This document shows, piece by piece, positions 1-64,000 of a stretch of DNA of 64,000 nucleotides (position 1 is its first letter; each line of letters starts with the position of its first letter). The stretch is taken from assembly GCA_002269645.1 (NCBI GenBank), contig NIVC01000153.1, positions 208,703 to 272,702 of the forward strand, given 5' to 3'. The notes under the pieces were generated by a model. That model did not search any database. It had not been told where the DNA came from and worked only from the letters and a program-made list of their open reading frames with translations. The position numbers and the translations under genes are program-made. This DNA comes from Macrostomum lignano (lineage: Eukaryota).

Positions 1-560
1 TGAGAGGCCATCAATGTAAGTAGTGTGGCTCAATATTTGTAGTGTTGCTCAATATTTGTTATTAAAAAAGACCTGGCAATAGGGGATTTCAAAGGAGAAT
101 TTATTTGAGAGAAAATCCCCGAGATTCTATAAGGAAACATTTGACGAACGGTTTTAAAAGAATCGAGAAGACGATTCTAAGAGGAAGGTTGAGAATAGGC
201 CATTTGAAAAAATGCATTTAAAGCTTTGATTTCTTAATCCCTGCGATGAAAGGTTGTAAAGCGAGCGAGAGGCCTGAGAAATGAATAGGGGAGGAGGAGA
301 GAGTTGAGAGAGACCAAACAGGTATCGCATCGCAAGCAATAAAACAGATGCCGCTGTAGAGTTTCGCTTCAAATTTGAAACACAATTGCAATTTTTTTCA
401 AAAATATCAAATTAAAAAGCAGCTCTTTTGATAGGTAAGCAGCTATTCTCTTACTAGCAATTCTATTTCTGCTTTCCCAAATGCTGATGAATAGGCAGTT
501 TTAACTGATTGGAATTCATGCCATTCACGCGATCGTGACTGACGCTGTCTACTGAGCGAA

Positions 561-1305
561 GCCAGCTGTTTACAGTTAATGCTAGATAGATATAAGACTT
601 TTACGATCGTTGGCCAGCAGTCCAGAGAGGTGTCGCGACTTTCTTTAGTCATTTATTCAGTTCAGCTGCACTCGTCTGTGTTTACTGATTTCTCCCTCTC
701 TGTCTAGTAGTTCAATATTTGTTATTCTTATCTCTCTCTCCTCTTGCTGTCTTCTGATTGGCTGTTAAATCTCCCTCGGTCTCGCACTCCACCCCTCCTA
801 CCCCCCACTTGCTACTGCCAGCTGTTTACAGCAAAGGCTAGATATAACAGATTTTTACGACCGTTGGCCAGCAGTCCAGCGAGGTGTCGCGACTTTCTTT
901 AGTCACTTATTCAGTTCAGCTGCACTCGTCTGTGTTTACTGATTTCTCCCTCTCTGTCTAGTAGTTCAATATTTGTTATTCTTATCTCTCTCTCCTCTTG
1001 CTGTCTTCTGATTGGCTGTTAAATCTCCCTCGGTCTCGCACTCCACCCCTCCTTCCCCCCACTTGCTACTGCCAGCTGTTTACAGCAAAGGCTAGATATA
1101 ACAGATTTTTACGACCGTTGGCCAGCAGTCCAGCGAGGTGTCGCGACTTTCTTTAGTCACTTATTCAGTTCAGCTGCACTCGTCTGTGTTTACTGATTTC
1201 TCCCTCTCTGTCTAGTAGTTCAATATTGTTATTCTTATCTCTCTCCCCTCGCTGTCTTCTGATTGGCTCTTAAATCGCCCTTGGTCTCGCACTCCACCCC
1301 TTATT
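561..1305. repeat. Tandem triplication of a ~255-bp unit
   Basis: GCCAGCTGTTTACAG recurs at 561, 817 and 1071. The copies are near-identical, and each carries CTGATTGGCT (reverse CCAAT box). Confidence 0.9.
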
Positions 1306-1794
1306 TTCTTATCTGCACTCAACCACCCCACAGTTAATGACTAATAACTCAAATTTAAATAGTTAATTAACGTATTCTTTTCTTTACAGGAGGCAAGCAG
1401 TCATACCCGTTCCGCTGATACGTGCGCAGGAACACGCTTACACATAGTCAGCTTGGCTTTTCATTAATAACCTTATTACGAGTAACACCCTGTCCATAAG
1501 AGACTGCTATAGCTTAAAAATATAACTTGTAGGATTTTTAATTTCATTTGTTCAAGAGTTATTTTGCATTGTTTAAGACTATTTAATGGTAGTTCAGGGT
1601 CTTCAAAAATGTTTAGATGCATATTAGGGCGTTTAAGAGTGTTAAAAGGTATTTTAGGATGCTAAAAAGTGTTTATTAACTTTCTAATGTTACTTAAAGG
1701 TGTTTAAAGCTGATTAACAGAGTTTTTAAGTCTTAGTATCCCCTATCAAGGAGACAAATATGAAGATATTCAGCAATTATCAAGGCATGCTCAC

Positions 1795-2207
1795 ATTGGC
1801 CTTGGCCTTGACAAAATACTCCGTATTTGGCTTCAAATCTTGCAGAGAAATCTCCTCGGCCGGACCTTTAAACACGCAATTATAGAAGCCTTTGCTGCCG
1901 GTCTCCGACAGCTGCAGTTCAAACGACAGCATGGGAAACAGGGAGTCGGGCACTCGCTCGGGCGGATACAGGTGCACCAGACAGCTGTTCAACTCCGAGT
2001 CTGTCACAGTCGGCTGCGGCATCTCCGATAGGATGTCTGCCAGCTCTTCGGCAGTGATGCCTAGTTCGATGAGAGCCGCATCTAACGATCGCGGAGCGGC
2101 GGTGGCGGCATCAGTTGTTCTCAGAGACGGACCGTCCGGGTTGTCGCTATTAGCTGGAGAAGCTGCCAAAGTGCCATTCCCGCCGGCTAAGCCGCCGTTG
2201 ACGGAGC
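1795..2207 (-). CDS. FNDC3: FNDC3-like protein, exon containing the first fibronectin type III domain
   Basis: LADILSEMPQPTV...FELQLSETGSKGFYNCVFKGPAEEISLQDLKPNTEYFVKAK matches the first FN3 repeat of FNDC3A/B. Acceptor CACAG| at 2208, donor |GTGAGC at 1794. The gene continues off the left edge. Confidence 0.8.
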
Positions 2208-2399
2208 CTGTGTGCAATGTTGTTAATAGAGATCGAATTGTGTGGCCGTAAGATTAATTTATTTATATACTCGTAAAAAGAGACTGCACATCGCTAATAA
2301 GATTTTAGAATGCCATTCTCATCCGTCAGACAAGTCAAATCTGTCTGACCTATGTTCGATGTTGAATTACACGCTAGGCTGTCTTAGTGTCCGTCAATC

Positions 2400-2403
2400 T
2401 GTG

Positions 2404-2436
<33 letters not shown>

Positions 2437-2461
2437 GGCTGGCTGCCTGTCTGTCTGTCTA

Positions 2462-2496
<35 letters not shown>

Positions 2497-2501
2497 GTCT
2501 A

Positions 2502-2550
<49 letters not shown>

Positions 2551-2551
2551 G

Positions 2552-2597
<46 letters not shown>
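2400..2597. repeat. (CTGT)n microsatellite
   Basis: About 50 CTGT/CTAT units. Confidence 0.97.
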
Positions 2598-3137
2598 GCG
2601 CGCATTAGTTTGATTAGCCACCCATTTTTTAAAAAGCATTGGACACAAAAGCGCACAGAGGCTATTGTTAGAAGAATTGCCCAAATCGCCTAAATGTCGG
2701 GAGATTAAACTTGGAACGCCTATAATTTTAACACTCTAGTTACCATGCCGTATTGCGCCTTGGTTATCATGATACATTAAAAAGCTATTTTCTTCCAATA
2801 TCTTTGCAAATATTAAAACAATATTCGATAGTCAGGCAAAAACACATCTTAAAATATAGAAAAGTTTGATTGAAGGGCATTTTATCCGTTAAAACCGAAG
2901 ATAAAGACGGGTTGGCCGGTTGGCCCATTCCCAAGTCTCATTGTCTCGCAGTTCACCGCTAATGGACTGCTTCCAATTCCGATAGACATTAAGAGACGAT
3001 AGGAGGAATTTGAGAGAAACATATATGATACTAAATTTAGAAGTTTGATGACGATCAGGCGTGAGCAAATAGAGGGGAAAAAGCACTTTTTCTCTTTTTT
3101 TACAGAAATGCTATTAACTTAACGCTAAAAGTTTTAC

Positions 3138-3230
3138 ATTTGTATGCGCCAGGAGTCAGCGGACTGGGCAGAATTGCCGTCAGCGCTGGTTGCGGGACGA
3201 TGTCGCACGGGAGGCGTTGCATCAGGGTGC
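3138..3230 (-). CDS. Candidate 93-nt in-frame cassette exon of the FNDC3-like gene
   Basis: GC-rich island bounded by CAG| and |GTAAAA. It is 93 nt long and open in the phase-1/phase-1 frame needed between the flanking exons. The donor is weak and no homology was recognised. Confidence 0.3.
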
Positions 3231-3829
3231 CTGCAGCTCTTTTGTGAATATTTACAATTATATTTAAAGTGCTGTGTTGGGTGAAGGGCAGAGAAAAGAA
3301 TCGAAATTTTAGTCTTAGCTACAGATTCGCCTAAAACGTTATCCCGCTACTGCTACAGATGAGACTGAAGACACAGTTATTACAATTAGAATCGCGATTC
3401 AATGCCAGGGCATAGACGGGAGGCAGACAGGCAGGCAACCGAAACGATAGAAAATAATGAGACAGACCGGAAACTGAGACGGGCAGGCGGGAGAAGAGAA
3501 AAGACAGCAATAAAAATCCAATCAAAAAACGCGGCAAAACAGACAAGCGACTACCATGCAGATATTAACTGGGCGGAGCTAGATCAGCTTTCAAATCAAT
3601 AACAAACAGCTGGAAAATTTCATCCAAAGATTCCCGGATAGATCAGGCACCAAAAGTAAATGATTAAACCCCATTGGAGCATGAAATCTCATTACATTAC
3701 AAAACGCACAAAAACAGCACATTATAGATAAAGCATTGCCAATAGGCTTAAATATGATGTCGGACAAGGGAGAATTAAGTTTAGACTAGATCAGAGACAG
3801 ACAGACACTAAGACTAAAACAAGACACTA

Positions 3830-4046
<217 letters not shown>

Positions 4047-4535
4047 AAACACAGACTGATGATCAGTATAGCAATTCCTGTCAAGTGATAACGATGCACT
4101 GATGCAATGAAAGGCGATATTCTATTGAGAGGGCGGGTTACTTGCCCATGCGCATAGGGAGCTTCGCAGTTTCTATAGATATTGAGACAGCAAATGCATC
4201 AACTGCTAGCAGCACGGGGATGCATTCTCAAGCCTTACAGACTGTCTGAACGAGCAGAATAATAAGCCCGCATGCCTACTGTATGCATACCTATCTATAC
4301 ATCTACAGTTCCATCCGTGCTTTTTAGCCCAAGCCAGTTTGCAAAAAATCCATCCGGTTTTTAAAACAAAAGCAGCCGAAAGGGGGGAACAAATCAATGC
4401 CAGCCAAATACCTAAGCAGTGATTCACTGAACAGTTGACATGAAATAATTTTCTGTGCTTTAGCATATTAAACAAAAAAACGAATGCCTGGATGCTACAA
4501 AATAAATGGGAGCTAAGGAAAACATATTATAATAA

Positions 4536-5262
4536 TTAGCTAATTAGCTACAGGTAACACTGTGTCAGCATCATTCAATTAGCTACAGGTAACACTATGT
4601 CAGCATGATTCAATTAGCTACAGGTAACACTGTGTCAGCATCATTCAATTAGCTACAGGTAACACTGTGTCAGCATCATTCAATTAGCTACAGGTAACAC
4701 TATGTCAGCATGATTCAATTAGCTACAGGTAACACTGTGTCAGCATCATTCAATTAGCTACAGGCAACACTATGTCAGCATGATTCAATTAGCTACAGGT
4801 AACACTGTGTCAGCATCATTCAATTAGCTACAGGCAACACTGTCAGAATCATTTAATTAGCTACAGGTAACACTGTGTCAGAATGATTCAATTAGCTACA
4901 GGTAACACTGTGTCAGAATCATTTAATTAGCTACAGGTACACTGTGTCAGCATCATTCAATTAGCTACAGGCAACACTGTCAGAATCATTTAATTAGCTA
5001 CAGATAACACTGTGTCAGCATCATTCAATTAGCTACAGGCAACACTGTCAGAATCATTCAATTAGCTACAGGTAACACTGTGTCAGCATCATTCAATTAG
5101 CTACAGGCAACACTGTCAGAATCATTCAATTAGCTACAGGTAACACTGTGTCAGCATCATTCAATTAGCTACAGGTAACACTGTGTCAGCATCATTCAAT
5201 TAGCTACAGGTAACACTGTGTCAGAATCATTCAATTAGCTACAGGTAACACTGTGTCAGCAT
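4536..5262. repeat. 35-bp minisatellite, ~20 copies
   Basis: Unit CAATTAGCTACAGGTAACACTGTGTCAGCATCATT. Lies in an FNDC3 intron ~85 bp from the donor. Confidence 0.97.
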
Positions 5263-5347
5263 GGTGATTCTCCCACTATCTAAATTTTCTGCTAAATGCA
5301 AGTCAGATATTATTTTAACTTATAAATGCAGAAATTACACAACTTAC

Positions 5348-5921
5348 ACAAGCAGATGGGAGATCCTGAATGAGCTGTAATTGGATGAGCATAGGCCAGC
5401 GGATAAGGCACTGGTATGTGAGCCTGCTGCACAGTGGTCACCGCACCGCTGGGCGGACCAGCCGGCTGAGCAGCGGTCGGAGGCGACTGCAAGATACCTG
5501 ACGGACCATAAAAACCCGTAGCTGCGTCAGGCTGCGGCGCCAGAATGACGTGAGTCAGGATGCCATTCTCGTCGACAATCTGCTGCACCAGATGACCCGG
5601 CGGCACCTGCATGGGCATCGGCAGAGGCGGCCCACTGTTGGACACCATTCTGACTGTGGCCGGGCCGCACACGTTTTGAATTTGATTGCCAGCCCGGACT
5701 GAGAAAGTCTCGCCGACGCCAACGTGCACCATGACAATGTGCTCGCCCGGGCCGCCGGGGGCAGTCTCCGAGGTGCCACCGGGTACAGGAAGGATCAGTG
5801 GATTCTGCTGATGAGCCTGATAATGGCGGTGGTGGTTCGACGAATGCTCGGACGATGGAGACGACTGCTGTTGTTCATTTGAAGCAGATGAAGGAGGCGT
5901 GGCGCCACCACTACTCAGCAT
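5348..5921 (-). CDS. FNDC3: FNDC3-like protein, first coding exon (Pro-rich N-terminus)
   Basis: IVMVHVGVGETFSVRAGNQIQNVCGPATVRMVSNSGPPLPMPMQVPPGHLVQQIVDENGILTHVIL is the conserved FNDC3/miles-to-go N-terminal motif. ATG at 5921 follows an acceptor (ATACAG|). Donor |GTAAGT at 5347, phase 1, is compatible with the exon at 2207. Confidence 0.85.
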
Positions 5922-7439
5922 GCTGGCTCTGTATTGACTATTCAAATGGCTGAATATGTAAGTGCAACTGGCCCTTGCAATTGCTGCTTTTAAAAGGCTT
6001 GTGTCGTCTCCAGTAAGAGTAAATTTAGCGAAAATATCTAGACAAATGAAACAAAGTGCACACTTCTGTAAGTAGGCAATGAAGCATTTTTTGTCAAAAA
6101 ATCTCATGTAGTCTTGCATGTTTATATGCTATAATATTGCTAGTTGTTTATCAAAACTATGGGAAAATGCACAGTTGGTATTTGACATAAACACAATGCC
6201 TTACATATGTATATCATTTTATGCATATTAATATATACTGGAGTAATTAAATAATGGTCTAGACAATCTAGTCTGATTATACTAGTCTAGGGTTCATGGT
6301 GGTTAAATATGACAATAATGGTTATATATGAAAATACATAATAGCTAGAACTCTACTATGGACTTGCAATCATATTAGTAATGCCAATTTGGTTAGATGT
6401 TAAGGGGCTTTATACATCATGGCACACTTTAAGCAATATAAATTCTTTAAATAATTTATGCCTGCCCATTTTGCCAACTCTTCCGAGCAAGCATATACAC
6501 ACATAAGAGTGAATATATAGCAGTTTTAATTTTATTCATTTATAGGCATTTTAATATATACTTTTCTTAGGCAATTAGCCCTTAAAGGAATTAATTGCAC
6601 CAAGCAATATGTTCCAATTCAGCACTAAATAAATTATTATACTTGGAATCACACCTTGGGCCATTGGTAAATAAGAGTAAGAGTACTATACTAAACCACT
6701 AGGCTATGAATCTCCCTAGAAATAACCATAGTCTAGATCATGATTAACCATTAGCCTCCCGCGTCTATTTTTGCTTACCCCCATAGCCTCTCGTAGCAGC
6801 TCTGCTGCCATAGATTTAAATAGATTTAAAACTTCTACTAGAAAATTATTTCACCCCCACTCCCTCCCATAACTTGCTGTCAAAAAATAAATATTAAAAC
6901 ATTACTAGACATCAGTAGGAAGTAGTATGATGGGGTGAAAATATTGGTAGAAGTTGCTTGCATTATAATAATTGTCTTATGGCCAGCAAGTCGAGTCAGA
7001 GCCTACTAAAAATAGATAGCTATTAGCTATGCTTCTAGAAGCAGCCCAGGACTGGTATGAGAACTTTACATAGACAAACCAAAGTCACTTTTTGCCATAA
7101 ACAGATATTGCTTCATATATCCATCTTATTTATTATGCATAGTGTAAAGAGATGAGACAAGTATTGCAAGCATAGACATTTCTATATAAGTGATTGCCAT
7201 AGACAATAAGATTTGTTTTTTGAAGGGATGAATGCAATACAGTATTGCATATATGTTCTTCTCTTATGAAATGAGTATAAACCAATAAAAAATATTTTTT
7301 TATCAATATTCCCCACAAATATAATTTTTTAAACAATATTCTACAATGCAAACTGGATATCCAACCATTCAAAATTTGGGCTTGGATAGCGACTCAAATG
7401 ACAAATCATATGTGACTACATCTGGTACCAGTGGAGGCT

Positions 7440-7710
7440 CCTCTGATAAGTCTGTCGCATAACAGGTTTCAGCCCATCATGACCTGGTTTCGCTGCTACA
7501 ATTGCATGGAGGTGAACGAAGCTGATCTGCTATGCAAGATCAGACCTTTTTTGAATAAAGTCCAGTCCATCTGTCAAAATAAAAACATGCCACATCAACA
7601 TATTTTTGTTGACGAGTCATTGCTACTGTACAAAGGTAGGCTCGACTTTCTTCAGTACATGCCCAACAAAAAGTCAAAGCTCGGCATCAAGCTGTATTGT
7701 CTAGCCATTC
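7440..7710 (+). mobile_element. piggyBac transposase relic (DDE_Tnp_1_7 / PGBD-like fragment)
   Basis: LSHNRFQPIM...DLLCKIRPFLNKVQ...HIFVDESLLLYKGRLDFLQYMPNKKSKLGIKLYCLA contains the piggyBac first catalytic Asp motif (VDESxxxxKGR...QYMPxK...GIK). Truncated on both sides. Confidence 0.8.
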
Positions 7711-9804
7711 AGAACATGGCACGAGGCCCAAAACTAAAAGCACATGCTGATGAATTACAAATTGTTATTTTTTTAAAACTAACTTAGCCTAAAATAATAA
7801 ATAATAAACCAGATGCTGGAACAAGCTGCTTGACACTGTTATTCATATGATTAGCTTCCTTTGTCACTTACGAGTATTTCATATTGCTTTCTATACTGTT
7901 TTCACTCTACTTGTAATGATGCTGTTTTCTTTATTGTCATGCTGTTTTCTCTCTACTTGTAATGGTGCTGTTTTCTATATTGTCATGCTGTTTTCTTTCT
8001 ACTTCTGAAAATGCTGCTTTTTATACAGTTATGTTGTTTTCTGTGCTGGCTTTCTAATAGTATATATATATACTACTCATCTTGTTATATCTAAGATTGT
8101 TAAATTAAATAAAAGTCATGTGATTCTAAAACCAACTCTTTGTTATGTTTAATTTCCAATTAATGAAACAATTTTTTGCGGCAGCTCTACTGCCGACTGC
8201 AGGAGACTAAAGGGGTGCTAGGGTAGGAAGTCTATTTACCATAGATGCAGAAATTCTGTAATCACAAGAAGGAGTTAGGGTGAGCTTGCGGCAGCACAGC
8301 TGCCATTGGGAAATGAATGGTTAAGCTAATATATACCAAAGTAAAAAATAAGATTCATTTTTAAGCAATTGCATAACAAAGTCTTGATTCTTGATTAGCT
8401 TAATTATATATATATCTAAGTATCCAATGATAACTCATTAGACATTTTAGTGGCTGGCATTTATTGCAGCCCTATAGTCAAGATCATAGCATGCTTGCGC
8501 TAGAACAAATTCTATTTAAAAAACTGATTGTAGCATGCAGCAGAACTATTCCTATCAAAAAAGTTTGCTTGTGCTATATACTGCAACTTTTTGAAAAAAA
8601 AAATGCAAAAATCAATCATTTCTGTTTGAACAATACTAATAAAACTTATATTTGAATCTGTTTTATAGAATATGTGATGTTAACTTAAATTAATTTAAAA
8701 AGCTATCAATACATTAGCAAACAAAAAGTGCTAATAAAAAGAAATTATATGCTAACTTTTTGTCAGAGAAAATATTGTCTCATTGGAAGTTTTAGTCTTG
8801 CACCAAATAGTGCCAATTTTTTTGTCTTGCGCCATACTATGGCCTGCACCAGATTTTTCTCCTTTGACTGCTGTTGTGCCAGAATGTGCAAGCATAGCAC
8901 ATGTCCAACCCCTTTTGCACTGGGATTTTCTATGAAAAAGACCATTTTCCTGACTATGGTATTAACCATAGTTAATACCAGTGCAGTAGCCAGTTTCCAG
9001 TTCATTCATCTGCCGACAGTTCATTTGCTGAGTAGACAAAATGCCCTTTCCTTCTAAAACTGTTTGTCTGCTAGGAAATGGGTGGGGATGAGGAGTGGGA
9101 TAGGGACTGGGGAGCTGCCTCTGTCCATTAACATTGTTATAAAGCGCTGTAAGTATAGCCCGGTCTTTCATCATTTTAACAAACTATTTTACAATCACCT
9201 AAAATAAGAAAGCTTAACTAAAAACAGTAGAACAGAAACTGCTAAAAATTTGATAAAGATAAAAATATTGGCGAATAGTTATTCTCATTCAAACTTTCTC
9301 AGATGCAAGACATACTGTGTAGTTTGTAGAAAGTGTGTGAGCACTCAACAACAAGCTTTGCAATGTGATGATTGCAGTCAATGGCAGCACCAAATATAGT
9401 ATAGAATGGCATTGTATAATAAAGATGCAACAAGGTAGAGAGGTCTAGTATTAGAGAGAAGCATGGCAAAGTAGGAAATTGGAAAAGATACAACAAAGTA
9501 TAAAGGCTTTTATCTTTTTTAAGTGCCATTGGCATTGGCACCAGTTTATCACACTTAAGTCTTAAACATAAGCTATGTATTACAAAAAGGTCCAATGAAA
9601 TTATTTAATTGTTTAATAGTTTAAAAAATTTTAGAAGTATTTTATGCCTAAGGGCTAAGCATATTTATTTTAAATAGTTTTAAATAGATTTCAGTAGTAA
9701 AATATAAAATATTCTTTTTTAATATTTATATAGAAATAGCAGCTAGACAGTATTAATAACATTCTTGACAGAGCAAGGTATAACAGCAAAAAATTAAGTT
9801 GTTC

Positions 9805-10097
9805 ATAGGCGCAGCAGAGCTAGGGTAGGCCTAAGCAATTGCTTACCCTAGCGCACCTTGGTTACCTGATTGCTTACCCTTGCTTACCCTAGCGCAGCAG
9901 AGCTAGGGTAAGCAATTGCTTATCCAATAATTTTGTTGGGAGGCATTGCCTTCCCAATATTTCAAAGACAATTATGACATCAATAACTATATCATAGCAG
10001 AATGTACCTATGTACGAGTACCAGAAAGGGTTCTCCATCCAAAAATATCCTTGCCCATGTGTTGCTACCCTATAATTTTTTTCTTCCGCCGCGCCTG
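9805..10097. mobile_element. Palindrome-rich MITE-like element
   Basis: Internal palindromic GCTAGGGTA...AGCAATTGCTTACCCTAGC motifs. The ends TAGGCGCAGC and rc CAGGCGCGGC are similar. No TSD found. Confidence 0.35.
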
Positions 10098-11207
10098 ATA
10101 GCTCGTACTACTAATCGACGTTATATCAACGCCTCACATCGTGTCGCGTCAACAAAATCAAATTGAATTATGTCATTAAGACTAAGAGAAGCCGAGAGGG
10201 TACTTTTACCCTAATTTATTGCGCTAAACGCTACTTACGAAGCTAGAAAATACACACATAAATCAGTCAAATGCTGCCAATATCCTATATCATACAAACA
10301 TAACAATTTCAATTTTTTGACTGTTGAGTGCAGTGGGTCTAGTGCTAGGTATAAGTGATATTGTCGTGTCATACTAATTTATTGCTGACTTGCAAGAAAT
10401 TCAGATATTGTTTCTTTGAAAGAGGAGTTTAAATGTATAGCTCGCGTTGGCACGTCGAAACAAAGTTTTAATCCACTAAAATATTTAAGTCTATATTTTG
10501 AGTAAGTGATTATTTAAAAAAATGAAAAATATCTTTCTTTAATTTTTTATGTTTAATCCGTCTTTAACTATTGGTTATAGAAAGAGTCTGAGAGTTTCAA
10601 TTTGCTCCATTTTCCAAGATACGAGTAAAAATTCCATTGCGCTTAGCGCCTATACTGCTATTGATATTGATTGTATTTTGTTAAACAACGTCCTAATGCA
10701 TTGATTAATAGAGAAAATGTAAAGTAAAAGTATTTTGAAATAAAAATGTTTGAAACACTTCAATTGCAGGTCTGAACTCAATCCTGCAAAAAGACAATTC
10801 TGTGGAAAATTATACACTGTTAAAGTTACGCCATAAGCACTAATATAAATTTAGAATGTGTCTGTAACCTGTGCTGTACTTATATAAAAATCTAAACGAC
10901 CTTTAAAACAAGTTATAAAGTCATAGTGCCATTCTTTATTAGGTTTGTCGTCAGTCTGGTTTTATATGCAAAATATTTCTTTAATTTATACTTTTAAAAT
11001 CATTTAAGTTCTTTCAAATGAAAAAACATTGGATGAATTGGAGGTTTTATGTTTTTGATGAAATACTTTTGCCTAATATTTTATAGACTCCTCTGCATCT
11101 ATGTCTAATTTTGAGGAAATTCATTTTAAGTACGCTAGCTCGAAGTTGAACCTTTAAATGACGAGATTGCAAAAAAGTTTGGTATTAAATTGCTTTCATA
11201 ACTATAA

Positions 11208-11456
<249 letters not shown>

Positions 11457-11526
11457 TGAATCATTTTTGTTACTTTCAAGTGACTTTCACTCATTTCAAT
11501 TAAAATCAACTCTTCTAACCAAACAG

Positions 11527-12435
11527 TGGGATGACGCACTCGAGTTAGTAGAGCCGCTGTCCGATGCTCCAAGCGTGGACATTCGCACAGTCCGATGGGT
11601 CATCCTTCGACACAAATACTTGGAGCTCGTCTGCCTTTGCACTGCTGATGGCGGCGGCGGCGGCGGGAGCGGCCTAGTAGCCGATGAGGTTCTCGCATGT
11701 CTCCAACAACTGGAAGCCGTCAGTCCGTCAAAGGAGGCTCATCGAGAGCTCTGCCTACTGCTCACTGGCGGCGGTTCACCAGACGCGGTTGAAACCCTAG
11801 TCGGCGGCGAAGTGTCCGGCGGTTGGAATCCGAGCGCTGGCAGAGTCGCCTGCTTTCGCCAGCTGCTTCCGCTACTCGAGCCCGTGCTCAAGCTCGACGG
11901 CTTCACCAACCATGGCGGCAGAGGCAACGGCGGCGCCAACATAGCAAGCGGAGATCGCCTGGTGCAGCTGCTGGCCAAAGGCCTGCTGTACGAGACTTGC
12001 GTCGAGGTCTGCCAGGCCAGGGCAACCGGGGCTGACGCGGCCGCTGCTGCTGGTCCATCCCTCCTGACGGAGTCGTCAAGCTCGGCTCTGCAATCGGACG
12101 AGGCCGAATCGGCCAGTACGGCCTCCCTGCTATCCTGGCTGGAGTCAGTGCCGGCCAGCGCCTTCGCCTGCCCGTTCGAGCAGCGCAGCCTCCGGCTGGA
12201 CTTGCGCAGCCTGGCCCGGCCGAGCCTGGAGGCCAGCTGGGCCGACCAACTGCTGGTGGCGCCGCCGCGGCCCAGGGTTTTCCCGCACAGTCACGTGCCA
12301 CACGGCCTCAGCCGGAGTGTCTGCGCTCTGCGAGCCAGCCTGGGAGCGCCGGCGCGACCGTCAGCGGCGGCGGCGGCGGCGGCGGCGGCAACGACTGATG
12401 ACACCGACGCCCCGACAAGAGAGCTTCGGCCTGCG
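11527..12435 (+). CDS. WDR47: WDR47 exon 2
   Basis: WDDALELVEPL...ILRHKYLELVC...DRLVQLLAKGLLYETCVEVCQ...LLSWLESVPASAFACPFEQRSL are conserved WDR47 motifs. 909 nt, phase 0-0. Confidence 0.9.
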
Positions 12436-13284
12436 GTGAGAGCTTTGTGACCATTTGCATGTAGCTTGTACTTTCAGTTTTAACTAAATCAATTATTGAG
12501 ACTTACATAAAATTTCTCAATAAAGATCTTACGCACAAGATAAAGTATGTTATAAAGAAGTGTCATTCCTGAAAACAGGGTGCGTTCAAAAGCACAAAAC
12601 TCGACTGCGCATTCCTGAAAATCATGCTCCCCAAGTTTCGCACCCAAATCTTCTGAATTCGGCATTGAAGAATATGAAAAGCCTACGACAGCTAGAGCCA
12701 ACCAGGAGATTATAAAGAATGGCACCAATCTATGCTTTAATTTCAAAATGACAAAGCGAGATTCATACCGGTATTTTTGAAATTCAACTACGGGCTAGTC
12801 TGAGCCTACATGAGCTATTGTTGAAACCTTGAAAATTCGGCACCGGATCTCGCAACCCCAGCCGTGAATTGTGACGCCTTAACATGCACCATCTCTCTGA
12901 GCCAAAGAGAGCGCAATACAGATGTAATTTTAAGGTCACGAGGTAAGTCTGCTCCCAAAAATATGAGGCTTGGAAATAGTTCTCCCAAATACCCGATACG
13001 CTCGTAGAAATCGCCATCAGACAACGCACGAATCGGTACTACCGGTCCAATTTAACCAACCTTCGAACGTATCTTTGTGATAGTTTATTGCAAAGTACAA
13101 CATTCATTCATTCAAGGATCACAACTGACAGTTAACGAGTTGATCCACTGGCCTCAGTTACTTGATTGATTCTGACAAGTAGAGTTTGTAGTTAAAAGAC
13201 AGTAGGAACCAAACGCGCTTGACCACAAGCATGTTAAAACACCGTTTCAACCGCAACCCGTGACAGACCCTTTCGCCTTGGCAG

Positions 13285-13706
13285 TCGCTGGCCAGCATCA
13301 GGCTGAGCAGCCTCGGCCAGCGACCGAAATCGGCCGGCGCAGCGCCGTCGTCATCTTCGGCGCTTCGCCGTTCGGTAGATCGAATGCTCTCCAACGGCGC
13401 GGCGGAAGCCGACGCCGAGGCTGTCGCCGAGCAGCACCGCCGGCCAATATCGGCGTCGGGAGCGCGCAGGCGCCAAGCGCCCAGCATCATCGCTGAAGAG
13501 CCCGAAGAGATGCTCGACAGTCAGGAAGACCGCATCGAAGAAGCGGACGCAGCTGTAGAAGATGAAGCTGTAGAACAGAACAGGCCGGAGTCGGACGACA
13601 ACGTAGAGACGGCAAACGGCGACGGTGGCGAAGATGCAGCGCAGCTGAGCGACTCGGCTGAGCAGGAGCAGCTGCGAGCCAGCGGGGCGGAGGAGGCAAC
13701 TAGCAG
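13285..13706 (+). CDS. WDR47: WDR47 exon 3 (acidic low-complexity linker)
   Basis: Acceptor TTGGCAG|, donor AG|GTGAGT. Open frame SLASIRLSSLGQRPK...EEATS; phase 0-2. Confidence 0.8.
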
Positions 13707-14015
13707 GTGAGTGATAGGTGACTTAGACATTTGGTATCGATAGGGTTTCACTAGTCAATACTAGAGATCAAAATGGACAGAGAAGCACGAAAATTGCCCC
13801 CCTGAGAATTTCTTAGCCACAGAATGTCTCGCCTAGAATATCTTACGAAGTATAACGAGTGTTAGTCGGCAATCTTAGCCATGCACTCACTGACAAGAAG
13901 TTCGATTCAACCAGACTCCAGCAGCAGTCTTAAAGACCTCTATATTTTTCAGCTCTTTTGCTCGCGCCACCTCTGTAGTTGGCGCCCCCTCTGTAGCTGG
14001 CGCCCACTTCGTTTG

Positions 14016-14297
14016 TGTAACTGGCGCCCGCTTCTTTATGTAACTGGCGCCCGCTTCTTTATGTAACTGACGCCCGCTTCTTTATGTAACTGACGCCCGC
14101 TTCTTTATGTAACTGACGCCCGCTTCTTTATGTAACTGACGCCCGCTTCTTTATGTAACTGACGCCCGCTTCTTTATGTAACTGACGCCCGCTTCTTTAT
14201 GTAACTGACGCCCGCTTCTTTATGTAACTGACGCCCGCTTCTTTATGTAACTGACGCCCGCTTCTTTATGTAACTGACGCCCGCTTCTTTATGTAAC
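14016..14297. repeat. 23-bp minisatellite (~12 copies) in front of the WDR47 exon 4 acceptor
   Basis: Unit TGTAACTGACGCCCGCTTCTTTA. Confidence 0.97.
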
Positions 14298-14323
14298 AAG
14301 AAATCATTTTTCAAATTTCGCAG

Positions 14324-15274
14324 GCCTGGCACTGCGCAGTCGGGCGCTGGGCTGCGCCAAAGTGGCGCCGATTTGTTTCGCGAATATCAGCGCCGGCGCC
14401 AGGCCCTGGTTGCCGATCTGGAGCGCCGGGAACGCGAGCGGCAGCGAATGCAAGCCGACTTAGCTGAGCTGGCAGAGCGAGTCCGTGAGCATCAGCGACA
14501 GCAGGAGGGGGATGAGGAAGCGGAGGAGTCGGTTGAGCCGGCGGATCCGCCAGCAGCAGCGGCAGTTCAAGCGCCGCGTCAGAGCGTCGGCACGCCAAAG
14601 CCATCGGTGCTGCGCTCGTCCGGCGCCTCCGCCCGGTCTGCCGCAGCGTCTGGCAACTGCAACAGCCAGGCCCGGAACGTGCAGCAAAAGTCGTCGTCGC
14701 AAACAGCTCGAAACAGCCCGGCAGCTTCTCAGCAGAGCAGCGCCAGTCGCCGGCCGGGCTCGGCCACAGCGTCGACGAGTAAATCGGCCGTCAGAGCTTC
14801 CGGCGCCGTTCAGTCAGCTCGGCAGACGGCAGCATCGAAAAGTCACAGGTTGTCCGCTAGCATTGCCAACACCGCTTCTATCGCTATTCCAGCCTCGGAG
14901 GCGGCTTCGGCAAGAGCGACATCAGCCAGGGGCTTGGCTCATCTCGTTGTCACCTCGACTACCGATGCTCCAACTCAGCCTGCGTCTGCAACTCCCAGGA
15001 CCTCGGCAAACCTCAGTTCCGTCCCAGCTACAAACAGCGCCTCTCCAGCTGTCGTTTCGAATACAACATCCGCTGGCTTTGGCGCCGCACCGAAGCAAGG
15101 TCCGGCGGTTGCCGCCGACCGATTTGTTGCCATAGCAACAGTGCATGACGCGATGGCTGTGCGGGCCGTAGCTTTCGATCCGAGCGGTCGATTTCTGGCA
15201 ATCGGCTCCAATAGTAAAACCCTGCGCGTCTGCCGGTCGCCGAGTCATCGCCGGCCGCTGCTGTTGCAGGACAA
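14324..15274 (+). CDS. WDR47: WDR47 exon 4 (coiled coil, Ser/Ala linker, first WD40)
   Basis: DLFREYQRRRQALVADL...RFVAIATVHDAMAVRAVAFDPSGRFLAIGSNSKTLRVC; phase 2-2. Confidence 0.9.
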
Positions 15275-15331
15275 GTGAGGGGCATTCGGAGCAATTGCTT
15301 ATTCCTAGGGGTGTGCAGCCTCAGGAGCTTA

Positions 15332-15479
15332 CACTCACGGACATTGAAAAGTATCCACCCTGGTTTAGTGAGCCACTTCTCTCCGATCGCAACTGCAAGT
15401 TACGCAACTGGCAGGCTCACTAGAGAAATGAAAAACAGCTCAGTAGATCAGGGTGGATGGTTTTCAATGTCCGTGAGTG
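15332..15479. mobile_element. 148-bp Tc1/mariner-type MITE
   Basis: 31-bp TIRs CACTCACGGACATTGAAAA(GT/CC)ATCCACCCTG with 2 mismatches, flanked by TA on both sides. Inner inverted repeat TAGTGAGCC/GGCTCACTA. Confidence 0.85.
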
Positions 15480-15569
15480 TATGTGGTTAAGAGCGAACAA
15501 CAAGCATTGAACTTGGTGTACGTACAAAAGTGAAGTGAAGCGCGCAAGACGGAAAAATACAGCGTATGA

Positions 15570-15685
15570 CGGGGGCAGGCTTAAACCGGCTCAGCCAATG
15601 AGGGAGCAGTAAGGAGAGAGGTCAAAGTCAGACGGACGAATCTTAGCCTAAGGGGCAGGCCCAATCTGGCTCAGCCAATGAGAGA
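15570..15685 (+). promoter_or_regulatory. Duplicated CCAAT-box motif (GGGGCAGG...GGCTCAGCCAATGAG x2) in WDR47 intron 4
   Basis: Two similar units ~80 bp apart, each with CAGCCAATGAG. Probably TE-derived; function unproven. Confidence 0.3.
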
Positions 15686-16055
15686 GCATTAAGGAAAGAG
15701 GTTGAAGTTAGACACAAGCAAAGTTGGACAAAGTTGGCAAGAGAAAAGCATTACAAAGCAACCAAGTAAAAAAGCAAGAGCGATTGCTGCAGCTTGAAAA
15801 ACTAGAAAATATTTTATAAAATTTATTAGATTCATATTTAAAAAATATATTAAAAGCAAAAACGCTAGTTTTACTACTGGAAGAGGAGTAGATGAACGCA
15901 TTTTTCTATTGATATATCTAGTGCAACTTTCTAATTCAAATGCAATTGAACCGAGACAATAATATTAAGGCCGACATCTCAATTTGAGTTCTTTTAAAGC
16001 TCTAATTGTCAGCCTCTGCATAATACATGTATTGTGTACACCAATTTCTCTCCAG

Positions 16056-16750
16056 CGACCCCGTCCCAGAGCCGCAATCGGTGTTCACCCGGCCGCGCCT
16101 ACACAAAGGCAGCATCTACTGTCTGGCCTGGTCACCCGACAGCCGCCTCCTGGCCACCGGCAGCAATGATAAGACTGTCCGCCTTTTGGGCATCGATCCT
16201 GACTCCGGACAGCTCATACCGGACTTGGACACCGAGCTCAGTCATCATGACGGCACCGTGAGAGATCTTCGATTTGTTGGCGGCCAACAGGACGGCTCCG
16301 CCATGATGCTCACCGGCGGAGCCGGCGACTGTCGAGTCTTCCTGGTTGACTGCGCCGCTCCTGGGGGCCCCGCGATGCTGCGGGCGATGCCCGGCCACGG
16401 ACAGGCGGTGATGGCGCTGCACAGCTGCAGCCTTGGACAGCCGCTGGTAGTATCGGCCTCGGCCGACAAGACCGCCCGACTGTGGGACCTCCGCTCGCCG
16501 ACTCCCGTCCAGATCGTGGCCGCGCCCAGCCAGTCGGCCTACGCCAGCGTGGCCATCGAGCCGGCTGGCCGACTGCTCGCCTCCGGCCACGACGACGCCA
16601 CGGTGGCCCTGTACGACGTGCGCGGAGCTCGGCACCTGGCGGTTGGCCGGATGCACGCCGACGAGTGTCGGAGCGTCCGATTCTCGGCCGACTGCGGCTA
16701 CCTGCTCACTGCGGGCTACGATGCCAGAGTTCGACTGGCTGATTTACACG
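16056..16750 (+). CDS. WDR47: WDR47 exon 5 (WD40 repeats)
   Basis: HKGSIYCLAWSPDSRLLATGSNDKTVR...HDGTVRDLRF...VSASADKTARLWDLR...LLASGHDDATVALYDVRG...HADECRSVRFS. Donor G|GTGAG. Confidence 0.95.
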
Positions 16751-16753
16751 GTG

Positions 16754-16990
16754 AGCTGCTTTTATCACCCTGCAAATGTACATGTAGCTGCCTTTATCAC
16801 CCTGCAAATGTACATGTAGCTGCTTTTATCACCCTGCAAATGTACATGTAGCTGCTTTTATCACCCTGCAAATGTACATGTAGCTGCTTTTATCACCCTG
16901 CAAATGTACATGTAGCTGCTTTTATCACCCTGCAAATGTACATGTAGCTGCTTTTATCGTACCCTGCAAATGTACATGTAGCTGCTTTTC
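16754..16990. repeat. 32-bp minisatellite (~7 copies) starting at the WDR47 intron 5 donor
   Basis: Unit AGCTGCTTTTATCACCCTGCAAATGTACATGT begins at position +4 of the intron. Confidence 0.95.
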
Positions 16991-17133
16991 AGGATCGGGA
17001 AGGGATAAGGGACGTAAGGGGAGGCAAGGCTGGGTATTATTGTGTCATACGAGATATCAACTCTAATTTTGGCACCCTAAGTTTAGACCCCAGATGCCAA
17101 GTTGACACCAGCTGTTCTTTCAATCTAAGGGAA

Positions 17134-17236
17134 GCTGGATTTGAGCGCGCATTTTTAATTCATTCAATGCGACAACGCGATAAAAGTAACTTGTCAAGTT
17201 TGGTCAAGCACTTATCACCACCGGACTTATTCAAGT
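17134..17236 (+). repeat. ~103-bp dispersed direct repeat, copy 1
   Basis: Near-identical (2 mismatches) to 18690-18792. Confidence 0.9.
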
Positions 17237-17565
17237 TTAATTTGATTACGTTTGATTACGTTTAATTTGAGTTCCATATTTTCTGTAACTCATATTTCAT
17301 TGGTAGCATCAATCCTAATGTACATAATTATTGGGATTCTTGAGATTTCAAGACTTCTACGTACCAATAATTGTCTCAAGTTAAGCCTGAGTAATCTGTA
17401 AACATGGAATCTGCAGACCTACAACTGTCCTACAAGTTGTCCGTGTCCTACAAGTCTGTCCTACAACTTCTGTGGGACAGACAGGCTTAGCAATGCAAAT
17501 TGTAGGGTACTACAATTAGAGATATTGGTATTGTATTGGTATTGGTATCGAAGCTGAACATAGTT

Positions 17566-17879
17566 GGGGGTTGTTGTTGTAGCCAGTGGTTAGTGGTTAG
17601 AGCGTCGGACTCACGACTAGTAGGCCGGGGGTTCAATTTCCGATCCCACTGGAGCAATTTGTATCTTCGAGCAAGACACACTTAGCTGTGCATTGCTTCA
17701 GTTCACCCAGCTGTAAAATGGGTGCCAACATTAGCTGGGGTAATTGAGGGTGTGTGTGGCGACCCCCCCCCCCAGTCCTTGGACTGAACAGCCGTACGCA
17801 GCCTCCAGATGCGTCGCGCAACAGCTGCGGCTGAGCTGTCGGTTGCACATTTGGTCCGATTGGGGCAGGTGTTATCAAT
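17566..17879 (+). mobile_element. tRNA-derived CORE-type SINE, copy 1
   Basis: A-box (AGTGGTTAGAGC) and B-box (GGTTCAATTTCC) head, a MIR-core-like centre (GAGCAAGACAC..CTTAG...CTTCAGTTCACCCAGCTGTAAAATGGG), and a conserved 3' part shared with three other copies. Confidence 0.85.
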
Positions 17880-18229
17880 TATTACTATATACTACGCTAC
17901 GCTCGTATATTAATATTTATTTGAGTTTGCGCTGGCCTCCTGGTGTTCAATTTGGCATCCTAATCGAATTCGCACCCAGATGCCAAATTGGGACTTGCAA
18001 TGCTGAATCGAGGGACAGGGGCGTCTCCCTCCCCTTAAACAGTCCTGTACAGCAATCGGACGTTCTCATATCGTCGATGCTCAGCCGAGAACAAGCATAC
18101 AAGTACTTTACATGTATAGTACTCAAAGTAGCACGGAGGCCCATTTTTCCGCGACTAGATTAGTACACTGTGATAAACTCAGGGTCCTCATCAAGTCCTT
18201 TGAAGCTGCATATAGCTGCACACAGCTGA

Positions 18230-18454
<225 letters not shown>

Positions 18455-18689
18455 AATACATTGGATTTCATTGCCAGCCTTTAGAATTTTACACTGTAAT
18501 ACCCCTTTTGCTTATTTCATTTGTCAGCGGATAGTCTAATCATGGATTATCAGCCAAGGGCTTCTAAAGTAGAAGGATATAGCTCGTATGTTTATAGTCG
18601 CTTTGTACGTTAATAGAGTAATTTGGTGACCAATTTGATGGCAAATAAATTTTATGTCGAAATAGTCAAGTTCTGCTTTAACCACCAGA

Positions 18690-18792
18690 GCTGGATTCGA
18701 GCGCGCATTTTTAATTCATTCAATGCGACAACGCGATAAAAGTAACTTGTCAAGTTTGGTCAAGCACTTATCACCACCGGACTTAATCAAGT
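18690..18792 (+). repeat. ~103-bp dispersed direct repeat, copy 2
   Basis: Matches 17134-17236. Confidence 0.9.
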
Positions 18793-19459
18793 ATTTATTG
18801 CCTACTAAATAAAGTAAATTTACCGTATGGAACCACCGCATTTATATAAATTTCAAATGCTCTTATTGATTCACGTAGTACACTGCTCTGGTTATAATTT
18901 TTCTGCAGGTATGAAACAACTTTATAATGATCCAAAAACACAAAACAGCGCATCAACGGCACTGTAATATTGTTGCTATAGTTGCTTACTAGGTTTTGTT
19001 GTGTAGGTGTCAATCACTCTTTAGCATTCTGTGTTTTTTCTCTGCCAGGTACGTAATTTTGTATTGAACTTATGAATTTTGTCGATTTAAAAAGGTTACT
19101 GATTAAAGGTTGATTGTCTATATATAATAAACAGATCACTGAACAATTGCTGTTGTGCTGTACAGGCTGTGCCTAAGCAATTAAACGCAGACAAGCCGTT
19201 TTTTATTTTTCCAACTTGATTAAATCTAATCAGCCCAAGCTTGGATCGCTTAAAAGCCCAAAAGCGAAAGCTTGCAGAGCAGGCCATAGACAAATTTGTC
19301 TTATTTGCTGAATCAGGTGCAATCTTATCAGGACTCCCTAAAAGCCCAGAAGTGAAGTATACCGCAGAGTTTTTTCTGCTAGTTTCTGTTTAAACCTGCC
19401 TTACTCACAAATGGCTTCTACGCGCCCGAAAAAGACAGCTAAAAGTGACGCCTAGCGCA

Positions 19460-19640
19460 GACGGGGACTCGATTCCGATTCGAAAGACGCATCATCGTCT
19501 AACCGTCCAGTTCATTCACCAATGAGACTCTCAGCAACGGAAGGCCAGGCTCGCCCAAGCAAACGATGCCGAATGTGCTCTTTGAAATCTGACGTTCCAG
19601 CTAAGAAGACAGTATTTTGCTCCCGTCAAGTCTCGCGATT
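19460..19640 (+). mobile_element. piggyBac-like C-terminal cysteine-rich domain relic
   Basis: HSPMRLSATEGQARPSKRCRMCSLKSDVPAKKTVFC resembles the H-x-P...RPxKRCxxC...KxTxFxC piggyBac tail. The rest of the transposase is not recognisable. Confidence 0.45.
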
Positions 19641-20150
19641 TGAACTTGCTACACTTTTATTTTCATGTCCTTGTTTTGTTTGGAACCGGTTACACTTTTG
19701 TATTTGTTTAACACTAGTTATACTACGAGCGTAAATTAGGTAGGAGATTAAAGTAAGCTACACTTAATAAGATCGTACATTTGTGCATCACCACGTAATT
19801 CCACTGTACATGCTTATTTCACCTTTATAATTGGAGTCAAAACATATAGAAATACATGATGAACTTCTTTAAATCAGTCACGGCCTGCACAGAAGGCCAT
19901 ACTGGGCACTTGCTGTAGTGACTTAGAAGAGTTAGGAGATGGCTTTTGACGCCATAGACATTCTTGAATCTCAAGGCTTTTGTGTCGTTTTGGGATGACC
20001 TGCGGCGCAGTCCTTTGACTTCCAAATAAGAAAGTCTAAAAACCGATCAGGGTCATTTTTTCATTTCAGATAATGCAAACAGGCAAACTTGCACTGCGAA
20101 CAAACAGTTTCTATTTAAAGACGGGCAGGTATTTATAGAAAAAAGCAGTG

Positions 20151-20582
20151 TTAGTTGTTACTACTATCAGTAGGAGCGACGGCATCTTCGCCATTAAGTT
20201 TGTGCAGAAATTCAGTCAACGGTTCTAATCGTTCTTTGCGCACCTGCATAGCCATGCCCTCGGGCAGATTGCGCTGAATGTACTCGAGAAATACGCTGGC
20301 AGTACTGCCTGTCAGCTTGCTGAAGTGAAGCGTCTTGCAATAGGTTCTAAACTCATACTGACGCATGTGCTTCTTGTGAATGAACGGCGACCGGTTCAGC
20401 GTCAGGCGGACAAAATGAGGCCTATTGCGGTCCTCGACTCGCATCGGCAGGCTGAGCTCCTGGCTAACCATGCAGACAAACTTCTCGTAGCTGTCCATCA
20501 CGGCTGGATCGTGGCCTTTCAGCTGCACCTGCATTCTGGCAATGAGATCGTCAACTTCGCGATGCTGCTGCTCTGATTGACT
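20151..20582 (-). CDS. MRPS10: Mitochondrial ribosomal protein S10 (uS10m), exon 3; CDS join(21148-21096,20989-20902,20582-20151), 190 aa
   Basis: VQLKGHDPAVMDSYEKFV...LTLNRSPFIHKKHMRQYEFRTY...TGSTASVFLEYIQRNLPEGMAMQV is diagnostic of uS10m. Confidence 0.95.
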   Translation of the reverse strand, partial: SQSEQQHREVDDLIARMQVQLKGHDPAVMDSYEKFVCMVSQELSLPMRVEDRNRPHFVRLTLNRSPFIHKKHMRQYEFRTYCKTLHFSKLTGSTASVFLEYIQRNLPEGMAMQVRKERLEPLTEFLHKLNGEDAVAPTDSSNN

Positions 20583-20901
20583 CTAAAGAAAGTGATGATT
20601 ACACGCTTATATATTACTAAGTAAAGTAGTAAGTGGCTACTAGAAGAAATAAACAGATTTTTAAAAAATTGCTTGAGATAATTACAACTAGTGCTAAATG
20701 GGACACTTCCTAAAAGTACAGTCAATGCTTCAGTCCCTAAATCAGTAAATATGCGAATTAGCAGCCATCTTTATTCGAAATATGAACCATCTATACATAA
20801 TCTGTAAGGATTGTTATGTAATATCAAAATAAATGTTTCATATTATAAGGGCAAAAGCTTGTATAATACACTGCAAATACATTATTAATAAGCTTACTTA
20901 C

Positions 20902-20989
20902 TGACTGCAGCTGTGCTGTCAAGGTATTTGTTGAACAGCTGGCAACTTGCATAACTCCCCTAGTTTGATGTGAAATCCATAGCTTTGTC
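20902..20989 (-). CDS. MRPS10: MRPS10 exon 2 (mitochondrial presequence-like)
   Basis: Acceptor CTGCAG|, donor |GTAAGT. Reads TKLWISHQTRGVMQVASCSTNTLTAQLQS; phase 2-0 fits both neighbours. Confidence 0.8.
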
Positions 20990-21095
20990 CTGCAGATTAC
21001 CAAAAATGATTAACAAATGTTTTATTTATTTAAAGACATTAGCTATGAAATAAAATATTACAGCTTTCATCATAAAATTATAATAACTAACTTAC

Positions 21096-21148
21096 CCCAT
21101 GGCTTGTACAATTTGTTGGCTAATATTGACTAACCGAAATGGAAGCAT
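21096..21148 (-). CDS. MRPS10: MRPS10 exon 1
   Basis: ATG at 21148, MLPFRLVNISQQIVQAMG, donor |GTAAGT, phase 2. Confidence 0.75.
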
Positions 21149-22064
21149 AGTCTGAAAAAAACATAATTATTAATATGTTAGATTAAAATGATAGAATACA
21201 ACAATTAGTCTATAGAAAGACACTATTATTTTATGTATTATACCAATATACAATTATTTATATATTTTAGATATTGATAAAAACGCAATGTTTTATATTT
21301 TGATTAAATCCAAACTATATTCAAACTAAAACTATATCATTATTGTTGTATACCTATATACCTATATGCAATCTCTGAAATTACATTAGCCATTCAATTT
21401 ACTTAATAACAAAAAATATTTAATTTGGTCACCAAATTTTGTCAAAAAACGACCATAAGTAATGTCAATGCATGCCTCTGTCTATAGTATATAGGCAAGG
21501 CATATGTACTCGTGGCCTTGTGGGTATTAAGTAGTGTAGTTGCAAAGTTTATTTAGTGAAGCAATACTAGTGCATTTGAGATATACATAGGATGTTTATA
21601 GCCTAAACTATTGCAAGAAGTTGTAAAGCAGATTTAGCAAGTAAAATGCAATGAAAAACCATCTATGCAGCAAACAAAAATCACCATTAATTTCAAAAAG
21701 ATGCCTGCACCAAGCAGATCTGCAGGGTGTTTAGCAGCTCAGGCTTGAATGACATTCTAAACTGCCTAGTTATTGAGAGGGTGAAACCTGACTCTACCAA
21801 GATATCAAGGATAACAAGGCAGACAATCGCAGCTAGCTGGGAGACTCCAGGCCAACTGTGACCAGGAAGTCCATCTTGGACAAGAAGACCAAGCTATTTG
21901 TGGCTTTCACACCAAACAGATGCGTCTCTATCTGCACAACTCTGTCAAACACCAAGGTCAGGGGTCAGTATTTTATTGGGTTTTGTCTATCACACACTAG
22001 ATACCTCTGGTGCACTCTTCAACAACACAACACAACAAAAAAGTACACTGGATAGTCTCTAGTG

Positions 22065-22975
22065 TCACAGGGCGCGTCTCAAGGCCAGAGTGCGAACATA
22101 GACCGCTCCGCCGGCAGAGTCCGGGGCGCCGGCGTCAGCCAGTCGACGAAACGCCGAGTGCGCGCCTGTCCTCGCCGGTAGGGTGCCTGCAGCGTGAGCA
22201 GCAGCACCTCCTGCACCGGCTGTGGGCAGTACGACTCGGCGCGGATGATATGACCTGCCAGCTGGAGTCGCCGACGGCGCAGCAGGTCACTTGGACGGGC
22301 CAGGCCGGCACGGCGATAGAGTGCCGCGTTGGTGACTCGCTCTTCGCCGATCTTGAAGGCGGCGCGCAGCAGGCCAGCGTGCGCCGCATCGACTAAATGT
22401 TCGAGCGAGTCTGTCAGTGTCCAGGTCTCGGCGTTGTAAAGCAGGACGGTTTCGACTACTGCCTGGAACAATGCCGCCCTCTGGCCTCAGACTGAAGGAC
22501 CGCCCTCACAGAGAGGAAGGCAGCCCAGGCAAGCCCGCGGCGACGACGCAGATCCTCGCGTACGTCGGGGACCAGACCACAGAGGTAGACGAACTGCTGA
22601 CATCGCGGAAGTTCCGTTGCCTGTCCGTCAGCGCCTCGGCATAGGATAGCAGCCTCGATGTCGTCCGGTACGCACAGCACGACGGTCTTCTGCGCGTTGA
22701 TCATCAGGCCGACACTCGCCGCAACAGCAACCAGTCGATCAAGCTGTCGCTGGGCGCCCTCAACGGTAGAGGACAGCAGAGCGAGATCGTGGCGTAACCA
22801 AGCACACTGAGCCGCCTCTCCGGTTGACGTCGACCCACGCGTCACCGCAGCAGGAAGCCATCGTCGTTGGAGGGAAGTGCAGTCCGCAGCACCCAGTCAA
22901 GCACCAGAACGAACAAGAACGGCACTAGCGTATCTCCTTGAAGAACCCCCGAGGAGGTCTCGAAGAAATACGATA
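22065..22975 (-). mobile_element. 5'-truncated, frameshifted non-LTR retrotransposon (RTE-like) reverse transcriptase relic
   Basis: GVLQGDTLVPFLFVLVLDWVLR; the YADD motif is broken by a 1-nt deletion (TACGCC^ACGAT); GLMINAQKT; FQAVVETVLLYNAETWTLT. Confidence 0.9.
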
Positions 22976-24987
22976 GGCTCTTCAGTAAAATTCAATTCAT
23001 CTGGACAAGGTTCTGACAGATGGACAATGTATAGCTATATACCTATAAGACTTTGGATTTTCTGGCTGGATAGCAAGTGAATCTGAATCTGCTCTGACAT
23101 AGTGCCTACATCCTAAACTTCAACTTGTGCAACAGATTTCTGTTTAAGTGGCTAAAGGCTGACTTTTCCTAGAGGAGTCTTGCAAACCATGAAGAGGTCA
23201 AATAGGCTACATTGCATTGGTTCTGGCAGCTGGAGTAAAAACACTTGCAGGCTGAGGTGGAGAAGCTGTATGAGCACTGCTAGAGGGTGATTGATATTAG
23301 AAGACACTATGCTATTGATTTATTGATATATTTTTGTTAATCTGTGATTGCAGGTTTATCAGTTTTCATATTAGTGACATTATTTATAATACTGGTATAT
23401 GCTTTAAACATAATTATAGTTAAAAAGGTCATTCTATAAGAGACTATCTATATCTACCAGTAGGCCAATTATATCTAGAAAAAATTATACAATATTTAAA
23501 TTTGCATGAAACTAACCTTCCTAAACATATAACAATAGATAGGCAAATGCATATGCCATAATCAAAGTTGGATAGTCTGCATTAGAATAAATTTTCAAAA
23601 GAATTTATATAACTATCTATGCATTATCAATGTGCTCTTTTTGTGTGAATTTGTATAAAAGTGGGTTTATGAGAATTTCCTGCAAGAAGTTTTCCTATTA
23701 AGCTTTACCCATATGAGTTTTTCCTGTGGCATGGTTTTGGCTATCTTATTAAATCATTTGTTAAATTATTATTTTGCTTGAATTCAATTTCTTTCTATTT
23801 TTAGAGTCCAAAAATATGAAACAAGTGAACAAATCATCAGTTTAACATGCACTGGTAGCAAAATTGTTTGTTATAACTTATAGTCAATTGCAACATCACA
23901 ACATGAGGGACTACTTTAACATTAGGTAGTGTGACTAGGTAATTTAATCTAAAACAAATTTTTACAATACTAATTTAGAATTTGTGCATTGATATCTCAG
24001 TAGTTCTTAAAATAATATCAGTTTTATATGCATGAAATATAAAAATATATGTTTGTAATCAAAAGGCTATGAAAATGCAGGGGACAATTAAAGGGAAATA
24101 CATTTGAGATTGAAAAATGAGGTGCCAAACTGTCAATACTGAGATTCAAGTCAAGCCATTGCTTACTTTTCTGATTTTAGACTGCTACTTTTAGATAGCT
24201 AGATGACCAGCGGCCCCAAGTTAGATTGTGCTACCTATGGAAGTATAGCTAGCTTTAGAATGGCAATTGACTATAATAAACAATTTTGCTATCAATACAT
24301 CTAAACTATTAATTTGTTTACTTGTTTCATATTTTTAGACTTTAAAAATAGAAAAGAATTGAATTCAAGCAAAAAATAATATAACAAATGATTCTATAAG
24401 GTAGGATAGCCAAGGTTTCTCCACTAGGGGTTTTCCTACAAAAAATTTTCCTACCAAGGTTTTCCCACAGGGTTTTTTCTGTCAAAATTTCAAGTCAAAT
24501 CCAATTGGATCTGAAATCTAGTCTAGTCTAGTTTTTAATCTATTCTAGTTTCTATCTAATCTAGCCTAGCCTAGTTCTAATCTGTAGAAAAACCTTTTTA
24601 GTAAGAAACTCTTATAAGAAAACATTGCTGCAGGAAAATCTTGGTAAGAAAAGCTTTTTGGAAAAACCTCTAGCTAGGAAACCTTGCTGCAAGAAAGCCT
24701 CCTATAGATAAACCTCATTATAGGAAAAGCTTGCGCCATCAAACAGTGGTAAGAAATTCTTGTATTTCCAAAGAATAAACATTTGAAAATATAAATAAGA
24801 TTTATTATTGATCTTATACATTACTTAATGCTAATTTATACTAAAGTTGTGACATAGGATCTTACCAACGATCTTAGGATTTTAGTATATGCCTTGATTA
24901 TATAGGTGCCAATTATCCAAAGGCCCTTGGGCTTTGTATACATAAAGATTTTCTAGCAAAGGCCACTTTCCTAATTAGGCCTATAAT

Positions 24988-25248
24988 CAGTGGCATAGCC
25001 AGGAGGTGGGGGGCAGGGGGCTGCAACCCCCCCCCCCAATTGCCTAGGGGGGGTGGGGTTGGGCGCAGTGAATACCAAAAACATGAGGCAATTAAGTGCC
25101 TGTGGTGCCAAAATGAGTGCCTACAGTGCCAAAGGAGTGCCTGCAGTGCTAAAATGAGTGCCTGCAGTGCCAAAAGTGGTAATGGCATAAGGCATGGCCA
25201 GCCAGGCCAACCCCCTCCCCCTAATTGAAATTCCTGGCTACACCACTG
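24988..25248. mobile_element. 261-bp hAT-like MITE
   Basis: TIRs CAGTGG(CA/TG)TAGCCAGGA; perfect 8-bp TSD CCTATAAT (24980-24987 and 25249-25256). Confidence 0.9.
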
Positions 25249-25322
25249 CCTATAATATATAAATTTTATCTTTTTTATTTATATATTAATATTTAATTTA
25301 TTATTATATTTAATATTTAATA

Positions 25323-26020
25323 TCTCTACATATAAAAATCAAAACTCTGTCTGTCTGTGTGTGTGTCTGTGGACAATTTTGATCGCTATGGACTCCCAAA
25401 CTTCTCAACCAAATTACACCAAACTTTACACCCACCCTAAACTTACTACGGAGAATGTCTTAGGCTACCTTTTAATTTCCTAGACTCAAGTCTTCCTACC
25501 TAAAAGTACAAAAAACTGCTCAAAATTTTTTCACTAAATCCTCCATAGCGCCGCTCCACTTCTACCGATTCTCTTCAAATTTGACACAGAAAATTTTCAA
25601 CTATTTTGACACAATCGTGTAAAATTTCAAATCTCAAAGTTAATCCTAAAAGCCGCTGTGTACTTTTAAAGTTAGGCTGTTTTTTTCAGCATCTCCGCCC
25701 GCTTGCCTCTCTTTCCCGATCCCGATCTGGGCCCAGATGTGTAAAAGGGTTTCAAAATTGACTAACTTTCAGCTGCCATAAGTTTGCTCCACGTAAAGCG
25801 ATTGACTTTAAACTAGACACAATTCTTCATTGACTCATTCTCTGTCTAAATGTAAAGTTACAACTCTCTAACTCATTCAGAAAAGAAACTGTAGGCGTGT
25901 GAAGTTTGTCTGCTTTTTCTGTTGTTTGTGCCACTCACTCACTCATTCCCCCAGCTCAGACGAAGGGTCAGGTGATAGGGCTCAATGTACATAGCGAGTG
26001 TACAGTGTTTTGGAATAACT
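25323..26020 (+). mobile_element. Possible non-autonomous Helitron/DINE-1-like element
   Basis: Starts A|TCTCTACATATAAAAATC, then a CTGT/GT microsatellite and ...CAACCAAATTACACCAAACTTT, the typical layout of such elements. No clear 3' CTRR end. Confidence 0.35.
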
Positions 26021-26589
26021 TTTTAATAGCCTTCTCTGTACCTCGCGACTGCGATTAGAGAGGCGTGGAGAGGAGAGACAGTTTAGCGAGAGATTCAAAC
26101 CACTGTCCTCTGTATAGACAAGTCTGCAGCAGTTTAACTGTGGATGGCAAATCAAGAGTCAAGACAATGTGGGATGGTTTGTAAAAATAGCGAAAAAAAA
26201 TGAATAACAACTGATTACAATGCAATTCTACTAAATCAGTTAGTCGCAGCATGAAGCTTTTAACATTAAAATTCGCATAAGGTAACTTTAAAATTTAAAT
26301 GGCTCCTAAGAAATGCGTATTTCCTTTGGTTGTTAGACTGCTGCAGAGTGCAGACTTTGGTGGTGGAGCTGGAGATACACAAATTTCTCTCAAGGGCTGC
26401 TAATTGGCCAGAAAGATGACGTGATTAAAGGATAAGAAATGATAACAGCCATGCGAGTACTACGTCCCACAATTCCACAAACTGGCTTTTGAAGCAGGGA
26501 TTGACAGATTTTTATCTCAAAGGCCAGATAAAGAATCCTGCTCATAGCTGAGGGGCAGATGAGAGTGGAAAGAAGAAAGAATAGACGAT

Positions 26590-27243
26590 TCAAAGAGAGG
26601 AGAGGCGACAGAGGGGATAAAAGAAAAGATAAAAGATAATAGGAGAGATGAGGGGGTGAGGACGATGAGAGAGAGGGGGAGAAGAGGGGAGAGAGGAAAA
26701 GCGAGATGAGAGAGCAGAGAGCTACAGGTGAGAGGAGAGAGGAGACAGCAGAGAGGAGAGCAGAGAGGAAACAGGTGAAAGAAGAGATGAGAGAGTAAAG
26801 GGAAGAGAGAAGAGATAAAGATACATCTCTACATCTCGAAGGTTGTAGAGATGAGAGAGGTGGAAGGAGAGATGAGAAATGAGAGATAACAGAGAGAGGA
26901 GAGTGGAGTGAGAGAAGAGAGGGAGACAGAGTATAGACAAGGAAAGAGAAGAGAAAAGAAGAAAGGAGAAAGGAAAGTGAGGAGTCAAAAGAGGGGAAAG
27001 AAAAGAGTACAGATGAAAGAGGTGAGAGAACATATAAGACAGAGATGCCAGATTAAAGAGGGGGATGAGAGAGTAGAGACGAGAGTGAAAAGATAAAAGA
27101 TGGGAGTAGAGAGAACAGAGGAGAGGTTACAGAGACAGAGGAGAGACAAGGTAGAGAAGTGAGTGAGGAGAGAGGAGAGGAAAGAGGAGAATTGAAAGGG
27201 GAGAGAGTAGAGAGAGGAGGAGAGATAAGAGAGAAAGACAGAG

Positions 27244-27295
<52 letters not shown>

Positions 27296-27301
27296 AGAGA
27301 G
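26590..27301. repeat. Polypurine (GA-rich) tract including (AG)n, left half
   Basis: Almost pure A/G on the + strand; continues at 28094-28500 after a TE insertion. Confidence 0.9.
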
Positions 27302-27305
27302 AAAT

Positions 27306-28089
27306 GGCTCATTCCATATAAGCATGGTCGTAACATGACAGGTTATTTTTACTTATAAAATGAAATCTAATAATAGAATATACTAAACCAATATTTTAAA
27401 TGAAAGATTATTTCGTCTAGAATATATTTATAGAGTTTCATATAGATATCATCATTAGTATAGATGCTATTAAACCTTAAATGACACTTATGGTCGTAAC
27501 GACAGGATTTTTGACATATAGAAACTAAAAGGTAAAAGTCTTATAACATTTTTCATTTTTGATATTTTGCAATACATTTTTAAAATTTGACTAAGAACAT
27601 CTTTAGAAATCATACTCTTTTATTAGAATATATAAACTCAAAAGGCAACAAAGATACAAAAGAAAAGGCAGCCTTATGGTCGTAACATTATGGTCGTAAC
27701 ATTTTTTTCTGTCAATTCAGTAACTTTGAGGTACTAATACATTAAAAATATAATAGATTATTTGGTCACCAATGCTTTTATCTGATGATGCAAGTATTAT
27801 ACTTTTATCTATAGTTTGTTTCAACCTTCAAAAGCTTTCTATTTGTTTTTAAAAGGTACAAAATCTTAATGATGTCTTTTGCTTCGAAAAATGTCCAAAT
27901 TTTTACAAAAATGACTTTTTGCCAATTGATAACATACTAATCCAACATTTTACCATTCCTTTATTCATAGATTGTATATATTGCACAATATAAACATTTG
28001 GTAAAAAAATAGGCTAATTAGGCAATGGCAAGCAAAAATATTGACTTTTTTCTATTTTCCAAATGTGTCCATCTTATATGGAATGAGCC
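27306..28089. mobile_element. 784-bp non-autonomous TIR element, Sola1-like
   Basis: 17-bp perfect TIR GGCTCATTCCATATAAG; 4-bp TSD AAAT (AWWT type); four internal ATGGTCGTAAC motifs. Confidence 0.8.
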
Positions 28090-28093
28090 AAAT

Positions 28094-28500
28094 GAGAAGA
28101 GATAAGAGAGAAAAGATAAAAGAAGAGAAAGGAAAAATGAGAGAGCAAAGACGAGAGAGAAAAGAGGTGAGGAAGAGACGAGAGAAGAGGGGAGAGATGA
28201 GAGTAGGCTAGAGGAGAGAGTTAAGAGAAGAGAGAAAAGAATACAAAGGAGAAGGAAGATAAGAGAGAAGAGGGGGTGAGAGGAGAGAGGAGAGGGGGAG
28301 AGAGGAGAGAGGAGAGGAGAGAGAAAACAAAAAAGTAGAGAGGAGAGAGGAGAGGAGAGAGAAAAGAAGAGACAAGAGATGAGATAAGAGAGATAAAAGA
28401 GAAGAGAGATGAGGGAAGATACGAGAGAAGAGGGGAGAGAGGAGATAGGAGAGACAAGGGATGAGAGAGATGAGAGGAAACAAAGAGACAATAGAAATTT
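28094..28500. repeat. Polypurine (GA-rich) tract, right half
   Basis: A/G-rich degenerate GAGAGGA units. Confidence 0.9.
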
Positions 28501-29769
28501 TAAAGGATCCAAGGGACGTAGGGAGAGTCAGGGAAAGACCAGAGTTTAGCAATATATGAGCTAGGCCCTATGTTTTAGAGTCAGACAGACATTGCCTGAC
28601 ATTCTGCGCAGTACCCCAGCCAACAATGTCTCAAACCCTAATTTTACACGAATGTGCTCCATTTTATGTCTACCTCTATCCTACTAGGCCTAACTATTAA
28701 CAATTTTTTGTTTGTGTATGGCCTTAGATTTCAGAATACATGCAAAAGTAGTTCCGGGGATTGGAATTCCCCAGGTTCGAAATCCGCTGGTTTCAACAGC
28801 TTGTAACATATTATATTATACTTAAATATAATATTATTATTTTATATTTTCAGCTGGAGGGATTATAATATTTTATAATATTTATTTATAAATAAATAAC
28901 AGGAAATATTTAAATAGATAGGCCCTAGGTGATATGTGCTATGCTATTATTAGCCTATTAGGCCTACTATATGTCACATATACATAATTCATATTGGCAT
29001 GCTGGATTTAAATGTTTTTATTATCAAATAGATTATTCTGAAAAATTTTACATTTAAAGACATTTATCGCAAAGCATTTTCAGCATACTGGAAGATTTAT
29101 CTCCTAGGACGAGGGGCAAGCCTGCCACACATTACGGACACATAGGCATTAAGTCTAATTTCTTGGAAAGTCAGTTCCTTGTACCGGTCGCACCCTTTTT
29201 GAACTTACATACATTATCTCTGTATGATAAAGCAAAACTATTAAATATATCTATAAAAGGAAAATTTAGCTTGTATTTTTTATAGAATATATAAAAAATT
29301 CTAACCATGGCAGCATGAGTATCAAAATATCAAAAATCATTTAAGAATGTTTTTGCTTTCGTTGGGCCCAATAATTTGATTTCGTAGATATCGTTGTTGC
29401 CGGTCGTACCTGAGTCTGTTAGACAATATACTTAAAGGATTAATGTGTCCGTAATTCCTAGGAAATGATTTGATTGACTGACTGGACTTAAAGTTAAAGA
29501 TAAAGTTAAGGTTAGTTTTTTTTACAATTTGCATAACTGAGTACTGAGTAGGGCCTAGTAGTGTTTCTGAATCCTTGAGCTTGGCTTAGATTTAAATTAA
29601 TATTTTGTCATTTACTGTACAGTCATATAAATTTATTCTTACTTTTATTTTATTTTTTATAATAAAACTTAAAATAATTATTAAAAAAATTATTTATTAA
29701 TTGACTGATTGCTGATGTACACTGAAAAAATGGCAAGTATCCTTGTATAGTTGTATGCTAAGAAATCTG

Positions 29770-29880
29770 GGCAATCTTCAAGTTTCGTTCGTTTAATTAT
29801 TTCCGGAATTATTTTCGCCCTCTATTCAAGGGTGGTGGGGGTGGGTGTTGGAATTAAACAAACGAAACTTGAAGATAACC
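29770..29880. mobile_element. 111-bp MITE with GG termini and 8-bp TSD (Merlin- or MULE-like)
   Basis: 29-bp TIRs GG(CA/TT)ATCTTCAAGTTTCGTT(C/T)GTTTAATT; TSD GAAATCTG at 29762-29769 and 29881-29888. Confidence 0.8.
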
Positions 29881-30339
29881 GAAATCTGAACTAGGCCCTA
29901 TGGCCTAATAATTCAAAAATTCCTCATTTTGGCACTAGTGCAGTTTTGTTTGCAAAATTATGCCTATTTTTTCTTTTTAATTTGTGCCAGTTCCAATGAT
30001 TAATAATGCTGACGACATTTTAATATCACAGTCACATTGGTTGACAATTTATTTAACAAAATTATTGTCGTATTGATATTGATTATATTATTGATTATTG
30101 GTTGATAGCCATTGCCAAGGATTTGAATCAATTATTTGAGTGATAATGCTGACAAAGAATATTTTTCAAACAAAACTAGGCCTACTAGGCCTAGTCTAGT
30201 ACCCTCATTTTTACTTTAAATTAATATGAGTAAACTTTTCTATTTACTTTTCTATCTACTTTTCTGTTTACTTTGCCATAAAAATTTTTAGTAAGTTGGA
30301 TAAATTACTTTATTTGTCAACTTTTCTGTCAAATATTCA

Positions 30340-30536
30340 CAGGCACCATGCCACCATGGAACAGGGGGGCTGCCCCCCCCCACATTGAGTTGGGGGGGCA
30401 TTGCCCCCCCCCTCAATATACCGTTCAACAGCATAATTTTGCTCAAAATTTTTATCACTGTCCAAGACAGGGTCTGGGCTTGAGTTTTAGAAACTTGGTC
30501 TTGCCCCCTTGGCAAAAACTCATTCCGCGGTGCCTG
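30340..30536. mobile_element. 197-bp hAT-like MITE
   Basis: TIR CAGGCACC; perfect 8-bp TSD AATATTCA (30332-30339 and 30537-30544); G/C-run interior. Confidence 0.85.
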
Positions 30537-33500
30537 AATATTCATTAGGCCTATATCAACTTTTCTATAAACTTTTCTATGACTATGTTGTAAATGGATT
30601 GAAGATTATTTTTTCTAAGTTTCGGCTTATAAAAAATTTTCTAATTGTAGAAAATTAGAATTTTATTTTATGTCAACTTTTTATTTTATGTACATTTTTC
30701 CAATATATAAAAGTTGTAAAAATGCATGGCATTCGTATAGCTCAACTCTTTGACTTTGGTTTTATGAATATATTTTATTTTTGATATACATATTTATATA
30801 TAGCTAAGAATAATAAAAAAGACTCATTAAACCAATGAGCCAAACTATGCAATTTTAATGATTTTTTATAAGCATAGGTAAGCCCTATGCAGTTGTATAT
30901 AAAATAAAAAACTAATTAACATTAGAATCCTACTTTTCTTGATAAAAAGCTTTATAAATATCACTATAAAGCTATTGCAAAGGCACAACATATCCAAAGA
31001 TTCTGATAAGATTAGCTTTCTATTGAAAGCAATAACAAGTTTATTAATAAAGAAAGTAAAAAAGTTCTTATCTTCATAGAGACAGTGTTTTTTTAAATAA
31101 AAAGTGGCATTCAAAACTTTTTCCATAAAATGTAAGTATTGCATTCTATATATATGTTGCAGTTTAATTGTCTTTAGGGCCTATATGTATAGTATACATT
31201 ATTTTTAATTTTGGTATTGTTGGCATACTCATTTTGGCACTGCAGAGGCTGTTTTATTGCCTTAAATCAAAATTATTTATTATCATAATTTATGGTTTAC
31301 TAGGTAATATTAATGAGGCCTAAATGATAAAGACAAAGCATTTGCACATCCCTAGGCCCATAGTTTTTATTGGGAATAATGTCTCCCCCAATGATATAAA
31401 AAAACCAATAAATGAAAAAAATTGGAAATATAACACTATACATTAAAGCAAAAAAATAGAAACTGCTTATCCCAGTGCATTTTAATAGAATTAAAAATAC
31501 TAATAATTTTGTTTGGTCATTTTCAAATATAAACATATGAGTAATATTAAAAAAATGGAAATTTTGATAGAATGAAGAAGGAGGAACTTGAAGGAAAAGT
31601 TTATAGCCTAATTTATACTCGTAAAGCTAGTGGAACCTAGCTAGTGGAAAGTAGCAAAAGTTCTTTTGATTGAATGCTTTCAGACTTCTTTGTTAGGCTG
31701 ATGTGACAAAAGATATCTATGGAGAAACTTGGAGAAGCATATAGCTTTTAAAGCAATAGAATATTTCAAACTTTATTGCTTTTTGTTCCCTCCTTTTGCT
31801 ACGCTAAAAGTCTTGGATATGCATTCAAGTGTTGCCAAAGGAGTGTGAGAAACACCCTTTGGGGATAGGGCACAGTTGAGCTGAGATTCATGCTCAACTT
31901 TAATTGGCTCATGGGTTTATTGTAGTCATTTACTGCAATCATTTTGTAGCATTCATTGTAGCCAGTTAGCCATTTGTGAGCTATCACTTTGAAATTTTGT
32001 TAACTTGTTGACTTAATGTAAGTCTATGGGTGACCTTTGCTACATATGTAGTTGTAACTTTTGATAAAAACTGATGGACCCAAATGATTCTAGTAGCAAA
32101 TTGTAGAAGTTAAAAGCCGCTTTCCAGCAACACCTAACTTGTAATTATTGATTGCATTGTTCATGAGCAGCATGTTGATATATATTGCAAGAATACACTG
32201 TGCTAATGCATTGTGTACAAGTAGTACAATTATTTTAAAAGTGATTACACTGATAAACTTTTGTTGAGCTTTAAATAGGTGTCTTAAAATGTCTATAGCT
32301 TGAATACCATATCCCTTGACTACTTACTATAGGTATTTTATAAGTTTCCTTGTTCTAACAACTAAAATATTTTTTACATAAGTTAAAAGTAACATATATA
32401 CTAGGAGGGTCAAGGAACATTGATTAGACTAAAGGATCAGTCACCTAAAACACTTTATATGATTCATATTAGAATAGCAACCCTTTTGATTTGTTTAAGG
32501 TTATTTATTCTTGCTATCTTGAGTATACTGAACTGAATACTTTAGAGACAATGTTTATAAAATGTCAGAAGCCTAAATTTTAACTATTAGTTAGCTACAT
32601 GTATACAAGATGTTGCCACTAACTCAACATTTTCTAAGTTGAGTATATATGCCACTATAGCTGTGGCCCATCCTGGCTTAAGTCAAAATTTGCCTAGCCT
32701 ATCTTGGGCCCAACATGCTCTAATCTAGCCAAGTCAAGCTTAATTGTCTATGATATGTATATCCTTTTAGAAGCTAATAAATATTGAATAACTACTCAAA
32801 TATTAGGTCCCAATATTTAATAATATTTAATATTCCTAATAATTAGGACTTTTTGAACCTTAAAGATATAAAAAACTTCTAATTTTCTGATTTTTTTAAA
32901 CTTTGCCAGGCAGTCAAGGGGTATCATAAATGATAAAAAAGCTAAATCTGCAAATGTTTACCCTTGGCTTTGGTGATGATAGGAGCTTGATTTGTTTATC
33001 CCCTATAGATTATAACTGTTAACTATTCTGGTTTGTTATTAAACATAAATGTAAAACAATATATGCTTAATGAATTAATAATCTACCTAATCTTAAATAG
33101 GTATCAAGTCTCTATTGAACAGAGTTTAGGATAAACAGAACTTCTAGTTTTGATAGGACTACAATTTCTTTTCTATATGGGTTACTCATGGCATGGGTTA
33201 TTTAGATATTTAAGCTTCATTTTTAATTGGGTCAAAATTTTATATTACTTGATCTTCAATAGATCCCTATACCTATATTGAAGTTTAGGTATTGAACACC
33301 TTGATTCCCTATGCTCTAGTTGTTGGTCATTGACCTTTCGGTTGGTCACTCCTTTGGACGCCCCCTCCAAAACTTTTATGCCTCTATGCCTCTATTGAGG
33401 TTTAGGCAAATAATAAAATCGATTCCCATGAAAATTATCATAAGCCAACTCTGCAGTTTGTCAGACATTTGTATCATTAGCAACTTGTGATTAGCAGGGA

Positions 33501-33546
33501 AAACAAAAACCCTGAATACATTAATACCTGTTTCCATGTTCTGCAG

Positions 33547-34532
33547 ACTTGTTAACTAAACAGACCCTACTCAACTGCATGCAAAAGTGCAAATCAGAAC
33601 CTATCCTACTCAGCCAGCTGGGAGATATGAGCAGTCGTGATTCTTACCTAGCCTGGCTATCAAAGCCACTGATTGAGCATGCCAACAAGGTGCTAAGCAA
33701 AGACTTGAATAAATCTGGCGAGCGTCTATACGATCATTGGTGCCGTCGAACCCGCAAAGAGTGCTTCATGGCCAGCTATCAGAATGAATTCTTTCGAGCC
33801 TCCTATTGTATTAACCGGCTAGCAATATCCGCCAGGTCTTACATCCAGGCTGCCGATCAGATATGCGCCGACGTGCCCGAATTCATGGATTTTCTACGCT
33901 CTGTTAGGCACGTTATCAGCATTGGCTGCGGTCCCGGCTCCGATGCCATTGGCCTGTTAGCCTTTCTTGGTTGCGGCTTGCCGCAGCAGCAGGAGCAAGA
34001 AAAAGCCGAACTGCAGGAGCAGCAGCGCATTGTATTCTACATGATTGACCAGTGCGACAGCTGGGCCGACTACGTGTCCGCGTTGGACGCGCATCTAGTC
34101 GATACTGGCTCCTCGTTGTGGTTCAAACCGCTCCGATTTAAAGATATTGGCCACGAGGCCTATCTGCCGCCGGCTGATATGATTGTATTTAGCTTTGCCA
34201 ATACGGCACTGATGGATCCGCAGCTCTGGCCGCAGTTGGTCCGGCGCTACAGACTAGTATTAGTGCTTGACAGCGTCCGCGAGACACTCAAAGACGAATA
34301 CGACGGTTGCAAGTTTAATTCGTTTCAGCTTAGCGATCGAACTCGGTGCTATTTTCATCTGGCTGGCTATTCCACTACTAATAGTAGTAAAAAAGAAAAT
34401 TTAGATGATTCGCCCGAAGCTGCCAAGGTTGACACCGAGGCGGCGATGCCGCCGCCATCGCCAATGTCTGAGCCGTCACCGACGCCTACGACGTCTGACG
34501 CGCCGGATGTTGCTTCTATAGCCAACGATTGA
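33547..34532 (+). CDS. Uncharacterised class I SAM-dependent methyltransferase-like protein (terminal or only coding exon)
   Basis: 327-codon open frame after acceptor TTCTGCAG|; first ATG at 33579. Motif I VISIGCGPGSD, acidic post-beta2 FYMIDQ, and beta4-like PPADMIVFSF. Acidic/Pro-rich tail. Upstream exons not resolved. Confidence 0.7.
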
Positions 34533-34809
34533 CTTGCTTGACTTAGCTGCAGGGGCTCCGGGCATCAGCGAGGAGGCGTCGACACCCATTCGGCTATATA
34601 TATTGCTGGTGTCCGCAGCGCGGTCCCCCTCCGGAGAGTGCAGGTGGTGGATGGCCTACGATCGGCACCCGCTAGATTATTACGGTGCAGTGTGCATCCA
34701 GGCGCGATTGCAGATTGTTAACTTCTCTTCTAATGGGACCTAGCTTCTATGTAGCAATTTAAATAATTAGATTTAATACATTCTAGTGCTTGCTGAAGTT
34801 GTCGATTTC

Positions 34810-35285
34810 TGATCCATCGCACCTTGGCACTCCACCCGCCCCCTTGATACTCTATCCGCCCCCTTTATGCTCCATCCGCCCTACCTTGTACTCACCCACC
34901 CCTTTATACTCCATCTGCCCCTAAATACTCCACCCGCCCCCTTGATACTCCACCCGCCCCCTTGATACTCTATCCACCCCTAGATACTCTATCCGCACCA
35001 CCTGGTACTCCACCTGCCCCCTTTATGCTTTATCCGCCCCCTTGATACTCTATCCACCCCTAGATACTCTATCCGCACCACCTGGTACTCCACCTGCCCC
35101 CTTTATGCTCCATCCGCCCTACCTTGTACTCACCCACCCCTTTATACTCCATCTGCCCCTAAATACTCCACCCGCCCCCCTTGATACTCTATCCACCCCT
35201 AGATACTCTATCCGCACCACCTGGTACTCCACCTGCCCCCTTTATGCTTTATCCCCCCCTTGATACTCTATCCGCCCCTACATAC
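34810..35285. repeat. C-rich complex minisatellite (~20-bp TACTCCACCCGCCCCTTGA-type units with a higher-order duplication)
   Basis: Repeated TACTC(C/T)A(C/T)CCGCCCC; the ~34840-35040 block is repeated at ~35040-35280. Confidence 0.9.
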
Positions 35286-37906
35286 TCCCGACAGCGCCAT
35301 GTAATATACAGTGCTTAAGCACGAAAGCCATGCTATTCTGCTATGATACTAGATGTGCATACTTGCCCAAAAGTTTGCATTGATGATCAGCTACTTGTAT
35401 TCTATTCTGTGCTTTAGATGCCTTCCTCTAAGTCCCGGTCTCGCGTTAAATGTATTTTCAGTGCAGCCAGGATATAATTACTCGTACATGCACATTTCGA
35501 TAGGCATGCACTTATCATCAGTGAGTGCGTGTTTGTTATTTTATACGTTTGTTTGTTCGACTCATTCACTTGTCTGAACTTATGTAGCTTTCTCCGTCAG
35601 TTTATTTAATTAAATATTGAGTATTCAAATTTGCTTTTATTTCTACTTCTAGTAGCAGTCTCATGGATAGCGTATTTTAAAATATACGTGTATCTACGTT
35701 TGCTTTTTGACGTTTGATCAACATGCGTAAAAAAAAAAGCGAAGAAAATCCACTTCATTCCTTTATTTTTCTTAGGGAAATTTGAAATATAAACTTGCAG
35801 CGATTGTAATGCAATACTTTGCATCAAAATAGGATGTTGGCGTCAGAAGCGCGCAAAATAAGGTCGGTTATATTTATAACTAGAAGCGTGTCGGTTGGCT
35901 GGCATTGGGCCGAATTTTTGTTGATGAAGAAAGCAAATCATGTGAAGCCAGGGCGCACTGGCTCTCAAAGCTCCGTTGCAAATTTTGCAGCAAGGTGCCC
36001 AGTTGCATTTAAAATAAGATCAATTTGTTAAAAGTGAGTTCATGTAAAGGGGAATATTATAGTTCTTTCCATATTTAAGAAGGCGATGATTATCGATCTT
36101 TTGGAAATGCTAAGCTGCTAATTTGATCTCCCGATTCTCCCTCCTCGCACGAAGCTAGCCGTGCGAAATGAAAAATTTGAGAAGCCAACGATTTTTATGA
36201 CGATTTGCCTTTCAATCTAATCAAGCCTGTGAAGTAGGGGGGGGGCAATTGAAATCCTAGTGCTCCAGCTTTAAAGTGTTGAGTAGCTGGCATTGTCTAA
36301 AGCGGGTGGAAAAGCCAAGCATGAATTGCACCTCTCTAGAACCTGTATATAGTCGCATGCTGTATCAAATTCCGCACAGAAATTTTCCATTGGAGCTGTT
36401 GCTTACATCAATGCTCGGGCACACTCTGTCAATGCTGCTTGAGCTGTGGTGGTTCTTTAGCTTTTTTAAGCAAATACTTTTTGTCGGGGTTTCTGCCGCA
36501 TGCCTGGCTGTGTGCGTCTTAACGAGCTGTTGTCATAGCAGTTGGCTATCTCAAAGTTAAAATTTAGGAATGCAAATGTTTGCAATTATATTCTTATTGT
36601 TTGCATTCCTAAAGCGAAGTAGCATTCCTAAAATGCAACGAGCTGTATATAATGTATGCAGCAAGTTTGACAAATCGCCAATGTTGTTCGCCTTGCATGC
36701 GCGACCACAAAGCCAATGAGATTTAATCGATGCCTGGAATTAAAACTCTTTGCATGGGTGGTCTTATTGCTAAATATTTAATCCCCCCTTTCTCTTCGCT
36801 TCATTCTCCCGCCGCTCTGAGCACTTGTTTTAGCACACAGATTTTAGCTCGTATTCATTAGAGCGGCTTGATCTGCCCCAATCCCGCTGCAGAGCTCTTC
36901 CCAAGGGAGCAAAAATATGAGCGAGACCCGTGCTGGGACTTACAAGATCCCATCTGGTTGGGAATGGGAAGCAGCAGGTCTTATAGGTATATGGCTTGTA
37001 TTGCTTTTATTTTGAATTATTGCCCCAAGTGTTTTATACAATACCACAACAGTCTGGTCTTTTCCGATCTGCGAATGGATATTAGATGTAAGTACAACAG
37101 CTTGTGGTCTATTGGATAGATTTCTCCTCGCAAAATCTGAACCAAATCTTCGGTTCCCTGTCCCAGCGAGTTGGGCTTTTTCATCTACCCGCGAGCCACT
37201 CGAAGCCTTTGAATTTTGTTTGAAACGCTTTCCCCTGCAAAAATTGCTCTTGCCTACTCATTTACCTAATTGAAATGCGCAGTGCCGGCTGCGTATGACG
37301 GCTGACTGAAATGGTTACAGAGTTCTCTGTAGCAAATCAGAATGCCATTATTGAAGGATTGAATTTAGCTTAGCTTGACTAAACTACATTTAATAACTGT
37401 GTCTCCAACGTTTCCTTAGAACGGCAATAGCATGACGCATGGCCCGGAATCCATGTAGCTGCATGCAAATAAATCGGTAGTTTGCAAATTTGAGTAGTTC
37501 GTGTCCAATCGGTTGAGTAATTTATGCTGCAATATTACCTCGCTATCGCATCTCTATAGTCATTCGCACGTTTTTTTTATCTGCAAATGATTAACTACAG
37601 CTTTGTATCCGCTATAGGCGCTTTATTACCTTGGCGCCCGAGGGAGATGGATACGAAAGTCAAAGGAGAGGCGGCCAGCTCGCATTCCGATATATTTTCT
37701 ATTACTCGATGCGCCTTGCCTTCTTATGCGTCAGAAGCTGTAGCTATCGTGGAAAAAAGTTACCTATTTCTTTATCCTATGTGAGGAAACATTAAAGCGC
37801 ACATCCCGGTACAAGCCGCTCAGCGCTGGGTCTCAAAGATTTGCAATTTCATCACTCGCATGCAGTGGCGCGCTCTTTCAATAGGACGCTTCGATTCCTT
37901 CCCGAT

Positions 37907-37998
37907 AGACGTCACACTGCACGGCCTTGTTGGCTAAGGCCTCCCCGGATTGGTGCACGAAAGAGCTAGTGAACGGACGATCATCCGCTATTATATAA
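37907..37998 (+). promoter_or_regulatory. Putative prohormone promoter: CRE-like site, reverse CCAAT and TATA box
   Basis: AGACGTCA at 37907-37914, GATTGG near 37948, and TATATAA at 37992-37998, ~100 bp upstream of the ATG. An octamer ATGCAAAT lies at 37463-37470. Confidence 0.5.
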
Positions 37999-38098
37999 GC
38001 GTCGTCCGCTACAGGAAATCTTACCGATCTTACCAAGTCTTGGCAGATAAATTTTGCTTCGATAAATCTAACCAGCCTAGTCCTCTCCAGTTTTGCCG

Positions 38099-38623
38099 AT
38101 GCGCAGCAAAGTTGTCTCACTGGGCCAGGCCGGGCGCCTCCTGGTCGCGCTGCTTTTGGCTATGACAGTCTTTGCTTCACTTTCCGACGGGCAGCCTCTG
38201 CGCGGCGAGGATGGCTTCGCCGAGACGGACAACGGTGCCGTCAGTGACTGGTCTGTCAGCCGGTCTCTGTTCGGAAGTCCGGACAGGTACAAGCGTCTGT
38301 TCGGCACTACTGACAGGTACAAGCGTCTGTTCGGCACTCCTGACAGGTACAAGCGTCTGTTCGGCACTCCTGACAGGTACAAGCGTCTGTTCGGCACTCC
38401 TGACAGGTACAAGCGTCTGTTCGGCACTCCTGACAGGTACAAGCGTCTGTTCGGCACTCCTGACAGGTACAAGCGTCTGTTCGGCACTCCGCTGGACCGA
38501 TTTCGACGACGCGACGCCAAGCGACTGTTCGGTTTCAAGCAGGCAAATCGGTTTCGACGGTTCTACCGGACGGGCTCGTACTTTGACGCTAGGCCTGACC
38601 GGTTCAAGCGTTTTGACGAGTGA
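38099..38623 (+). CDS. Secreted neuropeptide prohormone (LFGTPDRY-repeat precursor), 174 aa
   Basis: Hydrophobic signal (RLLVALLLAMTVFASLSDG), acidic spacer, then KR/RR-delimited peptides: SLFGSPDRY, LFGTTDRY, 5x LFGTPDRY, LFGTPLDRF, LFGFKQANRF, FYRTGSYFDARPDRF. Confidence 0.9.
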   Translation: MRSKVVSLGQAGRLLVALLLAMTVFASLSDGQPLRGEDGFAETDNGAVSDWSVSRSLFGSPDRYKRLFGTTDRYKRLFGTPDRYKRLFGTPDRYKRLFGTPDRYKRLFGTPDRYKRLFGTPDRYKRLFGTPLDRFRRRDAKRLFGFKQANRFRRFYRTGSYFDARPDRFKRFDE

Positions 38624-39689
38624 CTCGATATCCGTTCCGTTCCGTCCGCGTCCTGCACGTGCGAACTGATTTGTTAAACACGTTATCTATTGCATGTGCT
38701 ATATAGACGACGCTTATAACAAAATAAGAACTCTGAACTATTGTGAACTGAACAATTTAGTCTGCTATATCGCAGTTTATTCCTCGTCTCCTTGGTTGTT
38801 CGAAGAGTAGGCCCAGCTTCCTGACTCCCTTAGGGGAGCTTTGGAAAGTTCCCTATCAATACATACTACTGAGAAGCTACTCGTAACCACTATGGACTGC
38901 CTAAGGAACTCAATGTCTTGTTCGTGCATAATCAGATGCACACTCCGAGATTGCCGGTAACTCGTCTGCGCACAGGACCATATCAAGGGAAATAGTCAAA
39001 AGAATCCTGTTCAATTAAACTCTGCTTCTCAGTCTGCAGGCTCTGCAAGGTGTAGTACATGTATACCCATGCTCGAGTACGTGTGATTAAAAATTAAAAT
39101 AGCATAAGTCTGGAACCCCTATCTGTCGTATCCAAAAGCTTGATGCAAATTGGCATTGATTCTTCTGTCAGCAGCTAAACTGAAAGCTAGCCTATAGAAG
39201 CTATATACTCTGTCATACCGAGAGATGGGTTACTGCATTGTGCTGGCAATCATCGAAAATCCATGCCAGTGCGCGCCCCGAGAAAAATGCTGAGCTGCTT
39301 GGTTGGAGGTGAGAGTAAAATAATTATTTTTCTGAAGCTGTGAAGGCATCCTGAATTCATTAGCCATATGGCTTTCCATTTTTGAATAGAATGTTATTCC
39401 CTACTCAGAATCTGCAACACAGAGCCTGCCATCTAGGACGAGAATAGCTTTGCGAGTAAATTACAATGAAAGTGAACTGCTTGCCATTATGCATAGCTAA
39501 TGCGTTTTCTAAATTGTATTTTCCACGGCTCACGTATAACAAGCAGTCTGCGATTCCCTGGATACTGATAGATTATATAGAGATTGCTTATGGAGACCTA
39601 TAGCCTATATCAATATACACACGATCACAGCAGGTGTAATAAATATTGTTAGGTTTTTTTTCTTTCAAAAAACAGGCTATCTGTTAACT

Positions 39690-39871
39690 GAAGCATCGGT
39701 GAGGGAATAGGAGCCGCTCAATGAAGCATCGGTGAGGAGGGTAGGAGCCGCTCAATGAAGCATCGGTGAGGGAATAGGAGCCGCTCACTGAAGCATCGGT
39801 GAGGGAATAGGAGCCGCTCACTGAAGCATCGGTGAGGGAATAGGAGCCGCTCACTGAAGCATCGGTGAGGG
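39690..39871. repeat. 33-bp minisatellite (~5.5 copies)
   Basis: Unit CTGAAGCATCGGTGAGGGAATAGGAGCCGCTCA. Confidence 0.95.
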
Positions 39872-40334
39872 GACATAAAAGTTCCCTGAAGTCATTCCCT
39901 CTTTAGGCGCAACTGACTGCAGGCTTTGGCCGCCCCGGGCCATCAGACCCTCGCAACTGCTCGTCAATATAATCCGAAATCCATGCATCTGATAATCCCA
40001 TAGCATTGACGCGCAGAGTAGGAAATGAGCTCTAGACAAAAAAGTGCCAAAGCTAGAGAAATCTTTAAATCAATATCTTACAGTGAGAGCTGCGTGCTAT
40101 GCAGTAGAAAGCTGTGACTGTCAATGCTTATTCATTTGATATGGTCATGTGAAACTCTCAGTTTCCATTTGTCAAGGTCAAATTTCAAGAGGATGTGCTC
40201 AGGAAATTCTCCCCTGTTTTACCTTGCCTCCAACTCCTTGGAGAATTGAGGAGAGCGAAGATATTCTCCTGACTGGGTTTGAGATTTGAGATTTCTACAT
40301 GTACATGTACCTCACATTGTCTACCAGCCCAATT

Positions 40335-41056
40335 TGTGTTCACCTCTGTTTGTGTCCAGCTACCCCAGTTTGTGTCTAGCTACCCAGTTTGTGTCTAGCT
40401 ACTTTGTGTCCAGCTACCCCAGTTTGTGTCTAGCTACCTCAGTTTATGTCTAGCTACCTCAGTTTATGTCTAGCTACCCCAGTTTGTGTCCAGCTACCCC
40501 AGTTTGTGTCTAGCTACCCCAGTTTATGTCCAGCTACCACAGTTTGTGTCTAGCTACCTCTGTTTGTGTCTAGCTACCTCAGTTTGTGTCTAGCTACCCC
40601 AGTTTATGTCCAGCTACCTCAGTTTGTGTCTAGCTACCTCCGTTTGTGTCTAGCTACCTCAGTTTGTGTCCAGCTACCCCAGTTTGTGTCTAGCTACCTT
40701 AGTTTGTGTCTTAACTATCCCAGCTTGTGTCTAGCTACCTCAGTTTGTGTCTAGCTGCCTCAGTTTGTGTCTAGATACCTCAGATTGTGTCTAGCTACCC
40801 CAGTTTGTGTCTAACTATCCCAGCTTGTGTCTAGCTACCTCAGTTTGTGTCTAGCTACCTCAGTTTGTGTCTAGCTACCTCAGTTTGTGTCTTAACTATC
40901 CCAGCTTGTGTCTAGCTACCTCAGTTTGTGTCTAGCTGCCTCAGTTTGTGTCTAGATACCTCAGATTGTGTCTAGCTACCCCAGTTTGTGTCTAACTATC
41001 CCAGCTTGTGTCTAGCTACCTCAGTTTGTGTCCAGCTACCCCAGTTTGTGTCTAGC
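40335..41056. repeat. 20-bp minisatellite block A
   Basis: Unit TAGCTACC(C/T)CAGTTTGTGTC. Confidence 0.97.
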
Positions 41057-41690
41057 CAATTCTATCTCTTATTAAATTTATTTTCCTGGTGATAAATATC
41101 TGCTAAAAAAGTTAGTTCGCAATGCTGGCGACAGATTTGCACTTGTAAAATATGCAGATATTTTTGTAGCAACAGTATTCACAAATGACTCATCGGGCAG
41201 AAAGAAGCAGGTGGTCAGGCAAAATTGTTTTAATGATTATGGTAGCAGAAAAATAGAATGAATAGAATAGAATACATACTATACAGCAACACACTAAATT
41301 CACATGTATAGGTAATATATGAATACTGAAAGTTTGCTGTAGTGGCATTAGTGCATACTGACAATATCTAGAAAGTCTATAAATATATCTAAAATCTTAT
41401 TTGTTTTAATTAATGAGATCTGAAGGGCAAACGCAATAATAAATTAATGGCTTTGGTGAAAAATTAACTGTTTATGTTGCTTTGAATTCAGGATTAAATC
41501 GGGCGAGAAATATTTTGAAAATAATTTACGAATAATTATTAATAGTATACAAAAATTATTAATAGTAAACAATGAATTCTAGAATTTTGTGAGAAAATTA
41601 TGCTCAAATTGGTTGTGCATTTATCGTTATAAAGTGCAGTATTGGCTATATTACATGTATCTGTACTAACTATGCCACTATCGTGTCTAC

Positions 41691-42957
41691 TAGCTACCTC
41701 AGTTTGTGTCTAGCTACCCCAGTTTGTGTCTAGCTACCTCAGTTTGTGTCTAGCTACCCCAGTTTGTGTCTAGCTACCTCAGTTTGTGTCTAGCTACCCC
41801 AGTTTGTGTCTAGCTACCTCAGTTTGTGTCTAGCTACCCCAGTTTGCGTCTAGCTACCCCAGTTTGTGTCTAGCTACCTCAGTTTGTGTCTAGCTACCCC
41901 AGTTTGTGTCTAGCTACCCCAGTTTGTGTCTAGCTACCTCAGTTTGTGTCTAACTACCTCAGTTTGTGTCTAGCTACCTCAGTTTGTGTCTAGCTACCCC
42001 AGTTTGTGTCTAGCTACCTCAGTTTGTGTCTACCTACGTCAGCTTGTGTCTAGATACCTCAGATTGTGTCTAGCTACCCCAGTTTGTGTCTAGCTACCTC
42101 AGTTTGTGTCTAACTACCCCAGTTTATGTCTAGATACCTCAGATTGTGTCTAGCTACCCCAGTTTGTGTCTAGCTACCTCTGTTTGTGTCCAGCTACCCC
42201 AGTTTGTGTCTAGCTACCTTAGTTTGTGTCTTAACTATCCCAGCTTGTGTCTAGCTACCTCAGTTTGTGTCTAGCTACCTCAGTTTGTGTCTAACTACCT
42301 CAGTTTGTGTCTAGCTACCTCAGTTTGTGTCTAGCTACCCCAGTTTGTGTCTAGCTACCTCAGTTTGTGTCTACCTACGTCAGCTTGTGTCTAGATACCT
42401 CAGATTGTGTCTAGCTACCCCAGTTTGTGTCTAGCTACCTCAGTTTGTGTCTAACTACCTCAGTTTGTGTCTAGCTACCTCAGTTTGTGTCTAGCTACCC
42501 CAGTTTGTGTCTAGCTACCTCAGTTTGTGTCCAGCTACCCCAGTTTGTGTCTAGCTACCCCAGTTTGTGTCTAGCTACCCCAGTTTGTGTCTAGCTACCT
42601 CAGTTTGTGTCTAGCTACCTCAGTTTGTGTCCAGCTACCCCAGTTTGTGTCCAGCTACCCCAGTTTGTGTCTAGCTACCCCAGTTTGTGTCTAGCTCTCT
42701 CAGTTTGTGTCTAGCTACCCCAGTTTGTGTCTAGCTACCTCAGTTTGTGTCTAGCTACCCCAGTTTGTGTCTAGCTCTCTCAGTTTGTGTCCAGCTACCC
42801 CAGTTTGTGTCTAGCTACCCCAGTTTGTGTCTAGCTACCCCAGTTTGTGTCTAGCTACCCCAGTTTGTGTCTAGCTACCTCAGTTTGTGTCTAGCTACCT
42901 CAGTTTGTGTCTAGCTACCCCAGTTTGTGTCTAGCTACCTCAGTTCGTGTCTAGCTA
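41691..42957. repeat. 20-bp minisatellite block B (~63 copies), directly downstream of the Kirre-like stop codon
   Basis: Same unit as block A; ends <10 bp from the TGA at 42965. Confidence 0.97.
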
Positions 42958-42964
42958 ACTAAAG

Positions 42965-43421
42965 TCAGACTTCCGTGATGGCCACCACCGCGCCGGGATC
43001 TTCCGCGATGGCTGGCTGCTGCCGAAAGCGTCTGTTGGCCAACAAAGTGGCGAATGTGTTCTGCTGCTGAGGCGGCGGCGGCAGCGGCGGCGAGAAGTTG
43101 ACAGACTTGACCACGCCTGCCGTTCTGAGCTGCGGTAGGGGCAGCAGAGTGGAGCAGGCCCCGGCGTAGCCAACCGCCTGAGTCACCGATCCGCTGTGCA
43201 CTGGGCAGGTCGCCAGGCTGAGCACCGTCTGATGGCCGCCCGGCGAGCTGGCGCCCGAGTCCGAGGCTGCTGTACCGCCCGATGAAGCTGCCCCAGCCAG
43301 AGTCTGATGATGCTGCTGATAGCCTAATTGGCTGGCCTTGCCGGAAGCAGTCGGGCACCGAGACGACCCGGTGCAGGACGCGACTGGGCCGCCGTAGCCG
43401 GAGTCGCAGCTCCTGACGCTG
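42965..43421 (-). CDS. Kirre/NEPH1/SYG-1-like Ig receptor, exon 9 (cytoplasmic tail ending ITEV, class I PDZ-binding motif)
   Basis: Acceptor TTTTCAG|, phase 2. Reads SVRSCDSGYGG...AVVAITEV*. Confidence 0.8.
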
Positions 43422-43452
43422 CTGAAAAGTTGAAACATTTGAAGGTAATGTC

Positions 43453-43638
43453 CTAAACCGGAAGTTTCACAAACCGGAATATCACAAACCGGAATATTCA
43501 CAAACCGGAATATCACAAACCGGAATATCACAAACCGGAATATTCACAAACCGGAATATCACAAACCGGAATATCACAAACCGGAATATTCACAACTCGG
43601 AACATTCACAATCTGGAACATTCACAATCTGGAACATT
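43453..43638. repeat. 15-16-bp minisatellite
   Basis: Unit TCACAAACCGGAATA(T), ~30 bp from the exon 9 acceptor. Confidence 0.93.
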
Positions 43639-44262
43639 CACAATCTGGAATATTCACAAAGTTTCTAAGATGCGCACACGTTTCTTTAGGGATGTTTATA
43701 GAATTTTATCTTTGACTGAGTTAAGCTGCTTCCGATGTTGTTTCGTGTGCCTGTTTGTTTGGCTCCCGAACAAGTACTGAATTAATTATCGATCTAATTA
43801 ACAATTTGCACCTCAGGTAACTTTCTTCAAAAATAGAACAAGCCAGTCGACAGGATTCTGGATGACTTTCTGATGAGTAGCTGTTTCAATTCGGATTGGA
43901 TTAGCAAAACTGGACAGAATTTTAATTAGCCCTCGAAATTACCTATAAAATGTTTGTTGTTAGCATAAGAAATGAGGTTAGCAGTGGTCAGTATTTAGCA
44001 AACCAATATCCTAGAACTGAATATTTTCAATGTCCTAGCTAGTTTTTACGTTACAATTTCATTTAATGACGAGCTCGTAACACACATTTGTTGCTTCAAA
44101 ACATCTAACAAAGATTAGCAGGAAGTTTGCTGTAACTGTGTTTTATTGCATGCAAGTTCGACCAAGTTGTGATGCAAAATAATTTAATGTTTGAATCGAT
44201 TTTAATAAATTACGTCTTAGCTATTTCGTTCAATACGTTTTTCGTAAAACAAGCCAATAATA

Positions 44263-44404
44263 TTTGATTACACTTGCCCCAATTGGGCCAGATGTGAGTT
44301 AAGTGTCTTGCTCAGGGACACACATTGTTCCGAGTTGGGTCGAGAATCGAACCCCCGACCTTCAAGTCGTTAGTCCGACGCTCTAACCGCTAGGCTGCAA
44401 CCCC
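44263..44404 (-). mobile_element. CORE-type SINE, internally deleted copy
   Basis: tRNA-like head and half of the core joined directly to the 3' tail CACATCTGGCCCAATTGGGGCAAGTG. Confidence 0.8.
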
Positions 44405-45249
44405 TCCAACCACATAACTAGCACCGTTGGGCATTGATCGTCATCCAGCTCATGTCAGTTGCAAGCTAGTCTTAGTCATGCTGTACAGAAATTATCGATC
44501 ATTTTTAACAGACAGCGCCACACTTCCATGATTAGTGTTTTCAGGCGCTTCTAATTAATAAACGCGAATATCAGGTGGCTAATTATGATCGAGGCTTGTA
44601 TTTCAGGATTGAGACGAAAGGTAGATATGTAGCAGCTTAGGCTTGCCATGAGGCATGCAGCAGGTGCGCAGGTTCTCACTGCCACTGTCGCTAGCCGTCC
44701 AGCCTCTCCACCCGAAAGCTTCTCATATCAAATCACTCGAAGCCATCGGAGCTAGAATTTGAGAGTTTCTGCACTGCTGTCTACCCCGATTCAATGTCGC
44801 ACAGCACCGGATCTTTGGCATAGAGGACTGTCATAAATCATAAATTTCAATGAGAGAGTTCAATTGTCGGTGTGTGTACTATTTGACCTAATCTTGCTCA
44901 TAGACTATTTTAGCCGAATTTATTGTGTATTGAAAGGCTCTTTGCTCGTAGCTGTCAGTGGGTAGGCGACTGCCACTTGTCTATGGCATATCCTAAAACT
45001 ACTCGAACTTCTGGGCAAGGAGTTCTATACGTTCTATGAAGCTTCGAGCTTGTGAATTTTCGAGCTTATCGAGCTGATCGGTAGAGAAAAGCAGAGCTGT
45101 CCATTACTTCACGGTAATGACCTCTGCTTAATGGCTGGTCATTAACTGAAGCTCCTGTTTCGACCACAGACAATTCAATCAGTGCAGCTAATATGAAGCG
45201 AGAATTTAAGTTAATGGCCAGGGTCACGAGTGCGCTCGCGAACCTGACA

Positions 45250-45504
45250 CAACAGCTCAGCCGCAGCTATTGCGCGGCGCATCTGAAGGCTGCGTACGGC
45301 TGTTCAGTCCAAGGACTGGGGGGTCACCACAACCCGCAATTACCCCAGTTAATGCTGGCACCCATTTTACGACTGGGTGAACTGAAGCAATGCAGAGTTA
45401 AGTGCCTTGCTCAAGGACACAAATTGTTCCGAGTGGGTCGAGAATCGAACCCCCGACCTTCAAGTCGTGGGTCCGACGCTCTAACCACTGGGCTTACAAC
45501 CCCC
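45250..45504 (-). mobile_element. CORE-type SINE copy
   Basis: Reverse complement of the 17566 family, with A/B boxes, core and 3' hairpin. Confidence 0.88.
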
Positions 45505-45579
45505 TTAAGCCCTGAATCAGCCCTGAAAGCAAGCTAGCTATCTAGCTAGCTAGATATCATCTATCTATTTCTCAAGCAA

Positions 45580-45720
45580 TCGGGTGTACAGCAGCCCTGA
45601 CTGTCTAATCGTCAGGCATGTGCACTCTCTGTGCCTTGGGGGTTGGCCCTTATGGGTGTGAATCACACGACAGCCTTTCAACCAAATTTCCTGCACAAGC
45701 CTCAAATGCATGGTTTGCAC
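45580..45720 (+). mobile_element. Dispersed repeat, (CA)GGGTGTAC family, copy 1
   Basis: Similar to 47232-47335 and 60297-60440: GGGTGTAC...CTGACTxTCxAATCGxCAGGCATGT...GTGAATC. Confidence 0.65.
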
Positions 45721-45778
45721 ACGGAATCGAGCCACCAGGGCCACACTACTACAAGTAGCTGGCTGCGGTTCTACTCAC

Positions 45779-46220
45779 TCCTCTTGTCCAGCTTCTTCAG
45801 GCGCTTCATCACCCGTTGCTGCCACAGTCTGCTGGCAGGACGGACTGCCGGGCCCCTGACGGGTCAGGAATCTCGCCACGGCGACGCCCCGGTGCCCGGG
45901 ACTCAGGTCCGTCAGCTCGAGCCCCGACGGGCCCCAGGAGGTCGTCATTGACGACGAAATTGGCGCGTTTCGCTGCTGCTGCTGATGTCGCCGAAGGAGG
46001 CTGCCGTGGACTGCGCAGGTGCTCGCCGGGATGAAGGACGATGTCTCGTTTGCAAACGGGTAGCTGTCGACAAGCAGCGGCTGCCCGGCTGTACATATCT
46101 GGCTGGCTTCCGCGTCATCCGCCGCGTCCTCGCCAGGCTGCAGCAGCCGCTTGGACGGCGACTCGACTGCTGGGCCTCCCGGCTGGGCGCCGGCGACAAC
46201 GCAGCCATTTCTCTTGCGGG
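45779..46220 (-). CDS. Kirre-like exon 8 (cytoplasmic)
   Basis: Acceptor TTCAAG|, donor GA|GTGAGT. 442-nt open frame RKRNGCVVAG...LLVDSYPFANE...EEAGQE; phase 1-2 fits both neighbours. Confidence 0.75.
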
Positions 46221-46399
46221 CTTGAAGTGCATCGAGTAGTTTTAGTTAGTAAACTAATACTTGTTAACATTACATAAATTTAAATCCAAATCCCCATGAC
46301 ATAATCCACGCATCCCAGTGTCATAATCCTTATCCTAGAGTCTTTATCTGACACCTCCCGGTGTCTCAATTCACATTACAGTGCCTTAATCCACATATT

Positions 46400-46780
46400 C
46401 CAGTGTCTCAGTCTACATTCCAGTGTCCCAGTTCACACCCCAGTGTCCCAGTTCACACCCCAGTGTCCCAGTTCACACCCCAGTGTCCCAGTTCACACCC
46501 CAGTGTCACAGTTCACACCCCAGTGTCCCAGTTCACACCCCAGTGTCACAGTTCACACCCCAGTGTCCCAGTTCACACCCCAGTGTCCCAGTTCACACCC
46601 CAGTGTCCCAGTTCACACCCCAGTGTCCCAGCTCACACCCAGTGTCCCAGTTCACACCCTAGTGTCCAAGTTAACACCCCAGTATCCCAGTTCCCATCCC
46701 TATGTCTCAGTTCACACCCAGTGTCCCAGTTCCCGTCCCAATGTCCCAGTTCACACCCCAATGTCCCAGTTCACATCCCT
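46400..46780. repeat. 20-bp minisatellite
   Basis: Unit CAGTGTCCCAGTTCACACCC. Confidence 0.95.
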
Positions 46781-46942
46781 GTGTTTCAGCTCAGATTCTA
46801 ATGTCTCACTTCACATCGGAATGTCTCAGTTTACATCCTAATGTCAGTTCACACTCCAATGTCTCAGCTCCCACTCCAGTGTCCCAGTCCAGAATCCAGT
46901 CGAAATGCAACTCAATAAACCAGGATGTCACAGTTCGCTTAC

Positions 46943-47068
46943 CTTTAGTCGAGTCGTTAGCAGATTCCCATCTACTTCGGCGACAAACGCAGACCAGGAC
47001 AAGCACGAAGATGAGCACCATTAGCAGCGCGATAGAGGCGCCAGCTATGAAAGCCGTGGGAATGTTCT
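46943..47068 (-). CDS. Kirre-like exon 7 (transmembrane helix)
   Basis: NIPTAFIAGASIALLMVLIFVLVLVCVCRRSR; acceptor TTGGCAG|, donor |GTAAGC. Confidence 0.88.
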
Positions 47069-47231
47069 CTGCCAAGGTTGAGGTGGGGTTGCTCAGGTTG
47101 TGTTGGGTAAGTTGGGAAAGTTAGCGTAGATGTGATAAGGCAATTGAGGCAGTTCTGCCCAGTCCGCTGAGTCCTGAGCACATTCAAGCGCACCAATACT
47201 GTACTCAGGCACAGCACTCATGCACACGCTC

Positions 47232-47335
47232 ACACAGGGTGCACTGCGGTCCTGACTTTCGAATCGTCAGGCATGTCTGTGAATCGCACAACAACCCATC
47301 AACCAATTTTCGTGCACAAACCCCAAATGAATCGG
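47232..47335 (+). mobile_element. Dispersed repeat, CAGGGTG family, copy 2 (internally shortened)
   Basis: Similarity to the 45580 and 60297 copies. Confidence 0.6.
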
Positions 47336-47342
47336 TAGATTA

Positions 47343-48522
47343 GGTGTGAGATTAGGTGGGAGATCAGGTGGGAGATCAGGTGTGAGATCAGATGTGAGAT
47401 CAGATGTGAGATCAGGTGGGAGATCAGATGTGAGATCAGGTGGGAGATCAGGTGAGAGATCAGGTGTGAGATCAGGTGTGAGATCAGGTGTGAGATCAGG
47501 TGTGAGATCAGGTGTGAGATCAGGTGTGAGATCAGATGTGTGTTCAGATGTGAGATCAGGTGGGAGATCAGGTGAGAGATCAGGTGGGAGATCAGGTGAG
47601 AGATCAGGTGGGAGATCAGGTGTGAGATCAGGTGTGAGATCAGATGGGGGATCAGGTGTGAGATCAGGTGGGAGATCAGGTGGGAGATCAGGTGGGAGAT
47701 GAGGTGTGAGATGAGGTGTGAGATCAGGTGTGAGATCAGGTGGGAGATCAGGTGTGAGATCAGATGTGAGATCAGGTGGGAGATCAGTGGGAGATCAGGT
47801 GTGAGATCAGGTGTGAGATCAGGTGTGAGATCAGGTGTGAGATCAGTGGGAGATCAGGTGTGAGATCAGGTGTGAGATCAGGTGTGAGATCAGGTGTGAG
47901 ATCAGGTGTGAGATCAGATGTGTGTTCAGATGTGAGATCAGGTGTGAGATCAGGTGTGAGATCAGGTGTGAGATCAGATGTGTGTTCAGATGTGAGATCA
48001 GGTGGGAGATCAGGTGAGAGATCAGGTGGGAGATCAGGTGAGAGATCAGGTGAGAGATCAGGTGTGAGATCAGGTGTGAGATCAGGTGTGAGATCAGGTG
48101 TGAGATCAGGTGGGAGATCAGTGGGAGATCAGGTGTGAGATCAGGTGAGAGATCAGGTGTGAGATCAGGTGTGAGATCAGATGTGTGTTCAGATGTGAGA
48201 TCAGGTGGGAGATCAGGTGAGAGATCAGGTGGGAGATCAGGTGAGAGATCAGGTGAGAGATCAGGTGTGAGATCAGGTGTGAGATCAGGTGTGAGATCAG
48301 TGGGAGATCAGGTGTGAGATCAGGTGTGAGATCAGGTGTGAGATCAGGTGTGAGATCAGGTGTGAGATCAGATGTGTGTTCAGATGTGAGATCAGGTGGG
48401 AGATCAGGTGTGAGATCAGGTGTGAGATCAGGTGAGAGATCAGGTGAGAGATCAGGTGTGAGATCAGGTGTGAGATCAGGTGTGAGATCAGGTGTGAGAT
48501 CAGGTGTGAGATCAGGTGTGAG
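47343..48522. repeat. 12-bp minisatellite (~98 copies)
   Basis: Unit GAGATCAGGTG(T/G/A) with higher-order variant blocks. Confidence 0.97.
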
Positions 48523-48590
48523 ATAGAGTTCGAGACAGGCCATGTAAAGTCCATATCGCATTTTCGCAAAGTCACGGATAAGCCGCTGAC

Positions 48591-48739
48591 CTTCCACGTG
48601 CAGCAGAATCACGCCCGAGTGGGTGCCCAGCCCATTATCCGCGGTGCAGTTGTACTCCCCGGAGTCGGAAGGCTGCACCTCGTCGAAGTGCAGAAAGGCC
48701 GACGTGCCGCCTACGAAGTCTTCGCGGTAGAGGCGACGC
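48591..48739 (-). CDS. Kirre-like exon 6 (end of Ig5)
   Basis: [49 protein letters not shown]; phase 2-1. Confidence 0.9.
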
Positions 48740-48780
48740 CTGTCGGATATTTTAATTGTCATCCAGCTTCTAATACACCT

Positions 48781-49343
48781 ATTCACCAACTCCAGATACC
48801 ATTCCCCAGCACCAGGCAGTATTCACCAACTCCAGATAGCGTTCACCAACTCCAGATAGCGTTCACCAACTCCAGATAGCATTCACCAACTCCAGATAGC
48901 ATTCACCAACTCCAGATAGCATTCACCAACTCCAGATAGCGTTCACCAACTCCAGATAGCATTCACAAACCGAGATAGCATTCACCAACTCCAGATAGCA
49001 TTCACCAACTCCAGATAGCGTTCACCAACTCCAGATAGCATTCACCAACTCCAGATAGCATTCACAAACCGAGATAGCATTCACCAACTCCAGATAGCAT
49101 TCACCAACTCCAGATAGCGTTCACCAACTCCAGATAGCATTCACCAACTCCAGATAGCATTCACAAACCGAGATAGCATTCACCAACTCCAGATAGCATT
49201 CACCAACTCCAGATAGCATTCACCCACTCCAGAGAGCATTCACCAACACCAACTCCAGATACCATTAACCCACTCCAGAGAGCATTCACCAACACCAACT
49301 CCAGATACCATTCACCTACTCCAAATAGCATTCACCAACTCCA
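48781..49343. repeat. 20-bp minisatellite
   Basis: Unit ATTCACCAACTCCAGATAGC; fills intron 5 nearly end to end. Confidence 0.97.
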
Positions 49344-49362
49344 GGCAGCTTTCTGATCGCAC

Positions 49363-49998
49363 CTGAGCCCGGGCTCCACCGCGGTGCCGTCGCCGCGGCT
49401 CCATCGGACGCCGTCGGGCTCGATCGGCAGCGGCACGGAATTGACGCGGCACTCCAACCGTACCGATCGCTGGCCAGCCACAACTACGTAGCGCTGACGA
49501 TCGACGTTGACGCCGCTTCCATCAGACGACGTCGCGGACGCAGCCACCGCCGTCGGGACGCCGGCCGACACAACCCGAGGCGGCGCCGCCCTAGCCAGGA
49601 TGACTCGACGCGTCACTGTGGGGAAGCCGGTCGTGCTGGCTGAGCAGGTGTACTCGCCGAAGTCCGCCTCGCCAACCGGGTCCAGACGGAGCGTCGCCGA
49701 TCGGCCAAGGACATCGCCGTCACCTCTGTCGACGCGGCGCCATTCAACAGAGGCCGTCGGGCTGGACTCGACGCGGCAGTCGAGGCTGGCGATGCCTCCC
49801 GGCGAAGCCGCGTACAGCCGGGGCAGGTTGAGCGCGAACTTCGGACCGTAGTGGACGCGCAGGCGGACTTCAGCCTCGCCGCGGGCGAAGCTGGTTGCCG
49901 AGCAGCGGACGGTCCGACCGTCATGCCGACGGGTGAGAAGCATTGGGAGGCGCGGGCCGAACTGCTGGATGATCGGCTCCAGACTGTCTATGGTCCAA
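49363..49998 (-). CDS. Kirre-like exon 5 (Ig3 end, Ig4, Ig5 start)
   Basis: WTID...VRCSAT...LRVHYGPKF...ASLDCRVESSPTASVEWRR...DFGEYTCSA...VRLECRVNSVP; phase 2-2. Confidence 0.92.
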
Positions 49999-50252
49999 CT
50001 GAAAGGGGGAGAGAAATTTATATAAATCATGACTACAGTCTACAGACTACAGTCTATGGTCGAAACCCCGGGGTTTCGCGCTGCGGCTAGGCGCCTGGAG
50101 TGGCCCATCTGGGGTTTTGAGAATATGTCTGGGGCTGAAGCTACTTCTTGCATTGAATTTGCGCCAGCGGTCAGCAATGTCTCAACTTCTGAACTTCCGA
50201 ATTCCAACTGAAGCCAGCATGTGTTTCGTCCGAGGTATTTTTTCGACAACAG

Positions 50253-50545
50253 GGGGTTGTAGCCTAGTGTTTAGAGCGTCGGAATCACGGCTTGAAGGTC
50301 GGGGTCCATTCTCGACCCAACTCGGAACAATTTGTGTCTTTGAGCAAGACACTTGACTCTACATTGCTTCAGTTCACCAAAGCTGTAAAATGGGTGCTAG
50401 CATTAGCTGGGGTAATTAGTATTAGCTGGGGTAATTGAGGGTGTGTGTGGCGACCCCCCAGTCCTTGGACTGAACAGCCGTACGCAGCCTTCAGATGCGC
50501 CGCGCAATAGCTGCGGCTGAGCTGTCGGTTGCACATCTGCCCAGA
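50253..50545 (+). mobile_element. CORE-type SINE copy
   Basis: Same family; carries an internal 19-bp duplication of ATTAGCTGGGGTAATT. Confidence 0.88.
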
Positions 50546-50664
50546 TGAAAACAATTCATCAATTGTTTTTTAGACATCAAAATCTGAAAGTCCTACTGTT
50601 AGTAGCCAGTTTAGCAAAAAAACGTCCCGAAATTCATTTTTATTCATTCGTTCTAAAGCCTTAC

Positions 50665-50925
50665 CTGTAGGTAAAGTTATCCGGCCGGCCGAAAGCCTGG
50701 CACACCGCGATGACATTGTCGTGCTCCCTGTACTGGTTTCCTGGCCGCAGGGGCTCCAGGACCACGCGAACCCGCGGAGGCACGCTGACGTAGAGGCGAG
50801 TCCCGGCCGTCAGAGCCGGCTCCGACTCGAACCCGGGCACACGGGCGCTGCACTCGATTGGCATGTTGTGGTGCGCGTCCGTCACCGACTGGCTGGAGAT
50901 TGACAGCTCCGATCGAGCGCTCAGC
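50665..50925 (-). CDS. Kirre-like exon 4 (Ig2 end, Ig3 start)
   Basis: LSARSELSISSQSVTDAHHNMPIECSA...LYVSVPPRVRVVLEP...VIAVCQAFGRPDNFTY; phase 2-2. Confidence 0.9.
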
Positions 50926-50965
50926 CTTGGTGAAAGGCGGAATATTGAATGTCATCTGTGATCTT

Positions 50966-51180
50966 GTCACTAGCTAGATTGATCTAGTCACTAGCTTGAT
51001 TGATCTAGTCACTAGCTAGATTGATCTAGTCACTAGCTAGATTGATCTAGTCACTAGCTTGATTGATCTAGTCACTAGCTAGATTGATCTAGTCACTAGC
51101 TAGATTGATCTAGTCACTAGCTTGATTGATCTAGTCACTAGCTAGATTGATCTAGTCACTAGCTAGATTGATCTATTAGC
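50966..51180. repeat. 21-bp minisatellite (~10 copies)
   Basis: Unit TAGTCACTAGCT(A/T)GATTGATC. Confidence 0.95.
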
Positions 51181-51242
51181 TGGACAACGATCTTCCGTCG
51201 GTCTTTCATCGAAAGGAATCAACTGTATAACTGAAGACTCAC

Positions 51243-51642
51243 AGCTGGCCCTCTTCAGCCAGGCCGGTCATTACTGCGAAGCCGTTCAACGGTGTCTGGA
51301 AGCTGGTCGGCAGCTGCGGTCGCTGGAACAGCGGCACCGGGATTCTAGTTTCGTCGCGCAGCGTCCAAGACATCGCTGGCGCTGGACTGGCCGGGCCGGC
51401 CACGCAAGCCAGTCGGAGTGGCTGTCCGGCCAAAACTCGCACGGTCGAGTTGGCAGGCTTGTCTGTACTGTTCGGGCCGGTGACGCGGTACAGCCGCAGC
51501 CAGGCCGAGTTGTGCAGCACCCGCAGGTAGCCGGGGTCGGAGATCAGCGGCCAGCTCTGGGCGCGCGATTGCAAAGCCAGCTGGCAGGCGTACTCGCCCT
51601 GATCCTGCAGTCGAACCCCAGCAATTCGGAGGTCGTGAACCC
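51243..51642 (-). CDS. Kirre-like exon 3 (Ig1 end, Ig2)
   Basis: GVHDLRIAGVRLQDQGEYACQ...STVRVLAGQPLRLACVAGPASPAPAMSW; phase 1-2. Confidence 0.9.
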
Positions 51643-51659
51643 CTGCGGGTTTTGCGGAT

Positions 51660-53110
51660 GTTGTTGGAGGTTTCGGATGTTGAGGGAGGTTGCGGTTGTT
51701 GAGGGAGGTTGCGGTTGTTGAGGGAGGTTGCGGTTGTTGAGGGAGGTTGCGGTTGTTGAGGGAGGTTGCGGTTGTTGAGGGAGGTTGCGGTTGTTGAGGG
51801 AGGTTGCGGTTGTTGAGGGAGGTTGCGGATGTTGAGGGAGGTTGCGGTTGTTGAGGGAGGTTGCGGTTGTTGAGGGAGGTTGCGGTTGTTGAGGGAGGTT
51901 GCGGTTGTTGAGGGAGGTTGCGGTTGTTGAGGGAGGTTGCGGATGTTGAGGGAGGTTGCGGTTGTTGAGGGAGGTTGCGGTTGTTGAGGGAGGTTGCGGT
52001 TGTTGAGGGAGGTTGCGGTTGTTGAGGGAGGTTGCGGTTGTTGAGGGAGGTTGCGGGTGTTGAGGGAGGTTGCGGTTGTTGAGGGAGGTTGCGGTTGTTG
52101 AGGGAGGTTGCGGTTGTTGACGGAGGTTGCGGTTGTTGAGGGAGGTTGCGGTTGTTGAGGGAGGTTGCGGTTGTTGAGGGAGGTTGCGGTTGTTGAGGGA
52201 GGTTGCGGTTGTTGAGGGAGGTTGCGGGTGTTGAGGGAGGTTGCGGTTGTTGAGGGAGGTTGCGGTTGTTGAGGGAGGTTGCGGTTGTTGACGGAGGTTG
52301 CGGTTGTTGAGGGAGGTTGCGGTTGTTGAGGGAGGTTGCGGATGTTGAGGGAGGTTGCGGATGTTGAGGGAGGTTGCGGTTGTTGAGGGAGGTTGCGGTT
52401 GTTGAGGGAGGTTGCGGTTGTTGAGGGAGGTTGCGGATGTTGAGGGAGGTTGCGGTTGTTGAGGGAGGTTGCGGTTGTTGAGGGAGGTTGCGGTTGTTGC
52501 TGGAGGTTGCGGTTGTTGCTGGAGGTTGCGGTTGTTGCTGGAGGTTGCGGTTGTTGAGGGAGGTTGCGGTTGTTGAGGGAGGTTGCGGTTGTTGAGGGTG
52601 TTGTGGGATGTTTAGATGGGAGGTTGCGGTTGTTGTGGATGTTGTGATTGTTGCGGGAGGTTCCAGCTGTTGCGGGAGGTTGCGGTTGTTGTGGATGTTG
52701 TGATTGTTGCGGGAGGTTCCAGCTGTTGCGGGAGGTTCCAGCTGTTGCGGGAGGTTCCAGCTGTTGCGGGAGGTTCCAGCTGTTGCGGGAGGTTCCAGCT
52801 GTTGCGGGAGGTTCCAGCTGTTGCGGGAGGTTCCAGCTGTTGCGGGAGGTTCCAGCTGTTGCGGGAGGTTCCAGCTGTTGTGGGAGGTTCCAGCTGTTGC
52901 GGGAGGTTCCAGCTGTTGCGGGAGGTTCCAGCTGTTGTGGGAGGTTCCAGCTGTTGCGGGAGGTTCCAGCTGTTGCGGGAGGTTCCAGCTGTTGCGGGAG
53001 GTTCCATCTGTTGCGGGAGGTTCCAGCTGTTGTGGGAGGTTCCAGCTGTTGCGGGAGGTTCCATCTGTTGCGGGAGGTTCCAGCTGTTGTGGGAGGTTGC
53101 TGCAGATGTT
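51660..53110. repeat. G-rich 19-bp minisatellite with two sub-arrays
   Basis: AGGGAGGTTGCGGTTGTTG (~51660-52600), then GCGGGAGGTTCCAGCTGTT (~52650-53100). Confidence 0.97.
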
Positions 53111-53861
53111 GCAGGATTTTTTAGCGCTGCAAAGTTATTTTATTGCTTTGTGGGCGTATTGCTGTGTTATACAACTGCTTTAGCAAGGAAAAGTGCGGAA
53201 AATTAAAATTAAACCTGGCTGTAGCAATGAATACTATTTTAATTTGATCTTACGAGCTATATGACTCTTGTAGCAGTTGTCCCGAACAGCATATAAGGTA
53301 ATAAAAAAAGTTACTTTTCTTCGGGAGATATTTTAGACTGCAAAGAGACAAAATGTCAGCGAGAACCGGGCCCCGCAGATGCAAGTGCTACACTGATCTC
53401 CGACTTATTTACAGAGCATCCGGCTGGACCTATAGATCTCAGGCTGGGTCTCAAGCTTGGGCCTTGACACCAGCGACTAATCCGTAAGGCTTCAGTCCAT
53501 TAAGCATTCCATGCTCTCGCAGCTTGTCGGATTTTATCTCCGTATATCAAGTAGAGCAGACGGTTGATGAACGAGCGTCAGCATCGCAGACAGATACGAC
53601 GGTCTTGTGTTACAATTATAGATGGCGGATTTAGTGAGAATTTCAAATCCGAAAACATGTTTTTTTAAGAAGATATACTGCTGTGCATCAAAGTAGGGGT
53701 TCCAAGAAGGAAGTCTCTCAAAAATCATTAGACAGGGAGTCACTGAAGCCAAAGAAACTAGTGATCAATTTCAAATATGATCAGGTAGATGAATACGACA
53801 GTTTTCCCTAAGAAATGATATCGATAAGTAGGTGATTACGAGCTAAATTCAAAAGAAAGCT

Positions 53862-54240
53862 GTTAGCCAAGAATTGAGCGGTAAAGATCAAAGGAAATCG
53901 GTTAGATAAGCACTAAGCGGTAAATAACAAAGGAAATCAGTTAGCCAAGAATTAAGCGGTAAAGATCAAAGGAAATCAGTTAGCCAAGAATTAAGCGGTA
54001 CATATCAAAGGAAATCGGTTAGCCAAGAATTAAGCGGTAAAGATCAAAGGAAAAGTAAAGATCAAAGGAAATTGGTTAGACAAGAGTTAAGCGGTAAAGA
54101 TCGAAAGAAATCGGTTGACAAGAGCTAAGCGGTAAAGATCAAAATAAATCGGTTAAACAACAGCTAAGCAGGGGTAAAGATCAAAGGAAATCGGTTAGTC
54201 AAGAATTAAGCGGTAGAGATCAAAGGAAATCGGTTAAATA
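53862..54240. repeat. 39-bp degenerate minisatellite
   Basis: Unit AAGAATTAAGCGGTAAAGATCAAAGGAAATC(A/G)GTTAGCC. Confidence 0.9.
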
Positions 54241-54359
54241 AGAAGCGGTAAGGCTAGAAGGTAATTAAGTAATAAAAGTAGATAAAACTCAAAGGCAGTC
54301 TGTAATAAGTGAGCTATAAAAATTCAGATAAGGAATTTATTGAGATTTCTCTGTCTCAC

Positions 54360-54590
54360 CTGGCTCGCCGCTGGCTATGCTGTACCGACCATCGGTGTTC
54401 GGCATGGAGGTGGCCGCCACAATGAGGCCGCCTCGCTGCCAGAACACCTTGACCCGGCCGGTGGGCCCGCCGCCGCCGTCTTGCTGTCCGGCGTTGCTGC
54501 GGCAGGTCAGGCTGGCGTTGCCGCCTATCCGAACGGACAGATTGGCCGGCCCGTCCGTCACCCGGAGACTGGCGTCGCTGCCTGATGAAG
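54360..54590 (-). CDS. Kirre-like exon 2 (Ig1 start)
   Basis: SSGSDASLRVTDGPANLSVRIGGNASLTC...VKVFWQRGG...GRYSIASGEP; acceptor TCTCCAG|, donor G|GTGAGA; phase 1-1. Confidence 0.9.
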
Positions 54591-57436
54591 CTGGAGAGAG
54601 ATTTTAGGTTTGATACAAATCATAAACTTTAATAATAAAACTAATCTTTCGATAGGCATTAACGCGAAAACTACACTGTCACCTGTTCTAATAGCTAGTA
54701 CGAGTTGAGTAGCTTTGGACTCTCGTACTTAATCAGCTAGGTCCGATCCCGTCTGGGCCACATCAATATGAGCTTATGAGGCCCACTAAGGCATATATAC
54801 TTTGCAAAACAGCTTTCTACTTTCAGCTTAGTAGCAAAGAAGAATATAGAAGTTATTTTACGAGTATAATAATTATGGCAGCTGAAATGACTTTGATAAG
54901 TTTAGAAGCCTATAAGCTTGCAGGCGAAAACAACTTGCTAATTGGTTCAGCCATAATGTACACAATTCCTCAAATTAAGAGGGGGGTTAAGAGCCAATAA
55001 ATAGAGCCTAGTCTTTAAAAATACACAAAAGTGCTTCAGTTTAACTTACTACTGAACTGAAAGTAGCTTGCACCAAATATGCTGAGTAGCCCATCTAGTT
55101 ATTCTAGTATTTGTGGTTAGGCCCAAACCCCAAGGCTCAAAGAACGTAAAAGCCTACTGTTGAGAGCGAGTGGCGAACGAAAAAAACTGACTGATGTTTA
55201 AATGACCCTTTTTAAGGCCGTTTGAATCGGGACGTTCATCTTAAAGTCCTGCTGCAATGTTTCGTTTTTTGCTCAATTATAAATAATATTTTTCGGTGTG
55301 TTCGAGTTGGGCTTAGCATTGCTTGGATTCTGCTTCTAGCGATTTCTGCCCCGTTCTGTAGCTCTCCCCAGAGCGATCGCATCATAGAATCGGCTAATTT
55401 TTCTTCTCAAAGAGGGAGTGGGGTCGTGGTCTCCCTGATTACCTCAGCTGGCTTAGGAGGTTAAGCAGCTCAGCTCAGCTCAGAGAGTCCCCTAAGCCGG
55501 TATTAGATAGAGAGTGCACCAACTTTTCCCGATTGGGGTTGCCTTGGGGTGTCCGGATAGAGGCAGATCGGACTAGAGGCGGCTGGTGAAGGTCGACCTT
55601 TTCTGAGCAAAGCCGTGCCAAAACCGCACTGCCCAGAGACAGCTATTTGAGCTGGGCAGAGACGGGCTGGACAAAGCGAAAACAAGTTTGCTTAGTTACC
55701 GATACACTGGCAGAGAAGTTGTGGCGCACTGTTTGCTGATTGCCTTCTCTGGCGCCTTTGCATGCTGCTGACATTTAATTTTAATTTGACATGGCGGTCA
55801 ACAGTTCCGCTAGGACTGCAGCTGCTTGCTTCTTGGCTAGGAATTAAGCAACACTAGCTGAGGGGCACTTTTCCCTCATCGCTTGAGTTTTTGCACTTTG
55901 AAATCGCCTCTAGAGAGTAGAGACAGCCGGGAAATAACAAGTTTTTTAGCAACCTACAATTAAATTGTAACTTTTGGCCCGTTGAAACAATTGACTTTCC
56001 TAATTAGTGCCGGATATGAAAAGTGTAAAGATGCGTCTAATTCAAACTCACTAACTTCTTACTCCTATGTAAATTTCTTTCTGGGAACACTTCCTTTCCC
56101 TCCCTATCTCCTCCCCCGGAACTCCATCTTCTCCCTACCTCCTCTTGTCTCTTATTCTCCCTCCTCCCCTCTACCCTCTCTTCCGCCTACCTCACCTCAC
56201 TCTCTGCCTCTATAGAAACTTTGCGGATTCTATTTCAGAATTTCCTGAAAATGGCAGCAGATAGCGGCAAACAGATGGCTCTTCGAAATAAATAATCTGG
56301 ATTGAATGTGAAATAGTAGCTTTTTAAAGATAGCAACCAGCGGTTTCTAGGCCAGGTGAGAGATAAGATAAAAGCATTTGATTGCTGGCTGGCATTTACA
56401 AAACCGATGCATCGCTTTGGTGGACTTAGCGCGACTGATCTAAACTTTAGCCAGGTGGGATCTGACACTGTGCGAGCGCATTATGCGGCTATATCGAATT
56501 CCAGAACATTTCTTTTTTTCATTTTTAGTCAGGGTTTTAGGAAAAAATTACTTTAGGGATAACAGGAAAATAAAAATTAAAAGTTCAAATTAAAATTTTT
56601 GTTTTCAAAAAAAAACCAATTAAAATATAGAGTAAATCTTAAAAAATATATAAAAATGAAAAAAACCAATAAAAAAAGAAAAATTTATAAACATAGTTTC
56701 GTCCTTTTTTTGAAATATGTTAGGTTTTGTAAGGCATTTTTGTCTGCTTTCCATGGTGCATGTGCCCAACCCTCATGGTATTATTATTATTAAGCCTGTA
56801 CCAGGAACAACTGCATGCAAATACACTAGAAACATCTTTGAGGGCCAATTCAATTTTTAATATGAGCTTAATTTGAATTAATCTAGAATTATTTTTTTCA
56901 AAACTGATGATTGAAACCAGGCATTTAGCTGTACAGGGGGCACTGTCTTGACATCAGGTTTCTGGTTGAGTACAAGCAGTTTAATGACCACCTAATGACT
57001 ACCTAGCATGCGAATAGCGAACAGCAAACATGAAGAAATGCATTTGATAATTACCGGAGGTATCAGGGGTAAAGGTTAGACCTGACTTTCCCTTTCAACT
57101 TACCGCTTACGCCTGAGGTCAAAAAACAGATAAAAGGAACATTGATATTCAGAGCGAACCCGGAGTGACCCCCTGGCTAACATGGGGGCAGGAGAGAGAA
57201 GGGGCAATTTAGAGGACTTCGCTGATGTCGAAGACACGGACGATGCTGAGCGTTTTTTCCCAGTATACTGATAAAAATCCATGCTAAGTTGGAAAATTAG
57301 TCTCGCTGAATAGTGGGAAAGAGAGAAGCAAGCACGATGACCAATCCTCTTATCATTCCCTAATCCCTATATCGTCCCATCAGCTTGGGATCCTCGGGCG
57401 TCCACTTCACTGGTTGGCATTGCCAGCAGCATACGG

Positions 57437-57490
57437 ACACACACACACACACATACACACACACACACAACACACACACAATACACACAG
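57437..57490. repeat. (CA)n microsatellite
   Basis: Imperfect CA run. Confidence 0.9.
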
Positions 57491-59511
57491 TCTTGTTTCA
57501 TCCAGCAGGGTTCAAGACCGAACACAAGCCAGCTGCAGAGCAAAAGAATTAATTCCGTGAAGTGGTCTAGCAAACATTGTTGCGCAGGGAGTAGGGAGGG
57601 GGTCGAGCGATCGACTTTCCCTCATCTCTCTCGTGTCCCTATATCTTCATCCTAGATGATGGCGGTGGTGGGGTGAGGGCAGTTTACAAGTCTCAGTTGT
57701 TGGACAAGCGCACTGGCCCCTATATAGGATCAACAGGTTATTATACACAGGTTCCCTGCCAGCCCGCCCGCCAGTACCAGTCAGGCCCCAAATATGGCGC
57801 ACTGGTGCTTCAATGCAATACGAGCGCTATAGGCCGTTTCCTCGCCACTTTCTTATATTTATCTTTTTTCTCCTCTGATTAATTGGCTATAGCAGCGCAG
57901 GGTGCCAGGGGCAGTAAAGAAGCGAGTGGGAGAGTGAGGGTGAGGATAAAGCAGATGGGGAAGTGCAAGAGGCCGCAATAAGTTATGGCGTAGCAATAAA
58001 AGGCGGTGCTGGGTGCCAAAAGGATAATCTTGGCTAGAAAAGGGAGGCTGTAACAGCAGGCGGCATGGCTTGCGGCCAACGATTACTAAAATGCTAGTTC
58101 TTAATAGCGGCTGGCGAAACGTTCAGCAGCAGACTGAATTCAGCAGCAGCAGTCTGATTATTTACGAGGAGAAGGAGAATTAAAGGTAGAGAAAAGGTGA
58201 GGTTTTAGAAGTTAAGCTTATGTTTCAGAGAATTTTCCGATAATTTCGTATAAAAATAACAATGGGAAAGTCATGGCCCTGTGTGAGTGCGCGCCTGCCC
58301 GTGTGTACACAGACACACATAGTTCACATTGGGGTTGTACATCTGCCCTGACTCCTCCCCCGTAGATTCCGTACGCAAACCACCGCCCCGCCACGCCCCC
58401 TTCCCCAAAATACCATGGTACGAGTATGACGGCCACGCCTTGGCCCGCGGAATCTGGGGTGATGGGGTGGCCTGAGTGTACAGTGTGCAACTAGGATTGA
58501 GATAGCAATCGATAAGCCAACCAATCAGAAACGAGAAGAGAGAAGGGAGAGAGAACCATAGAGAGGAGGGAGAATGACTTAAAGTGCAATGACACAGAAG
58601 GACGAAAGCTGTGACAAGAAAAGAAAAATCACCGATAAAGAGAGAAGTGCGCCAGGAAAATCATATCGGAAATCGGACACAAGCGCTTCTTAAATGGGGG
58701 ATTAAAGGGAATCCAAGGATGGACAGACAGCCGTTAGAAGTAAACAGATTTAGAGAAAGGGAAGAGGGAGTGAGAGATGGCCAGCAAATGCAAGAGAAGA
58801 AGATAAATGAAAACTCCCGCCACTGATGAAGGTTGGCGCTGGATAGCTGGGCCACAAAGCTCGGAGATAGTCTGCACTACTTTCTTCTTAGAGGCCTGCT
58901 CTACTCCCAGAGGCGGAAGGCCACTGCAAAATTAATATCCCAAAGTGCGCTGCGGGCTAATCTCTTCTATTTGTTATGCTACTACTTTCGCTACGCCTAC
59001 CGGCACCCAGCGGCCTCCCAAACTTCCAAGCCCGGGGGAGCCTTCCATCATTCTTTGCCATCCTCCATTCATTCACTTCCCGTCTTTCCCGATCCCCCTG
59101 TCCTCTAACTTTTCCCTCCTTTCTCTCGCTGATCAGTTTCTTCTAATACTGCGGCTTTTGTAAGTTTCCATTCCTTTCCGTCAAGTCATTATTATGGTAA
59201 CTTCATTCTTTCCTTTGCCAACCCTCTGGCACCATTTTTCATTCACTGCCACACTCCCGGCTGCGAACTAGCTACTGCCTTCGGAAAAAAGCGCGTTGAA
59301 GCCCGTGTAACACGCGATCGCTTCTTGAGCAGCTGGCTGTTTGCAATGTCAGTCCGTTAAACTTTTTCCTTGACATCTCTCATCTTTAGCAGTAGGAATA
59401 TTAAGTCATCTTTCTCGAACGGGTCATCAGTTACTATCCTGACACCGTCGGCTGCCTGAGAGACTTGAGAGAGTTGAAGATCAGATTTCCTGGGACGCAT
59501 GACTAAGCGCG

Positions 59512-59890
59512 CATGACATTAGCGTGCATTTTGAAACTGCTCTACGTGACACAAGCGCGCATTTCAAATGCAGACGTCTGGAACAAGCGTGCATTTCAAA
59601 TGCAGACGTCTGGAACAAGCGCGCATTTCAAATGCAGACGTCTGGAACAAGCGTGCATTTCAAATGCAGACGTCTGGAACAAGCGCGCATTTCAAATGCA
59701 GACGTCTGGAACAAGCAAGCGCGCATTTCAAATGCAAACGTCTGGAACAAGCGCGCATTTCAACTGCAGACGTCTGGAACAAGCGCGCATCTCAAATGCA
59801 GACGTCTGGAACAAGCGTGCATTTCAAATGCATGACTCTGGTGCAAGAGCGCAGTTAAAATGTACGTGTCTGGCACAAGCGCGCATCTGA
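59512..59890. repeat. 32-bp palindrome-rich minisatellite
   Basis: Unit CAAGCG(C/T)GCATTTCAAATGCAGACGTCTGGAA. Confidence 0.95.
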
Positions 59891-60296
59891 ATGCAACTTG
59901 AGCTCGGCTCGGGTGATTTATGACGTGGATGTTTTATGGGTATTTTGATGATTTAGCCCCTCCACCTTAAGTGAGTGTGGTTCTAGTGATTACAGACTAT
60001 GAGCACTAGTTAGTCAGGTGATGTACATCTTTTGTGGTCCTAAACCTACGTTGAATACCTACAACTACGAAGAGGGATTGTGTGGCTGTTTGTGCATGTC
60101 TGTTTATCGTATAAAAGCCCACTACTTCTTACTACTTTTATCCAATGTCACTCATCTGAATAGTTTGAGAATGGAGCCAGTCAAGGCAACACAAAAAAGG
60201 CCCTCGATTGTCTGCGCGTTTGTGTCACTGCCGTCAAAATTGTCTGCGCGCTCGTGTCACTGCCGCGTACGCGGGAACGCACTCGTGCGCGCGCTC

Positions 60297-60440
60297 ACAC
60301 AGGGTGTACAGGGGCCTTGACTTTCTAATCGCCAGGCATGTACACTCTCTGATCCTTGGGGGTTGGCCCCCCTTTCATGGGTGTGAATCGCTGGACAACC
60401 CCCATGGCCAAAGAAACAGTCGATTACGTGCTAAAATCTA
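60297..60440 (+). mobile_element. Dispersed repeat, CAGGGTGTAC family, copy 3
   Basis: Similarity to the 45580 and 47232 copies. Confidence 0.65.
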
Positions 60441-61366
60441 AAAATACATTCGCATAGAAACGAGGCCTTCAAATACTTGTAGTCAACCTTTGGAAATGCG
60501 CCAGAGACTGTGTAAAGATGTCCGTGTTGAAGTAGTTGCTAAATAATTTCGATTCACGACGTTAATTTCGACTCAAGAGAAAATTTACAGCAGACAGGTC
60601 CATACTGATAGCAAAGCAACAACAAGGTGCAGATATTGATTCAGACTGGACTCTTCGAACGGCGACTTGTTTCCAATTTGGGCTGAAAATTGCTGCCTGC
60701 TGGCCAAGAGGAGGCAGTTGGAGCGGATCTCAAACTCCGGATGTCGGTCTGTAGGCTTACTCGAGTCTCCGAGGCTCTCTAGATTTCTCCCATCCAGCTC
60801 CTTATCCGGTCCGATTCCCAATCGATCCACCTGCCCCTGCACGCGACTGTCTCAGCACCTGCGCCCATGGTAACCCATGCCGCTTTGGCAGCAAAGTGCA
60901 CAGCGTTGGCTCGTGTATTATATATAGGCTAGAAGGTTGACACTTGGTCGTCAGGACTGCGGATGCGAGGATGATACAATTTTCCCAGAATTGATTCAGG
61001 TGCTGAGGGTGAGGGTTGTGGGATTGACAGGTACGAAGATCAATGCTGGATTGAATTATCGAGAGGTTAGGGGGGAGGGAAGTGGCCGAGCGAGGAGGTC
61101 ATTGAAGCGAAGTGTATGTGAGCAAAAATGAGCTGATACTTTAAGTGGTAGCTCAAAGCTTCTCAACGAATGTTTTTGTCACGCGATTTAAACAAAAACA
61201 GCGTCTAGAACTGTGAACTGTTTCTCTAAATGCTAGCTAAAATGCAATTCGACTGGACTTGCTACTTTTTCTGAGGTAGCAACTGCATTCAGCTGACTTG
61301 TCCAAGAGATATTGATGCAAAAATCATGTGTCTTGTGTTGGTCAGATTGATGTCAACACCATGCTG

Positions 61367-61515
61367 CCTGTCTCTGCTTGTCTGTCTCTGATTGCCTGTC
61401 TCTGATTGCCTGTCTCTGACTGCCTGTCTCTGATAAATTGCCTGTCTCTGCTTGCCTGTCTCTGATTGCCTGTCTCTGATAAATTGCCTGTCTCTGATTG
61501 CCTGTCTCTGATTGG
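61367..61515. repeat. 14-bp minisatellite
   Basis: Unit TTGCCTGTCTCTGA, grading into CTGATTGGCTG (reverse CCAAT). Confidence 0.9.
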
Positions 61516-63711
61516 CTGCCCTCGATTTTTTGCCCCTCCTGTGCTGCTTCTGATTGGCTGGCCCCTACGTGATCGGATGCCCCGAGCAAAGTGGGCATCG
61601 AAAAGCGACTTCAAGTGCGCGACAGCGATCTTGATCAGCTGAAGCTGCGCTCATGCAGATTCAGTGTCGGCACTCTGCTAATGAGCTGCGAAATTAATAA
61701 TGAGAGCTATAGCCATAGCCATGCAGTGCTGCCTCGATCATATGGTTCAGAATGAATCTAGTCTTGCATGCAGTGCAGCGAATCTTCCCCAATCCCATGC
61801 CTGCCGCTATCAATCCAGAGCGGGGTTGCGTGACTGTGAGACTTCATAGCCGTCCTGAGCACACAGAGAGAGAGAGAGAGTCCAGCAGACTATAAGACCC
61901 AGAGCAGTGTGAAGGCAGGCGACCAGCAACTATTTTGTAGAAAATTTGTAGTGGGGGGTTGGTAGTGGCGGCAGGGTGGAAGTTTTGCTTGAATAATTTA
62001 TTAAACCAAACGTATTCCAGCGGCCTGAGGCACCCCAACCCTCCCCAACCCGCCCCCCCCCCTGCAAATTGAGTGCCAAATGACGCCGTGGGCGGCACGC
62101 TTTTCGGGCGCGGCCGGTTTTGGACAAAAATACAGTGGGAGGAGCTTTGTCAACATCATCCCTACCCAGCTTCCTTTGCCGTTCATATACGTATATATAT
62201 ATATATGTGTGTGTATATATGAGTCTCTGATTGTATATATTCACTCAGCACTCAGCAACATTGAAAAGTCGCCACCCTTTGCCCCAGTGAGCAGTGTCTT
62301 TCGACCAGCCTCTATCACCTGGCCAACCATTTAAATATATAAAAATGCTTGAAAAAACAAAGAAAACCGGGCGGAAGCTTCAATCCCCACATCCAATCTT
62401 TGCCCTCCGCTCTTCCCAATCCCTCCTCACTCAGCCCAACTCTGCATCGCGCCGCGTGGCGCAAGTTGCGTCACTCAAAAGTCAACATTGAGCTAGAATT
62501 TACTGTGCACTGTCAAAGGTGGCGACTTTTTAATGTTGTTGAGTATATTTAATAACTCCACTGACTGGCACTCCCAATGCTGCAAGAGATCTCAGCGCTG
62601 CTAAAGAATAATAAAACTTCTCCGAGTTAAAAAAAACATATGCACACAAAAATGAGCTGAAGCTTCATCAGCTGCTTTGATTACGTAATAGAGGGAAGTG
62701 AATTCGCTGGCCCGATGCGGATGGGGAGCACGCACCGGAGTCCGTCAATAAGTGTCAGTTTCAGGGTGGACTGCAACCCTCCCTTGCCCCCCCCCTGCGC
62801 AGTGCCATCGATGCAAAATCGACCGGCCCGCATATCCAGCATCCAACATCAATCCGCAGTCTGTACAGTGCTCCCCTCTAGCTCCTATATTCTGCCCCAT
62901 GCATTCATATCGCATATTATCCTCAAATATCCCAAACAGGCGGGTCGCGTGACCTATCAGTCAGCTGTAGCCGCTAATCAGTTGCACTCCTCCCTGCCCC
63001 CTGGCAACTCATCACGGATCAGCTGAGCTATCCCCCCCAAACCCCCGCTGCGTCAACTGTCAGGACTCTACTCTCTTGTTCTGAGCCGGAAAAATCAGAC
63101 ACAATTAGAAGACAGAAGGCACAAGAGAGTCATCATGATTTGCTCAATCTCAAATGCACAGCTAGAGAAGTGTCAATCAATTTTCAAGAGCTCATTTAGA
63201 CATTTTAAGCGCATGACCGGTCGCGTCTCAAGTGCCCGAACTCGACCGTCACTCGAGTTTGCTAAGCGGTCACACTTTTCCTCTTGGGCGAACTCGTTTT
63301 GAAGAGTTCATTCTCCTCCTTCTCCTCTTCTTCAAGCATGTCGCCATTCTTCCACTGTCTCTAAGCTGAGGGAAGGGCACATTTTTGGTTAAATTAGAAT
63401 CTTCTGGCCGGCCGGCCTTCTTATCCAATTCCGAAGCGGTGAAAGTGGGACCGCTCTTGACACAGTCTTACCATCGCGCCTTCACTTTATTCTCTCTTAT
63501 ATATAAGAGTCCAACACTGGCTTTTATGGCATTAATTAAAATCCCTAGCCGAGACCTCCAAGCCACTCGACCCAGCAGCCTGTGGAGTGGGCCGCCAATC
63601 TCCACCAGCTTCATCCAGTCTCTTAAAGTCTCTTGGCTGGCTGATTTCGATCCAATCGGGGTGCAGAGTCTAAAAATATTGTGTCGCTAGGGCCAGACAG
63701 ACCCAACTCAC

Positions 63712-63790
63712 CTGCCAGCAGCAGCAGCAGCATCAGCGGTTGCCGGCGTAGAACTCGCCCAGCTAATAGCTGCCGCTGTCGGGTTGTCAT
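63712..63790 (-). CDS. Kirre/NEPH1/SYG-1-like receptor, exon 1 (signal peptide); full CDS join(63790-63712,54590-54360,51642-51243,50925-50665,49998-49363,48739-48591,47068-46943,46220-45779,43421-42965), ~926 aa, 5 Ig + TM + PDZ-binding tail
   Basis: MTTRQRQLLAGRVLRRQPLMLLLLLA with a phase-1 donor G|GTGAGT joins exon 2 to give ...LLLLLAASSGSDA/SLRV. Five Ig domains, no FN3 and a terminal T-x-V match the Kirre/Rst/NEPH family. The exact start codon is uncertain. Confidence 0.7.
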
Positions 63791-64000
63791 TGATTTCGAA
63801 GACTTCGAAGACTGGCGGACAGAGTGACAGGTGGCTCGTCCAGTTGCTGAATAATGCAGTGGAGTCTGCAAATCGTGTAGGGGGAGGGAGTGATGGCGGT
63901 GTTCAAAACTGCAACGCAAGCATCTTCTATGCACACTAGGAGGTAAACTTAGGAGTCTGAGAGGCGGATGAAGGAAGGGAAAAAACTGCTCCATCTTAGC

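What the first reader, a model, noticed from the sequence alone, without database searches (positions are those of the whole stretch)
38099..38623. Unrecognised neuropeptide precursor releasing non-amidated LFG...RY/RF peptides
Seen: a signal peptide, an acidic spacer and ten dibasic-delimited peptides: 5x LFGTPDRY, LFGTTDRY, SLFGSPDRY, LFGTPLDRF, LFGFKQANRF and FYRTGSYFDARPDRF. All end in RY or RF, but none has the Gly needed for amidation. Most share an N-terminal LFG. Known: KR/RR are prohormone convertase sites, and RFamide/RYamide activity normally requires amidation from a C-terminal Gly. Inference: a distinct free-acid peptide family I cannot assign to a named family, implying its own receptor. 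This is the strongest candidate for a new signalling system in the window.
Basis: partly seen in the sequence, partly recalled or inferred. Interest (0 to 1): 0.8.

Follow-up and report, generated by a model that had tools for sequence, protein, structure and literature searches.

The report
Unnamed flatworm multi-copy secreted peptide precursor
This is a real, transcribed Macrostomum lignano gene, listed in GenBank only as a hypothetical protein, that has the layout of a peptide-hormone precursor and would release about ten short non-amidated peptides; it is a plausible new flatworm peptide family, but not a new kind of system.

Summary
Window 38099-38623 (+) is one uninterrupted 174-codon ORF. 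It has a signal-peptide-like N-terminus, an acidic spacer and ten peptides: SLFGSPDRY, LFGTTDRY, 5x LFGTPDRY, LFGTPLDRF, LFGFKQANRF and FYRTGSYFDARPDRF. Each ends in R-Y or R-F, is followed by KR, RR or RRR, and lacks a Gly amidation donor.

The window is Macrostomum lignano scaffold NIVC01000153.1. The gene is BOX15_Mlig028865g1, a "hypothetical protein" whose transcript-derived model has lost three repeat units. Two near-identical duplicate loci carry 7 and 8 core units.

No homologue was found outside M. lignano among 1.84 billion representative proteins; every other hit was a repeat artefact. No Pfam family matches. No paper I could search mentions the peptide.

Free-acid R-Y/R-W/R-F neuropeptides are already confirmed by mass spectrometry in flatworms (planarian 1020HH, schistosome and cestode npp-27). 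In the spp-15/npp-26 family, amidation differs between lineages. The conserved Arg also completes a furin-type R-X-[KR]-R site at all ten C-termini.

Neuronal expression, actual processing and a receptor are untested. Verdict: probably a real secreted, convertase-processed peptide precursor of an unnamed family, a new member of a known kind. Interest is moderate.

The parts
37992..37998 (+). TATA-box-like element (TATATAA), about 100 bp upstream of the ATG; putative core promoter
   Evidence: Read directly. Identical in the two duplicate loci L001 and L002. No ATG lies between it and 38099. Function is inferred, not shown.
38099..38623 (+). Complete single-exon CDS of the precursor (174 aa plus stop) = BOX15_Mlig028865g1 / PAA89328.1
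   Evidence: ORF. The window is identical to NIVC01000153.1 over 20.5 kb. The annotated 144-aa model lacks three 30-bp units.
38099..38185 (+). Signal-peptide-like N-terminus (residues 1-29, MRSKVVSLGQAGRLLVALLLAMTVFASLS)
   Evidence: Hydropathy profile and the -3/-1 rule. This is heuristic; SignalP was not available.
38186..38263 (+). Acidic spacer (DGQPLRGEDGFAETDNGAVSDWSVSR) ending in a monobasic Arg
38264..38476 (+). Seven core units: SLFGSPDRY-KR, LFGTTDRY-KR and 5x LFGTPDRY-KR (30-bp minisatellite)
   Evidence: TRF: 38266-38490, period 30, 7.5 copies, 97% match. Unit coordinates and codons. Copy number is 7 in the window and L002 and 8 in L001.
38477..38512 (+). Diverged unit LFGTPLDRF-RRR
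   Evidence: Arg is coded by CGA here versus AGG in the core units.
38513..38524 (+). DA-KR linker
38525..38560 (+). Diverged unit LFGFKQANRF-RR (LFGFEQANRF in L001)
38561..38611 (+). Longest peptide FYRTGSYFDARPDRF-KR
38612..38623 (+). C-terminal tail FDE plus TGA stop

Best explanation
The gene encodes a secreted prepropeptide of the neuropeptide/peptide-hormone type.

Shown from the sequence:
- A signal-peptide-like N-terminus.
- An acidic pro-region.
- Ten peptides, each followed by KR, RR or RRR, and each sitting in an R-X-[KR]-R context.

Inferred mechanism:
- The signal peptide directs the precursor into the ER.
- Subtilisin-like proprotein convertases cut after the basic pairs. Candidates are PC2, which is neuronal and essential in M. 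lignano, and/or furin.
- A carboxypeptidase E/D-type enzyme trims the basic residues.
- Because no Gly is present, the products keep a free carboxyl terminus.
- One precursor yields about 7 copies of the octapeptide LFG[TS][PT]DRY-OH plus LFGTPLDRF-OH, LFGFKQANRF-OH and FYRTGSYFDARPDRF-OH.
- These are released from secretory vesicles and act as intercellular signals on an unidentified receptor.

The family signature is a C-terminal [PTLA]-[DN]-R-[YF]-OH, usually with an N-terminal LFG. Copy number changes in frame through minisatellite expansion and contraction, which adjusts peptide dose per precursor.
For: - ORF, peptide array and cleavage sites.
- Signal-peptide features.
- Non-random arrangement and synonymous codon variation at the conserved Gly, Arg and dibasic positions in the old units.
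- The gene model comes from a purely transcript-based annotation, so it is transcribed.
- In all three duplicated loci the ORF is open and copy number differs only by whole 30-bp units.
- A TATA box about 100 bp upstream is conserved in all copies.
- M. lignano has a nervous-system-expressed PC2 whose knock-down is lethal: PMC4490696.
- Precedent in the same phylum for free-acid, dibasic-flanked peptides ending in R-Y/W/F, detected by MS and expressed in the CNS: 1020HH, PMC2953531.
- Precedent for multi-copy KR-delimited arrays that are non-amidated in some lineages: npp-26.
Against: - There is no expression pattern, no peptidomic detection and no receptor.
- No homologue was found in any other species, so there is no cross-species conservation of the peptides. 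That conservation is the usual criterion for calling a neuropeptide.
- The three M. lignano copies differ by only about 1% everywhere. The CDS is no better conserved than its flanks, and the 4 coding differences are all non-synonymous, so there is no power to show purifying selection.
- Seven of the ten peptides come from a young minisatellite, in a genome where 15% of the DNA is simple or tandem repeat.
- The R-X-K/R-R context fits ubiquitous furin as well as neuroendocrine PC2, so processing would not require a neuron.
Confidence: 0.55

Rival explanations
1. The processing logic is the same, but the product is exocrine rather than neural. Gland cells (prostate/seminal-fluid, pharyngeal, epidermal or other) process the precursor with furin and export the peptides as pheromone-like, seminal-fluid, defensive or antimicrobial agents.
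For: All ten sites fit the furin consensus R-X-[KR]-R, which constitutive-pathway cells can cut. The apparent restriction to one lineage and the rapid copy-number change are typical of reproductive or defensive secreted products. Rapid evolution of reproduction-related genes is reported in Macrostomum, but I know this only from the title of PMC7336406 and did not read it for this point.
Against: Short peptides of 8-15 residues that are neither cationic-amphipathic nor Cys-rich do not look like typical antimicrobial peptides or toxins. The Mlig gene IDs were not found in the supplements of three M. lignano expression studies. That is weak evidence, because the stored tables may be truncated or use other IDs.
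Confidence: 0.2
2. It is a highly diverged M. lignano orthologue of an already named flatworm family, either 1020HH/npp-27 (YLxGG[ILV]R[YWF]-OH) or spp-15/npp-26 (FDPIxF). In that case it is not a new family.
For: Shared features are free-acid octapeptide-sized products ending in R-aromatic (1020HH) or aromatic (npp-26), dibasic flanks, multi-copy arrays, and a signal peptide followed by an acidic spacer. Profile searches with either family found no canonical member among M. lignano proteins, so neither slot is visibly filled by another annotated gene.
Against: The defining cores are absent: there is no GG[ILV]R and no FDPI. The 1020HH core is extremely conserved, with identical YLTGGIRY in a planarian and a gastropod, so drift to LFGTPDRY would be out of character. 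hhalign against the 1020HH profile gives 2% probability and aligns only the signal peptide. Small precursors are easily missed by annotation, so the lack of a canonical M. lignano hit is weak evidence.
Confidence: 0.12
3. It is a transcribed but functionless or very young ORF. A 30-bp minisatellite expanded inside a transcribed region and happens to read as periodic 'peptides'. Alternatively, it is a secreted repetitive protein that is never cleaved, for example a Tyr/Lys-containing structural or tanning substrate.
For: The window holds dozens of minisatellites (78 TRF rows). Other minisatellites in it also create long ORFs, for example 48118-48789. No orthologue was found. The coding differences between copies are all non-synonymous.
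Against: The diverged units outside the minisatellite keep LFG, R-[FY] and the dibasic pair while using different codons. Their arrangement was reached in 0 of 200,000 nucleotide shuffles and 41 of 200,000 amino-acid shuffles. A signal peptide sits exactly at the first ATG downstream of a conserved TATA box. Basic residues occur almost only as the pairs that delimit the units, which is not expected of a structural repeat.
Confidence: 0.12

Closest known systems
Planarian 1020HH-1/-2 and schistosome/cestode npp-27 prohormones (peptides YLTGGIRY, QSYLTGGIRY, YSYLKGGIRW, NYLKGGLRF, LPYLIGGIRY)
   Same: Small precursor with a signal peptide and an acidic spacer. Products are about 8-10 residues, flanked by KR/KK/RRR, have no Gly and so carry a free C-terminal carboxyl, and end in Arg-aromatic. 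In S. mediterranea the free-acid forms were sequenced by MS/MS and the gene is expressed in the lateral cephalic ganglia (PMC2953531). This shows that non-amidated R-Y/R-F peptides are an established flatworm signalling class.
   Different: The invariant Y-[LI]-x-G-G-[ILV]-R core is absent; the window peptides have [PT]-D-R with an acidic residue at -3. There are ten copies instead of 1-3. There is no profile similarity (hhalign 2%), and the profile search does not retrieve the M. lignano protein.
Planarian spp-15 and schistosome/cestode npp-26 (FDPIQF-amide; SYFDPILF, NFDPILF, YFDPILF free acids)
   Same: A tandem array of 5-9 very short peptides, each delimited by KR, behind a signal peptide and spacer. 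They are non-amidated in schistosomes and cestodes. Each has an aromatic residue near the N-terminus, an internal Pro and a C-terminal aromatic. The window's last peptide even contains SYFD.
   Different: The core F-[DN]-P-I-x-[FY] is not present. There is no Arg at -2. The planarian members are amidated. The profile search found no M. lignano member.
RFamide/RYamide peptides (FLPs, NPF/NPY, luqin/RYamide)
   Same: The C-terminal dipeptide is R-F or R-Y, and some FLP precursors are multi-copy.
   Different: The Gly amidation donor that defines these families is absent from all ten copies. The resemblance is confined to two residues, and those also form part of an R-X-K/R-R cleavage site.
Kex2/furin-processed repeat precursors outside neurons (fungal alpha-factor-type pheromones and Kex2-processed repeat proteins). 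Cited from general knowledge, not tested here.
   Same: Signal peptide, pro-region, and tandem identical short peptides separated by dibasic sites. Copy number varies through repeat slippage.
   Different: A different kingdom, different spacer logic, and no sequence relationship. This is an analogy only.

Membership tests
Neuropeptide/peptide-hormone prohormone (operational definition) | N-terminal signal peptide | tested here: met
   Basic n-region, 13-residue hydrophobic core with Kyte-Doolittle mean up to 2.9, and small residues at -3/-1. This is a heuristic; no SignalP run was possible.
Neuropeptide/peptide-hormone prohormone (operational definition) | Repeated or conserved short peptides flanked by mono- or dibasic convertase sites | tested here: met
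   Ten peptides, each followed by KR, RR or RRR, and all in an R-X-[KR]-R context. The arrangement was reached in 0 of 200,000 nucleotide shuffles and 41 of 200,000 amino-acid shuffles.
Neuropeptide/peptide-hormone prohormone (operational definition) | The gene is transcribed | tested here: met
   Indirect. Gene models BOX15_Mlig028865g1, 015463g1 and 016576g1 exist, and the GenBank annotation of Mlig_3_7 is derived only from transcript assemblies (PMC5730564). I saw no read-level data.
Neuropeptide/peptide-hormone prohormone (operational definition) | Conservation of peptide and cleavage sites in other species | tested here: inconclusive
   No homologue outside M. lignano in 5.8e9 clustered or 1.84e9 representative proteins. 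Free-living flatworm proteomes are poorly represented in those collections, and no eukaryote genome search tool was available.
Neuropeptide/peptide-hormone prohormone (operational definition) | Expression in neurons or endocrine cells, and detection of the processed peptides | not testable with these tools
   No expression or peptidomic resource for M. lignano was reachable. ID searches in the supplements of PMC7336406, PMC5946080 and PMC12896417 found nothing.
1020HH / npp-27 | Free-acid peptides ending in Arg-aromatic, flanked by dibasic sites | tested here: met
   One search compared.
1020HH / npp-27 | Conserved core Y-[LI]-x-G-G-[ILV]-R-[YWF] | tested here: not met
   The window peptides read LFG[TS][PT]DRY...LDRF...ANRF and ...PDRF. 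All 17 family members retrieved keep GG[ILV]R, or SGIR in one Littorina copy.
1020HH / npp-27 | Detectable sequence or profile similarity of the precursor | tested here: not met
   The profile search with A1 retrieved no M. lignano protein. hhalign of A2 against A1 gave probability 2.1% and aligned only the signal peptide.
spp-15 / npp-26 | Core F-[DN]-P-I-x-[FY] repeated between KR sites | tested here: not met
   The KR-delimited array is present but the FDPI core is not. The profile search with A4 retrieved no M. lignano protein.
RFamide / RYamide peptides (FLP, NPF/NPY, luqin) | C-terminal Gly preceding the basic site (amidation donor) | tested here: not met
   None of the ten peptides has Gly before the basic residues.
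Any Pfam-A family | Score above the curated threshold with a real domain match | tested here: not met
   The only hit is UbiD_N at 31 bits with 0 individually significant stretches, summed over the repeats. It is an artefact.

The most novel reading that the evidence does not exclude
LFGxxDRY-OH and its -DRF/-NRF siblings are the ligands of a so far undescribed free-acid peptide signalling system, with a dedicated receptor. The system would be restricted to Macrostomorpha, or be present but unrecognised in other early-branching flatworms or spiralians. It would be independent of both the 1020HH/npp-27 and the spp-15/npp-26 systems.
Probability: 0.35. Interest if true: 0.5.

Novelty: new member of a known kind. 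Interest (0 to 1): 0.35.

Why it matters
M. lignano is a transgenic, RNAi-tractable flatworm model, but I found no published neuropeptidome for it in the searchable library.

If the peptides are real, this gene adds an abundant, easily synthesised ligand (seven copies per precursor) for receptor deorphanisation and behavioural or regeneration assays. Many platyhelminth rhodopsin-type GPCRs are still orphans.

It would also be a third flatworm example of signalling peptides that do without C-terminal amidation. That bears on how strictly motif-based neuropeptide mining, which usually demands G[KR][KR], should be applied.

The finding also exposes a systematic annotation error. Transcript-derived gene models collapse in-frame repeat units, so deposited proteins under-report peptide copy number.

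It does not overturn any concept, because the precursor logic is textbook.

Tried and rejected
1. The phmmer scan of 1.84e9 representatives gave 124 hits with E <= 1e-3. I inspected 58 of them. Apart from the M. lignano paralogue, all are period-10 tandem-repeat artefacts with no signal peptide or cleavage logic. The most tempting was P0016 (LFSSPVRY-RK repeats). It is an AT-rich 30-bp minisatellite on a 1-kb contig, open in several frames. P0033 is a Xylariaceae fungal protein without dibasic sites.

2. The Pfam hit to UbiD_N is a repeat-summed artefact.

3. I tried to show purifying selection by comparing the three duplicated loci. Divergence is about 1% everywhere and the CDS is indistinguishable from its flanks, so the test has no power.

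4. A perfect 13-nt inverted repeat (TATAAGCGTCGTC) brackets the gene. The downstream arm is not conserved exactly in the duplicate loci. Among 100 whole-window shuffles, 5 reached the observed count when 2 mismatches were allowed. I rejected it as a functional element or a transposon end.

5. Alternative frames are by-products of the repeat. The +3 ORF (38172-38669) and the antisense ORF (38077-38538) have no ATG at the listed bacterial start codon and no signal peptide.

6. Literature:
- The peptide string and the gene IDs return zero papers.
- The motif is absent from the text and supplements of Collins 2010, although PDF extraction inserts spaces into sequences.
- It is absent from PMC9495596.
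- It is absent from the 30 T. crassiceps npp sequences, which I read in full.
- McVeigh 2009 (PMC2749192) is not held. Koziol 2016 was not looked up or read. A prior naming in either cannot be excluded.

Full report
**1. What is in the sequence**

Window 38099-38623 (+) is one uninterrupted ORF of 174 codons. Its parts are:
- A basic N-terminus, a 13-residue hydrophobic core (LLVALLLAMTVFA) and a small-residue cleavage context (SLS|D). Together these are the n/h/c layout of a signal peptide.
- A 26-residue acidic spacer ending in a single Arg.
- An array of ten peptides: SLFGSPDRY, LFGTTDRY, five LFGTPDRY, LFGTPLDRF, LFGFKQANRF and FYRTGSYFDARPDRF.
- A DA linker and an FDE tail.

Each peptide is followed by KR, RR or RRR. 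None has a Gly before the basic residues.

Two qualifications apply. SLFGSPDRY is released at its N-terminus by a monobasic site. Seven of the ten units are a near-perfect 30-bp minisatellite (38266-38490, 7.5 copies, 97% match).

**2. Is it more than chance?**

The window is full of minisatellites (78 TRF rows), so the repeat alone proves nothing. The informative part is the diverged 144-nt tail.
- It contains three further R-[FY]-[KR]-[KR] endings. That count was reached in 0 of 200,000 nucleotide shuffles and 41 of 200,000 amino-acid shuffles.
- Two further LFG starts occur there.
- The conserved residues are written with different codons from the core units: Gly GGA/GGC/GGT, Arg AGG/CGA/CGG, and basic pairs AAG-CGT, CGA-CGA-CGC or CGA-CGG.

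That is the signature of old duplicates held by selection on the peptide termini and cleavage sites. A TATATAA element lies about 100 bp upstream with no intervening ATG, and it is identical in the duplicated loci.

**3. Provenance and annotation**

The only database relatives are Macrostomum lignano proteins. The window is identical over 20.5 kb to GenBank scaffold NIVC01000153.1 of assembly GCA_002269645.1.

The gene is BOX15_Mlig028865g1 (PAA89328.1), annotated as "hypothetical protein". Two duplicate loci exist: Mlig015463g1 on NIVC01001384.1 and Mlig016576g1 on NIVC01000169.1. This fits the known large-scale duplication in the DV1 line (PMC5730564).

The deposited proteins are 144, 144 and 124 aa. 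The genomic ORFs are 174, 184 and 174 aa. The models therefore skip 3, 4 and 5 whole 30-bp units.

Each unit contains ...GACAG|GTAC..., which can serve as both donor and acceptor. An aligner can therefore place a canonical in-frame "intron" wherever a collapsed short-read transcript meets the genome. I read this as repeat collapse; real in-frame splicing is not excluded.

The GenBank annotation of this assembly was built only from transcript assemblies, so the existence of the models is indirect evidence that the gene is transcribed.

**4. Search for relatives**

- The word-indexed search of 5.8e9 clusters and the exhaustive phmmer scan of 1.84e9 representatives returned no credible homologue outside M. 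lignano.
- I read 58 of the 124 phmmer hits. All were period-10 repeat artefacts, including the superficially striking LFSSPVRY-RK contig.
- Pfam gives only a repeat-summed artefact.
- The three M. lignano copies are about 99% identical in coding and flanking DNA alike, so they say nothing about constraint.

The absence of homologues is weak evidence, because free-living flatworm proteomes are barely represented in these collections and no eukaryotic genome search was available.

**5. Comparison with what is known**

Three sources correct the premise that an R-Y/R-F ending without Gly is anomalous: the planarian prohormone catalogue (PMC2953531), the Schistosoma comparison in the same paper, and the 30 Taenia crassiceps npp precursors (PMC11196405 supplement).

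*1020HH / npp-27.* Planarian 1020HH-1/-2 and schistosome/cestode npp-27 encode dibasic-flanked peptides ending in R-Y, R-W or R-F with no Gly: YLTGGIRY, QSYLTGGIRY, YSYLKGGIRW, NYLKGGLRF, LPYLIGGIRY. The free-acid planarian forms were sequenced by MS/MS, and 1020HH-2 is expressed in the lateral cephalic ganglia.

*spp-15 / npp-26.* This is a KR-delimited tandem array. It is amidated in the planarian (FDPIQF-G-KR) and non-amidated in schistosomes and cestodes (SYFDPILF-KR).

The kind of system is therefore known. Membership is another matter:
- The window peptides lack the invariant GG[ILV]R core of 1020HH. That core is so conserved that a gastropod protein carries the identical YLTGGIRY.
- They also lack the FDPI core of npp-26.
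- Profile searches with either family retrieve no M. lignano protein.
- hhalign against 1020HH aligns only the signal peptide, at 2% probability.

I therefore do not file the gene under either family. Because no canonical M. lignano member of either family was found, extreme divergence cannot be formally excluded (rival 2, about 0.12).

**6.

All ten peptide C-termini sit in R-X-[KR]-R, the furin-type consensus (established knowledge of proprotein convertase specificity). The conserved Arg at -2 may thus serve cleavage as much as receptor recognition.

In 1020HH, by contrast, the R-aromatic ending is kept even in copies at the very end of the protein, where no cleavage is needed. In the M. lignano precursor every copy is followed by basic residues, so the two roles cannot be separated.

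The motif also means that a non-neuronal, furin-expressing gland cell could process the precursor. This keeps an exocrine role (pheromone, seminal-fluid or defensive peptide) alive as rival 1.

**7. Most likely mechanism**

Shown: the ORF, the signal-like N-terminus, the sites, the absence of Gly, the transcript-derived gene model, and the frame-preserving copy-number variation.

Inferred:
- ER entry.
- Cleavage by PC2 and/or furin. PC2 is nervous-system-expressed and essential in M. lignano (PMC4490696).
- Carboxypeptidase trimming.
- Release of about seven LFG[TS][PT]DRY-OH octapeptides plus three longer -DRF/-NRF peptides as intercellular signals on an unknown receptor.

I put about 0.55 on a neuro/endocrine signalling precursor and about 0.2 on an exocrine peptide precursor. 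I put about 0.12 on a non-functional or uncleaved repeat protein. Separately, I put about 0.12 on it being a diverged member of a named family.

**8. Verdict**

This is probably a real, previously unnamed flatworm peptide precursor. The unnamed status holds only as far as I could search: McVeigh 2009 is not held and Koziol 2016 was not read.

It is a new member of a known kind, not a new kind. Its interest is moderate: useful to flatworm neurobiology and to annotation practice, and not surprising to a specialist.

Noticed in passing
window 38099-38623; L001 10001-10555; L002 10001-10525: The deposited GenBank proteins for all three loci (144, 144 and 124 aa) are shorter than the uninterrupted genomic ORFs (174, 184 and 174 aa) by exactly 3, 4 and 5 units of 30 bp. 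Each unit carries ...GACAG|GTAC..., so a canonical in-frame 'intron' can be placed anywhere in the array. This is probably transcript repeat-collapse, so the annotation under-reports peptide copy number.
   Followed up: partly
P0142 (Littorina saxatilis KAK7113587.1), not in the window: A gastropod hypothetical protein has a signal peptide and the KR/KK-flanked peptides YTLTSGIRY and YLTGGIRY. The latter is identical to the MS-confirmed planarian 1020HH-2 peptide. The 1020HH/npp-27 family therefore seems to extend beyond flatworms to molluscs. I found no paper in the searchable library saying so.
   Followed up: partly
window 37994-38006 and 38706-38718: A perfect 13-nt inverted repeat (TATAAGCGTCGTC / GACGACGCTTATA) brackets the gene. 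The upstream arm overlaps the TATA box. The downstream arm is exact only in this copy, not in L001 or L002, so it is probably fortuitous.
   Followed up: yes
window 38081-38090: A pyrimidine tract followed by AG (tcctctccag) lies 9 nt upstream of the ATG. It looks like a 3' splice or SL trans-splice acceptor. About 39% of M. lignano genes are reported as trans-spliced (PMC5730564). L001 also tolerates a 19-bp deletion just upstream, consistent with this being UTR.
   Followed up: no
window 33549-34532 (+): The upstream neighbour is an annotated 329-aa gene (L004 5445-6434) with no Pfam hit. It contains an ISIGCGPGSD stretch that resembles SAM-methyltransferase motif I. Its C-terminus runs into a C-rich 20/39-bp minisatellite (34829-35278).
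   Followed up: no
window 11467-16851 (+): ORFs here match the WDR47 cross-over region (PF25602, E=9e-23) and WD40 repeats. They are probably exons of one WDR47-like gene, interrupted by minisatellites at 13992-14297 and 16754-16989.
   Followed up: no
window 48118-50030 (-): Immunoglobulin-domain ORFs (Ig_3, E=1e-12) lie on the minus strand. The adjacent 12-bp minisatellite (47337-48524, 99 copies) is read through as (TPDL)n/(ISHL)n in one ORF. This is another example of repeats inflating ORFs in this genome.
   Followed up: no
window 26600-28500 and 51650-53100: There are long purine-rich (GA)n-like tracts with extreme GC and AT skew (26.6-28.5 kb) and a 19-bp G-rich minisatellite of 76 copies (51652-53100). 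Related 20-bp arrays lie at 40342-41056 and 41690-42957. Tandem repeats occupy a large share of the window.
   Followed up: no
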